Shown here: positions 1 through 64,000 of the stretch, piece by piece | How the letters are laid out: each line of letters starts with the position of its first letter | Position numbering within the stretch: position 1 is the stretch's first letter | NCBI RefSeq assembly: GCF_988243305.1 | Contig: NZ_OZ547136.1 | Strand: one strand, 5' to 3' | DNA: 64,000 bases | Made by a program: the position numbers and the translations under genes | Notes under the pieces: model-generated | Told to the model about the DNA's origin: nothing | The model's input: the letters and a program-made list of their open reading frames with translations, nothing else | Databases searched by the model: none

Positions 1-10
1 ATTTTTTCAT
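1..10 (-). CDS. cpsG: Probable 5' end of phosphomannomutase gene (cpsG/manB), truncated by the window edge
   Basis: Reverse complement of nt 1-10 is ATGAAAAAAT (M-K-K...), matching the MKK start of ManB, which follows cpsB in the colanic-acid operon. Only 10 nt are visible. Confidence 0.25.
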
Positions 11-100
11 GTCGTTACCCTTTTTCAGGCAATAGTTGGCCCTGACCGAAGCGGCCAATTTTGTTTTTGTCGTTATTTACACCGCGGTTTCGCATTCATT

Positions 101-290
<190 letters not shown>

Positions 291-1736
291 TTACACCCGT
301 CCGTAGCGATCCGCGAAGCGCACCACATCATCCTCTTCGAGATAAGAGCCGGAGCGCACTTCAATTAAATCGAGCGGAATTTTCCCCGGGTTTTCCAGGC
401 AATGCGTCGCCCCCAGCGGAATATAAATGGACTCGTTTTCACCAAGCAGTTTGATATCACCGTCGATAGTGACTTTTGCCGTTCCCGCGACCACCACCCA
501 GTGTTCCGCGCGGTGATGGTGCATCTGTACCGACAAGCCCTCGCCCGGTTTCACGGTGATGCGTTTCACCTGGTAGCGGTCGCCCGCGTCGATAGAGTCA
601 TATTTGCCCCACGGACGATACACTTCGCGATGCACCCGATGCTCATGGCGACCATCGGCTTTGATCTGCTCGACCACTTTTTTCACATCCTGCACCGCGT
701 TACGGTCGGCAATCAGCACCGCATCTTTGGTCTGCACCACTACCAGATCTTTCACCCCGACGGTGGTGACCAGGCCAGATTCGGCGTACACATAGCTGTT
801 TTCAGTTTTGTGATTAATCACATCACCGTGGCAAACGTTGCCCTCGGCGGTGTGGGCGCTGATCTCCCATAATGAAGACCAGGAACCGACATCGCTCCAG
901 CCCGCATCCATCGGCACCACAACGGCATCTGCCGTACGTTCCATGACCGCGTAATCCACCGACTCTTCCGGGCAGGCCAGAAACGCTTCTTCATCCACGC
1001 GAATAAAATCGAGATCCGGATCGACGGCGCTCATCGCTTGTTCACAGGCGTCGAGAATATCCGGGCGATATTTTTTCAGTTCTTCGAGATAGCGTCCGGC
1101 GCGGAACAGGAACATGCCGCTGTTCCAGTAATATTCGCCGCTTGCCACATAGGCCTGGGCGGTTTCCAGATTCGGTTTTTCGACAAACTGCGCCACTTCA
1201 AAGGCCACCGTATCCTGCTCACCCGCAGATACTTCACCGCGACGAATATAGCCATATCCGGTTTCAGGTAGATCCGGCACAATGCCGAAGGTCACCAGCT
1301 TGCCCGCTTCGGCATATGGCATGGCATTACGCACGGCGGTGCGAAAAGCGTCTTCATCGGCAATCACATGATCCGCCGCCAGCACCAGCATTAACGGGTC
1401 GCTCTCCGGGCTATGACGTTTTGCCGCCAGCGCCGCCAGCGCCGCCAGCGCAATGGCAGGTGCAGTGTTACGCCCTGCCGGTTCGAGAATAATGTTCTCG
1501 GTGAGTTTGTTCAGTTGGCGCAGCTGTTCCGCGACAATAAAGCGGTGCTGCTCATTGCAAATCACCACCGGGCTTTCGCACTCTACGCCTTTCAGGCGGC
1601 AGATGGTGGTTTGCAGCATGGTGAGATCGCCTTTCAGGCATAAAAACTGCTTGGGGTAAAGTACGCGGGAAAGCGGCCATAAGCGGCTACCGGAGCCACC
1701 TGCCATCACAACTGGATAGAGTTTCGACTGCGCCAT
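291..1736 (-). CDS. cpsB: Mannose-1-phosphate guanylyltransferase (GDP-mannose pyrophosphorylase), colanic acid pathway
   Basis: 481-aa ORF beginning [24 protein letters not shown] (nucleotidyltransferase G-rich motif) with a C-terminal cupin-type mannose-6-phosphate isomerase-like region. Position upstream of the cpsG start fits the cps operon. Confidence 0.9.
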
Positions 1737-1738
1737 AA

Positions 1739-2962
1739 TTATCCCCGAATATCATTTATAAATTGACGTAACACGTTCTCTTTATCGAGCGTGCGTTCGG
1801 CATATTCACGTGCCACCGTGTTGTGTTTGGGCAGCAGAAGCGCCTGACGGATCCCCGCCACCAGCGCCTCGACCGATTCCGGTTCTACGCAAACCGCAAT
1901 TCCCGGAAAGGTTTCGCAAAGCTGCCCCAGTTCTGTGTGGGCTTCCGCGGTAATCACCGCGTTACCGCCTACCGCCAGAATATTGGTCAGTTTCGACGGC
2001 AATACGGCATCTGCCGCGCCGCGTTTTTGCACCACCAGATGGCAATCGCCCATCTTCAGCAGTGCGGGTAAAGCGTCATACGATTGCAGCGGGAAAAATT
2101 GCATGTTGCGCAGTCCACGCTGCTGCGCCATTTTTTCCAGCCGCGCTTTGCCGCCGCCCTGCCCGACAATGGCAAAAATCAGCGGTTCATCGCGCAGGAG
2201 ATCGGCAGCTTCAATAACGTTTTCCAGCCCCTGCTTTTCACCAATATTGCCGGAGTAAAGAATGATTTTTTTGTTATCCGGCAGGCCAAGCTGGTTACGA
2301 AGAGCGTCAACATCGGCATCTGCAACATGCTGAAAACGGGCAATTTCCGACCAGTTGGGGAAGAAGATGACGTTTTCCGCCGCCACGCCTTTTTCGATGG
2401 CTTTATTCATCATCGAACGCGAAATCGTGGAGACGTTATCGACGTTATGCAGTCCGCTACGTTCGAACGCCGTTGCCAGCTGTGCCACTTTGCCGCCTTT
2501 GCCTTTTCCGGCAAGGCCCAGCCCCAGCATGGCGTCCACTTCGTAATCCTGAATATGCAGCACGGTACGCGCACCAGAGAGTTTCGCCAGCAGGCGCATT
2601 CCCGGCGTGCAAAACAGCGTTGGCACCACGCCAATAATGCGATCCGGCTTCCAGCGACGTTGCGCCATCAACGGGAAAAAACTGCTGACGGCAAAACTGC
2701 CGAGATGTAACAGGCGTTTCAGGGTGCTCGGCTGTTTTGGCACGTACAGCGGGCAGCGCCACACCGTAGCGGCCCCCTCTTCTCGTTTGTATCGCCAGGC
2801 GGAATAGTTCTCGCCCACCTGCCACTGCGGGTAGTAAGGTGGTGCGGTAATGACCCGCACCTCATGACCTTGTGCCGCCAGCCATTCCACCATCTCGCCG
2901 GTGTATTTGCCGATGCCGGTTAACTCCGGCGAGTAGTTAATGCCGTAGACCAGTATTTTCAT
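1739..2962 (-). CDS. wcaI: Colanic acid biosynthesis glycosyltransferase WcaI (GT4 family)
   Basis: 407-aa [27 protein letters not shown]...; operon position between gmm and cpsB. Confidence 0.9.
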
Positions 2963-3441
2963 AATCCGGGTACTCCGGCACGCTTCTCAGCGAGAAAATA
3001 GGCGCGGCTGTTAGCGTGAACATCGTTACTGGCGAGCAGCGCGTCCGGCGTCAGCCAGCGGTAATCGTCATGCTGCTCATCCGGCAGTATCAGATCTTCT
3101 TCAGCGACTCTGAAGCGAAAACCGAGCACCACATAGTGAGTGGTGAAATCCGTGCCGGAGAAGTTATCGTCATAAAAGTGCTGCCAGACACCGTAAAACT
3201 GGCCTGCTGTTATCGGCAGACGCAGCCCCAGTTCCGCCATCGTCAGCCGCTCGAATGCGGCTTCCAGCGTTTCGTCTTTCTGCACGCGCCCTCCCGGCAC
3301 AAACCAGTAACCCTGCGCCGGGCGGTTGGTTCTTTTGCCAAGCAGAAACTCGCCGCGACTGTTCTCGACAATAAAGTCGAGAGAGACAAGCGGGGTGGAG
3401 CGCACTACCGTGGCAAAGTCTTCCTGACGTAAAAACATCAT
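2959..3441 (-). CDS. gmm: GDP-mannose mannosyl hydrolase (Nudix family)
   Basis: 160-aa ORF with a Nudix-like box ([23 protein letters not shown]); 4-nt overlap with the wcaI start, 1-nt overlap with the fcl stop. Confidence 0.88.
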
Positions 3442-4406
3442 TACCCCCGAAAGCGGTCTTGATTCTCAAGGAACCACTGGTAAGTGCTGGCAAGCCCCGC
3501 TTCCAGTGAGATTTCGTGATACCAGCCAAGCTGATGCAGGCGCGTCACATCCAGCAGTTTGCGCGGCGTGCCATCCGGTTTGCTGGCATCAAAAACCACC
3601 CGGCCTTTGTAACCCACCACTTTGGCGATGGTTTGCGCCAGCTCGCGGATAGTGCAGTCAACGCCCGTGCCGACGTTAATGTGCGACAACATCGGCTGGG
3701 TGTTCTCCAGCCAGACTTCATGCGCCAGCTCCATGACATGAATGCTCGCCGCCGCCATATCATCGACGTGCAGAAATTCGCGCATCGGTGTACCGCTGCC
3801 CCATACCACCACGTCCGGCGCATTCTGTGCCGTCGCCTCGTGGAAGCGACGCAGCAATGCTGGGATCACATGCGAATTACTCGGGTGGAAGTTGTCGTGT
3901 GGCCCGTACAGGTTGGTCGGCATGACTGAGCGGTAATCGCGTCCGTACTGGCGGTTGTATGATTCGCACAGTTTGATCCCGGCGATTTTGGCAATAGCAT
4001 AAGGCTCGTTAGTCGGCTCCAGCGTGCCCTGCAACAACTCGCTTTCTGCCATCGGCTGTTTTGCCAGTTTCGGGTAGATGCAGGACGATCCGAGAAACAG
4101 CAGTTTGTTCACGTCGTTCTGATGCGCGGCGTGAATGATGTTGCTCTCAATCATCATGTTCTGGTAGATGAAATCCGCCGGATAGGTGTTGTTGGCAACA
4201 ATGCCGCCCACTTTCGCCGCCGCCAGATAGACCTGGTCAATACGTTCGCTGGCAAAGAAATCATGCACGGCGCGGCTGTCCAGCAGGTTCAGCTCGTCGC
4301 GGGTGCGTAATACCAGTTCCACATCACCGCGCTGTTCGAGCTGCCGCCTGATGGCAGAACCGACCATCCCGCGATGGCCAGCGATAAAAATGCGTTGTTT
4401 ACTCAT
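3441..4406 (-). CDS. fcl: GDP-L-fucose synthase (GDP-4-keto-6-deoxymannose epimerase/reductase)
   Basis: 321-aa [26 protein letters not shown] with a Rossmann GxxGxxG motif, short-chain dehydrogenase/epimerase fold; follows gmd. Confidence 0.92.
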
Positions 4407-4408
4407 GC

Positions 4409-5530
4409 TTATGACTCCAGCGCGATCGCCACGTCGTAGCCGTGAGATTTCAGCAGAGAGTGTTTTTTCGCCGCTTCGAGGTCATTAGCCACCATTTCAG
4501 ACACCATCTCTCTGAGGGTGATTTCCGGTTTCCAGCCCAGTTTTTCGTGCGCTTTGGTCGGGTCGCCGAGCAGCGTTTCAACTTCTGCCGGACGGAAGTA
4601 ACGCGGGTCAACGGCGATAATCACATCACCCGGTTTAACGCCCGGCGCGTCATGCCCGGTGACGGAAACCACAATGCCCTTCTCTTCAACACCCGTGCCT
4701 TCAAAGCGCAGTTTGATGCCCAGCTGTGCTGCCGCCATTTCCACGAACTGACGTACGGAGTACTGAACGCCGGTAGCGATAACAAAATCTTCCGGCTGTT
4801 CCTGTTGCAGCATCATCCACTGCATTTTTACGTAGTCTTTGGCATGGCCCCAGTCACGCAGGGAATCCATATTGCCGAGGTACAGACACGACTCCAGCCC
4901 CTGGGCGATGTTGGCGATTGCGCGGGTGATTTTGCGGGTAACGAAGGTTTCACCGCGGCGCGGGGATTCATGGTTGAAGAGAATACCGTTACAGGCGTAC
5001 ATGCCGTAGGATTCGCGGTAGTTAACGGTGATCCAGTAGGCGTACAGTTTGGCGACCGCATACGGAGATCGCGGGTAGAACGGCGTGGTCTCTTTCTGCG
5101 GAATTTCCTGCACCAGACCATACAGTTCAGAGGTGGAAGCCTGATAGAAACGAGTTTTCTTTTCCAGACCGAGGAAGCGGATCGCCTCCAGCAGGCGCAG
5201 CGTACCCATCGCGTCGACGTCAGCGGTATATTCTGGTGACTCAAAAGAGACCGCAACGTGGCTCATTGCGCCCAGGTTGTACACTTCATCCGGCTGTACT
5301 TCACGCAAAATGCGCGTCAGGTTAGAGGTATCACTCAGGTCGCCATAATGCAGATGGAATTTCGGGTTGCAGGTGTGCGGATCCTGATAAATGTGATCCA
5401 CGCGCTCGGTGTTGAATGACGATGCGCGACGCTTAATACCATGCACCTCGTAACCTTTTTCCAGCAGAAACTCTGCCAGGTAAGAACCGTCTTGTCCGGT
5501 TACACCGGTGATGAGAGCGACTTTTGACAT
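4409..5530 (-). CDS. gmd: GDP-mannose 4,6-dehydratase
   Basis: 373-aa [38 protein letters not shown], a canonical Gmd N-terminus. Confidence 0.93.
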
Positions 5531-5555
5531 GTCTTATTCCTCTGTATTTTTGAAT

Positions 5556-6104
5556 TTATTCAGTTTCAACGCGTTCGCGTATCACCACTGCGGGATTCCC
5601 CCGGCAAACCACATTTGCCGGAAGCGATTTAAAAACACTGCTTCGTGCACCCACGACGGTGCCGTCGCCGATTGTGACGCCTGGGGCAACAAAGACATCG
5701 GTTGCCAGCCAGCATTTCTCGCCAATCACAATAGGCGTGGCGTTAATGGTGAAATGTTGACTTGCATGGTCGTGGCTACCGGTGCATAAATAACTTTTTT
5801 GCGATATCACCGAATGTGCGCCAATGGTTATTTCACCGAGGGTATATAAATTGACGTCATCGCCGACCCACGCGTAATCACCTAAGGTTAATTTCCACGG
5901 ATAGGTAATTTTTACTGACGGACGAATAACTACGTTTTTTCCTATTTTTGCTCCGAATAAACGTAATAAAAAAGCCCGCCAGCGATACAATACTTGTGGC
6001 GACCAGGCAAATATTGTTGCCTGTACTGCCCACCATAATTGCACTTTAATAGCGTTGCCGCCCCGGAACCCTTTCGGCACCGAGAAACCGCTTAAATCTT
6101 GCAT
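5556..6104 (-). CDS. wcaF: Colanic acid biosynthesis acetyltransferase WcaF (hexapeptide-repeat family)
   Basis: 182-aa ORF with left-handed beta-helix hexapeptide repeats (IGAHSVISQKSYLCTGSHD...VIGEKCWLATDVFVAPGVTIGDGTVVGARSSV). Confidence 0.88.
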   Translation of the reverse strand: MQDLSGFSVPKGFRGGNAIKVQLWWAVQATIFAWSPQVLYRWRAFLLRLFGAKIGKNVVIRPSVKITYPWKLTLGDYAWVGDDVNLYTLGEITIGAHSVISQKSYLCTGSHDHASQHFTINATPIVIGEKCWLATDVFVAPGVTIGDGTVVGARSSVFKSLPANVVCRGNPAVVIRERVETE

Positions 6105-6119
6105 TGGTTTTCCTTATAT

Positions 6120-6866
6120 TCAGACTTTGTTATATAAGGCTTTCGTCTTTGAGGTAGTACGTTGGCGTAAATGCCAGGATAATTCAGCCCAAAAGCCAGG
6201 CACATGTAATATTTGTCGTTGGACTTTTTTCGCGTCAGCACACAATTCCATATTATTGGTGGTAGATACCCCACCCATGGAAAATTCAGACACCAGGCCA
6301 TTGAGTTTTTTAAATGCATAACCGGCTTTATACATTTTGGCTGCCAGCGCGTAGTCGGAAGAAACTTTATATTCCAGGTCATAACGCCATTTTTTCAAGC
6401 CGGATACAGGGAAAAATATCGCCTGATGACTGGCGGGCAGGCTGTGATAAATATACCAGCCCGGTTTGGCGCTACGTTTAATTTTATGCCCGTCGCCAAA
6501 ATCCAGCAGCGCATCGCCGGTGATCATCACGTTATCTTTTTGCATTTTTAACTTACGGACAAAATTTGCGGCATTCTGATGAAAAATATCGCCCGAATTG
6601 AGAAACAACGCGAACTTGCCTTGTGCCATCGCAATGCCTTTGTTCATGGCGTCGTAGATACCGTTATCTGGCTCGCTGACAAAGCGTAGGTTAAAGATAC
6701 CATTGAGATTTTCCAGATACTCACGGGTGCCGTCGTTGGAACCGCCATCGACAACAATCCATTCGAAGCTGATATCTTCCACCTGCGCCAGATGCGCCAG
6801 CGAGGCATGTGTTTTGACTATCCCTTCGAGGTTACGAAACGCGACAGTGATTATGCTAAGCAACAT
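6120..6866 (-). CDS. wcaE: Colanic acid biosynthesis glycosyltransferase WcaE (GT2 family)
   Basis: 248-aa [26 protein letters not shown]...[10 protein letters not shown], a GT2 signature; operon position. Confidence 0.88.
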
Positions 6867-6876
6867 GTTCTTATTC

Positions 6877-8094
6877 TTACCTCGTAATATTTAACGCTTT
6901 TCGCAAAATAAACGGACAGACGATTAAAAATGCATATTCCGGGCTAAATATCGAACCGGTAAAAAACAGCGATACCGGAGTAAAAAGATATAATTGCACG
7001 CGAAAATTGCGGTTATCACCAAAAGCGTTGATCATCATTTTTATCACTTTCCCCATGTACCACAGCGATAAAAACACTGCGAACCAGGAAAAATAAATAA
7101 TCAGCAGATACAAACCATTGTCTATGGTTTTTCCGACATCCGCACCGTTAAATATTCCGAATGATGCGACATATTCATAAAGTGAGCCAAATCTGACTAC
7201 ACCGTCAATATGGGTCAAAGAATAACCGACCATCACCAGCGGACCGACAATACGATAATACGATGACGATCCTTCCGTGCCTAAATCACCCAGACGGGTG
7301 GAAATATAAGGAAATGCAATTACCACACCAACCAGGAATACAGCCAGAGAAATCAATGCTAACGGTAACTTTTTCTTAATCGCCTCTTTATTCAGATATT
7401 GAAATGCCCACTCCAGCAAATAAAACAGGATAAAGGTCATAACCCCTGAAAACGATCCGGATAATATTATCCCTGCGAGAATCATAGCATCGGTTTTAGG
7501 GGTTTTGATACCAAACTGTTTGATGCTGAGCCAAATTGAGATTAATGCCAGAGCGAAAAATGCCGGTTCGAAATAAAGTGCTGTCGTGCGCTTGCCGCCG
7601 AATTTGATGAAATTCAGCACATAGCTGTTGCTGTAAATCAGATATTTCGAAATCGATTCCATAATACTGCTGCCGCCGGTGAGGATAATTTGCGCCATCT
7701 CCACCGCCGCCAGCGCCACCACCAACCCGACCACCAGATAAAAGAAACGTAATATCTTGCGATGGTTGTGTGGCGAAATCGTTTTAAAGCGAATACTCCA
7801 CACCATGCCAATAATGATCACAATATAGACAAACAGCATGGTTGAAGTGACGTATTTACTGGCATCCAACGACTGACCAAACAGGTAGTTAAACGCCGTG
7901 AGTCCCGCGCCAATCCCCAGGGCAATCATTAATTTTTTAACGCTGATGCGCTCTAAAAACAGCAGCAGCAAGACAGGTAAAAAAGTGACGATGGTGATGG
8001 GGAAACTTTCGCCCAGCTGGGCGATTTTGACGTTAACCAGCAGGTAAATCAGCGGCAGCAGCAGGTAGCTACAGATTCTGATAGAAGTTGACAT
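6877..8094 (-). CDS. wcaD: Putative colanic acid polymerase WcaD (polytopic membrane protein)
   Basis: The ORF track gives 429 aa; I place the start at the internal Met ([19 protein letters not shown]..., 405 aa, ATG at 8092-8094) because the 24-aa extension lies inside wcaC. Highly hydrophobic multi-TM sequence. Confidence 0.85.
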
Positions 8095-9286
8095 ACTCCT
8101 CCAGCATCTGTTGTCCACTGTAGGCGGCGCGGCTGCATTGGCTGAACTCAGCCAGCGTGGTGCCAAATATCGCCTTCGCGATTTCCGGTTTGCTTAACTG
8201 CACCAGTTGCAGCACGTCTTCTTCGCTGACGGTTTTACCGCCGGATTTTTGCAGCACTTCACGTGCCGCGTCGCTATGGGTGGCAATCACCGGCACGCCA
8301 ATCGATAGCGCCTCACACAAAATCAGCGGGTAGTTATCGACGCGAGAACTGAATACCAGCGCATCCATCTGATTGAGCGCGCTCATCAACTTGCGCTTGT
8401 CAGTTTCAAAGCCGTGATTAACCACGTTGCCAGCGGTGAACGGCGAGAACTTACCAAAGGTATGCAGTTCGATTTTGTCGCCCAGCGCCATCATCTCGCG
8501 TACCAGTTGCTGGTTAGTTTTGCCGTCGTAACGCAGATCATGCGCCACCACCGCGATTTTCGGCTTGCCCTGAGTTTCGCGCACCGGAGGCAGGTCCGCC
8601 AGAATCGCTTCGGTTGCCATATCAATGCCATTATTGATAATCCGGCAACGCCCTGGACCGTACAGACTATTGAAAGCATCAGCCACATGCTGGCTGGGGG
8701 AAATAAACTGACAGCCCAGCGCCAGCATCTCACGGAATAACTGGCGTTTGCCCGCCACCAGCTGGTGTGCGCGATCAATCTTCACCGGCGGATAGTTATT
8801 TAAGGTCGGGCATTTCTGGCAGCCCTTTTTCCAGCCTTCACAACCGTCGGTAAAGGCGCAGCGTCCGGTAACGCTCCAGTGATCGTGTAACGTCCAGACC
8901 AAAGTGACATTCGGTTTGTGGTTTTTCACCTTTTCGCAAAAGCGCACCACGCTCTTAAGATTCAACCAGTAGCTGTGCAGCACATGAAAATGCAGGACCA
9001 CCGGACCCGGTGTGCGAGTAATGGTGCGATATAACTCATTGAAATTGCCGAACAGATCGCGATTAAACAGACGAAACAGGGCAATGTTCGCCATCGCGGT
9101 CATCCGCGGCGTATGTTTGATGACCTGCGGATAGTTCTGATGGCTGACGCTCTCTTTGCCGCCTTTGCCGTAACCGTAGACAAAATGTGACGCCAGCCCC
9201 TGTTGCAGCGCACGCTGGTGGAGATCTAACGCCACACCTGCCGCCCCGCCTTCCGCCAGTCGCACATTAAATTGCAGAATATTCAT
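8069..9286 (-). CDS. wcaC: Colanic acid biosynthesis glycosyltransferase WcaC (GT4 family)
   Basis: 405-aa ORF MNILQFNVRLAEGGAAGVALDLHQRA...; operon position. Confidence 0.88.
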   Translation of the reverse strand: MNILQFNVRLAEGGAAGVALDLHQRALQQGLASHFVYGYGKGGKESVSHQNYPQVIKHTPRMTAMANIALFRLFNRDLFGNFNELYRTITRTPGPVVLHFHVLHSYWLNLKSVVRFCEKVKNHKPNVTLVWTLHDHWSVTGRCAFTDGCEGWKKGCQKCPTLNNYPPVKIDRAHQLVAGKRQLFREMLALGCQFISPSQHVADAFNSLYGPGRCRIINNGIDMATEAILADLPPVRETQGKPKIAVVAHDLRYDGKTNQQLVREMMALGDKIELHTFGKFSPFTAGNVVNHGFETDKRKLMSALNQMDALVFSSRVDNYPLILCEALSIGVPVIATHSDAAREVLQKSGGKTVSEEDVLQLVQLSKPEIAKAIFGTTLAEFSQCSRAAYSGQQMLEEYVNFYQNL

Positions 9287-9771
9287 TTAATTACCTTCAC
9301 TCGCGCTTTTTCTCCCACCACCAGCGCGTTGTCCGGGACAGAGTCGAGCACCACGCTGCCCGCGCCCACGGTGACGTTGTTACCAAGCGTGATATCACCA
9401 AGAATAATGACGTTGGCACCGAGCTCGACGCCGTTGCCAATGTGTGGACATGCCATGTTATCGGCACCACGATTGCCGATAGTGACGCCGTGGCGAATGG
9501 TGAAATCATCCCCCGCTACCACGTTTTTATTGATCACTACGGCGTAACCGTGATGGATAGTGAAACGGCGACCAATGGTTGCGGCTGCCTGGATTTCATA
9601 ACCGAAAAAGCATTCGGTGATAATGCGATACAGCACCAGCAGCGGGGCCGCCCAAATATTGTTGAGGACGTTCTTTTTGCGCCACACCGAACAAAAATGA
9701 GCGACGCGATAGGCAAGAACCATGCAGCACGGGCGTAAACTCCAGCTGTTGGCGCGCAGATCTTCCAGCAT
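9283..9771 (-). CDS. wcaB: Colanic acid biosynthesis acetyltransferase WcaB (serine acetyltransferase-like hexapeptide protein)
   Basis: 162-aa ORF with hexapeptide repeats (TIHHGYAVVINKNVVAGDDFTIRHGVTIGNRG...); 4-nt overlap with the wcaC start. Confidence 0.88.
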   Translation of the reverse strand: MLEDLRANSWSLRPCCMVLAYRVAHFCSVWRKKNVLNNIWAAPLLVLYRIITECFFGYEIQAAATIGRRFTIHHGYAVVINKNVVAGDDFTIRHGVTIGNRGADNMACPHIGNGVELGANVIILGDITLGNNVTVGAGSVVLDSVPDNALVVGEKARVKVIK

Positions 9772-9773
9772 CT

Positions 9774-10613
9774 TTAGCGCCCCCGAATACCATCAGCCAG
9801 ACGTTTGCCGTTACGCACCGACAGCAGCGTCAGCAAAGTGCGCCAGGTCATGCGTTTATTGCGGATCTGGTAGAGGGTAAACAGCTGATATTTTTTGCTG
9901 GCACGGTCGAATTTGTCTTTGTGCTTGCGGTAAAAGTGGAAGTACCCGGAGAATTTTTTCGGTGACGAGGTGATCTGCATTTCACCGTGATTGATATGCA
10001 GGATCTGCGTCGCCTCTTCCACTTTCCACGGTTCGCCATACTCCACCACCATCCGCAGGAAGATGTCGTAATCCTGTGCCGCTTTCAGTTCGGTATCAAA
10101 CAAACACTCTTTGAAACGCCATGCCCAGGTAAAGACCTGATTGCCAATGATATTGCGTTTGTAGAACAGGCGGCGTGAATACGGCGATTTGGGATACAGC
10201 GGTAAGCTTGCCGGTTGGGAATAGACTTCGCCCTGGCAAACGTAATCGTTAGCGTACAAAAAGGCGTGAGTGACCAGTTGCTGTTTATGGGCGAGGAAGA
10301 CGCTCAGACGGTTGGGGGTCCATTCATCATCATCATCGATCCCGGTGATGTATTCCCCTTGCGCCAGCATAATAGCCTGGTTACGTACCGCGCACGCCCC
10401 GCTGTTAATGTCGTTGTGAATGTAGGTAATACGCGGATCGTTGAGGGCGGTGACGTACTGTTGCAGTTGTTCCCAGGAGGTGGAGCAATCATCCACGACG
10501 ATCATCTCCCAGTTGTTGTAGTCCTGGCGCAGGACCGATTTTATCGCCCGAATCGCCAGTTGTTGGCGGTTCCAGGTCGGCATATAGATTGAGATCAGCG
10601 GATTGTCTTTCAT
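9774..10613 (-). CDS. wcaA: Colanic acid biosynthesis glycosyltransferase WcaA (GT2 family)
   Basis: 279-aa ORF MKDNPLISIYMPTWNRQQLAIRAIKSVLRQDYNNWEMIVVDDCS, a GT2 signature. Confidence 0.88.
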   Translation of the reverse strand: MKDNPLISIYMPTWNRQQLAIRAIKSVLRQDYNNWEMIVVDDCSTSWEQLQQYVTALNDPRITYIHNDINSGACAVRNQAIMLAQGEYITGIDDDDEWTPNRLSVFLAHKQQLVTHAFLYANDYVCQGEVYSQPASLPLYPKSPYSRRLFYKRNIIGNQVFTWAWRFKECLFDTELKAAQDYDIFLRMVVEYGEPWKVEEATQILHINHGEMQITSSPKKFSGYFHFYRKHKDKFDRASKKYQLFTLYQIRNKRMTWRTLLTLLSVRNGKRLADGIRGR

Positions 10614-10647
10614 AGGTTGTTCTCCCGGCTTATGAGCTGGTTTGCTT

Positions 10648-10720
10648 GCCGGATGCGGCGTGAGCGCCTTATCCGGCCTACGGGGCGGTGCGAATGCAGG
10701 CGTCGTTATTTCGCATCCGA
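10648..10720. repeat. REP palindromic elements between wzc and wcaA
   Basis: gccggatgcggcgtgagcgccttatccggcctac followed by a second partial palindrome (gcgaatgcaggcgtcgttatttcgcatccgac) that overlaps the wzc stop. Confidence 0.7.
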
Positions 10721-12868
10721 CTTATATTCGTATTCGTAATAGCCATAATCCTGATACGCGCTGGCGCGACGGAAGATGGAGTTCAGAATCACCCCTTTCA
10801 CCGGAATACCGTTTTGCTCAAAGCGGCTCAGACTGGTTTCCACTTCTTTCAATGTGTTGACCGCATAACGCGCCACCATTAACGTGGTTCCGACATGACG
10901 ACCAACAATTGCCGCATCGGTCACTGCCAGAATCGGCGGCGTATCAATCAACACCAGGTCATAGTTTTTACTCGCCCAGTTCACCAGTTCGGCAAAGCGT
11001 TCGCTCATCAACAGTTCAGAAGGATTTGGCGGTACCTGACCGCGCGGGATCAGGTCAAATTTGGCAATAGAGGTCGGTTTAGCAGCGGTAGTAATATCGC
11101 CCTGACCAATCAAAATTTCCGACAGGCCATTGACGTTATTGGTGCCCAACAGCTCGTGGGTGTAGCCTTTGCGCATATCGCAGTCGATCAACAACACCCG
11201 TTTATTGGTCTGACTGATCACCGCCGCCAGGTTAGCGCAGACAAAGGTTTTACCGATTGACGGGCTAACCCCGGTCATCATCAACACATTGTTCTGCGCC
11301 TGCATCATCGCGAAGTGCAGACTGGTACGCAGACTGCGGATGGCTTCAATCGCCAGATCGGTTGGATTCCCCACCGCCAGTAGCTGGCTCTGTTTATAGC
11401 GTTTAACCCCTTTGATGGTTTTGACGCTATCGCGCGCTTTCTGCCATTCCGACAGCGGGATGCTGGCATAGACGCTAATACCGTGTTCTTCCAGCACCTG
11501 TGGGCTTTCGATGCCGCGATTGAACAACGAGCGCAGCAGCACACCCACGATAGAGAGCATCAGGCCGAGGATAATCGCGCCGAGGATAATCAGCCCTTTC
11601 TTCGGTTTTAGCACGCCAGGCTGGGTGATTGCCGGGTCAACAATGCGCACATCGCCGACGGTGCTGGCCTCGGTGATTTTCAGCTCCTGCTCTTTATTCA
11701 GCAGTTGCATATAGACCTGTTGACCAGACTCGACATCGCGGGTCAGACGGACAATTTCCTGCTGGGTTTTCGGCATCGCCGTTACGCGACCGTTAAGTTT
11801 GGCTTTTTCGTCTTCCAGCGCCTGCCGTTTCTCCAGCAGCGTGCGGTACGCCGGGTGAACTTTGGTGTACAGCTTGGAGATTTCCGCTTCTTTAAAGGTC
11901 AGTTCGTTCAACTGCGCGTCGATGTTCACCATCGAATCGAGCACCGCTTTCGCTTCCAGCGGCAGATCAACAGAATCTTTATCCTGACGGAAGGCATTCA
12001 GTTTGTTTTCGGCAACATCGAGGCGGCTACGTACTTCCGGTAACTGTTGCGCGAGGAAAGCGAGGCTTTTCGACGCTTCCGCCGATTTGCGCTCAATATT
12101 TTGTTCCTGATAGTTACGGGCGATGCTGTTAAGAATGTCGCGGATCTGTTCGCGATCTTCACCGGTATAAGTCAGGCTCAAAACGCCAGCATCTTTGCCG
12201 TTCTCCGTTACCGTCAGGCTGTTTTGCAGTTGGTTGATCATCCCCAGCGTGGAGTATTTGGTGACGGTAAACTCACTGCCCGGGCTGGCGTGAATGGCTT
12301 CAACCATCAGCGTGACGCCTTCTTTTTTCAGCATCTGGCCCGCTTGCCCACGGGCGCTAAAGCCGCCATCACTGCTCAGGGTGTAGTTTTTGTCATCAAG
12401 CACATTAAGCGTAAACACCTGATCCGCCATCTCTTTCGGGCGGTTAAAGGTGGTCACTTTCACCGTCTCGTTCTGACGTCCCATCAGGCGATCCCAGCCC
12501 GCACCGAAAATCGGGAACGTGTTTTTGCTCACCGCAATATCGAGGTCGAGATCGTCCACCGTTTTACCAAGCACCAGACGCGAACGAATCAACTGGATCT
12601 CGGCGTCCGATGCTGGCGGTTTGTTGGCTAATGCCGAACCAATGTCCTGCACTAACGAATTGCCGCTGTTTTGCTCGATTTGTACCAGTGCGTCGGCACT
12701 ATAAATCGGCGTGGCGAAGAAGGTGTAAACCACGGCACAGAGGGCGAATACGGCAGTGATGCCAATTACCCACCAGCGCGCCTCAATGACGGTGCCAACC
12801 AGGCGACCAATATCGATTTCATCACTGCCCGTTACCGGAGCGGCATGTTGTTTTACTTTTTCTGTCAT
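10706..12868 (-). CDS. wzc: Tyrosine autokinase Wzc (polysaccharide co-polymerase with BY-kinase domain)
   Basis: ORF track gives 732 aa; I start at the internal MTEKVKQHAAPVTGSDEIDIGRL (720 aa, ATG at 12866-12868). Walker A GVSPSIGKT and a C-terminal Tyr-rich tail (YQDYGYYEYEYKSDAK). Confidence 0.92.
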   Translation of the reverse strand: MTEKVKQHAAPVTGSDEIDIGRLVGTVIEARWWVIGITAVFALCAVVYTFFATPIYSADALVQIEQNSGNSLVQDIGSALANKPPASDAEIQLIRSRLVLGKTVDDLDLDIAVSKNTFPIFGAGWDRLMGRQNETVKVTTFNRPKEMADQVFTLNVLDDKNYTLSSDGGFSARGQAGQMLKKEGVTLMVEAIHASPGSEFTVTKYSTLGMINQLQNSLTVTENGKDAGVLSLTYTGEDREQIRDILNSIARNYQEQNIERKSAEASKSLAFLAQQLPEVRSRLDVAENKLNAFRQDKDSVDLPLEAKAVLDSMVNIDAQLNELTFKEAEISKLYTKVHPAYRTLLEKRQALEDEKAKLNGRVTAMPKTQQEIVRLTRDVESGQQVYMQLLNKEQELKITEASTVGDVRIVDPAITQPGVLKPKKGLIILGAIILGLMLSIVGVLLRSLFNRGIESPQVLEEHGISVYASIPLSEWQKARDSVKTIKGVKRYKQSQLLAVGNPTDLAIEAIRSLRTSLHFAMMQAQNNVLMMTGVSPSIGKTFVCANLAAVISQTNKRVLLIDCDMRKGYTHELLGTNNVNGLSEILIGQGDITTAAKPTSIAKFDLIPRGQVPPNPSELLMSERFAELVNWASKNYDLVLIDTPPILAVTDAAIVGRHVGTTLMVARYAVNTLKEVETSLSRFEQNGIPVKGVILNSIFRRASAYQDYGYYEYEYKSDAK

Positions 12869-12870
12869 TC

Positions 12871-13314
12871 TTATACCTGCTCTGCGTTCAATGCCTGCGC
12901 CCACTGGCGGGCAGACCGTTCAAGTAATGTGTACACCGCTGCAAACGTTTCCCGGCTTTTGCGATACGGATCGGGGATTTCACATTCGTTATCCCAGTGA
13001 CCAAACAGCATCACTTTGCCGCGCATCTCAGGTGCCATCTCGCATAAGCGTTCGATATGGCGCTTTTCCATGGTCAAAATCAGGTCGTAGTTGCGACACA
13101 GGCGACGGCTGATTTGCCGTGCACAGTGACCTTCCAGAGACAGTTGATGTTCTGCGGCGACGCTGATAGCAGTAGGGTCAGCGCCCTTACCGACCAGCGC
13201 GCCGAGTCCAGCGGACTCCACTTTCAGCTCCGGGTGATAACGTTGCAGTAAGCGTTCCGCCGTCGGGGAACGGCAAATATTGCCGACACAGACAACTAAG
13301 ATGTTGTTAAACAT
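12871..13314 (-). CDS. wzb: Low-molecular-weight protein-tyrosine phosphatase Wzb
   Basis: 147-aa ORF MFNNILVVCVGNICRSPTAERLL containing the CxGNxCRS P-loop of LMW-PTPs. Confidence 0.93.
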   Translation of the reverse strand: MFNNILVVCVGNICRSPTAERLLQRYHPELKVESAGLGALVGKGADPTAISVAAEHQLSLEGHCARQISRRLCRNYDLILTMEKRHIERLCEMAPEMRGKVMLFGHWDNECEIPDPYRKSRETFAAVYTLLERSARQWAQALNAEQV

Positions 13315-13319
13315 GACGA

Positions 13320-14459
13320 TTACCAGTTATGAATGTCGCTGGCTGTATCCGTCATGTAACGGACACCGCTAATAGTTGGCAGCAACTGATTGATCAGACG
13401 GTTCCAGCGGGAAACCGGGGCGGTGGTGACATACACCACGTCATAAGGTTGCAGGCGGAATTCTGTCGCCATCACCAGCGACGTGGCATCGGACATATCC
13501 AGCTGGTAGATATTGGCAATCTTGCCGTTACGCCCACCCTCGCCTTTCAGCGGACGAATGACAAAGATGCCGCTGGCGTTGGAGGTGGTCATGTCGATGC
13601 CTTCAGCATTGCCCAGGGCTTCAGTCAGGGTCATGCCGCTAAAGTCCATTTTCAGGGTGCTCTGTTTTTTAACTTCACCCATCACAAATACTTTCAGATC
13701 ATCATTACGCGGCACGTAGAGAATATCGCCGGGGTAAAGCAGTCGGTTCTGATTGAGGTCGCCGTTTTGCATCAGCGCCTGCAAAGAAATGCGTTCTTCA
13801 CGACCATTGTGTGTTAGCACCACGTTGCGCCAGTCAGCGGTGTCGGTCAGACCACCTGCGGCGTTGATGGCATCGAGAATGGTCAGTGGTACGTTGGTGA
13901 TGGCCTGTTGACCGGATTTATTCACCTGACCTGAGATATACGCTTTTTGCGAGCGGAAGGCGGCGATATTAACGTCCACCTGCGGGTCAGCGATGTACGT
14001 CGCTAAGCGCCCGGTAATATCACTGCGGATTTCAGCGAGCGTTTTCCCCACCACGTGAACTTTGCCGATATACGGGTAGAACATGGTGCCGTCAGGCTGT
14101 ACCCAGTTGCCGGTGTCGCTGGAGCTGCGGTACTGACCGGCTGGCGTGGTAAGTTCCGGGTGATCCCAGACGGTGACATTAAGAACGTCCCCCGGCCCGA
14201 CGCGATACTGGTAATTCGCGATCTCGCTTTCCAGCGTCATATTGGGGCGCGCTACGTTGGGTCGTGGGCGTAATTGATCAATCAGGCGCGGGGTCAACGG
14301 ATAAACATTCACCATTTTGTCGAGATCGAAATCAGCGTCCTGCTGTTTGATGACGTCTTTGCCCATCGTCGACATATTGCTGCCCGGAAGTACTGTGCAA
14401 CCGCTTATCAAGGTTACTGACACCAATAATGGCATCAATTTCATTTTGGATTTCATCAT
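13320..14459 (-). CDS. wza: Outer-membrane polysaccharide export lipoprotein Wza
   Basis: 379-aa [26 protein letters not shown] (lipoprotein signal with lipobox Cys); first gene of the colanic acid operon. Confidence 0.93.
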
Positions 14460-14637
14460 TGTTTATTTATCACTTTGGCAGAGTAATTATCCTGTGCACT
14501 ATTAATAGCAATGTCGCCATGCACATTTACCTTGCAGTTAATTGAATAAAAATTTAACTGGCATCAGTCCTAAAAAAATTGATTTCATCCGCAGGCTATT
14601 GACAGAATAATTCAGACTGGTCTTTCAGGCATCCAGA

Positions 14638-14649
14638 CACGCTACCGCC
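14638..14649 (-). promoter_or_regulatory. ops element (GGCGGTAGCGTG) within a JUMPStart sequence in the wza leader; RfaH-dependent antitermination site
   Basis: Plus strand 14638-14649 reads cacgctaccgcc, whose reverse complement is GGCGGTAGCGTG, the 12-nt ops consensus. It lies about 180 nt upstream of the wza start on the coding strand. Confidence 0.75.
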
Positions 14650-15117
14650 CCTGGCTTTTTAGCTACCAATACACTGATTTAGCTTAATTTTTAAAACCCT
14701 CTCAACATACAGTCGTTGATGAGAAAGGGTTATTGCGGAAATTAACTTCCGAATATAAGGTGACATTATGGTAATTGAATATTGGCTCTCCAATAATGCA
14801 GGAGGAAGTGTTACAGCTAACGGAATAGCAGGCAAGGTAACAATTCGGCAATTGGCTATTTTTAAGAATTATATTAAGTGTCATTCAACATGGTTTTTAG
14901 GAGTTTCTTTAGGTTGACAATATTTAATATAGTGTCTCCACATGCGATATTTCTTAAATAATGTTTTATTATTACCACTTTTAATTCAGGGATAATGTGA
15001 GGTTATAAACCTCAAATAATATGAGATAAATAGTGCTGCAACATTGCATTTTTGCCCCGATTTATCCATGATCGAATTGTGACATTTGTCATACAACGAA
15101 TAGGTTTTGTACTTACT

Positions 15118-16701
15118 ATGGAATGGATTGCCGATCCGTCTATCTGGGCCGGGTTAATCACGCTGATTGTGATCGAACTGGTCCTCGGCATTGATAACCT
15201 GGTCTTTATTGCCATCCTCGCCGAAAAACTACCGCCGAAGCAGCGCGACCGCGCACGGGTTACCGGGCTGCTGCTGGCGATGTTAATGCGCCTGTTACTG
15301 CTGGCGTCAATCTCCTGGCTGGTCACCCTGACACAACCGCTATTCAGCTTTCGCTCGTTTACCTTTAGCGCCCGCGACTTAATCATGCTGTTTGGTGGTT
15401 TCTTCCTGCTGTTCAAAGCCACGATGGAGCTGAACGAACGGCTGGAAGGGAAAGACAGCAATAACCCCACGCAACGCAAAGGTGCGAAGTTCTGGGGGGT
15501 GGTGACACAAATTGTGGTACTGGACGCCATCTTCTCACTCGACTCGGTGATTACCGCCGTCGGGATGGTCGACCATTTACTGGTCATGATGGCCGCCGTC
15601 GTTATCGCTATTAGCCTGATGTTGATGGCCAGCAAGCCGTTAACGCAATTTGTTAACAGTCACCCGACGATCGTTATTCTCTGCTTAAGCTTCCTGTTGA
15701 TGATTGGCTTTAGCCTGGTGGCAGAAGGTTTCGGCTTCGTCATTCCGAAAGGCTACCTGTACGCTGCTATTGGTTTCTCGGTGATGATCGAGGCGCTCAA
15801 TCAGTTGGCTATCTTTAACCGGCGACGTTTTCTTTCCGCTAACCAGACACTGCGCCAGCGGACTACCGAAGCGGTAATGCGCCTGCTTAGCGGGCAAAAA
15901 GAAGATGCGGAACTGGACGCCGAAACCGCGTCCATGCTGGTGGATCATGGTAACCAGCAGATCTTTAATCCGCAGGAACGGCGGATGATTGAGCGGGTAC
16001 TTAATCTTAACCAGCGTACTGTCAGCAGCATTATGACGTCGCGCCACGATATTGAGCATATCGATCTCAACGCGCCGGAAGAAGAAATCCGCCAGTTGCT
16101 GGAGCGAAATCAGCATACGCGGTTGGTGGTTACCGACGGTGATGACGCAGAAGATTTGCTCGGTGTTGTTCACGTTATCGACCTGCTACAACAGTCACTG
16201 CGCGGCGAACCGCTCAACCTGCGGGTGTTGATTCGCCAGCCGCTGGTGTTCCCGGAAACCTTGCCGTTGTTACCTGCTTTGGAGCAGTTCCGTAATGCCC
16301 GCACACACTTTGCTTTTGTGGTGGATGAGTTTGGCTCGGTGGAAGGGATTGTGACATTAAGTGACGTCACGGAAACTATTGCCGGTAACTTGCCGAACGA
16401 AGTGGAAGAGATCGACGCCCGCCATGATATTCAGAAAAACGCCGACGGTTCCTGGACGGCGAATGGTCATATGCCACTGGAAGATCTGGTGCAATATGTG
16501 CCGCTACCGCTGGATGAGAAACGCGAATATCACACCATTGCCGGGCTGCTGATGGAATATTTGCAGCGTATTCCAAAACCTGGCGAAGAAGTTCAGGTGG
16601 GGGATTATTTGCTTAAAACGTTGCAGGTGGAAAGCCATCGCGTGCAGAAGGTGCAGATTATACCGCTGCGTAAGGATGGCGAGATGGAGTACGAGGTGTG
16701 A
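15118..16701 (+). CDS. yegH: Inner-membrane protein YegH (TerC-family integral membrane domain fused to CBS pair and CorC/HlyC-type transporter-associated domain)
   Basis: ORF track gives 549 aa; I start at [34 protein letters not shown] (527 aa, ATG 15118). Hydrophobic N-terminal half and soluble C-terminal half. Confidence 0.85.
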
Positions 16702-16934
16702 TGGTATCGCCATTTTACCCGATGCTGCGTAACGCCTTATAACTTCAGCAATGAAGCGATGTCTGTGGTACATGGACATCACAGCGGGGGTGTGGGTCCG
16801 GGTTGCCAGGGTGGTGGAGATTGAGCCACCCTGGCACGTTCACCGGCTTGAGCGTTCCATAGTAGCGAGGAACATCAAGTGAACGGAACAGCCTTCGATC
16901 TTACATATTCAGAATATAATGGTGCCGCCACGAA

Positions 16935-16972
16935 CGCCTGATGCGACGCTTTACGCGTCTTATCAGGCCTAC
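16935..16972. repeat. REP element downstream of asmA
   Basis: gcctgatgcgacgctttacgcgtcttatcaggcctaca palindrome. Confidence 0.7.
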
Positions 16973-16992
16973 AGGACAGGTCACCTGGTAAA

Positions 16993-18846
16993 CTACATCT
17001 TCTCCAGCAACTTCTTCACATCTTTGCCATTGCGGGAATCTTTATTCCGCTCGGCCCAGTCATTCAGGCGACGTTTCGCTTCGTCCTGTAGATGTTTGCG
17101 CAGCAGCTGGTCCACTTGCAGGCTGTAATTGAGTTGCTGCCAGTTGCCATAAACCCGCAGCGGTACTGGCGTTTCTTTGAGGAAATCAATCAGTTTGCTT
17201 TCTCCGTTCCATCCACCCACGACCCGAATATCAAACTGGGTGTCGCAGGTTTGCTCCGCCAGATTCAACGTACCAGCCCCGGAAAGCGCCAGCACAGGCG
17301 ATTGACCTTGCATGTCGTTTAACGTCACGACGCCATCCTTCAACGTCAAATAGGTGGTAAAGCGGTCAAGACGCGTCACGTTATCGAAGTTTTCAGCGGC
17401 CTTCACATCACCACCATTACGTTCTACCGCTTGCTGAATCATCTGCTGGAAGTTCATCCCTTCCATGCGTGTGTCGGTCATTTCGACATGTGCCTGTCCT
17501 TGCCAGTTGTGGCGGAATGCGTCGGCATCTATGTCAGCACCGGAGAAATCACCAGCCAGTGACATCTTTCCGGTCAACGAAATCGGATAGTTAAACGCCT
17601 TCAGAATGGTGCCTATCTCAACGTTTTCCAGCCGTGGCTGGAAGTTTATCCGCGGATTTATTGATGTCGCGTCCAGCGTGCCCGGCAGTGAAACCTGTCC
17701 ACCGTTAAGCTTGCCCTGCAGTTGAGTAATTTCCAGCAAACCCGACTTGTTGGTCATTTGCGTGGCAACATCTGTAAAATTCATTCCGCGCCAGCGCACG
17801 TTACTGGCCTGCAACAAAATATCAGCCGTAAAGCCTTGCAGTCCCTGATAGGCCGGTTCATCAATACGCGAAGAAATGACCGGGCGCGGCAACGTTGATT
17901 GGCTCTGCCCCTGCTGCGCGGCACCGTTTTCACCGTTCGCTGTTTCATTAAGCGGGATGAGGTTGTCAAGATTCAGTTGCGGGAATTGCAGTCTCAGCTG
18001 CCATTCCGGTTTCTCTGTCAACGTGACCTGTGCTTGCCCGCTCAGCGTACTGTCATTGGCGGTCAAACTAATTTGGTTAAATGAAAGGCGTTTATGTGAC
18101 TCCTGCCACTGGGCCTGGAAACTCCCCTGCCCCTGAATACCTTGTTTTGGTAAATCTGCACCCTGCAACTGCCAGTTAATTTGTTCAATAGCCGCCGTTA
18201 AATCATGCGGATAATCAGAAGCATCTACCGTACCGTTAAGGGATATCGTGAGATCGCGCTGATCGCGATTAACCCGCCCGGAGAACTCAAATGAGCCACG
18301 ATGTTGGGGATCTTGTTCCATTTGCAGACGGATATTGCGGATTGTCACCTGCTCGTCATCTTCATGCTGGAACACCAGCACGCTGTCCGCCACCTTAAGA
18401 CTGGATATATCAAACGACCATCCGCGATCGTCTGACAGATCCGGCAAGGTATTGTCGCGCGGTGCAACCGGAGCGTCTTCACTGCGCACCGCTTCCGTCT
18501 GCGGCGTCAGTTGGATCACTGCCCCTTTTAGCATCACCTGCTTAACGCTCAGTTGATGACTCAGTAGTGGTAAAAGCGCCACGTCCAGACGCATGTTGTC
18601 GGCGCGAACCAGTGGCTGGCTCGCGCCCTGGGCGGTGAGAGACATTCGCCCGGAGAGGATACTAAGCTGCGGCCAGACGTGCCAACGCAGTGGCCCGTCG
18701 AGCTGCAATTGATAACCGCTACGTGCAGCAACTTGCTTGACCATATAGTCGCGGAAATCATTCGGATTCACCAGCAACACTAACGCAGATAACCCGGCCA
18801 CCAGCACGACCAGGAGTATCATCAGCGTCGTCAGAAATCGTCTCAT
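16993..18846 (-). CDS. asmA: AsmA, outer-membrane protein assembly / AsmA-like lipid transport family protein
   Basis: 617-aa ORF MRRFLTTLMILLVVLVAGLSALVLLVNPNDFRDYM (N-terminal TM anchor); located upstream of dcd-udk as in E. coli. Confidence 0.88.
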   Translation of the reverse strand: MRRFLTTLMILLVVLVAGLSALVLLVNPNDFRDYMVKQVAARSGYQLQLDGPLRWHVWPQLSILSGRMSLTAQGASQPLVRADNMRLDVALLPLLSHQLSVKQVMLKGAVIQLTPQTEAVRSEDAPVAPRDNTLPDLSDDRGWSFDISSLKVADSVLVFQHEDDEQVTIRNIRLQMEQDPQHRGSFEFSGRVNRDQRDLTISLNGTVDASDYPHDLTAAIEQINWQLQGADLPKQGIQGQGSFQAQWQESHKRLSFNQISLTANDSTLSGQAQVTLTEKPEWQLRLQFPQLNLDNLIPLNETANGENGAAQQGQSQSTLPRPVISSRIDEPAYQGLQGFTADILLQASNVRWRGMNFTDVATQMTNKSGLLEITQLQGKLNGGQVSLPGTLDATSINPRINFQPRLENVEIGTILKAFNYPISLTGKMSLAGDFSGADIDADAFRHNWQGQAHVEMTDTRMEGMNFQQMIQQAVERNGGDVKAAENFDNVTRLDRFTTYLTLKDGVVTLNDMQGQSPVLALSGAGTLNLAEQTCDTQFDIRVVGGWNGESKLIDFLKETPVPLRVYGNWQQLNYSLQVDQLLRKHLQDEAKRRLNDWAERNKDSRNGKDVKKLLEKM

Positions 18847-18867
18847 GGTATCCTCAATGGGCCTGAA

Positions 18868-19449
18868 TTAGTCTTTATCGATTCGGCTGGCTACCGCGCC
18901 CTGCTGGTTGCGATATTTCGCATCTTCACGGCGGTTGTAAGGTCGCGCCGCCGGGCCGGAAAGCGGCTCAAAGCTCAGCGCACCAATTAACATGCCCGGA
19001 CGCAGCGCCAGCGGCAGCTTACCGGAGTTGTAGAACTCCAGCACAATACAGCCAGACCAGCCCGGATCGATACGGTGCGCGGTGACGTGCACCATAAGCC
19101 CCAGACGCGCCAGTGAGGAACGACCGTCCAGCCATCCCACCAGATCGGCTGGCAGCGTCACCGACTCCAGCGTCACCGCCAGCGCCAGCTCTCCTGGGTG
19201 AAGATAAAACGCCTCGCTTTCATCGAGTACGATCTCATCGCTCATCACGCGGTCAAGCGCGGCGCTCACTTCATCTTTGGGACCGCTCAGATCGATAAAC
19301 GCTGCCGTGTGACCACGGAAGGTACGAAATTTATTGCCCAGGCGCACATCCACCGTCGCGCCATTAATACGCTCCACTGGCGGACGTGGGTTGATCGACA
19401 AACGGCCTTCATCAAGCCAGGCTTCAATATCTCGGTCACACAGACGCAT
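18868..19449 (-). CDS. dcd: dCTP deaminase
   Basis: 193-aa [41 protein letters not shown], a canonical Dcd N-terminus. Confidence 0.93.
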
Positions 19450-19540
19450 GGCATTTTCTCCTTTCGTGCATCACTCCCTTAACGCCAATTACGTCAAGGG
19501 CATACCAGGTTATCACTGAACGGTACACAATTTATCAAGC

Positions 19541-20182
19541 TTATTCAAAGAACTGACTTATTTTCGCTTTCAATATATCGATGGCGATGCGGTTTTTCCC
19601 GCCGCGCGGCACGATAATGTCCGCATATTGTTTAGAAGGCTCAATGAATTGCAGGAACATCGGACGCACGGTTTTTTGATATTGCGCCATCACTGAATCC
19701 ATTGAACGCCCACGCTCGTTAACGTCACGCTTGATGCGGCGCATCAGGCAGATATCCAGCGGGGTATCAACGAAAATTGAGAAGTTAAGTTCATCACGCA
19801 AACGCGCATCCGTTAGCAGCAAAATGCCTTCGAGAATGATGACTTTCTTCGGCTCAACCGTCACCGTTTCTTTCATACGCGTATGTTCAACATAGCTGTA
19901 AACCGGCAGGTCAATTGCCGAGCCGCGTTTCAACGCTTGTAAATGCTCAAGCAGCAGGCTGTGATCCATCGCGCTGGGATGGTCGTAGTTGGTCTTAACG
20001 CGTTCTTCCATCGACAGATGGCTTTGATCTTTGTAATAGCAGTCTTCGGGAATTACGCCGATGTGTTCATCACCGACTTGCTCACGTAATTCACGATAAA
20101 GGGTACTGGCAATAAGACTCTTGCCGGAAGCCGATGCGCCAGCGATACCGATAATGACGCACTGATGAGACTGATCAGTCAT
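19541..20182 (-). CDS. udk: Uridine/cytidine kinase
   Basis: ORF track gives 234 aa; I start at [26 protein letters not shown] (213 aa, ATG 20180-20182), with Walker A GASASGKS. Confidence 0.92.
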
Positions 20183-20499
20183 ATATTTAGCGACCTGATT
20201 AACCTGGATGTTAGGAAGGGGGCGACGAAGCGCCAAACGCGGCAATTATAGGGATTTCATCCGCCTGATACCAGTCGAATAGCGTTGCCGCGCGCTCAGA
20301 GTTAATTGTTGACAAAGAATTCCCGGTGGCAAATTACGTTGATCAGTTTTATACAAGGTAAAAAATGTTATACGCCGTTGCGCAAATTATCCGCCTTTAC
20401 GTCACTTTATGAGCAATTCGCATATAAAATGTAAAACTTTTGTACTAGCATAAACACAGAAACGAATACTGGCGACCTGGTCTTGCGGATAAAGCGGTA

Positions 20500-23400
20500 A
20501 TGAGCAAACAATCACAGCATGTATTAATTGCCCTGCCCCACCCGCTGCTTCACCTGGTCAGTTTAGGTTTAGTCTCGTTTATCTTTACCCTTTTCTCGCT
20601 TGAGCTTTCGCAGTTTGGCACCCAACTCGCCCCACTGTGGTTCCCGACGTCCATCATGATGGTGGCGTTTTATCGCCATGCCGGGCGTATGTGGCCGGGG
20701 ATTGCGCTGAGCTGCTCACTGGGAAATATCGCCGCATCCATCCTGCTTTTTTCCACCAGCTCGCTGAACATGACCTGGACGACCATCAATATTGTTGAAG
20801 CCGTGGTCGGGGCAGTGCTACTGCGTAAATTGCTGCCGTGGTATAACCCATTGCAAAATCTGGCTGACTGGCTGCGTCTGGCACTCGGCAGCGCCATTGT
20901 TCCGCCTCTGTTGGGGGGTGTTCTGGTTATCCTGCTGACGCCCGGAGACGATCCTCTCAGGGCATTTTTGATATGGGTACTGTCAGAATCCATCGGCGCA
21001 CTGGCACTGGTGCCACTGGGATTGTTATTTAAACCACACTATCTGCTGCGCCATCGCAACCCAAGGTTGCTTTTTGAGTCGCTGCTCACGTTAGCCATCA
21101 CACTGACGTTAAGCTGGCTTTCGATGCTGTATCTGCCGTGGCCTTTTACTTTCATTATTGTGCTGTTGATGTGGAGCGCCGTGCGCCTGCCACGAATGGA
21201 AGCCTTTTTGATCTTCCTTACCACGGTGATGATGGTGTCACTGATGATGGCCGCGGATCCCTCCCTGCTTGCTACGCCGCGTACATACCTGATGAGCCAT
21301 ATGCCGTGGCTACCGTTTTTGCTGATCCTGCTGCCCGCCAACATCATGACCATGGTGATGTATGCCTTTCGTGCGGAACGCAAACACATTTCCGAAAGCG
21401 AAACCCGCTTTCGGAACGCGATGGAATATTCCGCTATCGGTATGGCGTTAGTGGGCACCGAGGGACAATGGCTGCAATCCAACAAAGCACTCTGCCAGTT
21501 TCTCGGTTACAGTCAGGAAGAGCTGCGCGGACTCACCTTTCAGCAACTGACCTGGCCGGAGGATCTCAATAAAGATCTGCAACAGGTTGAAAAGCTGATC
21601 AGCGGTGAAATAAACACCTATTCAATGGAAAAACGCTACTACAACCGCAATGGCGATGTTGTCTGGGCGTTGCTTGCCGTCTCACTGGTGCGCCACACGG
21701 ATGGCACGCCGCTCTATTTTATCGCTCAGATTGAAGACATTAACGAGCTAAAACGCACCGAACAGGTGAATCAGCAACTGATGGAGCGCATCACGCTGGC
21801 TAACGAAGCGGGCGGGATTGGCATCTGGGAGTGGGAGCTTAAGCCGAATATTTTTAGCTGGGATAAGCGGATGTTCGAGCTGTATGAAATTCCTCCGCAT
21901 ATCAAACCGAACTGGCAGGTGTGGTACGAGTGCGTGCTGCCGGAAGATCGCCAGCATGCCGAAAAAGTGATTCGTGATTCGTTGCAATCACGCTCTCCCT
22001 TTAAACTGGAATTTCGCATTACCGTGAAAGACGGCATTCGCCATATCCGCGCCCTCGCTAACCGGGTACTGAATAAAGAAGGCGAAGTCGAACGCCTGCT
22101 CGGCATTAATATGGATATGACCGAGGTAAAACAGCTTAACGAGGCATTGTTTCAGGAAAAAGAGCGCCTGCACATTACGCTGGATTCCATCGGCGAAGCC
22201 GTGGTCTGTATTGATATGGCAATGAAAATTACCTTTATGAATCCGGTGGCGGAGAAGATGAGCGGCTGGACGCAGGAAGAAGCGTTAGGTGTTCCACTCC
22301 TGACGGTGTTGCATATTACTTTTGGCGACAACGGACCATTAATGGAGAACATTTACAGTGCCGACACCTCACGTTCCGCGATTGAACAAGATGTGGTGTT
22401 GCACTGCCGAAGCGGCGGCAGCTACGACGTGCATTACAGTATTACGCCGTTAAGTACTCTGGACGGCAGCAATATTGGTTCGGTTCTGGTGATTCAGGAC
22501 GTCACCGAATCGCGCAAAATGCTGCGCCAGCTGAGCTACAGCGCCTCCCATGATGCACTGACGCATCTCGCCAATCGCGCCAGTTTTGAGAAGCAACTAC
22601 GCATCCTGCTGCAAACGGTAAACAGTACACATCAGCGACATGCACTGGTGTTTATCGATCTTGATCGCTTTAAAGCGGTGAATGACAGCGCCGGGCACGC
22701 CGCTGGCGACGCTTTACTGCGCGAACTGGCGTCATTGATGCTGAGTATGCTGCGCTCCAGCGACGTGCTGGCGCGACTCGGTGGCGATGAATTTGGTCTG
22801 CTGCTGCCAGATTGTAATGTCGAAAGTGCGCGTTTTATCGCTACACGCATTATCAGCGCCGTGAATGACTATCACTTTATCTGGGAAGGACGTGTACATC
22901 GGGTAGGTGCCAGTGCCGGGATTACCTTGATTGATGACAACAATCATCAGGCGGCTGAAGTGATGTCGCAGGCTGATATCGCCTGTTATGCCTCCAAAAA
23001 TGGTGGCCGGGGCCGGGTGACGATTTACGAACCGCAGCAAGCTGCCGCACATAGCGAACGGGCGGCGATGTCGCTTGATGAACAGTGGCGGATGATTAAA
23101 GAGAATCAGTTGATGATGATCGCCCACGGTGTCGCTTCGCCGCGGATCCCGCAAGCGCGTAATTTGTGGCTGATTTCACTTAAGCTCTGGAGTTGCGAAG
23201 GCGAGATTATTGATGAACAAACATTTCGTCGTAGCTTCAGCGATCCGGCACTTAGCCATGCTCTTGACCGACGGGTATTCCACGATTTTTTCCAGCAGGC
23301 CGCCAAAGCGGTTGCCAGTAAAGGTATAAGCATCGCCCTCCCGCTTTCCGTTGCCGGTTTGAGTAGCGCCACGCTGGTGAATGAACTAATTGAGCAGCTG

Positions 23401-23817
23401 GAAAATAGCCCTCTACCACCACGGTTATTACATCTGATTATTCCGGCAGACGCGATTTTAGATCACGCAGAAAGCGTGCAAAAACTGCGGCTGGCGGGAT
23501 GTCGGATCGTATTCAGTCAGGTGGGCCGCGATCTGCAAATCTTCAACTCGCTGAAAGCGAATATGGCAGATTACCTGCTACTTGATGGTGAGTTATGCGC
23601 CAACGTGCAGGGAAATTTGATGGATGAGATGCTGATTACGATCATTCAGGGGCACGCTCAGCGGCTCGGGATGAAGACCATCGCCGGGCCAGTAGTTTTA
23701 CCCCTGGTGATGGATACGCTTTCTGGCATCGGCGTCGATCTGATTTATGGCGATGTGATTGCCGATGCCCAACCGCTGGATTTGCTGGTGAATAGCAGTT
23801 ATTTCGCGATTAACTGA
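20500..23817 (+). CDS. dgcE: Multidomain diguanylate cyclase DgcE (YegE): N-terminal MASE1 membrane domain, PAS repeats, GGDEF and degenerate EAL domains
   Basis: 1105-aa ORF with a hydrophobic N-terminus, PAS-like segments, a GGDEF motif (ARLGGDEFGLLL) and a C-terminal EAL-like region. Confidence 0.88.
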   Translation: MSKQSQHVLIALPHPLLHLVSLGLVSFIFTLFSLELSQFGTQLAPLWFPTSIMMVAFYRHAGRMWPGIALSCSLGNIAASILLFSTSSLNMTWTTINIVEAVVGAVLLRKLLPWYNPLQNLADWLRLALGSAIVPPLLGGVLVILLTPGDDPLRAFLIWVLSESIGALALVPLGLLFKPHYLLRHRNPRLLFESLLTLAITLTLSWLSMLYLPWPFTFIIVLLMWSAVRLPRMEAFLIFLTTVMMVSLMMAADPSLLATPRTYLMSHMPWLPFLLILLPANIMTMVMYAFRAERKHISESETRFRNAMEYSAIGMALVGTEGQWLQSNKALCQFLGYSQEELRGLTFQQLTWPEDLNKDLQQVEKLISGEINTYSMEKRYYNRNGDVVWALLAVSLVRHTDGTPLYFIAQIEDINELKRTEQVNQQLMERITLANEAGGIGIWEWELKPNIFSWDKRMFELYEIPPHIKPNWQVWYECVLPEDRQHAEKVIRDSLQSRSPFKLEFRITVKDGIRHIRALANRVLNKEGEVERLLGINMDMTEVKQLNEALFQEKERLHITLDSIGEAVVCIDMAMKITFMNPVAEKMSGWTQEEALGVPLLTVLHITFGDNGPLMENIYSADTSRSAIEQDVVLHCRSGGSYDVHYSITPLSTLDGSNIGSVLVIQDVTESRKMLRQLSYSASHDALTHLANRASFEKQLRILLQTVNSTHQRHALVFIDLDRFKAVNDSAGHAAGDALLRELASLMLSMLRSSDVLARLGGDEFGLLLPDCNVESARFIATRIISAVNDYHFIWEGRVHRVGASAGITLIDDNNHQAAEVMSQADIACYASKNGGRGRVTIYEPQQAAAHSERAAMSLDEQWRMIKENQLMMIAHGVASPRIPQARNLWLISLKLWSCEGEIIDEQTFRRSFSDPALSHALDRRVFHDFFQQAAKAVASKGISIALPLSVAGLSSATLVNELIEQLENSPLPPRLLHLIIPADAILDHAESVQKLRLAGCRIVFSQVGRDLQIFNSLKANMADYLLLDGELCANVQGNLMDEMLITIIQGHAQRLGMKTIAGPVVLPLVMDTLSGIGVDLIYGDVIADAQPLDLLVNSSYFAIN

Positions 23818-23833
23818 GGCGTGCTTCCCCATC

Positions 23834-23858
23834 GCCTGATGCGGCGTATCAGGCCTAC
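23834..23858. repeat. REP element between dgcE and alkA
   Basis: gcctgatgcggcgtatcaggcctac palindrome immediately after the dgcE stop. Confidence 0.65.
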
Positions 23859-24712
23859 AATTCGTCCGTTCCGTCTGGTTGCCAGCCTTCCGTATACCAG
23901 ATATGCAACAGCGCATAAGAACGCCAGGGCTTCCAGCGTTCGGCATAACGGCGGATTTGTGCCGGTGTCATTCCCGGAAATCGCTGTTTAATCAGATAAT
24001 CATCCGGCAGGAAAACATCTTTCGCCTGCCAGCCACGTAAGGCGAAATAATTCGCCGTCCAGCGCCCGATACCCGGAAAAGTTTGCAGCGTTTTCATCGC
24101 TTGCTCTACGTCGCCCGGAAATGTCATTGGTAAGGTGCCCTCCAGCGCCGCATTTGCCAGATGAATCAGTGCCTCTGCCCGTTTCAACGGCATACCTAAC
24201 GCTTTTAATGCCTGCGGGTCGGCTGCAGCCAGCCGCTGAGGCGTGGGGAAGCAGACATAATCCGGAAAATCATCCAGCCGTTCGCCATAAAGCTGTGCCA
24301 CTCTGGCGGTCAATTTTGCCGCCATCGCCACGCTCACCAGTTGGCCTAAAATCGCCCGCACGCCCTGCTCAAAAGCATCAACACTGCCGGGTAAACGCAA
24401 TCCGGGCCGCGCCGCGCCTAACTTGCCCAACGCACCGTTAACAATCTGCGGGTTACATTGCAGATCAAACAGGCGGCTCATTTTCGCCAGACACTCTGCG
24501 GCAACAGGTTCTAAACCTGCACTTAAATTTATGTGCAGAGTATGGCGGGCTATATCCGGAATAGCAGTCACCACGCCGCGATATTCGCCCACCGCCAGAC
24601 TACGGGCATAATAATCGTCAGCGACCGTTTCCACACCGTTCACCGCACGGGCGGCGAGAAATCCCAACATCCACGACCAGTCATACGGCGGCTGCCAGTT
24701 CAGGGTATACAT
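23855..24712 (-). CDS. alkA: DNA-3-methyladenine glycosylase II
   Basis: 285-aa ORF MYTLNWQPPYDWSWMLGFLAARAV, a canonical AlkA N-terminus; helix-hairpin-helix glycosylase fold. Confidence 0.9.
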   Translation of the reverse strand: MYTLNWQPPYDWSWMLGFLAARAVNGVETVADDYYARSLAVGEYRGVVTAIPDIARHTLHINLSAGLEPVAAECLAKMSRLFDLQCNPQIVNGALGKLGAARPGLRLPGSVDAFEQGVRAILGQLVSVAMAAKLTARVAQLYGERLDDFPDYVCFPTPQRLAAADPQALKALGMPLKRAEALIHLANAALEGTLPMTFPGDVEQAMKTLQTFPGIGRWTANYFALRGWQAKDVFLPDDYLIKQRFPGMTPAQIRRYAERWKPWRSYALLHIWYTEGWQPDGTDEL

Positions 24713-24845
24713 CGCATCTCCTTGTTAATCCGCTTTCAGCATAAACGTTATTCAGACGTTACGCTTTGCTTTCATATTCCGGTTGTCGCGACGGCAACAT
24801 TTCGCTAAAGTCACGCCCCTTCTTCACCGGCATGGGGATTATTTC

Positions 24846-26198
24846 GTGTTTATTGGTTTTGATTACGGTACAGCAAACTGTTCAGTGGCGGTCATGCGCG
24901 ACGGTAAACCGCATTTGCTAAAAATGGAAAACGACAGCACGCTGCTGCCTTCAATGCTTTGCGCGCCAACGCGTGAAGCGGTAAGCGAATGGCTGTACCG
25001 CCATCATGATGTTCCGGCAGACGACGATGAAACGCAGGCGCTGCTGCGTCGGGCGATTCGTTATAACCGCGAAGAAGATATCGATGTTACGGCGAAAAGC
25101 GTGCAGTTCGGTCTTTCCTCACTGGCACAGTACATTGATGATCCAGAAGAAGTGTGGTTTGTGAAATCACCAAAATCGTTCCTCGGTGCCAGCGGCTTAA
25201 AACCGCAGCAGGTAGCGCTGTTTGAGGATCTGGTCTGCGCAATGATGTTGCACATTCGCCAGCAGGCGCAGGCACAGCTGCCAGAAGCGATTACTCAGGC
25301 GGTGATTGGTCGCCCTATCAACTTCCAGGGGCTGGGCGGCGATGAAGCAAACACCCAGGCGCAGGGGATTCTGGAACGCGCGGCGAAGCGTGCCGGGTTT
25401 AAGGATGTGGTATTCCAGTACGAGCCGGTCGCGGCTGGGCTGGATTACGAAGCCACCTTGCAGGAAGAAAAACGGGTGCTGGTGGTGGATATCGGCGGTG
25501 GTACGACTGACTGTTCATTGCTGCTGATGGGGCCGCAGTGGCGTTCGCGTCTCGATCGTGAAGCCAGCCTGCTGGGTCACAGTGGTTGCCGTATTGGCGG
25601 TAACGATCTGGATATCGCACTGGCGTTTAAAAACCTGATGCCGTTACTGGGCATGGGTGGCGAAACCGAAAAAGGCATCGCCCTGCCGATTCTGCCGTGG
25701 TGGAATGCGGTTGCCATCAACGACGTACCTGCGCAAAGTGATTTCTACAGTAGTGCCAACGGTCGTCTGCTTAACGATCTGGTACGCGATGCCCGCGAAC
25801 CGGAAAAAGTGGCCCTGTTACAGAAAGTCTGGCGTCAGCGTTTAAGCTATCGCCTGGTACGTAGCGCAGAAGAGAGCAAAATTGCGCTTTCAAGCGTAGC
25901 GGAAACCCGCGCCTCACTGCCGTTTATCAGCGATGAACTGGCTACGCTGATTAGCCAGCAAGGGCTGGAAAGCGCCCTCAACCAGCCACTGATGCGGATT
26001 CTGGAACAGGTGCAACTGGCGCTGGATAACGCCCAGGAAAAACCGGATGTCATCTACCTGACCGGCGGTAGCGCCCGTTCGCCGCTGATTAAAAAAGCGC
26101 TGGCAGAACAGTTGCCGGGCATTCCGATTGCAGGCGGCGATGACTTTGGCTCCGTCACCGCCGGGCTGGCACGCTGGGCGGAGGTGGTGTTTCGTTAA
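24846..26198 (+). CDS. yegD: Hsp70/actin-like ATPase family protein YegD
   Basis: Track ORF begins at an upstream ATG, but the K-12-like N-terminus MFIGFDYGTANCSVAV corresponds to a GTG start at 24846 (450 aa). DYGT and DIGGGTTD ATPase motifs of the sugar-kinase/Hsp70/actin superfamily. Confidence 0.82.
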   Translation: MFIGFDYGTANCSVAVMRDGKPHLLKMENDSTLLPSMLCAPTREAVSEWLYRHHDVPADDDETQALLRRAIRYNREEDIDVTAKSVQFGLSSLAQYIDDPEEVWFVKSPKSFLGASGLKPQQVALFEDLVCAMMLHIRQQAQAQLPEAITQAVIGRPINFQGLGGDEANTQAQGILERAAKRAGFKDVVFQYEPVAAGLDYEATLQEEKRVLVVDIGGGTTDCSLLLMGPQWRSRLDREASLLGHSGCRIGGNDLDIALAFKNLMPLLGMGGETEKGIALPILPWWNAVAINDVPAQSDFYSSANGRLLNDLVRDAREPEKVALLQKVWRQRLSYRLVRSAEESKIALSSVAETRASLPFISDELATLISQQGLESALNQPLMRILEQVQLALDNAQEKPDVIYLTGGSARSPLIKKALAEQLPGIPIAGGDDFGSVTAGLARWAEVVFR

Positions 26199-26210
26199 TT
26201 GAAAACTGGC

Positions 26211-28157
26211 TCAGCAACGGCTTAAATCAGCCTGCGCCTGAGCCAGTTTTTCTGCCGCCTGACGTAACGGTTCCATCAACGGCATGGTCCGTGCTGGAGC
26301 ATGAAGGCGGAATCGCTGCAACTCTGTCGCACCGACAGTCAGCGCCGATTCCAGCCGATGTCGTTTGGCGGCCATTTTTGCCATTACCGCTTGTCTGTCT
26401 GCAGGCGTTACCGCTTCGTTCGGCCTGAAAACAAAACGGCGTTCGCAACTCGCTTTCCAGTCGATAACCGCCTGGGTCAGATGATCACCAAAACCTTTTA
26501 CTTGCTTAACGCTCCGTCGGGTAACGTCTGCCGCCGTTTCAATACCAAAGGACCGTAACGCCGCTTTACGCGCAGGGCCAACGCCGGGAATAGAGGCAAC
26601 ATCAATAAAAAATCCCTCCAGAAACTTCTGCTTCTGCCGTTCCCTTGCGGTGTCCTGAAGTGCTGCCAGATCGCGCTTTTCTTCTTCCGGTAACCCAAGA
26701 ATTTCGTCCTTCATTTTTTCGAGCATCGTCCGTTTGGCGATAAAACCTTCCAGCCCGCCCAACCGTTGGATCTGGCTGACTAAATGGTCATAGTCCATTT
26801 TCGCGCGATTAAACGCCTCACGGCGTTGCTGGATTTCTGCTTTGTACGCTTTGCTTGTCAGGCTGCCAATAATCCAGATAGCCGCCAGCACAGGAACCAA
26901 AATAATATAACGCGGTTCTGCCTGAAGGCCGCAAAGCAACAGCGATAACGCTGACAGTGCGATCTCAATCAGAATGATGTATTCGCGCCGTAACAGGCCT
27001 AAAGGAAGCGGCCTGCCAGTCAGTTGGAAATGATCGGGTAATGGCAGTTGCAATGCTGGCGGTGCTACTGACGCCATCACCATCGCCCAGACTTTCGCCA
27101 GCACAAAATCACCGCTGGTGGTAATGACCTCTTCGCCGAGATCAATAAAATAGATAACGCCTTGATTATCCAGCGCACACCACGGGCAGTCAGTCAAATG
27201 ACCGGGGTAAACATGCATTGCCGAAACGGTACATTTCTTTAACTGTTGGCGTAGTAAATCAAGTGCCGCAACCCACGCTTTTGCCGTCGGACGCCCGGTT
27301 GCCACGCCACTTTCCGTGAATGCCTGCTGAAACATGGTTTCAACATCGCCCGGTAACATCGACAGCGGAATAGATCGTGGCGGCGGTTTTAAACCACGTC
27401 GCTGATTATCTGACGCGTAGGCATAACGGAAATGGGCAATATCCGTCTCCAGTGCATTACCCGCATCAGAGACAAGCGGTACACCGGAATAAGGATGCCG
27501 CCCACCAAACAAGACGTGAAAAATCAGCAACGCAAGGCCAAAATTATCGTGATTCGCGGTGCGTTCAAAGCCGACAAATGATGGCAAGGTTTGCAGCTCT
27601 GGCGGCGTAAAATGCGACACGCCGACTTCGCATAAATGCAGCGTGCCATTGGCGTTAATCTGAAAGGAGTCGCTATCAATCAACACCACTTTGCTGTCAC
27701 GGCCTACCATAAAGCTGTTCTGGTTTACGTCACCCACGACATGCCCGTGCTCGTGAACCGTAGCAAAAGATGAAGCAATATTGCGCGCAACATAGAGTAG
27801 AAAATCCCACGCACAATGAGGGTAACGTTGGCGACGATGTGCCGGGCTATAGATCATATGAATCGGTTCTTTACCAGAAACTTTTGGCATCATAAAACCG
27901 ATAACCTTTCCGCCTCGTCCACCGTGAAGCGTTGCCTGCGGCCAGGCGACATAATTCAACAATTGCGCGTCAGCTGTCGCAGCCATAAAGGCAAGTTTGT
28001 CCTGTTTTAAGGCGGGTGGCGGCGTGTGATAAATCTTGGCGACACTATCGACAAACTCCTCGATATCATAAACCGCGCCTTCGCCACCTTTTCCCAGTTC
28101 ACGCCCGAGAGTGGTCAATTCACCTGTCGATGTAAATACTTTTATATTTGTCTTCAT
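26211..28157 (-). CDS. yegI: Membrane-associated Ser/Thr protein kinase-like protein YegI (N-terminal kinase-like domain, two predicted TM helices, C-terminal helix-hairpin-helix region)
   Basis: 648-aa ORF. Gly-rich loop LGKGGEGAV (res 21-29), candidate catalytic region HGHVVGDVNQN (137-147) and LIDSDS (159-164). Hydrophobic stretches at res ~393-433 (YIILIEIALSALSLLLCG / YIILVPVLAAIWIIGSL). HhH-like motifs IPGVGPARKAALRSFGIETAADV and VKGFGDHLTQAV (res ~521-565). Confidence 0.85.
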   Translation of the reverse strand: MKTNIKVFTSTGELTTLGRELGKGGEGAVYDIEEFVDSVAKIYHTPPPALKQDKLAFMAATADAQLLNYVAWPQATLHGGRGGKVIGFMMPKVSGKEPIHMIYSPAHRRQRYPHCAWDFLLYVARNIASSFATVHEHGHVVGDVNQNSFMVGRDSKVVLIDSDSFQINANGTLHLCEVGVSHFTPPELQTLPSFVGFERTANHDNFGLALLIFHVLFGGRHPYSGVPLVSDAGNALETDIAHFRYAYASDNQRRGLKPPPRSIPLSMLPGDVETMFQQAFTESGVATGRPTAKAWVAALDLLRQQLKKCTVSAMHVYPGHLTDCPWCALDNQGVIYFIDLGEEVITTSGDFVLAKVWAMVMASVAPPALQLPLPDHFQLTGRPLPLGLLRREYIILIEIALSALSLLLCGLQAEPRYIILVPVLAAIWIIGSLTSKAYKAEIQQRREAFNRAKMDYDHLVSQIQRLGGLEGFIAKRTMLEKMKDEILGLPEEEKRDLAALQDTARERQKQKFLEGFFIDVASIPGVGPARKAALRSFGIETAADVTRRSVKQVKGFGDHLTQAVIDWKASCERRFVFRPNEAVTPADRQAVMAKMAAKRHRLESALTVGATELQRFRLHAPARTMPLMEPLRQAAEKLAQAQADLSRC

Positions 28158-28357
28158 AATGTTTTAAGGGCAGTCATATTATATTTTAATGAATAATAAC
28201 ACTGCCCATTATAATTATTTCCATATTGGAAGAGTCCCACTCAAGAATAAAAATGATAATGCAATTTCATCAGGATACAATTCAATTCCAACCTGATAAT
28301 GATTCACTTCCACAGATTTTTTGCTAACTTTTACTACACAGGGATTCTGGAAAAAAG

Positions 28358-28819
28358 ATGAAAAAGATATTACTTATGTTGAGTCTGCTATTTTTTACTA
28401 CCGCGGGCTTTAGTGAAGTTTCGGATACGTTAGTGACGGGAGGTTATGATAAACAAGCGATGTCTGACGCCATTCAACATGCGCGGAAAGAAACCGATCA
28501 ATTCATCGAAATTATGAATAAAAAAGATGCCGATACTTTCGCGGTCAAAGCCCCGATAACCGATCACGGAAGAACAGAGCATTTCTGGCTTACGGATGTC
28601 ACTTATTCTAACGGCATGTTTATTGGCGTAATAAGCAATGACCCTGGTATTGTTACAAACGTAGAATATGGTCAGGAGTGGAAAATCAAGAAAGAAGATA
28701 TTTCAGACTGGATGTATACGCGCGGGGATAAAATTTACGGCGGTTATACCATTGATCCTTTATTAGTCACCTATCCAAAAGAAGAAGCCGACGAGCTAAG
28801 AGCAAAATTAGTTCGCTAA
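28358..28819 (+). CDS. yegJ: Secreted/periplasmic DUF2314-family protein YegJ
   Basis: 153-aa ORF with an N-terminal signal peptide (MKKILLMLSLLFFTTAGFS); divergent from yegI and convergent with pphC. Confidence 0.75.
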   Translation: MKKILLMLSLLFFTTAGFSEVSDTLVTGGYDKQAMSDAIQHARKETDQFIEIMNKKDADTFAVKAPITDHGRTEHFWLTDVTYSNGMFIGVISNDPGIVTNVEYGQEWKIKKEDISDWMYTRGDKIYGGYTIDPLLVTYPKEEADELRAKLVR

Positions 28820-28846
28820 CCAGCCATTATATTGATTGCTTAAACT

Positions 28847-28874
28847 GGCGGTTGAACTGTTGTCTTCAACCGCC
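28847..28874. terminator. Perfect 10-bp stem hairpin between convergent yegJ and pphC (candidate bidirectional terminator)
   Basis: ggcggttgaa-ctgttgtc-ttcaaccgcc read directly; lies in the 64-bp gap between the two stop codons. No strong U-tract on either side. Confidence 0.5.
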
Positions 28875-28883
28875 ATGCGATGT

Positions 28884-29645
28884 TCATTCTGTCCACAGCG
28901 CCAGTGCCAACGTTTTATCATCATCCGTACGCTCGTTTACCGCCGGGCTGGACAAAAACTGCTTTAACAATTCAGGTAATAAATCGAGTTGTTCCTGCGT
29001 TGCTGACGCCAGTCCATTGAAAAACGGGGTAAAAAAAGGCACATGCGGAGAATTATTCAACATATTTAACGCCAGCCTCTGAATACCATCCGTAAATGCT
29101 GCAACTTTATGCGCACGCTCAGTACTGGTGTAAGTTTCCAGTCTGGAAACAGCATCGTCATCGGTAATGAAGTGCGTCATGTTGGCATATTCACCCACCA
29201 TCGGCGTGAGAGGCAATTGCAGACCGTGACCCAAATCTACCACCATGCCGCCATCGCCAATCTGCATAATCAAGGTGCCGTCAGGCGATGAAATCAGTCC
29301 CAGAAATGTACAGGCAAAATCGCGAACCGCTAATTCTTTGGCCTCTGCCTCGGCAAAAAGTCGCTGACGAATGGTCAGCACAATATCCGTGGCGAGGACA
29401 TCATTAAGCCCCAATTCCCCACCCTGCACTTTTTGCGACATATAAGCCATCGCTTCATTGACGGCGAGCATCGCGCCTTCGCCACCCTGCGAGACGCTGC
29501 CTGCGCCATCAGCGACAAATACCGACAATAATGGCTGCTGGTCATTTAACCAGGCAACCTGCATCTGGCAGGCATCCTGGCAAGGCAAGTCCGCGCTGAT
29601 GTGCGACGTTCCAACGGTTGATGCATAGACCAGACGCCAGCTCAC
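28884..29645 (-). CDS. pphC: PP2C-family Ser/Thr protein phosphatase PphC (YegK)
   Basis: 253-aa ORF with PP2C-like metal-binding aspartate motifs ([20 protein letters not shown]). Start codon overlaps the yegL stop by 4 nt. Confidence 0.85.
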
Positions 29646-30301
29646 ACTGACGTCCAGCCTTTTGGCGCTTCCAGCACAACTTCCGTTCCCGGCGTGGAGC
29701 GGGAAACCGAACGCAGCGAACTGGATAACCAGCTAAACAGTTCACGGAATTGTAATCCCTGCAGTGGCAAAGGCTGACGAACGCTGATTTGTGCCAAAGT
29801 CTTCATATCCGCCCCCTGAACACCGATGGAAAAGAAGGCAAACTTCTTATCTTCTTCCCCCTGAAACACTTTGTTGGCGGCAGCCTGCCACTCATCGGTT
29901 GGAGCGCCATCGGTGATCAGGAAAATCCACGGGCGATAATAGGAAATACCATTGGCGCGATACTCACGTTTGCGCTCCTCAACCATATCCAGGGCTTTGG
30001 TAATGGCGGCCCCCATTGGTGTATCGCCCTGGGCAAACAGGATGGGCGGGAAAAAATTAGCGGCGCTGGTAAAGGGTTGTTCCACATGCACCGGGCCGAA
30101 CGTCACAATACCGAGTTCCACTCTTTTTAAGGCCAGCGGATCGGCAAGCAGTTCATCGCGAAAGGTAACCAATCCGGCGTTAAGTTCATTAATAGGTCTA
30201 CCACTCATCGAACCAGAAACATCCAACAGCAAAATGCAGGGGCAACGTGGTTCCGGGTTACTGGCAAAATCGCTGGTGGCAAACGTGATTTGTTCGCTCA
30301 T
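29642..30301 (-). CDS. yegL: von Willebrand factor A (vWA) domain protein YegL, TerY-like
   Basis: 219-aa ORF with a MIDAS motif DVSGSMSG (res 27-34) and conserved v[11 protein letters not shown]. Confidence 0.85.
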
Positions 30302-30480
30302 AAGAAATCCTTTCTTAGAGAATTATTGAGGTCCGGTATCATACCGATTGCAATAATGAAATAAGAGCAAACGAAGAAACTTTCAGAATTAGGCCCGGCG
30401 GCGCAGAAAATTTTGCTATTCGCCTCGCAAGAACGGAGAGCCGTCGATTGACACTAAGGGCGGAGTGACATAATTTCAGG

Positions 30481-30628
30481 AGTGAGGGTTAGGGAGAGGT
30501 TTCTCCCTCCCCCTGGTGTTCTTAGTAAGCCTGGAAGCTAATCACTAAGAGTATCTCCAGTATGATGACGTGCTTCATCATAACCCTTTCCTTATTAAAA
30601 GCCCTCTTCTCCGGGAGAGGGTTTCCCG
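30481..30628 (+). ncRNA. sibA: Sib-family antisense sRNA (antitoxin), copy 1; boundaries approximate
   Basis: Plus-strand region fully antisense to the ibs ORF, preceded by a CATAAT -10-like hexamer (30469-30474) and ending at a GC-rich hairpin plus T-rich tract (gccctcttctccgggagagggtttcccgttt, ~30601-30628). Confidence 0.5.
30522..30581 (-). CDS. ibsA: Ibs-family type I toxin peptide, copy 1 (19 aa: MMKHVIILEILLVISFQAY)
   Basis: Minus-strand ATGATGAAG...TAA ORF read by hand; matches the Ibs hydrophobic peptide pattern MMK-h(15)-AY. Confidence 0.6.
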   Translation of the reverse strand: MMKHVIILEILLVISFQAY

Positions 30629-30815
30629 TTTCAGCGTCCCGCTGAAATCGTCGGCTTACCTCCTTTCGCCCTGAATGCAGTCTATCGCTAACGCGTGAAC
30701 AAAATAGTTTCCTCTGTGATTATTGCGTAACGACTCGCAAAGAATATTTGCTGGCAGGATCGCAGACTGAAAAGCCTGCAGATTGACAATCTTATCGTGA
30801 AGGCATAATTTCAGG

Positions 30816-30958
30816 AGTGAGGGTAGAGCGGGGTTTCCCCCGCCCTGGTAGTCTTAGTAAGCCGGGAAGCTTATGACTAAGAGCACCACGATGATGATCC
30901 ACTTCATCATGACCCTTTCCTTATTTAAGGCCCCTTCCTCGGGAGGGGCTTTCCCGTT
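30816..30958 (+). ncRNA. Sib-family antisense sRNA, copy 2; boundaries approximate
   Basis: Same arrangement as copy 1: CATAAT at 30804-30809, hairpin ggccccttcctcgggaggggcttt followed by a T-rich tract ending ~30958. Confidence 0.5.
30854..30910 (-). CDS. Ibs-family type I toxin peptide, copy 2 (18 aa: MMKWIIIVVLLVISFPAY)
   Basis: Minus-strand ORF read by hand inside repeat unit 2. Confidence 0.6.
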   Translation of the reverse strand: MMKWIIIVVLLVISFPAY

Positions 30959-31143
30959 TCAGCGTCCCGCTGAAATCGTCGGCTTACCTCCTTTCGCCCT
31001 GAATGCAGTCTATCGCTAACGCGTGAACAAAATAGTTTCCTCTGTGATTATTGCGTAACGACTCGCAAAGAATATTTGCTGGCAGGATCGCAGACTGCAA
31101 AGCCTGCAGATTGACAATCTTATCGTGAAGGCATAATTTCAGG

Positions 31144-31284
31144 AGTGAGGGTAGAGCGGGGTTTCCCCCGCCCTGGTAGTCTTAGTATGCTGGGTAGCTA
31201 ATCACTAAGAGCACCACGATGATGAGTAGCTTCATCATGACCCTTTCCTTATTTATGGCCCCTTCCTCGGGAGGGGCTTTCCCG
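31144..31284 (+). ncRNA. sibB: Sib-family antisense sRNA, copy 3; boundaries approximate
   Basis: Same arrangement: CATAAT at 31132-31137, hairpin and T-tract ending ~31284. Confidence 0.5.
31182..31238 (-). CDS. ibsB: Ibs-family type I toxin peptide, copy 3 (18 aa: MMKLLIIVVLLVISYPAY)
   Basis: Minus-strand ORF read by hand inside repeat unit 3; closest to IbsB as I recall it. Confidence 0.6.
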   Translation of the reverse strand: MMKLLIIVVLLVISYPAY

Positions 31285-31445
31285 TTTCAGCGTCCCGCTG
31301 AAATCATCGGCTTACCTCCTTTCGCCATGCACGTAGTCTATCGCTAACGCGTAGATAAAATAGTTTCATGTATTATTACTGGATGCGTGCTCGCAAATGT
31401 GCCCGCCATTCAGACGATTCCCGATAGTGTTTCATAATTCCTCCA

Positions 31446-31463
31446 TTTTTCTCCCTTATTGGC
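31446..31463 (+). promoter_or_regulatory. Candidate BaeR-binding box upstream of mdtA
   Basis: TTTTTCTCCCTTATTGGC read at 31446-31463 matches the reported BaeR box consensus TTTTTCTCCATDATTGGC at 16 of 18 positions; about 55 nt upstream of the mdtA ATG. Confidence 0.6.
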
Positions 31464-31516
31464 TGGCTACACTAGTATCATTCCGCGAAACGTTTCAGGA
31501 AGAGAAACTCTTAACG

Positions 31517-32764
31517 ATGAAAGGCAGTTATAAATCCCGTTGGGTAATCGTAATCGTGGTGGTTATCGCCGCCATCGCCGCATTCTGGTTCTGGCAAGGC
31601 CGCAATGACTCCCGGAGTGCAGCCCCAGGGGCGACGAAACAAGCGCAGCAATCGCCAGCGGGTGGTCGCCGTGGTATGCGTTCCGGCCCATTAGCCCCGG
31701 TTCAGGCGGCGACCGCCGTAGAACAGGCAGTTCCGCGTTACCTCACCGGGCTTGGCACCATTACCGCCGCTAATACTGTTACGGTGCGCAGCCGCGTGGA
31801 CGGTCAACTGATGGCGTTACATTTCCAGGAAGGCCAGCAGGTCAAAGCAGGCGATTTACTGGCAGAAATTGACCCAAGCCAGTTCAAAGTTGCATTAGCA
31901 CAAGCCCAGGGCCAACTGGCAAAAGATAAAGCCACGCTTGCCAACGCCCGCCGTGACCTGGCGCGTTATCAGCAACTGGCAAAAACCAATCTCGTATCTC
32001 GTCAGGAACTGGATGCCCAACAAGCGCTGGTCAGTGAAACCGAAGGCACCATTAAGGCTGATGAAGCAAGCGTCGCCAGCGCGCAGCTGCAACTCGACTG
32101 GAGCCGCATCACCGCACCAGTCGATGGTCGCGTTGGTCTCAAGCAGGTTGATGTTGGTAACCAAATCTCCAGTGGTGATACCACCGGGATTGTGGTGATC
32201 ACCCAGACGCATCCTATCGATTTGCTCTTTACCCTGCCGGAAAGCGATATCGCTACCGTAGTACAGGCGCAAAAAGCCGGAAAACCGCTGGTTGTTGAAG
32301 CCTGGGATCGCACCAACTCGAAGAAATTAAGTGAAGGCACGCTGTTAAGTCTCGATAACCAAATCGATGCCACTACCGGTACGATTAAAGTGAAAGCACG
32401 CTTTAATAATCAGGATGATGCGCTGTTTCCCAATCAGTTTGTTAACGCGCGTATGTTAGTCGACACCGAACAAAACGCCGTGGTGATCCCCACCGCCGCT
32501 CTGCAAATGGGCAACGAAGGCCATTTTGTCTGGGTGCTGAATAGCGAAAACAAGGTCAGCAAACATCTGGTGACGCCGGGCATTCAGGACAGTCAGAAAG
32601 TGGTGATCCGCGCAGGTATTTCTGCGGGCGACCGCGTAGTGACGGATGGCATTGATCGCCTGACCGAAGGGGCGAAAGTGGAAGTGGTGGAAGCCCAGAG
32701 CGCCACCACTTCGGAAGAGAAAGCCACCAGCCGCGAATACGCGAAAAAAGGAGCACGCTCCTGA
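31517..32764 (+). CDS. mdtA: Multidrug efflux RND membrane fusion (periplasmic adaptor) protein MdtA
   Basis: ORF track gives 455 aa; I start at [26 protein letters not shown] (415 aa, ATG 31517), preceded by an RBS. Confidence 0.9.
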
Positions 32765-35700
32765 TGCAGGTGTTACCCCCGAGCAGCACAGGCGGCCCGT
32801 CGCGCCTGTTTATTATGCGTCCTGTCGCCACCACGCTGCTGATGGTGGCGATCTTACTCGCCGGGATTATCGGTTATCGAGCACTGCCCGTTTCGGCGCT
32901 ACCGGAAGTGGACTATCCGACCATTCAGGTAGTCACGCTCTACCCAGGTGCGAGCCCGGATGTCATGACCTCTGCCGTTACCGCGCCGCTTGAACGCCAG
33001 TTTGGGCAGATGTCTGGCCTGAAACAGATGTCGTCGCAAAGTTCCGGCGGTGCGTCAGTTATCACCTTACAGTTCCAGCTAACATTACCGCTCGATGTCG
33101 CCGAGCAGGAAGTGCAGGCCGCGATTAACGCTGCGACCAACTTGTTGCCGAGCGATCTGCCTAACCCGCCGGTTTACAGCAAAGTGAACCCGGCAGATCC
33201 ACCAATCATGACGCTCGCCGTCACCTCAACCGCCATGCCAATGACGCAAGTGGAAGATATGGTGGAAACCCGCGTCGCGCAGAAAATCTCGCAGATTTCC
33301 GGCGTCGGCCTGGTGACACTTTCCGGCGGTCAGCGTCCGGCTGTTCGCGTCAAACTTAACGCTCAGGCGATTGCCGCCCTCGGCCTGACCAGCGAAACCG
33401 TGCGCACCGCCATTACCGGCGCTAACGTCAACTCGGCAAAAGGTAGCCTCGACGGCCCTTCTCGTGCGGTTACGCTTTCCGCGAACGACCAGATGCAATC
33501 CGCCGAAGAGTATCGCCAGCTAATCATCGCCTACCAGAACGGCGCACCGATTCGTCTGGGCGATGTCGCAACCGTAGAGCAAGGTGCAGAAAACAGCTGG
33601 CTTGGCGCATGGGCTAACAAAGAACAGGCCATTGTGATGAATGTTCAGCGCCAGCCCGGTGCTAACATTATCTCCACCGCCGACAGCATCCGGCAGATGC
33701 TGCCACAACTCACCGAGAGTTTGCCGAAATCGGTAAAAGTGACGGTACTTTCTGACCGTACCACCAATATTCGCGCATCCGTCGATGATACTCAGTTTGA
33801 ATTGATGATGGCTATCGCGCTGGTAGTCATGATTATCTACCTGTTTTTGCGTAATATTCCGGCGACTATCATTCCCGGCGTCGCAGTGCCGCTGTCGTTA
33901 ATCGGCACCTTCGCGGTCATGGTGTTTCTCGATTTTTCAATCAATAACCTGACGCTGATGGCGTTAACTATCGCCACCGGATTTGTGGTCGATGACGCCA
34001 TCGTGGTGATCGAAAACATTTCCCGCTATATCGAAAAAGGCGAAAAACCGTTGGCGGCGGCGCTCAAAGGCGCGGGTGAAATCGGCTTTACCATTATCTC
34101 GCTGACCTTCTCACTGATTGCAGTGTTGATCCCACTGCTATTTATGGGCGATATCGTCGGGCGACTGTTCCGCGAATTTGCTATTACTCTGGCAGTCGCG
34201 ATTTTGATCTCAGCCGTGGTGTCGCTGACTCTGACGCCGATGATGTGCGCGCGGATGCTCAGCCAGGAGTCGCTGCGTAAACAGAATCGCTTCTCCCGAG
34301 CCTCGGAGAAAATGTTCGACAGGATAATCGCCGCCTATGGTCGTGGACTGGCGAAAGTGCTGAATCATCCGTGGCTGACCTTAAGCGTGGCACTCAGCAC
34401 GCTGCTGCTTAGTGTTCTCTTGTGGGTATTCATTCCGAAAGGTTTCTTCCCGGTACAGGACAACGGCATTATTCAGGGCACTTTGCAGGCACCGCAATCC
34501 AGCTCCTTTGCCAATATGGCCCAGCGGCAACGCCAGGTCGCGGATGTGATTTTGCAGGATCCGGCAGTGCAAAGCCTGACCTCATTTGTTGGCGTTGATG
34601 GCACTAACCCGTCGCTGAACAGTGCGCGTTTGCAGATCAACCTCAAACCACTGGATGAACGAGATGACCGGGTGCAAAAAGTCATCGCCCGTCTGCAAAC
34701 GGCGGTGGATAAAGTGCCGGGCGTCGATCTCTTCCTGCAACCAACGCAGGACCTGACCATCGATACTCAGGTCAGCCGCACCCAGTACCAGTTTACCTTG
34801 CAGGCCACGTCACTGGATGCGCTCAGTACCTGGGTGCCACAGTTGATGGAAAAACTCCAGCAGCTGCCACAGCTTTCTGATGTCTCCAGCGACTGGCAGG
34901 ACAAAGGGCTGGTGGCGTATGTCAATGTCGACAGGGACAGCGCCAGCCGTCTGGGGATCAGCATGGCGGATGTCGATAACGCCCTGTACAACGCGTTTGG
35001 TCAGCGACTGATTTCCACTATTTATACTCAGGCTAACCAGTATCGCGTGGTGCTGGAACACAACACCGAAAATACCCCAGGCCTCGCGGCGCTGGATACC
35101 ATTCGCCTGACCAGCAGCGACGGTGGCGTGGTGCCGTTAAGCTCAATTGCCAAAATTGAGCAGCGTTTTGCGCCGCTTTCCATCAACCATCTGGATCAGT
35201 TCCCGGTAACGACTATCTCCTTTAACGTGCCGGATAACTATTCGCTGGGCGATGCGGTGCAGGCGATTATGGACACAGAGAAGACGCTGAATCTGCCGGT
35301 GGATATCACCACGCAGTTCCAGGGCAGCACCCTCGCCTTCCAGTCGGCATTGGGCAGCACTGTCTGGCTGATTGTCGCGGCGGTGGTGGCGATGTATATC
35401 GTGCTCGGCATTCTGTACGAGAGCTTTATTCACCCGATCACCATTCTCTCGACGCTACCCACCGCAGGGGTCGGCGCACTGCTGGCGTTAATGATTGCCG
35501 GTAGCGAGCTGGATGTGATTGCGATTATCGGCATTATTTTGCTGATCGGTATCGTGAAGAAGAACGCCATCATGATGATCGACTTCGCGCTGGCTGCTGA
35601 GCGCGAGCAAGGCATGTCGCCGCGCGAGGCAATCTACCAGGCTTGTCTGTTGCGTTTTCGTCCGATCCTGATGACCACTCTGGCGGCTCTGCTTGGCGCA

Positions 35701-35886
35701 CTGCCGCTGATGTTGAGTACCGGGGTCGGCGCGGAACTGCGTCGTCCGTTAGGTATCGGCATGGTCGGCGGTCTGATTGTCAGCCAGGTGCTGACGCTGT
35801 TTACCACGCCTGTGATTTATTTGCTGTTCGACCGCCTGGCATTGTGGACCAAAAGCCGCTTTGCTCGTCATGAAGAGGAGGCGTAA
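32764..35886 (+). CDS. mdtB: RND multidrug efflux transporter permease MdtB
   Basis: 1040-aa ORF, 12-TM RND architecture with large periplasmic loops; start overlaps the mdtA stop (TGATG). Confidence 0.92.
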
Positions 35887-38800
35887 GTGAAGTTTTTTGC
35901 CCTCTTCATTTACCGCCCGGTGGCGACGATTTTACTGTCGGTCGCCATTACCCTGTGCGGCATACTGGGCTTCCGTATGCTGCCGGTCGCCCCACTGCCG
36001 CAGGTCGATTTTCCGGTGATTATGGTCAGCGCCTCGCTGCCCGGTGCGTCACCAGAAACAATGGCGTCTTCCGTTGCCACGCCGCTGGAACGTTCGCTTG
36101 GGCGCATTGCCGGGGTCAGTGAAATGACCTCCAGCAGTTCGCTCGGCAGCACGCGCATTATTTTGCAGTTTGATTTTGACCGCGATATCAACGGCGCAGC
36201 GCGCGATGTGCAAGCGGCGATCAACGCCGCGCAAAGTTTGCTGCCCAGCGGGATGCCCAGCCGTCCGACCTATCGCAAAGCGAACCCGTCGGATGCGCCA
36301 ATTATGATCCTGACGCTAACATCCGATACTTATTCGCAAGGTGAACTGTACGATTTTGCCTCGACGCAGCTGGCTCCGACGATTTCGCAAATCGACGGTG
36401 TCGGTGATGTCGATGTTGGCGGCAGCTCGCTACCTGCGGTGCGCGTCGGGCTGAACCCGCAGGCGCTGTTTAATCAGGGCGTGTCGCTGGACGATGTGCG
36501 CACCGCCATCAGCAATGCCAACGTGCGTAAACCGCAGGGGGCGCTGGAAGATGATACTCACCGCTGGCAGATCCAGACTAACGATGAACTGAAAACCGCC
36601 GCTGAATATCAGCCGTTGATTATTCATTACAACAACGGCGGCGCGGTTCGTCTGGGCGATGTGGCGACGGTGACCGACTCTGTACAAGATGTACGTAACG
36701 CCGGGATGACCAACGCCAAACCGGCTATTTTGCTGATGATCCGCAAGCTGCCGGAAGCCAATATAATCCAGACGGTTGACAGCATCCGGGCAAAATTACC
36801 GGAGTTGCAGGAGACCATTCCGGCGGCGATTGATCTGCAAATTGCCCAGGATCGCTCCCCCACCATTCGCGCCTCGCTGGAAGAAGTCGAGCAAACGCTG
36901 ATTATCTCGGTGGCGCTGGTGATTCTGGTGGTGTTTTTATTCCTGCGCTCGGGTCGCGCCACTATTATTCCCGCCGTTGCGGTGCCGGTTTCGCTGATTG
37001 GTACGTTTGCGGCGATGTACCTGTGCGGATTCAGTCTCAATAACCTGTCGTTAATGGCGCTCACTATTGCTACTGGTTTCGTGGTGGATGACGCCATCGT
37101 GGTGCTGGAAAACATTGCCCGTCACCTGGAAGCGGGGATAAAACCACTACAGGCCGCACTGCAAGGTACTCGCGAAGTCGGTTTTACGGTGCTGTCGATG
37201 AGTCTTTCACTGGTGGCGGTGTTTCTGCCGCTGCTGTTGATGGGCGGATTGCCGGGCCGACTGTTACGCGAGTTTGCCGTGACGCTTTCTGTCGCCATTG
37301 GTATTTCGTTGCTGGTTTCCCTGACGCTAACGCCGATGATGTGTGGCTGGATGCTGAAAGCCAGCAAGCCGCGCGAGCAAAAGCGACTGCGTGGTTTTGG
37401 TCGCATGTTGGTAGCCCTGCAACAAGGCTATGGCAAGTCGCTGAAATGGGTGCTCAATCATACCCGTCTGGTGGGCGTGGTGCTGCTTGGCACCATTGCG
37501 CTGAATATCTGGTTATATATCTCGATCCCGAAAACCTTCTTCCCGGAGCAGGATACCGGCGTCCTGATGGGTGGGATACAGGCGGATCAGAGTATTTCGT
37601 TTCAGGCAATGCGCGGTAAGTTGCAGGATTTTATGAAAATTATCCGTGACGATCCGGCGGTGGATAATGTTACCGGCTTTACCGGCGGTTCGCGGGTGAA
37701 CAGCGGGATGATGTTTATCACGCTGAAGCCACGCGGCGAACGCAGCGAAACGGCGCAGCAAATTATCGACCGTCTGCGCGTGAAGCTGGCGAAAGAACCG
37801 GGGGCGAATCTGTTCCTGATGGCGGTACAGGATATTCGCGTTGGCGGACGTCAGTCGAACGCCAGCTACCAGTACACGTTGTTATCCGACGACCTGGCGG
37901 CACTGCGCGAATGGGAGCCGAAAATCCGCAAAAAACTGGCGACATTGCCGGAACTGGCGGACGTGAACTCCGACCAGCAGGATAACGGCGCGGAGATGAA
38001 TCTGGTTTACGACCGCGACACCATGGCACGGCTGGGAATCGACGTGCAAGCCGCCAACAGTCTGTTAAATAACGCCTTCGGTCAGCGGCAAATCTCGACC
38101 ATTTACCAGCCGATGAACCAGTATAAAGTGGTGATGGAAGTGGATCCGCGCTATACCCAGGACATCAGCGCGCTGGAAAAAATGTTCGTTATCAATAACG
38201 AAGGAAAAGCGATCCCGCTGTCGTATTTCGCTAAATGGCAACCGGCGAATGCTCCGCTGTCGGTGAATCATCAGGGATTATCGGCAGCCTCGACCATCTC
38301 GTTCAACCTGCCGACCGGGAAATCGCTCTCGGACGCCAGTGCAGCGATCGATCGCGCAATGACCCAGCTTGGTGTGCCTTCGACGGTGCGCGGTAGTTTT
38401 GCCGGCACGGCGCAGGTGTTCCAGGAGACGATGAACTCGCAGGTGATCCTGATTATCGCCGCCATCGCCACGGTGTATATCGTGCTGGGTATCCTTTACG
38501 AGAGTTACGTACATCCGCTGACGATTCTCTCCACCCTGCCCTCGGCGGGCGTTGGAGCGCTGCTGGCGCTGGAGCTGTTCAATGCCCCGTTCAGCCTAAT
38601 CGCCCTGATAGGGATCATGCTATTAATCGGCATCGTGAAGAAAAACGCCATTATGATGGTCGATTTTGCGCTTGAAGCCCAACGGCACGGTAACCTGACG
38701 CCGCAGGAAGCTATTTTCCAGGCCTGTCTGCTGCGTTTTCGCCCGATTATGATGACTACCCTGGCGGCGCTGTTTGGTGCGCTGCCGCTGGTATTGTCAG

Positions 38801-38964
38801 GCGGTGACGGCTCGGAGTTGCGGCAACCATTGGGGATCACCATTGTCGGCGGTCTGGTCATGAGCCAGCTTCTGACGCTGTATACCACGCCGGTGGTGTA
38901 TCTCTTTTTCGACCGTCTGCGGCTGCGTTTTTCGCGTAAACCTAAACAAACGGTAACCGAGTAA
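35887..38964 (+). CDS. mdtC: RND multidrug efflux transporter permease MdtC
   Basis: 1025-aa ORF paralogous to MdtB ([25 protein letters not shown]...). Confidence 0.92.
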
Positions 38965-40380
38965 ATGACAGATCTTCCCGACAGCACCCGCTGGCAATTG
39001 TGGATTGTGGCTTTCGGCTTCTTTATGCAGTCGCTGGACACCACCATCGTTAACACCGCGCTTCCCTCAATGGCGCAAAGTCTCGGGGAAAGTCCGTTGC
39101 ATATGCACATGGTCATTGTCTCTTATGTACTGACCGTGGCGGTGATGCTGCCCGCCAGCGGCTGGCTGGCGGACAAAGTCGGCGTGCGCAATATTTTCTT
39201 TACCGCCATCGTGCTGTTTACTCTCGGTTCACTGTTTTGCGCGCTTTCCGGCACGCTGAACGAACTGTTGCTGGCACGCGCGTTACAGGGCGTTGGCGGT
39301 GCGATGATGGTGCCGGTCGGCAGGTTGACGGTGATGAAAATCGTACCGCGCGAGCAATATATGGCGGCGATGACCTTTGTCACGTTACCCGGTCAGGTCG
39401 GGCCGCTGCTCGGTCCGGCGCTCGGCGGCCTGCTGGTGGAGTACGCCTCCTGGCACTGGATCTTTTTGATCAACATTCCGGTGGGGATTATCGGTGCGAT
39501 CGCCACACTGATGTTAATGCCGAACTACACCATGCAGACGCGGCGCTTTGATCTCTTCGGCTTTTTATTGCTGGCGGTTGGCATGGCGGTATTAACCCTG
39601 GCGCTGGACGGCAGTAAAGGTACAGGTTTATCGCCGCTGGCGATTGCTGGCCTGGTCGCAGTTGGCGTGGTAGCACTGGTGCTTTATCTGCTGCACGCCA
39701 GAAATAACAACCGCGCTCTTTTCAGTCTGAAACTGTTCCGTACTCGTACCTTTTCGCTGGGCCTGGCGGGGAGTTTTGCCGGACGTATCGGTAGCGGCAT
39801 GTTGCCCTTTATGACGCCGGTTTTCCTGCAAATTGGCCTTGGCTTCTCACCGTTTCATGCCGGACTGATGATGATCCCGATGGTGCTCGGCAGCATGGGG
39901 ATGAAGCGAATTGTGGTACAGGTGGTGAATCGCTTTGGTTATCGTCGGGTACTGGTGGCGACCACGCTGGGTCTGTCGCTGGTCACCCTGTTGTTTATGA
40001 CTACCGCCCTGCTGGGCTGGTACTACGTTTTGCCGTTCGTCCTGTTTTTACAAGGGATGGTCAACTCGACGCGTTTCTCCTCCATGAACACCCTGACGCT
40101 GAAAGATCTCCCGGACAATCTGGCGAGCAGCGGAAACAGCCTGCTGTCGATGATTATGCAATTGTCGATGAGTATCGGCGTCACCATCGCCGGGCTGTTG
40201 CTGGGACTTTTTGGTTCGCAGCATGTCAGCGTCGACAGCGGCACCACACAAACCGTCTTTATGTACACCTGGCTTAGCATGGCGTTTATCATTGCCCTTC
40301 CGGCGTTCATCTTTGCCAGAGTGCCGAACGATACGCATCAAAATGTAGCTATTTCGCGGCGAAAAAGGAGCGCGCAATGA
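38965..40380 (+). CDS. mdtD: MFS-family efflux transporter MdtD
   Basis: 471-aa hydrophobic ORF with MFS 14-TM features; immediately follows mdtC. Confidence 0.9.
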
Positions 40381-41780
40381 AGTTCTGGCGACCCGGTATT
40401 ACCGGCAAACTGTTTCTGGCGATTTTCGCCACCTGCATTGTCTTGCTGATCAGTATGCACTGGGCGGTGCGTATCAGTTTTGAGCGTGGCTTTATTGATT
40501 ACATCAAACACGGCAATGAACAGCGATTACAGCTGTTAAGTGATGCGCTTGGCGAGCAGTATGCGCAGCATGGCAACTGGCGCTTCCTGCGCAACAACGA
40601 TCGCTTTGTCTTTCAGATCCTGCGTTCATTTGAACACGATAATTCGGAAGATAAACCCGGCCCGGGTATGCCTCCGCACGGCTGGCGTACTCAGTTCTGG
40701 GTGATCGATCAAAACAACAAAGTGCTGGTTGGTCCGCGAGCGCCGATTCCACCTGACGGTACACGGCGACCCATTCTGGTCAACGGTGCGGAAGTGGGTG
40801 CGGTGATTGCCTCCCCTGTTGAGCGACTGACCCGCAATACTGATATCAATTTCGATAAACAACAGCGGCAAACCAGCTGGCTGATTGTCGCCCTGGCTAC
40901 GTTACTCGCGGCACTCGCCACCTTTCTGCTGGCGCGTGGTCTGTTGGCCCCGGTCAAACGGCTGGTGGACGGCACGCACAAACTGGCGGCGGGCGATTTC
41001 ACTACCCGCGTGACACCCACCAGTGAAGATGAACTGGGCAAACTGGCGCAAGACTTCAACCAGCTTGCCAGCACGCTGGAGAAAAACCAGCAAATGCGGC
41101 GCGATTTTATGGCCGATATTTCTCACGAACTGCGTACGCCATTAGCGGTGCTGCGCGGTGAACTGGAAGCCATTCAGGATGGCGTGCGTAAATTCACGCC
41201 GGAGACGGTGGCGTCTTTACAGGCGGAGGTCGGTACACTGACCAAACTGGTTGACGATCTCCATCAGTTGTCGATGTCTGATGAAGGCGCTCTCGCCTAT
41301 CAAAAAGCACCGGTAGATTTGATCCCACTGCTGGAAGTGGCGGGCGGCGCATTTCGCGAACGATTCGCCAGCCGTGGCCTGAAACTGCAATTTTCCCTGC
41401 CAGACAGTATTACCGTATTTGGCGATCGCGACCGTTTAATGCAGTTATTCAATAACTTACTGGAAAACAGCCTGCGCTACACTGACAGCGGCGGTAGCCT
41501 GAAAATCTCTGCCGAGCAGCACGACAAAACGGTGCGACTGACCTTTGCCGACAGCGCGCCGGGCGTCAGTGACGATCAGCTACAAAAATTGTTTGAACGT
41601 TTTTATCGCACCGAAGGTTCCCGCAACCGAGCCAGCGGCGGTTCCGGGCTGGGGCTGGCGATTTGCCTGAACATTGTTGAAGCACATAATGGTCGCATTA
41701 TTGCTGCCCATTCGCCTTTTGGCGGGGTAAGCATTACAGTAGAGTTACCGCTGGAACGGGATTTACAGAGAGAAGTATGA
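40377..41780 (+). CDS. baeS: Envelope-stress sensor histidine kinase BaeS
   Basis: 467-aa ORF with TM segments, H-box ISHELRTPL and an ATPase G-box (GSGLGLAI); 4-nt overlap with mdtD. Confidence 0.92.
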
Positions 41781-42499
41781 CCGAGTTACCAATCGACGAA
41801 AACACACCGCGTATTTTGATCGTGGAAGATGAACCGAAGCTGGGGCAGTTACTCATTGATTATCTGCGTGCTGCGAGCTATGCGCCAACGTTGATTAGCC
41901 ACGGCGATCAGGTACTGCCATATGTACGCCAGACACCACCGGATCTGATTCTGTTGGATCTTATGCTTCCTGGCACCGATGGCCTGACGCTGTGCCGGGA
42001 GATTCGTCGTTTTTCTGACATTCCGATCGTGATGGTGACAGCAAAAATCGAAGAGATCGACCGCCTGCTGGGGCTGGAAATTGGCGCAGATGACTACATC
42101 TGCAAACCGTACAGCCCACGGGAAGTGGTAGCGCGCGTCAAAACCATTTTGCGCCGTTGCAAACCGCAACGCGAACTTCAGCAACAGGATGCCGAAAGCC
42201 CGTTGATTATCGACGAAGGTCGTTTTCAGGCTTCATGGCGCGGTAAAATGCTTGACCTGACGCCTGCGGAATTTCGTCTGTTGAAAACGCTCTCTCATGA
42301 ACCAGGAAAAGTGTTCTCCCGCGAGCAATTGCTCAATCATCTTTATGACGACTACCGCGTAGTAACCGACCGCACCATCGACAGCCACATTAAAAACCTG
42401 CGTCGCAAGCTGGAATCTCTCGACGCCGAACAGTCCTTTATCCGTGCCGTTTACGGCGTCGGTTACCGCTGGGAAGCCGACGCCTGCCGCATCGTTTAA
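41777..42499 (+). CDS. baeR: OmpR-family response regulator BaeR
   Basis: 240-aa ORF with a receiver domain (ILIVEDEP...[11 protein letters not shown]) and a winged-helix C-terminus; overlaps the baeS stop. Confidence 0.93.
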
Positions 42500-42678
42500 C
42501 ATTTTTTCCTGCCGGAGAAGGCATTCACGCCGCATCCGGCAACATTATCCCACGCATGGTCAGCAAACTGACATTATCTCTCCGCCCTGGCAACCGCCTG
42601 AAAATCGCTCATACTTTAATCGGTAAACAGTTCTTTTAGATGCTGTTTTCGATACGCAATTTCAATCAAGGAGTCATT

Positions 42679-43011
42679 ATGGCTGGTTGGTTTGAACTCA
42701 GTAAGAGCAGTGATAATCAGTTCCGGTTTGTGCTAAAAGCGGGCAATGGTGAGACTATCCTCACCAGCGAGCTATATACCTCAAAAGCCTCTGCGGAAAA
42801 GGGTATCGCGTCGGTGCGTAGCAACAGCCCGCAAGAAGAACGCTATGAGAAAAAAACGGCAAGCAACGGCAAATTCTATTTCAATCTGAAAGCCGCCAAT
42901 CATCAAATTATCGGCTCCAGCCAGATGTACGCCACCGCGCAATCTCGTGAAACCGGAATTGCCTCCGTTAAAGCCAATGGCACAAGCCAGACGGTGAAAG
43001 ACAATACGTAA
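42679..43011 (+). CDS. yegP: UPF0339/DUF1508 family protein YegP (two internal repeats)
   Basis: ORF track start is upstream; I start at MAGWFELSKSSDNQFRFVLKAGNGETI (110 aa, ATG 42679), preceded by RBS aggagt. The two halves are homologous (FRFVLKAGNGETILTSELYTSKASAEKGIASVRSN vs FYFNLKAANHQIIGSSQMYATAQSRETGIASVKAN). Confidence 0.82.
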   Translation: MAGWFELSKSSDNQFRFVLKAGNGETILTSELYTSKASAEKGIASVRSNSPQEERYEKKTASNGKFYFNLKAANHQIIGSSQMYATAQSRETGIASVKANGTSQTVKDNT

Positions 43012-43158
43012 TTACGATGCCGGGCGTGGGTTGTTGGCGTCCGGCGCTTTACCAGCTCCCCCCTACAGCGCTACAATGCCCGCCCTTAAAGTGGGGGCAC
43101 TCCCCTGGCCGCTTCATCAGGTGAAGCGGATCTGACCTGTCATCAGAACGAGAGAATT

Positions 43159-44520
43159 ATGTTTAAACCGGAACTCCTTTCCCCGGCGGGAACGCTGAAA
43201 AATATGCGTTACGCTTTCGCTTATGGCGCAGATGCTGTTTATGCGGGCCAGCCGCGTTACTCCCTGCGTGTGCGCAACAACGAATTTAACCACGAAAATC
43301 TTCAGCTCGGCATCAATGAAGCCCACGCGCTGGGGAAAAAGTTTTATGTCGTGGTCAACATTGCACCGCACAACGCCAAGCTGAAAACCTTTATCCGTGA
43401 CCTGAAACCGGTGGTGGAAATGGGGCCGGATGCGCTGATTATGTCCGATCCGGGGCTGATTATGCTGGTGCGCGAGCACTTCCCTGAAATGCCGATCCAT
43501 CTCTCAGTACAGGCTAACGCCGTGAACTGGGCGACGGTGAAATTCTGGCAGCAAATGGGTCTGACCCGCGTGATCCTCTCTCGCGAACTGTCACTGGAAG
43601 AGATTGAAGAGATCCGCAATCAGGTGCCAGATATGGAGATCGAAATCTTCGTTCACGGCGCGCTGTGCATGGCCTACTCCGGTCGCTGCCTGCTCTCTGG
43701 CTATATCAACAAGCGCGACCCGAACCAGGGCACCTGCACCAACGCCTGCCGCTGGGAGTACAACGTCCAGGAAGGGAAAGAAGATGACGTTGGCAACATC
43801 GTGCACAAGTACGAGCCGATTCCGGTGCAAAATGTTGAGCCGACGCTGGGTATCGGCGCACCAACTGACAAAGTGTTTATGATCGAAGAAGCCCAGCGTC
43901 CGGGCGAGTATATGACCGCGTTTGAAGATGAGCACGGCACTTACATCATGAACTCGAAAGATCTGCGCGCTATCGCCCACGTTGAACGCCTGACCAAAAT
44001 GGGCGTGCATTCGCTGAAAATCGAAGGCCGTACTAAATCTTTCTACTATTGCGCACGCACCGCACAGGTTTACCGTAAAGCTATCGATGACGCCGCTGCG
44101 GGCAAACCGTTCGATACCAGCCTGCTGGAAACTCTGGAAGGTCTGGCGCATCGTGGCTATACCGAAGGTTTCCTGCGTCGTCATACTCACGACGATTATC
44201 AGAACTACGAATACGGTTATTCAGTTTCTGACCGCCAGCAGTTTGTTGGTGAGTTTACCGGTGAGCGCAAGGGCGACCTCGCGGCGGTAGCGGTGAAAAA
44301 TAAATTCTCCGTTGGCGACAGCCTTGAGCTGATGACGCCGCAAGGGAACATTAACTTTACCCTTGAGCAGATGGAAAACGCCAAAGGCGAAGCAATGCCG
44401 GTCGCACCGGGCGATGGTTATACTGTGTGGATCCCGGTCCCGCAGGATCTTGAGCTAAATTACGCGCTGCTGATGCGTAATTTCTCCGGGGAAACCACGC
44501 GTAACCCACACGGTAAGTGA
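43159..44520 (+). CDS. yegQ: Peptidase U32-family protein YegQ (TrhP; associated with tRNA ho5U34 hydroxylation)
   Basis: 453-aa ORF MFKPELLSPAGTLKNMRYAFAYGADAVYAGQPRYSLR, a typical U32 N-terminus. Confidence 0.88.
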   Translation: MFKPELLSPAGTLKNMRYAFAYGADAVYAGQPRYSLRVRNNEFNHENLQLGINEAHALGKKFYVVVNIAPHNAKLKTFIRDLKPVVEMGPDALIMSDPGLIMLVREHFPEMPIHLSVQANAVNWATVKFWQQMGLTRVILSRELSLEEIEEIRNQVPDMEIEIFVHGALCMAYSGRCLLSGYINKRDPNQGTCTNACRWEYNVQEGKEDDVGNIVHKYEPIPVQNVEPTLGIGAPTDKVFMIEEAQRPGEYMTAFEDEHGTYIMNSKDLRAIAHVERLTKMGVHSLKIEGRTKSFYYCARTAQVYRKAIDDAAAGKPFDTSLLETLEGLAHRGYTEGFLRRHTHDDYQNYEYGYSVSDRQQFVGEFTGERKGDLAAVAVKNKFSVGDSLELMTPQGNINFTLEQMENAKGEAMPVAPGDGYTVWIPVPQDLELNYALLMRNFSGETTRNPHGK

Positions 44521-44604
44521 TTAATTTCGATTATTTTTCCCGGATGGAAAATTCTTAGAAACCGATCACATACAGCTGCATTTATTAAGGTTATCATCCG
44601 TTTC

Positions 44605-44691
44605 GCTGAAAAACATAACCCATAAAATGCTAGCTGTACCAGGAACCACCTCCTTAGCCTGTGTAATCTCCCTTACACGGGCTTATTTTTT
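44605..44691 (+). ncRNA. cyaR: CyaR (RyeE) Hfq-dependent, CRP-activated sRNA
   Basis: GCTGAAAAACATAACCCATAAAATGCTAGCTGTACCAGGAACCACCTCCTTAGCCTGTGTAATCTCCCTTACACGGGCTTATTTTTT read on the plus strand matches my recollection of E. coli CyaR, including the terminator hairpin and U-tract. Confidence 0.8.
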
Positions 44692-44849
44692 ATGCATAGG
44701 CCCTATCCCTGGTCACCGTCTTCCATTGACCACATCGATAGAATCTCCCTTCATAGCACGATGCCTTTCACGTAACGGCATCGTGCTCGCACTAGTTCCG
44801 GCTAAGCACAACCAGAACGCGCATGTTTGACGCTTACCAAAAAATATTC

Positions 44850-45167
44850 TCACTCTCCACATTTGAATGTCAGACGAGCGACGCCATGTAATCCTGCACC
44901 TTCTGTCTTCAGGTCAACTATCTGCATTTTTTTGCCCTGAGTAACACAGAAATGAGCTGCATCATTTTTTACTATATTTTCTGCACCAGATATTCTGCCC
45001 CTGGCTAAAGAAGCTTCGGCTTCGGTGTAGTATTGGTTATCGAGTTTACGCTGAATATTACTTTTATATGCAAGACCAAATTTACCGATACTTGTCTCAT
45101 CATTATGTACAGCACACCCAGACATAAGAAAAACACTAATTAATGATATAGCAGCTATCTTTTTCAT
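44850..45167 (-). CDS. yegR: Small lipoprotein YegR
   Basis: Track ORF 125 aa; I start at MKKIAAISLISVFLMSGCAVHN (105 aa, ATG 45165-45167), which carries a lipobox. Confidence 0.8.
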   Translation of the reverse strand: MKKIAAISLISVFLMSGCAVHNDETSIGKFGLAYKSNIQRKLDNQYYTEAEASLARGRISGAENIVKNDAAHFCVTQGKKMQIVDLKTEGAGLHGVARLTFKCGE

Positions 45168-45581
45168 CTTACCTTCCCCCATTAAATACCAACGACACGC
45201 TCTGGTGTTAAAATATAATAATGGCATGATTATTATAATTGAATAGGATTATAATAAATGTTCTGTACAACATTTCCTACATAAGTAGGAATTACAAACA
45301 TGAAGCCCTGCCCAGGTATCCCCATGAGGGCTTTAATATATTTAGAATAAGATAGTGAAGATGCCACTGTTTAGTTGAATATTAGGTATATGCTCTTTTT
45401 TGAAATTTACCGGTGGCTACCGTTAACATTCACTGTCCCCATTGCAAGCTCCTGGTGGTAACCACTGAATCCTCCATACTTGAACTGACTTTTTATCCTC
45501 CGACTTTCATCCTGTTCTGACTCCACCTTTTCTTTTCTGCTCTACACTATCTACAGACCAATCATAAAGGCACATACGATC

Positions 45582-46481
45582 ATGGCAGAATTTCCCGCCA
45601 GCTTACTGATTCTTAATGGCAAAAGTACTGACAATTTACCATTGCGCGAAGCAATTATGCTGTTGCGTGAGGAAGGAATGACGATCCATGTGCGGGTCAC
45701 CTGGGAGAAAGGCGATGCCGCACGATATGTAGAGGAGGCCCGGAAGTTGGGCGTCGCAACGGTGATTGCCGGTGGTGGCGATGGCACCATTAATGAAGTT
45801 TCTACGGCGTTGATTCAGTGTGAGGGGGATGACATACCCGCGCTGGGAATTTTGCCATTAGGAACCGCCAATGATTTTGCCACCAGTGTAGGGATTCCTG
45901 AGGCACTGGATAAGGCGCTGAAACTGGCAATTGCCGGTAACGCCATTGCGATAGATATGGCGCAGGTCAACAAACAAACCTGTTTTATTAATATGGCGAC
46001 AGGCGGGTTTGGGACGCGTATTACCACAGAAACGCCGGAAAAATTAAAAGCCGCGCTGGGTGGCGTCTCTTACATCATTCATGGCTTAATGCGCATGGAC
46101 ACTCTGCAACCGGACCGTTGTGAGATCCGCGGTGAAAACTTTCACTGGCAAGGTGACGCCCTGGTCATTGGTATTGGTAACGGGCGTCAGGCCGGTGGCG
46201 GTCAACAATTGTGCCCGAACGCGTTAATTAACGATGGCTTGCTGCAACTGCGCATTTTTACCGGCGATGAAATTCTTCCGGCTCTCGTATCAACCTTAAA
46301 ATCTGACGAAGATAACCCGAATATTATCGAAGGCGCTTCGTCGTGGTTTGATATACAAGCCCCACACGAAATCACTTTTAATCTTGATGGCGAACCGTTG
46401 AGCGGACAAAACTTTCATATTGAAATACTTCCGGCGGCGTTGCGTTGTCGATTACCACCGGATTGTCCATTATTGCGTTAA
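45582..46481 (+). CDS. yegS: Lipid kinase YegS (diacylglycerol-kinase-like catalytic domain)
   Basis: 299-aa [21 protein letters not shown]...GGDGTINEV, a DAGK_cat signature. Confidence 0.9.
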
Positions 46482-46519
46482 TCAAACTATTCTCTCTTGA
46501 ACCAGGGAGAAACAGTTAT

Positions 46520-46553
46520 GCCGGATGCGGTATAAACACCTTATCCGGCCTAC
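46520..46553. repeat. REP element between yegS and gatR
   Basis: gccggatgcggtataaacaccttatccggcctac palindrome. Confidence 0.65.
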
Positions 46554-46562
46554 TGAACAATA

Positions 46563-47342
46563 CTACACCGTAATTAATTTCACCCGTGTCTTCTGCAATG
46601 CCAGTTTATCCACCTCTGACACGGCATCATCGGTAATAATAATGTCGATTTTTTCGATTGGCAGTACCTGATTAAAACCGCGACGATTAAATTTCGATGA
46701 ATCGAGAACGGCAATCACTTTATTTGCGGCTGTGACCATCGCCCCGCTAATCGAATAACCTTCATTAAAGGTCGTAATACCATTAACCGCATCAATACCA
46801 TCAGCACCGACAAACATTAAATCGGCATTAATATCCTGCAATGAACGCTCGGCAATGGAACCATGCATCGAGCGTGTTTTATGGCGGACGGTCCCACCAC
46901 AGACGACCAGAGTAATGTCTTTATTTTCGGAAAGGGCAAACGCCGCCGGGAGACTGTTGGTAATCACCGTGATATTTTTGGCGGTCATTAAACCTTCGGC
47001 GATAAGCATTGTGGTACTTCCGCTGTCGAGAATAACGGTCATCCCTTCGTGGATCATTTTGACTGCCGCCTGCGCTATTCTGTTTTTTGGCGCACTGGCG
47101 AGCTGAAATCGCTCTTTAAACCCAACTTCCTGGGTCTCGGTTTCACTATTACCGGACATTATTTTCGCCGCACCGCCATGAAAGCGCGTAACTACGCCTT
47201 TTTGTTCGAGAAAGCGCAAATCGGCACGGATTGTCGCTTCCGAGGCAGCAAATACTCCCGCCAGATCCTGAACAAGCACGGTTCCCTGTTCATTCACTAA
47301 TTGGATGATCTTATTCCTTCGCTCGAATGAATTCATCGTCAT
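46563..47342 (-). CDS. gatR: DeoR-family transcriptional repressor of the galactitol operon (intact)
   Basis: 259-aa uninterrupted ORF MTMNSFERRNKIIQLVNEQGTVLVQDLAGVFAASEATIRADLRFLEQKGVV (DeoR HTH) plus a C-terminal sugar-binding domain. Confidence 0.88.
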   Translation of the reverse strand: MTMNSFERRNKIIQLVNEQGTVLVQDLAGVFAASEATIRADLRFLEQKGVVTRFHGGAAKIMSGNSETETQEVGFKERFQLASAPKNRIAQAAVKMIHEGMTVILDSGSTTMLIAEGLMTAKNITVITNSLPAAFALSENKDITLVVCGGTVRHKTRSMHGSIAERSLQDINADLMFVGADGIDAVNGITTFNEGYSISGAMVTAANKVIAVLDSSKFNRRGFNQVLPIEKIDIIITDDAVSEVDKLALQKTRVKLITV

Positions 47343-47441
47343 TTACCCATATTCAATTGTGGCTAGTGTAAACGAAGGGGGACCATTGGTGAATGATCTG
47401 TTTTGCACAATACCGGGCCAGCATCACGCTGGCCCGCGGTT

Positions 47442-48482
47442 TCAGGGAATGAGCAACACTTTGCCCGGCATAGCATTACGAGCGATGTCACGCACCGCCT
47501 GGGCGAAGCTTTCAAAGCTTCCACGGTGAGCGATTAATGGCTCCAGGCTTAACTTACGTTCTGTCAGCAACCGGCTCGCCGTTTCCCACTCCTGCCCCGG
47601 CCAAGGGCTGGAGTAGTTCATCCAGCTGCCGATAACCGTCAGCTCTTTACGCAATATTTTGCCAAACGTTGCCGATGTTAAATGCAGATCCTGATGCAAC
47701 GTGCCCACCAGCGCCAGCTGGGCATGAGGCCCGGCAATCTCTACCGCCAGTTCGACGGTTTGCGGGACGCCAGCCGTCTCGAGGATAAGCTGATTAAAGC
47801 GCAGTTCGCGTAAAACGCTCTGCATTTGCGGCGCGCTCATTTCGCTACTGTTAAATGTTTGCATCGCACCGAAAGATTTTGCCAGTGCCAGTTTTTCTGA
47901 GCTAATGTCGATAGCCGTCACACTCTTTGCTCCCAGCGCGACAGCGCACTGAATTGCCAGCAGGCCAATGGTTCCGGCACCAATAATAATAACGTTTTTA
48001 TTCTCACAACCTTGCGCTAAATGAAAAGCATGCAGGCCAACGGTAATCGGTTCAATAAAAGCCCCATCCTCAATAGGCATATCCGTGGGTAGAGCAAAGA
48101 CATTTTTTCGCTTAACGACAATATATTCAGCAAATCCACCATCACGCCGCGAGCCAATAAAATCATATTTTGCGCACTGGGAATAAAACCCTTTCAAACA
48201 CTCTGGACAAGTAAAACAGGGTAATAACGGCACACAGGCAACCGCATCGCCAGGGTGTAAATCATCAACACCGGATCCCACCGCATCAATATAGCCGCTA
48301 AATTCATGGCCTAACGTTATTGGATAATAATGTGCACCATTTTTAAATATCCTGGGTAAATCGGAACCACATAAGCCCGAGCTGGTAATTTTTACCCGTA
48401 CCTCATCCTGATGTTTAATTTCAGGAATGACGCTTTCTGCAACGCGCACGATACCATCAGTATCATTCACCACTGATTTCAT
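47442..48482 (-). CDS. gatD: Galactitol-1-phosphate 5-dehydrogenase (Zn-dependent MDR family)
   Basis: 346-aa ORF with MDR zinc-ligand motifs (GHEFSG, CxxCxxC) and a Rossmann GAGTIG motif. Confidence 0.92.
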   Translation of the reverse strand: MKSVVNDTDGIVRVAESVIPEIKHQDEVRVKITSSGLCGSDLPRIFKNGAHYYPITLGHEFSGYIDAVGSGVDDLHPGDAVACVPLLPCFTCPECLKGFYSQCAKYDFIGSRRDGGFAEYIVVKRKNVFALPTDMPIEDGAFIEPITVGLHAFHLAQGCENKNVIIIGAGTIGLLAIQCAVALGAKSVTAIDISSEKLALAKSFGAMQTFNSSEMSAPQMQSVLRELRFNQLILETAGVPQTVELAVEIAGPHAQLALVGTLHQDLHLTSATFGKILRKELTVIGSWMNYSSPWPGQEWETASRLLTERKLSLEPLIAHRGSFESFAQAVRDIARNAMPGKVLLIP

Positions 48483-48529
48483 AAAAACTCCTGATTGTTA
48501 AGGGGGATTACCTCCCCCTCAGGTAAAAA

Positions 48530-49885
48530 TTATTCTGCGAGAACGGCTTTCTCTTGTTTAATAAAACCACGCGCTCTACGCCAGGTCATGAAAATACCGG
48601 TCAGATAAATTGCGCCGATAATAATGAAACCGGGAATATTTTGCGGGGAGAAAACCTGAATCAGTAACCAGGTAATGGGAGAACCGCCCTGATCCATTGA
48701 AGCCACCATACCCCCGGCTTTTAACGCCCCAGCATTAGCCGCCAGTTGGGTGTGCAAACCAATAGTTTGCGTCGCGATCCACAGGGTGATGCTCATAATG
48801 ATGACACCCGAGATTAAGGTGCGGAACAGATTTCCACGATGCACGGCAACTGCCATCGCCACAAAGAAGCCGATAGTTGCAAGATCGCCAAACGGCAGCA
48901 CCTGATTACCCGGCACACAAACAGCAATTAAAATGGTGAGCGGGATAAAAATCAGGCTTGCCGATACCACCGCCGTATGCCCCAGCAGCAACGCCGGATC
49001 AAGGCCAATCAGGAACTCCTGACCGCCGAACTTCGCCTGTAAACGACTACGGGCCTGCTTAGCGATGGGCGTTAAACCATCCATGATGGGTTTAATCACC
49101 CGTGGCATCAGCAGCATCACCGCCGCCGTTTTTACCGCCAGCTGCAATACACCTTTGACATCGTAACCCGCGAGGATGCCGATAATCAGCCCCATCACAA
49201 AACCCACGGTGACAGGCTCGCCAAACGGACCAAATTTGCGCTGAATATCGTCGGCGCTAAATTTAATACGGTTAACGCCTGGGATTTTCTCGATGATAGC
49301 ATCCACCAGCACCGCAATTGGCCCCAGATACGCCGACGTACCGTGCGGAATAGCAATGCCTTCCAGCTCAAAGAAATTTCGGGTATCGCGGGCAAACCAG
49401 TCGCCGAGCTTATAAACAAACGCCGCGTGAATTACCACACCCGCCATCCCTATCATCCATGAACCGGTTGCCAGATGCAGCAACGCGCCGGTGAAGGTCA
49501 TATGCCAGATATTCCAGATATCAACATTTACCACCCGCGTCATACGGGTCAGTAGCATCGCCACGTTAACCAGAATCGCAATCGGAATCGCCACCAGCGC
49601 AATTTGCGACGCCCAGGTCATTGGTGAAGAGCCCGGCCAACCGACATCGACCACATGCAGATTCAGGTCGAAATTTTCCGCCATCGCTTTCGCCGCCGGG
49701 CCAATGGAATCCAGCATTAAGCCAATCACAAGGCCAATGCCAACAAAGCCAATCCCGATATGCAGACCTGCTTTAAAGCAATCGCCTGCCTTCATGCCTA
49801 ATATTTTAGAAAAAATAATGATGACAATCGGTAGCATCACCGTAGGGCCGAGGTCGAGAATATAACGCATGACTTCTGAAAACAT
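48530..49885 (-). CDS. gatC: PTS galactitol-specific EIIC component
   Basis: 451-aa polytopic membrane ORF within the gat operon. Confidence 0.92.
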   Translation of the reverse strand: MFSEVMRYILDLGPTVMLPIVIIIFSKILGMKAGDCFKAGLHIGIGFVGIGLVIGLMLDSIGPAAKAMAENFDLNLHVVDVGWPGSSPMTWASQIALVAIPIAILVNVAMLLTRMTRVVNVDIWNIWHMTFTGALLHLATGSWMIGMAGVVIHAAFVYKLGDWFARDTRNFFELEGIAIPHGTSAYLGPIAVLVDAIIEKIPGVNRIKFSADDIQRKFGPFGEPVTVGFVMGLIIGILAGYDVKGVLQLAVKTAAVMLLMPRVIKPIMDGLTPIAKQARSRLQAKFGGQEFLIGLDPALLLGHTAVVSASLIFIPLTILIAVCVPGNQVLPFGDLATIGFFVAMAVAVHRGNLFRTLISGVIIMSITLWIATQTIGLHTQLAANAGALKAGGMVASMDQGGSPITWLLIQVFSPQNIPGFIIIGAIYLTGIFMTWRRARGFIKQEKAVLAE

Positions 49886-49888
49886 AGG

Positions 49889-50173
49889 TCACCCCTGTAA
49901 GATAGTCAGAATTTTATTTTGTAATGCTTCGATACCGACACCAGAAACAAAAGGCATGCCGTGAACTAACGGAATATCGCCAAAACTACGGTCAACTTTG
50001 GCGGTAGTACATATCAAATGCACGCCATCCATATAGGTTTCTATTTCATTAACCCGACACTGGATTAATTCAACAGGAATATTATGACTCTGACACAACT
50101 CTTTAATTTCTTCCGCCGCCATCGTAGAGGTCGCAACCGCGCCTCCGCAAGCGACAATAATCTTGCGTTTCAT
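49889..50173 (-). CDS. gatB: PTS galactitol-specific EIIB component
   Basis: 94-aa [26 protein letters not shown], with the EIIB active-site Cys region. Confidence 0.92.
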
Positions 50174-50203
50174 AAATAGTCCTTTTTATTGTTACAGAGG
50201 GAT

Positions 50204-50656
50204 TTATTCGTCTGAATCTAAAACATACTTTGTGAAGTATTCCTTTAACTGGGTTTCAGGAAGAGTGATTAGTGTCTCGACGATATCGGGCTGTTGTAAC
50301 TTGCCAAATAAACAGCGTAAAAGTTTCAATTGCTGCTGCGGATTTTCCACAATCAACGCAATAACCAACGATACCGCCACGTCATTATCATCATCCGCTT
50401 GCTGAAAATGAACTTTATTTGTTGGCCTTAACAGATAAATGGCTGACGACTTAGCATGAATCGCCTCACAATGCGGTATTGCGATGGCGTGCTGCTCAAG
50501 CATTATCCCGGTAGGGAATTCTGCTTCTCTGGCAATTAATGCCTGTGGCCAGGTATCATGAACCACACCTTTCGCGAGCATCTCATTACCGATATGGGTT
50601 AAAACTTCGCTACGATCGGCAAAAGAAATTCCGCTACGAACAAACAGGTTAGTCAT
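50204..50656 (-). CDS. gatA: PTS galactitol-specific EIIA component
   Basis: 150-aa ORF; operon position between gatZ and gatB. Confidence 0.9.
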   Translation of the reverse strand: MTNLFVRSGISFADRSEVLTHIGNEMLAKGVVHDTWPQALIAREAEFPTGIMLEQHAIAIPHCEAIHAKSSAIYLLRPTNKVHFQQADDDNDVAVSLVIALIVENPQQQLKLLRCLFGKLQQPDIVETLITLPETQLKEYFTKYVLDSDE

Positions 50657-50665
50657 ATACCATCC

Positions 50666-52865
<2,200 letters not shown>

Positions 52866-53041
52866 TTAAATGTCGAGATAACGATCACAAAAACGACAAT
52901 ATGAAAATTGTTCGAGGAGTGAAAGGCAAAAAAAACGGCCTCCCGATAGGGAAGCCGTAGCAAAGTGCGCGTGTTTTTATGCCGGATGCGACGTAAACGC
53001 CTTTTCCGTCATACGTGGTAGTGCTGTTCGTATAAGGCGTA

Positions 53042-54094
53042 TCAGGCGATAGTAATTTTGCTATCGAGATAAACGTCCTGCACGGCGTTAATCAGTTTCA
53101 CGCCGTCAGCCATCGATTTCTTGAACGCCTTACGTCCAAGAATCAGCCCCATTCCGCCAGCGCGTTTGTTGATGACCGCAGTACGCACTGCATCGCTGAG
53201 GTCAGTTTCACCGCCTGCAGCACCGCCGGAGTTTATCAACCCTGCCCGGCCCATATAGCAGTTAGCTAACTGATAACGCACCAGATCAATCGGGTTTTCG
53301 CTGGTCAATTTGCTATAAACACGATCGTCGGTATAACCGTAATTAATCGCTTTATAGCCGCCGTTATTTTCCGCCATTTTTTGTTTGACGATATCCGCAC
53401 CTATAGTCGCCGCCAGATGGTTTGCCTGACCGGTCAGGTCGGCGGAAACATGGTAATCAACGCCATCTTTCTTAAAGGCGGAGTTACGCAAATAGGCCCA
53501 CAGCACTGTCACCATGCCCAGCTCGTGCGCACGTTCAAAAGCCGCAGAAATTTCTTCAATCTGGCGTCGTGACTCTTCCGAGCCAAAATAGATAGTCGCC
53601 CCAACCGCCACCGCGCCCATGTTGAACGCCTGCTCCACGCTGGCATACAGCGTTTGATCGTAGGTATTCGGGTAACTTAGCGTCTCGTTGTGATTAAGTT
53701 TGACGAGGAATGGAATGCGATGCGCGTAACGCCGCGATACCGACGCCAGCACGCCGTAAGTTGACGCCACGCAGTTACAGCCCGCTTCGATCGCCAGTTC
53801 AACAATGTTTTTCGGGTCAAAGTAGAGCGGGTTAGCGGCAAATGAAGCTCCGGCAGAGTGCTCAACGCCCTGGTCAACCGGCAGAATAGAAAGATATCCT
53901 GTGCCAGCCAGACGCCCAGTGTTGTACAACGTCTGCATATTACGTAACACCGCTGGCGGGCGATTATTGTCAATCATCACGCGGTCTACGTAGTCATGTC
54001 CGGGGAGATAAAGCTGGTCAGAAGGAATAGTCATACAACGGTGCTGTAAAAGGTTGTCGGCGTCTTTGCCAAGCAACTGCGCAATATCTGTCAT
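53042..54094 (-). CDS. fbaB: Fructose-bisphosphate aldolase class I
   Basis: Track ORF 374 aa; I start at [32 protein letters not shown] (350 aa, ATG 54092-54094). Confidence 0.9.
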
Positions 54095-54350
54095 TACTAT
54101 GCTCCCGTAAATTCCGATTGGATATCGGCTATGGATTGTCCTGGCCCGCCTTTTGCGGGCAATCATAATCCTGGTCGTTACAGGCGAGTTTTTCCATCTT
54201 TTGGATGTTTTTTCAGCGTTTTCTGTTGGCTCGATTCATCAGAAAAAATGTTACCGCGGTCAAGTTTTCACCGCAAAGGTATTTAAAAGGTATTATTAAA
54301 TGGTATTGTCATCGCGTACCTTACATTACCTGTCATGAAGGAATTAAAAG

Positions 54351-55628
54351 ATGAAAACAACAGCAAAGCTGTCGTTCATGATGTTTGTTGAATGGTTTAT
54401 CTGGGGCGCGTGGTTTGTGCCATTGTGGTTGTGGTTAAGTAAAAGCGGTTTTAGTGCCGGAGAAATTGGCTGGTCGTATGCCTGTACCGCCATTTCGGCG
54501 ATCCTGTCGCCAATTCTGGTTGGCTCCATCACTGACCGCTTTTTCTCGGCGCAGAAAGTGCTGGCGGTATTGATGTTCGCTGGCGCGGTACTGATGTATT
54601 TCGCTGCGCAACAGACCACTTTTGCCGGGTTCTTCCCGTTACTGCTGGCCTACTCGCTAACCTATATGCCGACCATTGCGCTGACTAACAGTATCGCTTT
54701 TGCCAACGTGCCGGATGTGGAGCGTGATTTCCCACGCATTCGTGTGATGGGCACTATCGGCTGGATTGCCTCCGGTCTGGCATGTGGATTTTTGCCGCAA
54801 ATGCTGGGTTATGCCGATATCTCTCCGACTAACATCCCGCTGCTGATTACCGCCGGAAGTTCTGCTCTGCTCGGTGTGTTTGCGTTTTTCCTGCCCGACA
54901 CGCCGCCAAAAAGCACCGGCAAAATGGACATTAAAGTCATGCTCGGCCTGGATGCGCTGATCCTGCTGCGCGATAAAAACTTCCTCGTCTTTTTCTTCTG
55001 TTCATTTCTGTTTGCGATGCCACTGGCGTTCTATTACATCTTTGCCAACGGTTATCTGACCGAAGTTGGCATGAAAAACGCCACCGGCTGGATGACGCTC
55101 GGCCAGTTCTCTGAAATCTTCTTTATGCTGGCATTGCCGTTTTTTACCAAACGCTTTGGTATCAAAAAGGTATTATTGCTTGGTCTGGTCACCGCTGCGA
55201 TCCGCTATGGCTTCTTTATTTACGGTAGTGCGGATGAATATTTCACCTACGCGTTACTGTTCCTCGGTATTTTGCTTCACGGCGTAAGTTACGATTTTTA
55301 CTACGTTACCGCTTACATCTATGTCGATAAAAAAGCCCCCGTGCATATGCGTACCGCCGCGCAGGGGCTGATCACGCTCTGCTGCCAGGGCTTCGGCAGT
55401 TTGCTCGGCTATCGTCTTGGCGGTGTGATGATGGAAAAGATGTTCGCTTATCAGGAACCGGTAAACGGGCTGACCTTCAACTGGGCCGGGATGTGGACTT
55501 TTGGCGCGGTGATGATTGCCATTATCGCCGTGCTGTTCATGATTTTTTTCCGCGAATCCGACAACGAAATTACGGCTATCAAGGTCGATGATCGCGATAT
55601 TGCGTTGACACAAGGGGAAGTTAAATGA
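54351..55628 (+). CDS. yegT: Nucleoside:H+ symporter-family MFS transporter YegT
   Basis: 425-aa hydrophobic ORF MKTTAKLSFMMFVEWFIWGAWFVPLWLWL, resembling the NupG/XapB family. Confidence 0.85.
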   Translation: MKTTAKLSFMMFVEWFIWGAWFVPLWLWLSKSGFSAGEIGWSYACTAISAILSPILVGSITDRFFSAQKVLAVLMFAGAVLMYFAAQQTTFAGFFPLLLAYSLTYMPTIALTNSIAFANVPDVERDFPRIRVMGTIGWIASGLACGFLPQMLGYADISPTNIPLLITAGSSALLGVFAFFLPDTPPKSTGKMDIKVMLGLDALILLRDKNFLVFFFCSFLFAMPLAFYYIFANGYLTEVGMKNATGWMTLGQFSEIFFMLALPFFTKRFGIKKVLLLGLVTAAIRYGFFIYGSADEYFTYALLFLGILLHGVSYDFYYVTAYIYVDKKAPVHMRTAAQGLITLCCQGFGSLLGYRLGGVMMEKMFAYQEPVNGLTFNWAGMWTFGAVMIAIIAVLFMIFFRESDNEITAIKVDDRDIALTQGEVK

Positions 55629-56629
55629 AAACAGAACGTATTCTCGGTGCTCTTTACGGGCAGGCGTTAGGGGATGCGATGGGGATGCCCTCCGAGCTTT
55701 GGCCACGCAGCCGCGTTAAAGCACACTTTGGCTGGATTGACCGTTTTCTGCCTGGACCAAAGGAGAATAACGCGGCCTGTTATTTTAACCGCGCCGAATT
55801 CACCGACGATACCTCGATGGCGCTGTGTCTGGCGGATGCGTTGCTGGAACGTGAAGGCAAGATCGATCCGGATCTGATTGGGCGTAATATTCTCGACTGG
55901 GCGCTACGTTTCGACGCCTTCAACAAAAACGTGCTAGGTCCGACCTCGAAGATTGCGCTTAACGCCATTCGCGACGGTAAACCCGTTGCTGAACTGGAAA
56001 ACAACGGCGTGACCAACGGCGCAGCGATGCGCGTCTCGCCATTAGGTTGTTTGCTTCCGGCGCGCGATGTTGATTCCTTTATTGATGATGTGGCGCTGGC
56101 GTCCAGCCCGACCCATAAATCCGATCTGGCGGTTGCAGGTGCGGTAGTCATCGCGTGGGCAATTTCTCGTGCCATTGACGGAGAAAGCTGGTCAGCGATT
56201 GTTGATTCTCTACCCTCGATTGCGCGACATGCACAGCAAAAACGCATCACCACCTTCAACGCCTCACTGGCGGCGCGGCTGGAGATTGCGCTGAAAATTG
56301 TGCGCAATGCCGACGGCACCGAATCCGCCAGCGAACAGCTTTACCAGGTCGTTGGCGCAGGTACCAGCACTATTGAGTCCGTTCCGTGCGCCATTGCGCT
56401 GGTTGAACTGGCTCAAACCGACCCGAACCGTTGCGCCGTCCTGTGCGCTAACCTTGGCGGCGACACAGACACCATCGGTGCTATGGCAACAGCAATTTGC
56501 GGCGCGTTGCATGGCGTTAAAGCAATCGATCCTGCGTTAAAGACGGAACTGGATGCGGTAAATCAGCTTGATTTCAACCGCTATGCCACAGCGCTGGCGA
56601 AATATCGTCAACAACGGGAGGCGGTATGA
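55625..56629 (+). CDS. yegU: ADP-ribosylglycohydrolase-family protein YegU
   Basis: 334-aa ORF MKTERILGALYGQALGDAMGMP, the typical DraG/ARH family N-terminus; overlaps the yegT stop by 4 nt. Confidence 0.85.
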   Translation: MKTERILGALYGQALGDAMGMPSELWPRSRVKAHFGWIDRFLPGPKENNAACYFNRAEFTDDTSMALCLADALLEREGKIDPDLIGRNILDWALRFDAFNKNVLGPTSKIALNAIRDGKPVAELENNGVTNGAAMRVSPLGCLLPARDVDSFIDDVALASSPTHKSDLAVAGAVVIAWAISRAIDGESWSAIVDSLPSIARHAQQKRITTFNASLAARLEIALKIVRNADGTESASEQLYQVVGAGTSTIESVPCAIALVELAQTDPNRCAVLCANLGGDTDTIGAMATAICGALHGVKAIDPALKTELDAVNQLDFNRYATALAKYRQQREAV

Positions 56630-57591
56630 GCGGCGCTCGATTACACACGCTGCTGCCTGAATTAACCACGCGTCAGTCGGTGATGGTCGTCGGCGCGGCG
56701 GTCATTGACGTGATCGCCGACGCTTATGCCCTCCCCTGGCGTGGGTGCGATATCGAACTGAAACAGCAGAGCGTTAACGTTGGCGGCTGCGCACTGAATA
56801 TTGCCGTGGCGTTAAAGCGCCTCGGCATCGAAGCGGGTAATGCCCTGCCGCTCGGTCAGGGCGTGTGGGCGGAGATTATTCGCAACCGGATGGCGAAAGA
56901 GGGGTTAATCAGCCTGATCGATAACGCTGAAGGCGATAACGGCTGGTGTCTGGCGCTGGTTGAGCCGGATGGCGAACGCACTTTTATGTCATTCAGTGGT
57001 GTGGAAAATCAGTGGAATCGCGAATGGCTGGCGCGATTAACCGTTGCGCCTGGCAGCCTGCTCTATTTTTCCGGTTATCAACTGGCCTCGCCCTGCGGCG
57101 AATTGTTAGTGGAATGGCTGGAAGAGCTGCAAGACGTGACGCCGTTTATCGATTTTGGCCCACGTATTGGTGATATCCCGGATGCATTACTTGCGCGGAT
57201 CATGGCCTGTCGACCTGTCGTATCACTCAATCGTCAAGAGGCTGAGATTGCCGCCGAACGTTTTGCTTTATCCGCAGAGATAACAACGCTTGGCAAGCAA
57301 TGGCAGGAAAAATTTGCCGCGTCGTTGATCGTTCGTCTCGATAAAGAAGGTGCCTGGTATTTCAGCGACAACACGTCAGGCTGCGCTCCCGCATTTCCAA
57401 CGCAAGTTGTAGACACCATTGGCGCAGGTGATAGCCACGCAGGTGGCGTACTTGCCGGGCTGGCCTCCGGTCTGCCACTGGCGGATGCCGTATTACTGGG
57501 CAATGCAGTGGCATCGTGGGTTGTCGGACATCGGGGCGGTGATTGCGCGCCGACGCGCGAGGAACTACTCCTCACACACAAAAACGTATAG
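56626..57591 (+). CDS. yegV: PfkB-family carbohydrate/nucleoside kinase YegV
   Basis: 321-aa ORF with the PfkB C-terminal motif DTIGAGDSHAGG; overlaps the yegU stop by 4 nt. Confidence 0.85.
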   Translation: MSGARLHTLLPELTTRQSVMVVGAAVIDVIADAYALPWRGCDIELKQQSVNVGGCALNIAVALKRLGIEAGNALPLGQGVWAEIIRNRMAKEGLISLIDNAEGDNGWCLALVEPDGERTFMSFSGVENQWNREWLARLTVAPGSLLYFSGYQLASPCGELLVEWLEELQDVTPFIDFGPRIGDIPDALLARIMACRPVVSLNRQEAEIAAERFALSAEITTLGKQWQEKFAASLIVRLDKEGAWYFSDNTSGCAPAFPTQVVDTIGAGDSHAGGVLAGLASGLPLADAVLLGNAVASWVVGHRGGDCAPTREELLLTHKNV

Positions 57592-58311
57592 ATCGCTACG
57601 ACAGTGGCTGATGCTGTACTCAATAGGCCGTTGCTGTTGGTCAAGTGCCACTTGCTTGATCACCAGCACCGGTATTTTGCTATCTAACTGAATATGTGAC
57701 TGAAACTCAGCATCCGGCATTCGGGCGCTAACACGGGAACGGGTACGCTTTGGAAAAATATGCTGACTGCGAAAGTAGTCATAGAGAGAAATACCGATGG
57801 CATCAACATCATGAATTAAATGCGCCGGAACCCACGATTCCTCAATGGATACCGCGTCTTCATCGACATAGCGAATACGCTTAAGCAAAAAGACATCACT
57901 GCCCGCTTCGACCGCCAGTTGCTGCGCCACCTCTTCAGGGCATTTAACCACTCGCTTGTTAACCCACAGCGTATCGGGCTTTTTCCCGCGCAACACCACC
58001 TGTTGAGAAAAACCTCGCGCTTCTTTCAACGAGTATTCAAAGATGTTGTTGATCTGCGTGCCGTAACCACGCGAACGTGTCACCACGCCCTCTTCTTCCA
58101 GCGCCTGCATCGCCTTGCGCACCGTAATACGCGAAACGCCGGTTAACTGACTTAAATCACGCTCGCCGGGTAAAATATTGCCATGTTCCAGCACCCCGCT
58201 GCGCACGGCATTTTTTACCGTTTCGGCAAACTTAATATAAAGCGGCGTGTTGTCCGCCGCTAAAATACGTTCATTCAGTTGAGCAATAAGCTGGGTATGC
58301 GCTTGTTCCAT
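57565..58311 (-). CDS. yegW: GntR/HutC-family transcriptional regulator YegW
   Basis: 248-aa ORF with an N-terminal GntR HTH (LPGERDLSQLTGVSRITVRKAMQALEEEGVV) and a UTRA-like C-terminal domain. Confidence 0.85.
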   Translation of the reverse strand: MEQAHTQLIAQLNERILAADNTPLYIKFAETVKNAVRSGVLEHGNILPGERDLSQLTGVSRITVRKAMQALEEEGVVTRSRGYGTQINNIFEYSLKEARGFSQQVVLRGKKPDTLWVNKRVVKCPEEVAQQLAVEAGSDVFLLKRIRYVDEDAVSIEESWVPAHLIHDVDAIGISLYDYFRSQHIFPKRTRSRVSARMPDAEFQSHIQLDSKIPVLVIKQVALDQQQRPIEYSISHCRSDLYVFVCEE

Positions 58312-58362
58312 TTGTCTTTTTCCAGGCGATGAGTCTGGAGGAAGTATATCACTGCTGGTTAT

Positions 58363-59181
58363 TTAAGGCGTTTCTTTAATGTCATCAACGAAAGCCTGCA
58401 ATTCCTCCACCTTGCCATTAAACACATTAAAATCCACCGGACCATTAATGCCATCTACCTGTCCACGGTCGGAATGCTGCCAGAAGTGCCAGGCCATTCC
58501 GTCATTGTCCGGACGACGTTGATAATAGTGCGCCACCCACCACGGATACTCATTGAAATACCCCGCCAGATTCGTGTGATAAAACACGGCTCCGGAGTAA
58601 ATAATCGGCTTTTTTCCCGTGCTTTTTTCGACCATTTTTAGCCACTGACTTACCCGCTTGCGTAATTCTTTTGCCGATAATTTTCCTCGCTCTTCTACGT
58701 CCAGCACGGCAGGGAAATCGCCGTGGGCAAAATCCACCGTTTGCAGAAATAATCTGGCCTGAACTGAAGCGGATACCGACGGGGAAAAATAATGATACGC
58801 CCCGCGCAGCAGGCCATTTTCGCGGCTTAGTTGCCAGTTACGCGAAAAATAGGGGTCCACCAGCTTTTCGCCTTCCGTCGCCTTAATAAAGGCAAATTGT
58901 AAGCGAATACCGTTATCGCGCATTTTTGCCACCCGCTGCCAGTCGATCCGTTCCTGCCAGCGCGAAACATCTATTCCGTGAATGGTGTAACTGGCAGGAA
59001 TGCGAATAGCGAAAGATTTAACCGGGCGATAACCGTAGAAGTGGATGTAGTCTTTAATCTGAATTGCTGTCGAATAGAAAAAATTCACCGTCTGACGCGG
59101 ATGAATCGCAACGATGGAAATTAGCCCAAGAGAGCATAATAAAGCGGTGAATTTTTTTCGACTGGTGATTCTAAGCTGCAT
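58363..59181 (-). CDS. yegX: Glycoside hydrolase family 25 (lysozyme-like) protein YegX
   Basis: Start placed at MQLRITSRKKFTALLCSLGLISIV (272 aa); an ATG three codons upstream (59188-59190) is an alternative. GH25-like DVSRWQ motif after the signal/anchor sequence. Confidence 0.8.
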   Translation of the reverse strand: MQLRITSRKKFTALLCSLGLISIVAIHPRQTVNFFYSTAIQIKDYIHFYGYRPVKSFAIRIPASYTIHGIDVSRWQERIDWQRVAKMRDNGIRLQFAFIKATEGEKLVDPYFSRNWQLSRENGLLRGAYHYFSPSVSASVQARLFLQTVDFAHGDFPAVLDVEERGKLSAKELRKRVSQWLKMVEKSTGKKPIIYSGAVFYHTNLAGYFNEYPWWVAHYYQRRPDNDGMAWHFWQHSDRGQVDGINGPVDFNVFNGKVEELQAFVDDIKETP

Positions 59182-59245
59182 TGGTTTCATCCCTGAATGT
59201 CAGCGCCAAAGACTGACAATAACCAAAGCAGCTATAGTAAGGTGC

Positions 59246-60046
59246 TCACCACCACGCGTGGAAGTGGTGAACCGGACCAATACCGTGACCAACTTCCAGC
59301 GTGTCGGCCTGGGCTAACGCCGATGAAAGCCAGCTTTTTGCCTCCTGTACGGTGTCAGCCCAGTTTGTATGGCGCGGGCGTAGTGCAGCCAACGCCGCAG
59401 AGAGTGTACAACCAGTGCCGTGGGTGTTTTTGGTCATAATGCGCGGTGCGGTAAACCGTTGTTCACCCTCGCGGGTAAACAGCCAGTCCGGGCTTTGCTC
59501 ATCATCCAGATGACCACCTTTCATTAGCACTGCGCCACAGCCCATCGCCAACAGCGATCGCCCTTGTTCCAGCATTTCCTGTTCGGTGCGCGCGTGTGGC
59601 GCGTCGAGCAAGGCGGCAGCTTCGGGCAAGTTTGGCGTTATTAATGAAACCTGTGGCAATAATCGACTGCGCAGCGTAGCAACCGCCGAAGGTGAAAGCA
59701 GCGGGTCGCCGCTTTTTGCCAGCATAACGGTGTCGAGTACCACGTTTTGGATCTGATAACGTTGCAACCTTTCTGCCACCGCTTCAACAATATCGGTTTC
59801 CGCCAACATACCGATTTTAGTGGTGTCGATTCGCACATCGCTGAACACCGAATCGAGCTGGGCGGCGACAAAATCAGGCTCAATGCGATACACCGACTGT
59901 ACGCCACGGGTATTTTGCGCCACCAGTGCAGTAATCACTGAGCAACCATAAGCGCCAAGTGCCGAGAAGGTTTTAAGATCGGCCTGAATCCCCGCACCAC
60001 CACTCGGATCAGTACCGGCAATCGTCAGAGCGTTAATTCGTTTCAT
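59246..60046 (-). CDS. thiD: Hydroxymethylpyrimidine/phosphomethylpyrimidine kinase
   Basis: 266-aa [37 protein letters not shown], a canonical ThiD N-terminus. Confidence 0.93.
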
Positions 60047-60831
60047 GCCTGCACCTCCTGCGTCAATTGCCAGAGCGCATCAAGGAAATGTGGAACAAAA
60101 CTGCCTGGCCCCTCGCTTCTGGCGGCTGCGCGTTCTCCGGCTTGTTTCATCCAGTGACAGGCAGATGCGACATTTTCCAGCATATCGCCTGGTAACGCAC
60201 AACAGGCAGCGACAACCGCCGATAATGCACAGCCAGTTCCTACCACTTTGGTCATTAACGGATCGCCACCGTGAATACCAATGATACGATGTCCATCGGT
60301 AACATAATCCATCTCGCCAGTGACCACGACGATTGCGCCAGTTTCCCGTGCCAGTGTTTGTGCAGCGGGTATCGCGTTAGCTGCGGCGTCAGTGGTATCC
60401 ACTCCCCGTCCACCATTAGCAACGCCAGCTAATGCCATGATTTCCGAAGCATTACCACGTATGGCGGTTGGCTTATGAGACAGAAGTTCCAGACAAAAAC
60501 GGCGGCGATAATCGAGTGCACCCACCGCTACTGGATCAAGCATCCAGGGTGTTTGAGAGCGTTTTGCCTGTTCAACGGCGGCACGCATCGCCTGTGCGCG
60601 TGGCTGCGTCAGTGTGCCAACGTTAATCAGCAACGCACTGGCGATAGCCGCAAACTGACTGGCCTCTTCGGTTTCGATGACCATTGCTGGCGATGCACCG
60701 AGCGCCAGTAAGGTATTGGCAGTAAAGGTTTGCACCACATCGTTGGTCATGCAGTGCACAAGAGGGGAATGTTGGTGAAAAAGGTGTAACGCGTGCGCAG
60801 ATTGCGCGGAACTCAGCAGGTCGACTTGCAT
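60043..60831 (-). CDS. thiM: Hydroxyethylthiazole kinase
   Basis: 262-aa [39 protein letters not shown]; 4-nt overlap with thiD. Confidence 0.93.
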
Positions 60832-60975
60832 AGTTTGCTCCTGCCATAACGTGAAGAAGCAATGACCTGGTGGTCCGTGACTTCCCTACGCTGGCATTAT
60901 CCAGATCAGGTGATACGGGTATTTCTCAGCCTTCACGCAGAAGGGCACCCCGAGTCGTTTGATTGCGATGATAAA
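60832..60975 (-). promoter_or_regulatory. TPP (thi-box) riboswitch in the thiM 5' leader
   Basis: Reverse complement of ~60878-60955 reads GACTCGGGGTGCCCTTCTGCGTGAAGGCTGAGAAATACCCGTATCACCTGATCTGGATAATGCCAGCGTAGGGAAGTC, containing the conserved CTGAGA and thi-box core and lying directly upstream of thiM. Confidence 0.9.
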
Positions 60976-61053
60976 TCGCAGAGGAGGATGGTAATGTCCA
61001 GCGCACGCGTTGTAAACGAGGAAAAACGGCAGTTTTACAATAGCGTTAATAAA

Positions 61054-61326
61054 TTATTTGATATAAGAATCCAGCACCTTCAGAACGACATCCAGATCTT
61101 CTTCACGTTTTAGCTCATCCCCCTGGTGAACGATGTGTTCCGTCAGATGACCTTTAATCACTTCCCGCATCAGACCGTTTACCGCGCCACGGATAGCAGC
61201 AATCTGTTGTAAAACTGCAGCGCATTCGTGCGGCTCGTCGAGCATTTTCTTGAGCGCCACGACCTGGCCCTGAATCTTACTGGCACGCGCTTTCAGTTTC
61301 TGTTTATCACGGATGGTATGAGACAT
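61054..61326 (-). CDS. rcnR: Ni(II)/Co(II)-responsive transcriptional repressor RcnR (CsoR/RcnR family)
   Basis: 90-aa [32 protein letters not shown]...; divergent from rcnA. Confidence 0.92.
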
Positions 61327-61374
61327 GGCAACACCTGGTTAATAAGAATATGAAAAATCATAGCACTATTAATC

Positions 61375-61409
61375 TACTGGGGGGTAGTATCAGGTACTGG
61401 GGGGGAGTA
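61375..61409. promoter_or_regulatory. Two RcnR operator sites (TACT-G6/7-N-AGTA) in the rcnR-rcnA intergenic region
   Basis: TACTGGGGGGTAGTA at 61375-61389 and TACTGGGGGGGAGTA at 61395-61409, read directly; matches the known G-tract-containing RcnR operator. Confidence 0.85.
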
Positions 61410-61446
61410 GAATCAGATTGCCGAATTAATACTAAGAATTATTATC

Positions 61447-62271
61447 ATGACCGAATTTACAACTCTTCTTCAGCAAGGAAACGCCTGGTTCTTCATCCCC
61501 AGCGCCATCTTACTTGGTGCGCTTCATGGCCTGGAACCAGGGCACTCAAAAACGATGATGGCGGCGTTTATCATCGCCATCAAAGGCACCATTAAACAGG
61601 CGGTGATGCTCGGACTGGCAGCAACCATTTCGCATACCGCAGTGGTCTGGTTGATTGCCTTTGGCGGGATGGTGATCAGCAAGCGCTTTACTGCTCAATC
61701 AGCAGAACCGTGGCTCCAGTTGATTTCCGCAGTGATCATTATTGGCACCGCGTTCTGGATGTTCTGGCGTACCTGGCGCGGCGAACGAAACTGGCTGGAG
61801 AATATGCACGAGCATGATCATGAGCATCATCACCACGATCACGAAGATCACCACGACCATGGACATCATCACCATCACGAACATGGCGAGTATCAGGATG
61901 CCCATGCACGAGCCCATGCCAATGACATTAAACGACGCTTTGATGGTAGAGAGGTCACCAACTGGCAAATTTTGTTATTTGGCTTAACCGGTGGCCTTAT
62001 CCCCTGCCCGGCAGCAATTACCGTGCTGTTGATTTGCATTCAGTTGAAAGCCCTGACACTGGGCGCAACACTGGTCGTCAGTTTCAGCATTGGCCTGGCG
62101 TTAACGCTGGTCACCGTAGGCGTTGGCGCAGCAATCAGCGTTCAGCAGGTCGCAAAACGCTGGAGCGGATTTAACACTCTCGCTAAACGCGCCCCCTATT
62201 TTTCCAGTCTGTTGATTGGCTTAGTTGGTGTGTATATGGGCGTACATGGCTTCATGGGCATAATGCGATAA
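61447..62271 (+). CDS. rcnA: Nickel/cobalt efflux protein RcnA with His-rich cytoplasmic loop
   Basis: 274-aa ORF MTEFTTLLQQGNAWFFIPSAILLGALHGLEPGHSK with the loop HEHDHEHHHHDHEDHHDHGHHHHHEHGEY. Confidence 0.93.
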   Translation: MTEFTTLLQQGNAWFFIPSAILLGALHGLEPGHSKTMMAAFIIAIKGTIKQAVMLGLAATISHTAVVWLIAFGGMVISKRFTAQSAEPWLQLISAVIIIGTAFWMFWRTWRGERNWLENMHEHDHEHHHHDHEDHHDHGHHHHHEHGEYQDAHARAHANDIKRRFDGREVTNWQILLFGLTGGLIPCPAAITVLLICIQLKALTLGATLVVSFSIGLALTLVTVGVGAAISVQQVAKRWSGFNTLAKRAPYFSSLLIGLVGVYMGVHGFMGIMR

Positions 62272-62489
62272 CTCAATCCTTTAGGCTTGCATGTTATCTT
62301 CAGCCCAGGATGATTCTTAAATCAGCTATTTCCGCTGACTCTCTGCTCGCTAAGGATGCTTTTAGGGCATCCTTTCATTTACACTTTTTACGAAATCATG
62401 GGATCACTAACAAAATATCGCTTGTCAGTTATATTGTATGGCAGGAAAGATATGCGACTGATATTACAGATCCCCAAAGTGGAGAGTTT

Positions 62490-62670
62490 ATGACCATTAA
62501 AAATAAGATGTTGCTGGGTGTGCTTTTGCTGGTTACCAGTGCCGCCTGGGCCGCACCAGCCACCGCGGGTTCGACCAATACCTCGGGAATTTCTAAGTAT
62601 GAGTTAAGCAGTTTCATTGCTGACTTTAAGCATTTCAAACCAGGCGATACCGTCCCAGAGATGTACCGCA
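62490..62670 (+). pseudogene. rcnB: rcnB (yohN) 5' fragment, interrupted after about codon 60 by IS10
   Basis: MTIKNKMLLGVLLLVTSAAWAAPATAGSTNTSGISKYELSSFIADFKHFKPGDTVPEMYR, then the frame runs into IS10 terminal sequence (..IRRSPHNFPKA*). RBS ggagag precedes the ATG at 62490. The remainder of the gene would lie beyond the window. Confidence 0.8.
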
Positions 62671-63999
62671 TAAGGAGATCCCCTCATAATTTCCCCAAAG
62701 CGTAACCATGTGTGAATAAATTTTGAGCTAGTAGGGTTGCAGCCACGAGTAAGTCTTCCCTTGTTATTGTGTAGCCAGAATGCCGCAAAACTTCCATGCC
62801 TAAGCGAACTGTTGAGAGTACGTTTCGATTTCTGACTGTGTTAGCCTGGAAGTGCTTGTCCCAACCTTGTTTCTGAGCATGAACGCCCGCAAGCCAACAT
62901 GTTAGTTGAAGCATCAGGGCGATTAGCAGCATGATATCAAAACGCTCTGAGCTGCTCGTTCGGCTATGGCGTAGGCCTAGTCCGTAGGCAGGACTTTTCA
63001 AGTCTCGGAAGGTTTCTTCAATCTGCATTCGCTTCGAATAGATATTAACAAGTTGTTTGGGTGTTCGAATTTCAACAGGTAAGTTAGTTGCTAGAACCCA
63101 TGGCTCCTTTGCCGACGCTGAGTAGATTTTAGGTGACGGGTGGTGACAATGAGTCCGTGTCGAGCGCTGATTTTTTCGGCCTTTAGAGCGAGATTTATAC
63201 AATAGAATTTGGCATGAGATTGGATTGCTTTTAGTCAGCCTCTTATAGCCTAAAGTCTTTGAGTGACTAGATGACATATCATGTAAGTTGCTGATAGGTT
63301 TCCAGTTTTCCGCTCCTAGGTCTGCATATTGTACTTTTCCTCTTACTCGACTTAACCAGTACCAACCCAGCTTCTCAACGGATTTATACCATGGCACTTT
63401 AAAGCCAGCATCACTGACAATGAGCGGTGTGGTGTTACTCGGTAGAATGCTCGCAAGGTCGGCTAGAAATTGGTCATGAGCTTTCTTTGAACATTGCTCT
63501 GAAAGCGGGAACGCTTTCTCATAAAGAGTAACAGAACGACCGTGTAGTGCGACTGAAGCTCGCAATACCATAAGTCGTTTTTGCTCACGAATATCAGACC
63601 AGTCAACAAGTACAATGGGCATCGTATTGCCCGAACAGATAAAGCTAGCATGCCAACGGTATACAGCGAGTCGCTCTTTGTGGAGGTGACGATTACCTAA
63701 CAATCGGTCGATTCGTTTGATGTTATGTTTTGTTCTCGCTTTGGTTGGCAGGTTACGGCCAAGTTCGGTAAGAGTGAGAGTTTTACAGTCAAGTAATGCG
63801 TGGCAAGCCAACGTTAAGCTGTTGAGTCGTTTTAAGTGTAATTCGGGGCAGAATTGGTAAAGAGAGTCGTGTAAAATATCGAGTTCGCACATCTTGTTGT
63901 CTGATTATTGATTTTTGGCGAAACCATTTGATCATATGACAAGATGTGTATCTACCTTAACTTAATGATTTTTACCAAAATCATTAGGGGATTCATCAG
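62671..63999 (-). mobile_element. IS10 insertion sequence (IS4 family), about 1329 bp
   Basis: Right terminus at 63999 matches the IS10 outside end (reverse complement CTGATGAATCCCCTAATGATTTTGGTAAAAATCATTAAG). Left end contains GAGATCCCCTCATAATTTCCCCAAAGCGTAACC, the IS10 inside end. Left junction is placed to within a few nt. Confidence 0.88.
62684..63892 (-). CDS. IS10 transposase
   Basis: 402-aa ORF MCELDILHDSLYQFCPELHLKRLNSLTLACHALLDCKTLTLTELGRNLPTKARTKHNIKRIDRLLGNRHLHKERLAVYRWH..., full length and apparently intact. Confidence 0.93.
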   Translation of the reverse strand: MCELDILHDSLYQFCPELHLKRLNSLTLACHALLDCKTLTLTELGRNLPTKARTKHNIKRIDRLLGNRHLHKERLAVYRWHASFICSGNTMPIVLVDWSDIREQKRLMVLRASVALHGRSVTLYEKAFPLSEQCSKKAHDQFLADLASILPSNTTPLIVSDAGFKVPWYKSVEKLGWYWLSRVRGKVQYADLGAENWKPISNLHDMSSSHSKTLGYKRLTKSNPISCQILLYKSRSKGRKNQRSTRTHCHHPSPKIYSASAKEPWVLATNLPVEIRTPKQLVNIYSKRMQIEETFRDLKSPAYGLGLRHSRTSSSERFDIMLLIALMLQLTCWLAGVHAQKQGWDKHFQANTVRNRNVLSTVRLGMEVLRHSGYTITREDLLVAATLLAQNLFTHGYALGKL

Positions 64000-64000
64000 T

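What the first reader, a model, noticed from the sequence alone, without database searches (positions are those of the whole stretch)
62490..63999. IS10 insertion disrupting rcnB (yohN) downstream of rcnA
The rcnB reading frame is intact for about 60 codons and then runs into IS10 terminal sequence; a full-length, apparently intact IS10 with its transposase follows, its outside end at 63999. RcnB is a periplasmic protein that, as I recall, modulates Ni/Co efflux by RcnA, so this strain is probably rcnB-null. IS10 derives from Tn10, so its presence also hints at a strain history involving Tn10 or an active IS10 population. The first ~4 nt at the inside end did not match the canonical terminus as I remember it, so the junction needs checking.
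Basis: partly seen in the sequence, partly recalled or inferred. Interest (0 to 1): 0.5.

Follow-up and report, generated by a model that had tools for sequence, protein, structure and literature searches.

The report
IS10 insertion knocking out rcnB
A common jumping gene (IS10) has landed in the middle of rcnB, a small accessory gene of the nickel/cobalt export system of E. coli. This is an ordinary gene knockout, except that this IS10 copy has four non-standard bases at one tip and still seems to have moved.

Summary
rcnB starts at 62490 and matches intact rcnB up to 62670 (60 codons). A 1,329-bp IS10 follows at 62671-63999. It has an intact 402-aa DDE transposase, RNA-OUT and an exact IS10-Right outside end.

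A draft genome that is 100% identical over the 8.6 kb to the left has the uninterrupted site. None of 5,426 complete E. coli genomes has this junction. The insertion is therefore recent and lineage-specific. It splits the RcnB Pfam domain, so rcnB is very probably null. The published phenotype of an rcnB deletion is more Ni/Co resistance.

The far-side target duplication cannot be seen because the window ends one base after IS10. That base fits the expected duplicate.

Bases 1-4 read TAAG instead of CTGA; the rest is identical to canonical copies. The same 1,329-bp variant occurs in only 2 of 5,426 genomes, at another locus. There it is flanked by a perfect 9-bp duplication, and the empty site is present in other strains. 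So TAAG belongs to the mobile unit, and the variant has probably transposed without the conserved CTG tip.

IS10 occurs in 36% of complete E. coli genomes, so no Tn10 history is implied. This is an ordinary knockout with a minor mechanistic curiosity.

The parts
61054..61326 (-). rcnR, the Ni/Co-responsive repressor; intact, 90 aa
   Evidence: ORF. The same position is annotated rcnR in L001 and L019.
61447..62271 (+). rcnA, the Ni/Co efflux protein; intact, 274 aa, with a His-rich loop. It lies upstream of the insertion.
   Evidence: ORF. Annotated rcnA in syntenic loci.
62490..62670 (+). 5' fragment of rcnB: 60 native codons plus 1 nt, including the signal peptide
   Evidence: 100% match to rcnB of many E. 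coli, ending at 62670. Compared with intact rcnB.
62662..62670 (.). Insertion target 9-mer TGTACCGCA, expected to be repeated after 63999
   Evidence: It is the last 9 bp before the IS. It matches the NGCTNAGCN preference at 3 of 6 positions, within the 3-5 of 6 range of nine other IS10 target duplications.
62671..62705 (+). IS-encoded tail of the truncated RcnB fusion ORF (IRRSPHNFPKA plus stop)
   Evidence: Translation. The 71-aa fusion has no Pfam match.
62671..63999 (-). IS10, 1,329 bp. The inside end is on the left, the outside end on the right, and the transposase is on the minus strand.
   Evidence: 1,329/1,329 identical to the L002 and L003 copy. It differs from canonical L008 only at nt 1-4. 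Canonical copies have the same span.
62671..62674 (.). Non-canonical inside-end tip TAAG (canonical CTGA)
   Evidence: The variant 30-mer is found in 2 of 5,426 genomes. The canonical 30-mer is found at 4,853 places.
62675..62693 (.). Inside-end inverted repeat, bp 5-23; canonical. It includes the Dam site GATC at 62677-62680.
   Evidence: Sequence. Identical to canonical copies.
62684..63892 (-). IS10 transposase gene; 402 aa, intact
   Evidence: Pfam PF01609 DDE_Tnp_1, E=1.5e-24. The DNA-identical L002 copy is annotated WP_001339197.1.
63885..63954 (+). RNA-OUT antisense RNA gene of IS10, transcribed towards the outside end
   Evidence: Rfam RF00240, 99.5 bits against a gathering score of 41, full length.
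63977..63999 (-). Outside-end inverted repeat CTGATGAATCCCCTAATGATTTT; exact
   Evidence: It matches the published IS10-Right outside-end oligonucleotide quoted in PMC2705183.
64000..64000 (.). First base beyond IS10 (T), consistent with the start of the duplicated TGTACCGCA
   Evidence: It is a single base, so this is only weak support.

Best explanation
**What happened (inferred from junctions and comparisons).** A single IS10 copy inserted by ordinary cut-and-paste transposition into codon 61 of rcnB, at the target TGTACCGCA. This happened recently, in a lineage whose close relatives still have the empty site.

**Effect on the Rcn system (inferred; no phenotype was measured).**
- rcnR and rcnA are untouched.
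- rcnB now encodes its signal peptide, about 38 mature residues and 11 foreign residues. It lacks 41 of the 50 residues of the RcnB domain.
- The accessory periplasmic protein is therefore lost.
- From published rcnB deletions, RcnA-dependent efflux should be less restrained. The strain should hold less Ni/Co and tolerate more.

**The element itself.**
- It is an IS10-Right-type copy whose inside-end bases 1-4 are TAAG instead of CTGA.
- The TAAG tip is part of the mobile unit (shown at the second locus).
- The region that the cited paper maps as the transposase-binding site (bp 7-23) is unchanged.
- I infer that transposase still binds and cuts at the usual distance from that site, probably inefficiently. 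That would explain why the variant is at two unrelated chromosomal sites yet is extremely rare.
For: **Junction and anatomy:**

**Empty site in the same lineage:** L025 is 8,628/8,628 identical to window 54043-62670 and continues with an intact rcnB.

**No other genome has the junction:** 0 of 5,426 complete genomes.

**Domain split:** the RcnB domain covers residues 52-101, and the fusion protein has no Pfam hit.

**Phenotype of rcnB loss:** PMC7917058.

**Variant tip**
- The same 1,329 bp occurs in strains 142 and S103EC at another locus, with the perfect 9-bp duplication TGCTCTGCA.
- The reconstructed empty site matches 800/800 in two other strains and at 98% or more in 30 further genomes.
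- The host flank in the window is at most 98.0% identical to any complete genome, including those two strains. The IS is 100% identical.
- The canonical tip is found at 4,853 places against 2 for the variant.
- Missing-nucleoside interference maps transposase binding to bp +7 to +23 (PMC3159471).
Against: - The right-hand junction is outside the window. A simple insertion with a 9-bp duplication is supported there by only one base.
- No experiment shows that the 71-aa fusion is inactive.
- T+2 of the Tn10 end is the flipped base used in hairpin formation and resolution (PMC2705183). As I recall, mutations at bp 1-3 strongly reduce Tn10 transposition (Huisman 1989; Haniford and Kleckner 1994; not read here). 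A TAAG tip would therefore be expected to be badly impaired.
- Only two independent sites of the variant are known. Strains 142 and S103EC are identical over 7.3 kb and count as one.
Confidence: 0.8

Rival explanations
1. The IS10 is not a simple insertion. It marks the edge of a larger rearrangement: an IS10-mediated deletion or inversion, an inside-out composite, or recombination between two IS10 copies. In that case the DNA beyond 64000 is not the 3' part of rcnB.
For: The window stops one base after the element, so the second junction is unseen. A tip expected to be poorly cleaved could favour aberrant products (PMC1885676 mentions single-end breaks).
Against: Base 64000 (T) fits the expected duplicate. 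The 9-mer before the IS is a typical IS10 target. The sister genome shows normal synteny, rcnB then yehA. The variant made a clean 9-bp duplication at its other site.
Confidence: 0.12
2. TAAG is not part of a mobile variant. It is a local post-insertion mutation, or a sequencing or assembly error, of a canonical IS10 end.
For: Four adjacent substitutions next to a Dam site look odd. The variant was not found in plasmids, phages, GTDB representative genomes or metagenome contigs.
Against: The identical 4-nt change sits in an otherwise identical 1,329-bp element in two independently sequenced genomes at a different locus. 4,853 canonical ends in the same kinds of assemblies show no systematic error. 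An independent identical 4-nt change at two sites is very improbable.
Confidence: 0.04
3. The insertion is not a null allele. The exported 60-residue N-terminal fragment, or a C-terminal fragment expressed from pOUT read-out, retains RcnB function.
For: The signal peptide and 9 residues of the domain remain. RNA-OUT/pOUT points into the 3' remnant.
Against: The Pfam domain (residues 52-101) is split after residue 60, and the fusion no longer matches the family. Any C-terminal fragment would lack a signal peptide, whereas RcnB acts in the periplasm (PMC7917058, citing Bleriot 2011).
Confidence: 0.04

Closest known systems
IS10-Right of Tn10 (IS4 family; named 'ISVsa5 family' by NCBI PGAP)
   Same: - Length of 1,329 bp.
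- 402-aa DDE transposase and RNA-OUT.
- Exact outside end, and inside-end bp 5-23 with the Dam site.
- The body is 100% identical to common E. coli copies.
- 9-bp duplication at the variant's other locus.
- GC-rich symmetric target preference.
   Different: Inside-end bp 1-4 are TAAG instead of CTGA. This removes the conserved CTG tip and the T+2 base that is flipped during hairpin formation and resolution.
Engineered rcnB (yohN) deletion mutants of E. coli K-12 (Bleriot et al. 2011; PMC7917058)
   Same: Loss of the periplasmic accessory protein while rcnR and rcnA stay intact. The expected phenotype is lower Ni/Co accumulation and higher resistance.
   Different: This is a natural IS insertion in a non-K-12 lineage. 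It leaves a 60-residue N-terminal fragment and places IS10 promoters inside the operon. No phenotype was measured.
Terminal-base-pair mutants of Tn10/Tn5 ends studied in vitro
   Same: The change is confined to the cleavage-proximal bases, with the transposase-binding region intact.
   Different: Those are laboratory single or double substitutions, reported as defective. This is a natural 4-bp block substitution that appears at two genomic sites.

Membership tests
IS10 (IS4 family) | Element of 1,329 bp | tested here: met
   62671-63999. The span equals that of eight other complete copies.
IS10 (IS4 family) | Single 402-aa DDE transposase | tested here: met
   Intact ORF at 62684-63892. PF01609. 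Its DNA is identical to the copy annotated WP_001339197.1.
IS10 (IS4 family) | Outside-end inverted repeat CTGATGAATCCCCTAATGATTTT | tested here: met
   Exact match at 63977-63999. It equals the published IS10-Right oligonucleotide.
IS10 (IS4 family) | Inside-end inverted repeat CTGAGAGATCCCCTCATAATTTCC with a Dam site | tested here: inconclusive
   Bp 5-23 and the GATC site are identical, but bp 1-4 are TAAG, not CTGA. The terminal CTG is not met.
IS10 (IS4 family) | RNA-OUT antisense control at the outside end | tested here: met
   RF00240, 99.5 bits.
IS10 (IS4 family) | 9-bp target-site duplication | not testable with these tools
   The window ends at 64000, and only 1 of the 9 bases is visible (it is consistent). 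The feature is met for the identical variant copy in L002 and L003.
RcnB (PF11776) functional protein | Complete RcnB domain (residues 52-101) behind a signal peptide | tested here: not met
   The domain is interrupted after residue 60, and the 71-aa fusion has no Pfam hit.
Tn10 composite transposon | Outside ends of IS10 face the chromosome, with tet genes between two inverted IS10 copies | tested here: not met
   rcnB abuts the inside end. There is only one IS10 end of each type in the 64 kb. The DNA beyond 64000 is unseen.

The most novel reading that the evidence does not exclude
The TAAG-tipped element is a naturally occurring IS10 that is still transposition-competent, although it lacks the conserved terminal CTG and the flipped T+2 at its inside end. 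If so, IS10 transposase sets its cleavage position by distance from its bp 7-23 binding site and tolerates, at low efficiency, an arbitrary terminal tetranucleotide. The tetranucleotide may have been captured from donor flanking DNA after a 4-bp terminal loss.
Probability: 0.6. Interest if true: 0.4.

Novelty: new variant of a known kind. Interest (0 to 1): 0.3.

Why it matters
**For the strain.** It predicts a natural rcnB-null phenotype, with altered nickel/cobalt homeostasis and probably higher tolerance. A near-isogenic rcnB+ relative is available for comparison.

**For transposition biology.** The terminal CTG, including T+2, is treated as needed for the hairpin chemistry of Tn10/Tn5-type transposases. 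Here a natural copy has all of bp 1-4 replaced. It is still found at two unrelated sites, one with a clean 9-bp duplication and a documented empty site. This gives a cheap, direct test of how strict that requirement is in vivo.

Otherwise the finding is routine: IS10 is in about a third of E. coli genomes, and insertions in non-essential genes are common.

Tried and rejected
- **Looking for the source genome or the far junction.**
  - An exact look-up of the 71-aa fusion ORF found nothing.
  - The 55-aa C-terminal ORF is on record in 13 contigs. All 10 shown use the native Met58 ATG. Several contigs start there, apparently because of a GAG/GAA SNP, not IS10.
  - The variant 26-mer is absent from GTDB representative genomes, JGI metagenomes and IMG/VR. 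The variant 30-mer is absent from plasmids and phages.
- **Extra-long BLAST matches.** The matches in H1, H5, H6 and H13 might have been further variant copies. All are canonical CTGA copies whose target sites happen to resemble ...CCGCA.
- **Origin of TAAG.** The target region of the strain-142 copy seemed to resemble IS10 ends, which might have hinted at a templated origin. The local alignment score was within the range of shuffles, so I rejected this.
- **ISVsa5 or IS10-Left as a natural TAAG end.** There is no support. Five IS10 copies from other genera all start CTGA, and no plasmid, where Tn10 copies would be expected, has the variant end.
- **EPI300 lab copy as a Tn10 reference.** It turned out to be a different subtype at a deletion boundary and was not useful.
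- **Primary papers.** I could not read the primary papers on terminal-base mutants (PMC125497) or on RcnB (PMC3147525), because they are not held.

Full report
**1. What is in the sequence**

The region reads thiD-thiM (with a TPP riboswitch), rcnR (61054-61326, minus strand), rcnA (61447-62271) and then rcnB, which starts at 62490. This matches the gene order annotated in other E. coli.

Homology to intact rcnB is 100% in many genomes and stops exactly at 62670. In intact genes the sequence continues ...ATGTACCGCA|CCGATGAGTAC. In the window it continues |TAAGGAGATCCCCTCATAATTTCCCC. The frame therefore carries 60 native codons and then 11 foreign ones (IRRSPHNFPKA), with a stop at 62703-62705.

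**2. The inserted element**

The element occupies 62671 to 63999, which is 1,329 bp. It has four recognisable parts:
- an exact outside end, CTGATGAATCCCCTAATGATTTT, ending at 63999. This agrees with the IS10-Right outside-end oligonucleotide printed in PMC2705183;
- RNA-OUT at 63885-63954, 99.5 bits;
- an intact 402-aa ORF at 62684-63892 on the minus strand, carrying the DDE_Tnp_1 domain;
- inside-end bases 5-23 with the Dam GATC site.

Eight other complete copies, from E. coli and three other genera, span the same 1,329 bp and have 9-bp target duplications. The window copy differs from one of them (L008) only at its first four bases. The element is IS10. It is the only copy in the 64 kb.

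**3. Is it an insertion, and how old is it?**

No complete E. coli genome (0 of 5,426) carries the rcnB-IS10 junction.

The chromosomal flank is unusual among complete genomes. The best identity is 98.0%, and the differences are spread evenly. An exact look-up of the window's ThiM protein found draft assembly GCA_029483465.1. Its contig is 8,628/8,628 identical to window 54043-62670 and runs straight through an intact 112-aa rcnB. This is an empty site in the same lineage, so the insertion is recent.

The 9 bp before the element, TGTACCGCA, resemble other IS10 targets such as AACTCCGCA, CGTGCCGCA and TACGCCGCA. They score 3 of 6 against the NGCTNAGCN preference, which I recall from Halling and Kleckner 1982. 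Nine other duplications scored 3-5 of 6.

The duplicate copy cannot be checked because the window ends at 64000. That base is T, as expected. The window may end there because a source contig ended at a repeat edge, but I could not test this.

**4. Consequence for rcnB**

Pfam places the RcnB domain at residues 52-101 of the intact protein. The 71-aa fusion no longer matches the family.

rcnA and rcnR are intact. RNA-OUT, and from memory the pOUT promoter, point rightwards into the 3' remnant. Any product from there would lack a signal peptide.

Published work reports that deleting rcnB lowers Co accumulation and raises Ni/Co resistance (PMC7917058, citing Bleriot et al. 2011). I therefore infer a null allele with that phenotype. 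Nothing was measured here.

**5. The odd inside end**

The tip is TAAG where canonical copies have CTGA.

How rare is it?
- A 30-nt query that only a TAAG-type end can seed found 2 of 5,426 complete genomes (strains 142 and S103EC) and no plasmid or phage.
- The exact 26-mer is absent from GTDB representative genomes, JGI metagenome contigs and IMG/VR.
- The canonical 30-mer occurs at 4,853 places in 1,021 genomes.
- Five copies in Aeromonas, Shewanella, Providencia, Vibrio and Xenorhabdus all start CTGA.

Is TAAG part of the element?
- In strains 142 and S103EC the element is 1,329/1,329 identical to the window copy.
- It lies at a different locus and is flanked by a perfect TGCTCTGCA duplication.
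- I joined its flanks with a single copy of that 9-mer. The result matched 800/800 in two other strains and at 98% or more in 30 further genomes.
- TAAG is therefore inside the inserted unit, not flanking DNA.
- The two strains are identical over 7.3 kb, so they count as one event.

With the window copy, the variant is now known at two unrelated chromosomal sites. The hosts differ by at least 2% in flanking DNA, while the element is identical. The simplest reading is that the TAAG form existed before at least one of these insertions and transposed.

**6. Why that is mildly surprising**

In Tn10 the T at +2 is flipped out after the first nick. Removing it from the helix is needed for hairpin formation. 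Its stacking on W265 is needed for efficient hairpin resolution (PMC2705183). Loss of that interaction gives imprecise hairpins (PMC1885676). From memory, substitutions at bp 1-3 spare binding but strongly reduce transposition (Huisman 1989; Haniford and Kleckner 1994; not read here).

The binding region mapped by interference, bp +7 to +23, is untouched in the variant (PMC3159471). I infer that transposase binds normally and cuts at the usual distance, but inefficiently. This fits the extreme rarity of the variant.

How TAAG arose is unknown. One possibility is loss of the terminal 4 bp followed by capture of 4 flanking bases. I found no evidence for it. An apparent resemblance between the strain-142 target and IS10 ends was no better than shuffled controls.

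**7. The Tn10 inference**

IS10 sequence is present in 1,968 of 5,426 complete E. coli genomes. It is full length in 1,174, with a median of 2 and up to 45 places per genome. Its presence is not a sign of laboratory Tn10 history. In addition, rcnB abuts the inside end, which is not how the edge of an intact Tn10 would look.

**8. Verdict**

It is a recent, lineage-specific IS10 insertion that most probably inactivates rcnB. It is ordinary as a class of event.

The one unusual point is the non-canonical, apparently still mobile inside end. The main open item is the unseen right-hand junction. I give a rearrangement instead of a simple insertion about 0.12.

Noticed in passing
window 35000-62670: The chromosomal backbone is at most 98.0% identical to any of 5,426 complete RefSeq E. 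coli, with differences spread evenly. It is 100% identical over 8.6 kb to draft assembly GCA_029483465.1 and 99.93% to GCA_045572375.1. The lineage seems unrepresented among complete genomes.
   Followed up: partly
window 64000: The window ends exactly one base after the IS10 outside end. This may mean that the source record is a contig that stops at a repeat edge. In that case the IS body could be a collapsed consensus of several copies.
   Followed up: no
window 60866-60962 (-): TPP riboswitch upstream of thiM (Rfam RF00059, 71.8 bits), as annotated in other E. coli.
   Followed up: yes
window ~52930; L019 18048-18506: Strain Br_167_kylling carries an IS200/IS605 tnpA between gatY and fbaB. 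The window lacks it, giving a ~700-bp gap in the alignment.
   Followed up: no
L029 (E. coli EPI300, NZ_CP189566.1 782432-783760): This laboratory-strain IS10 copy has no target duplication and sits between nanC and a truncated opgB, so it is likely a deletion boundary. It differs from the window copy at outside-end positions 24, 25 and 27, which I recall as the IS10-Left type.
   Followed up: partly
L010, L011, L014, L016, L017 (metagenome/Logan contigs): Several independent contigs begin 1-2 nt before the Met58 codon of rcnB. The base just upstream is a GAG/GAA polymorphism, which probably breaks mixed-strain assemblies. This is unrelated to IS10.
   Followed up: partly
L002 2100-2760 (strain 142, left of its IS10): The variant IS10 in strains 142 and S103EC sits in an island with a truncated GTPase gene and a transposase fragment. 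Part of the flank is a multi-copy repeat in E. coli: 9,410 places matched the 800-nt empty-site query.
   Followed up: no
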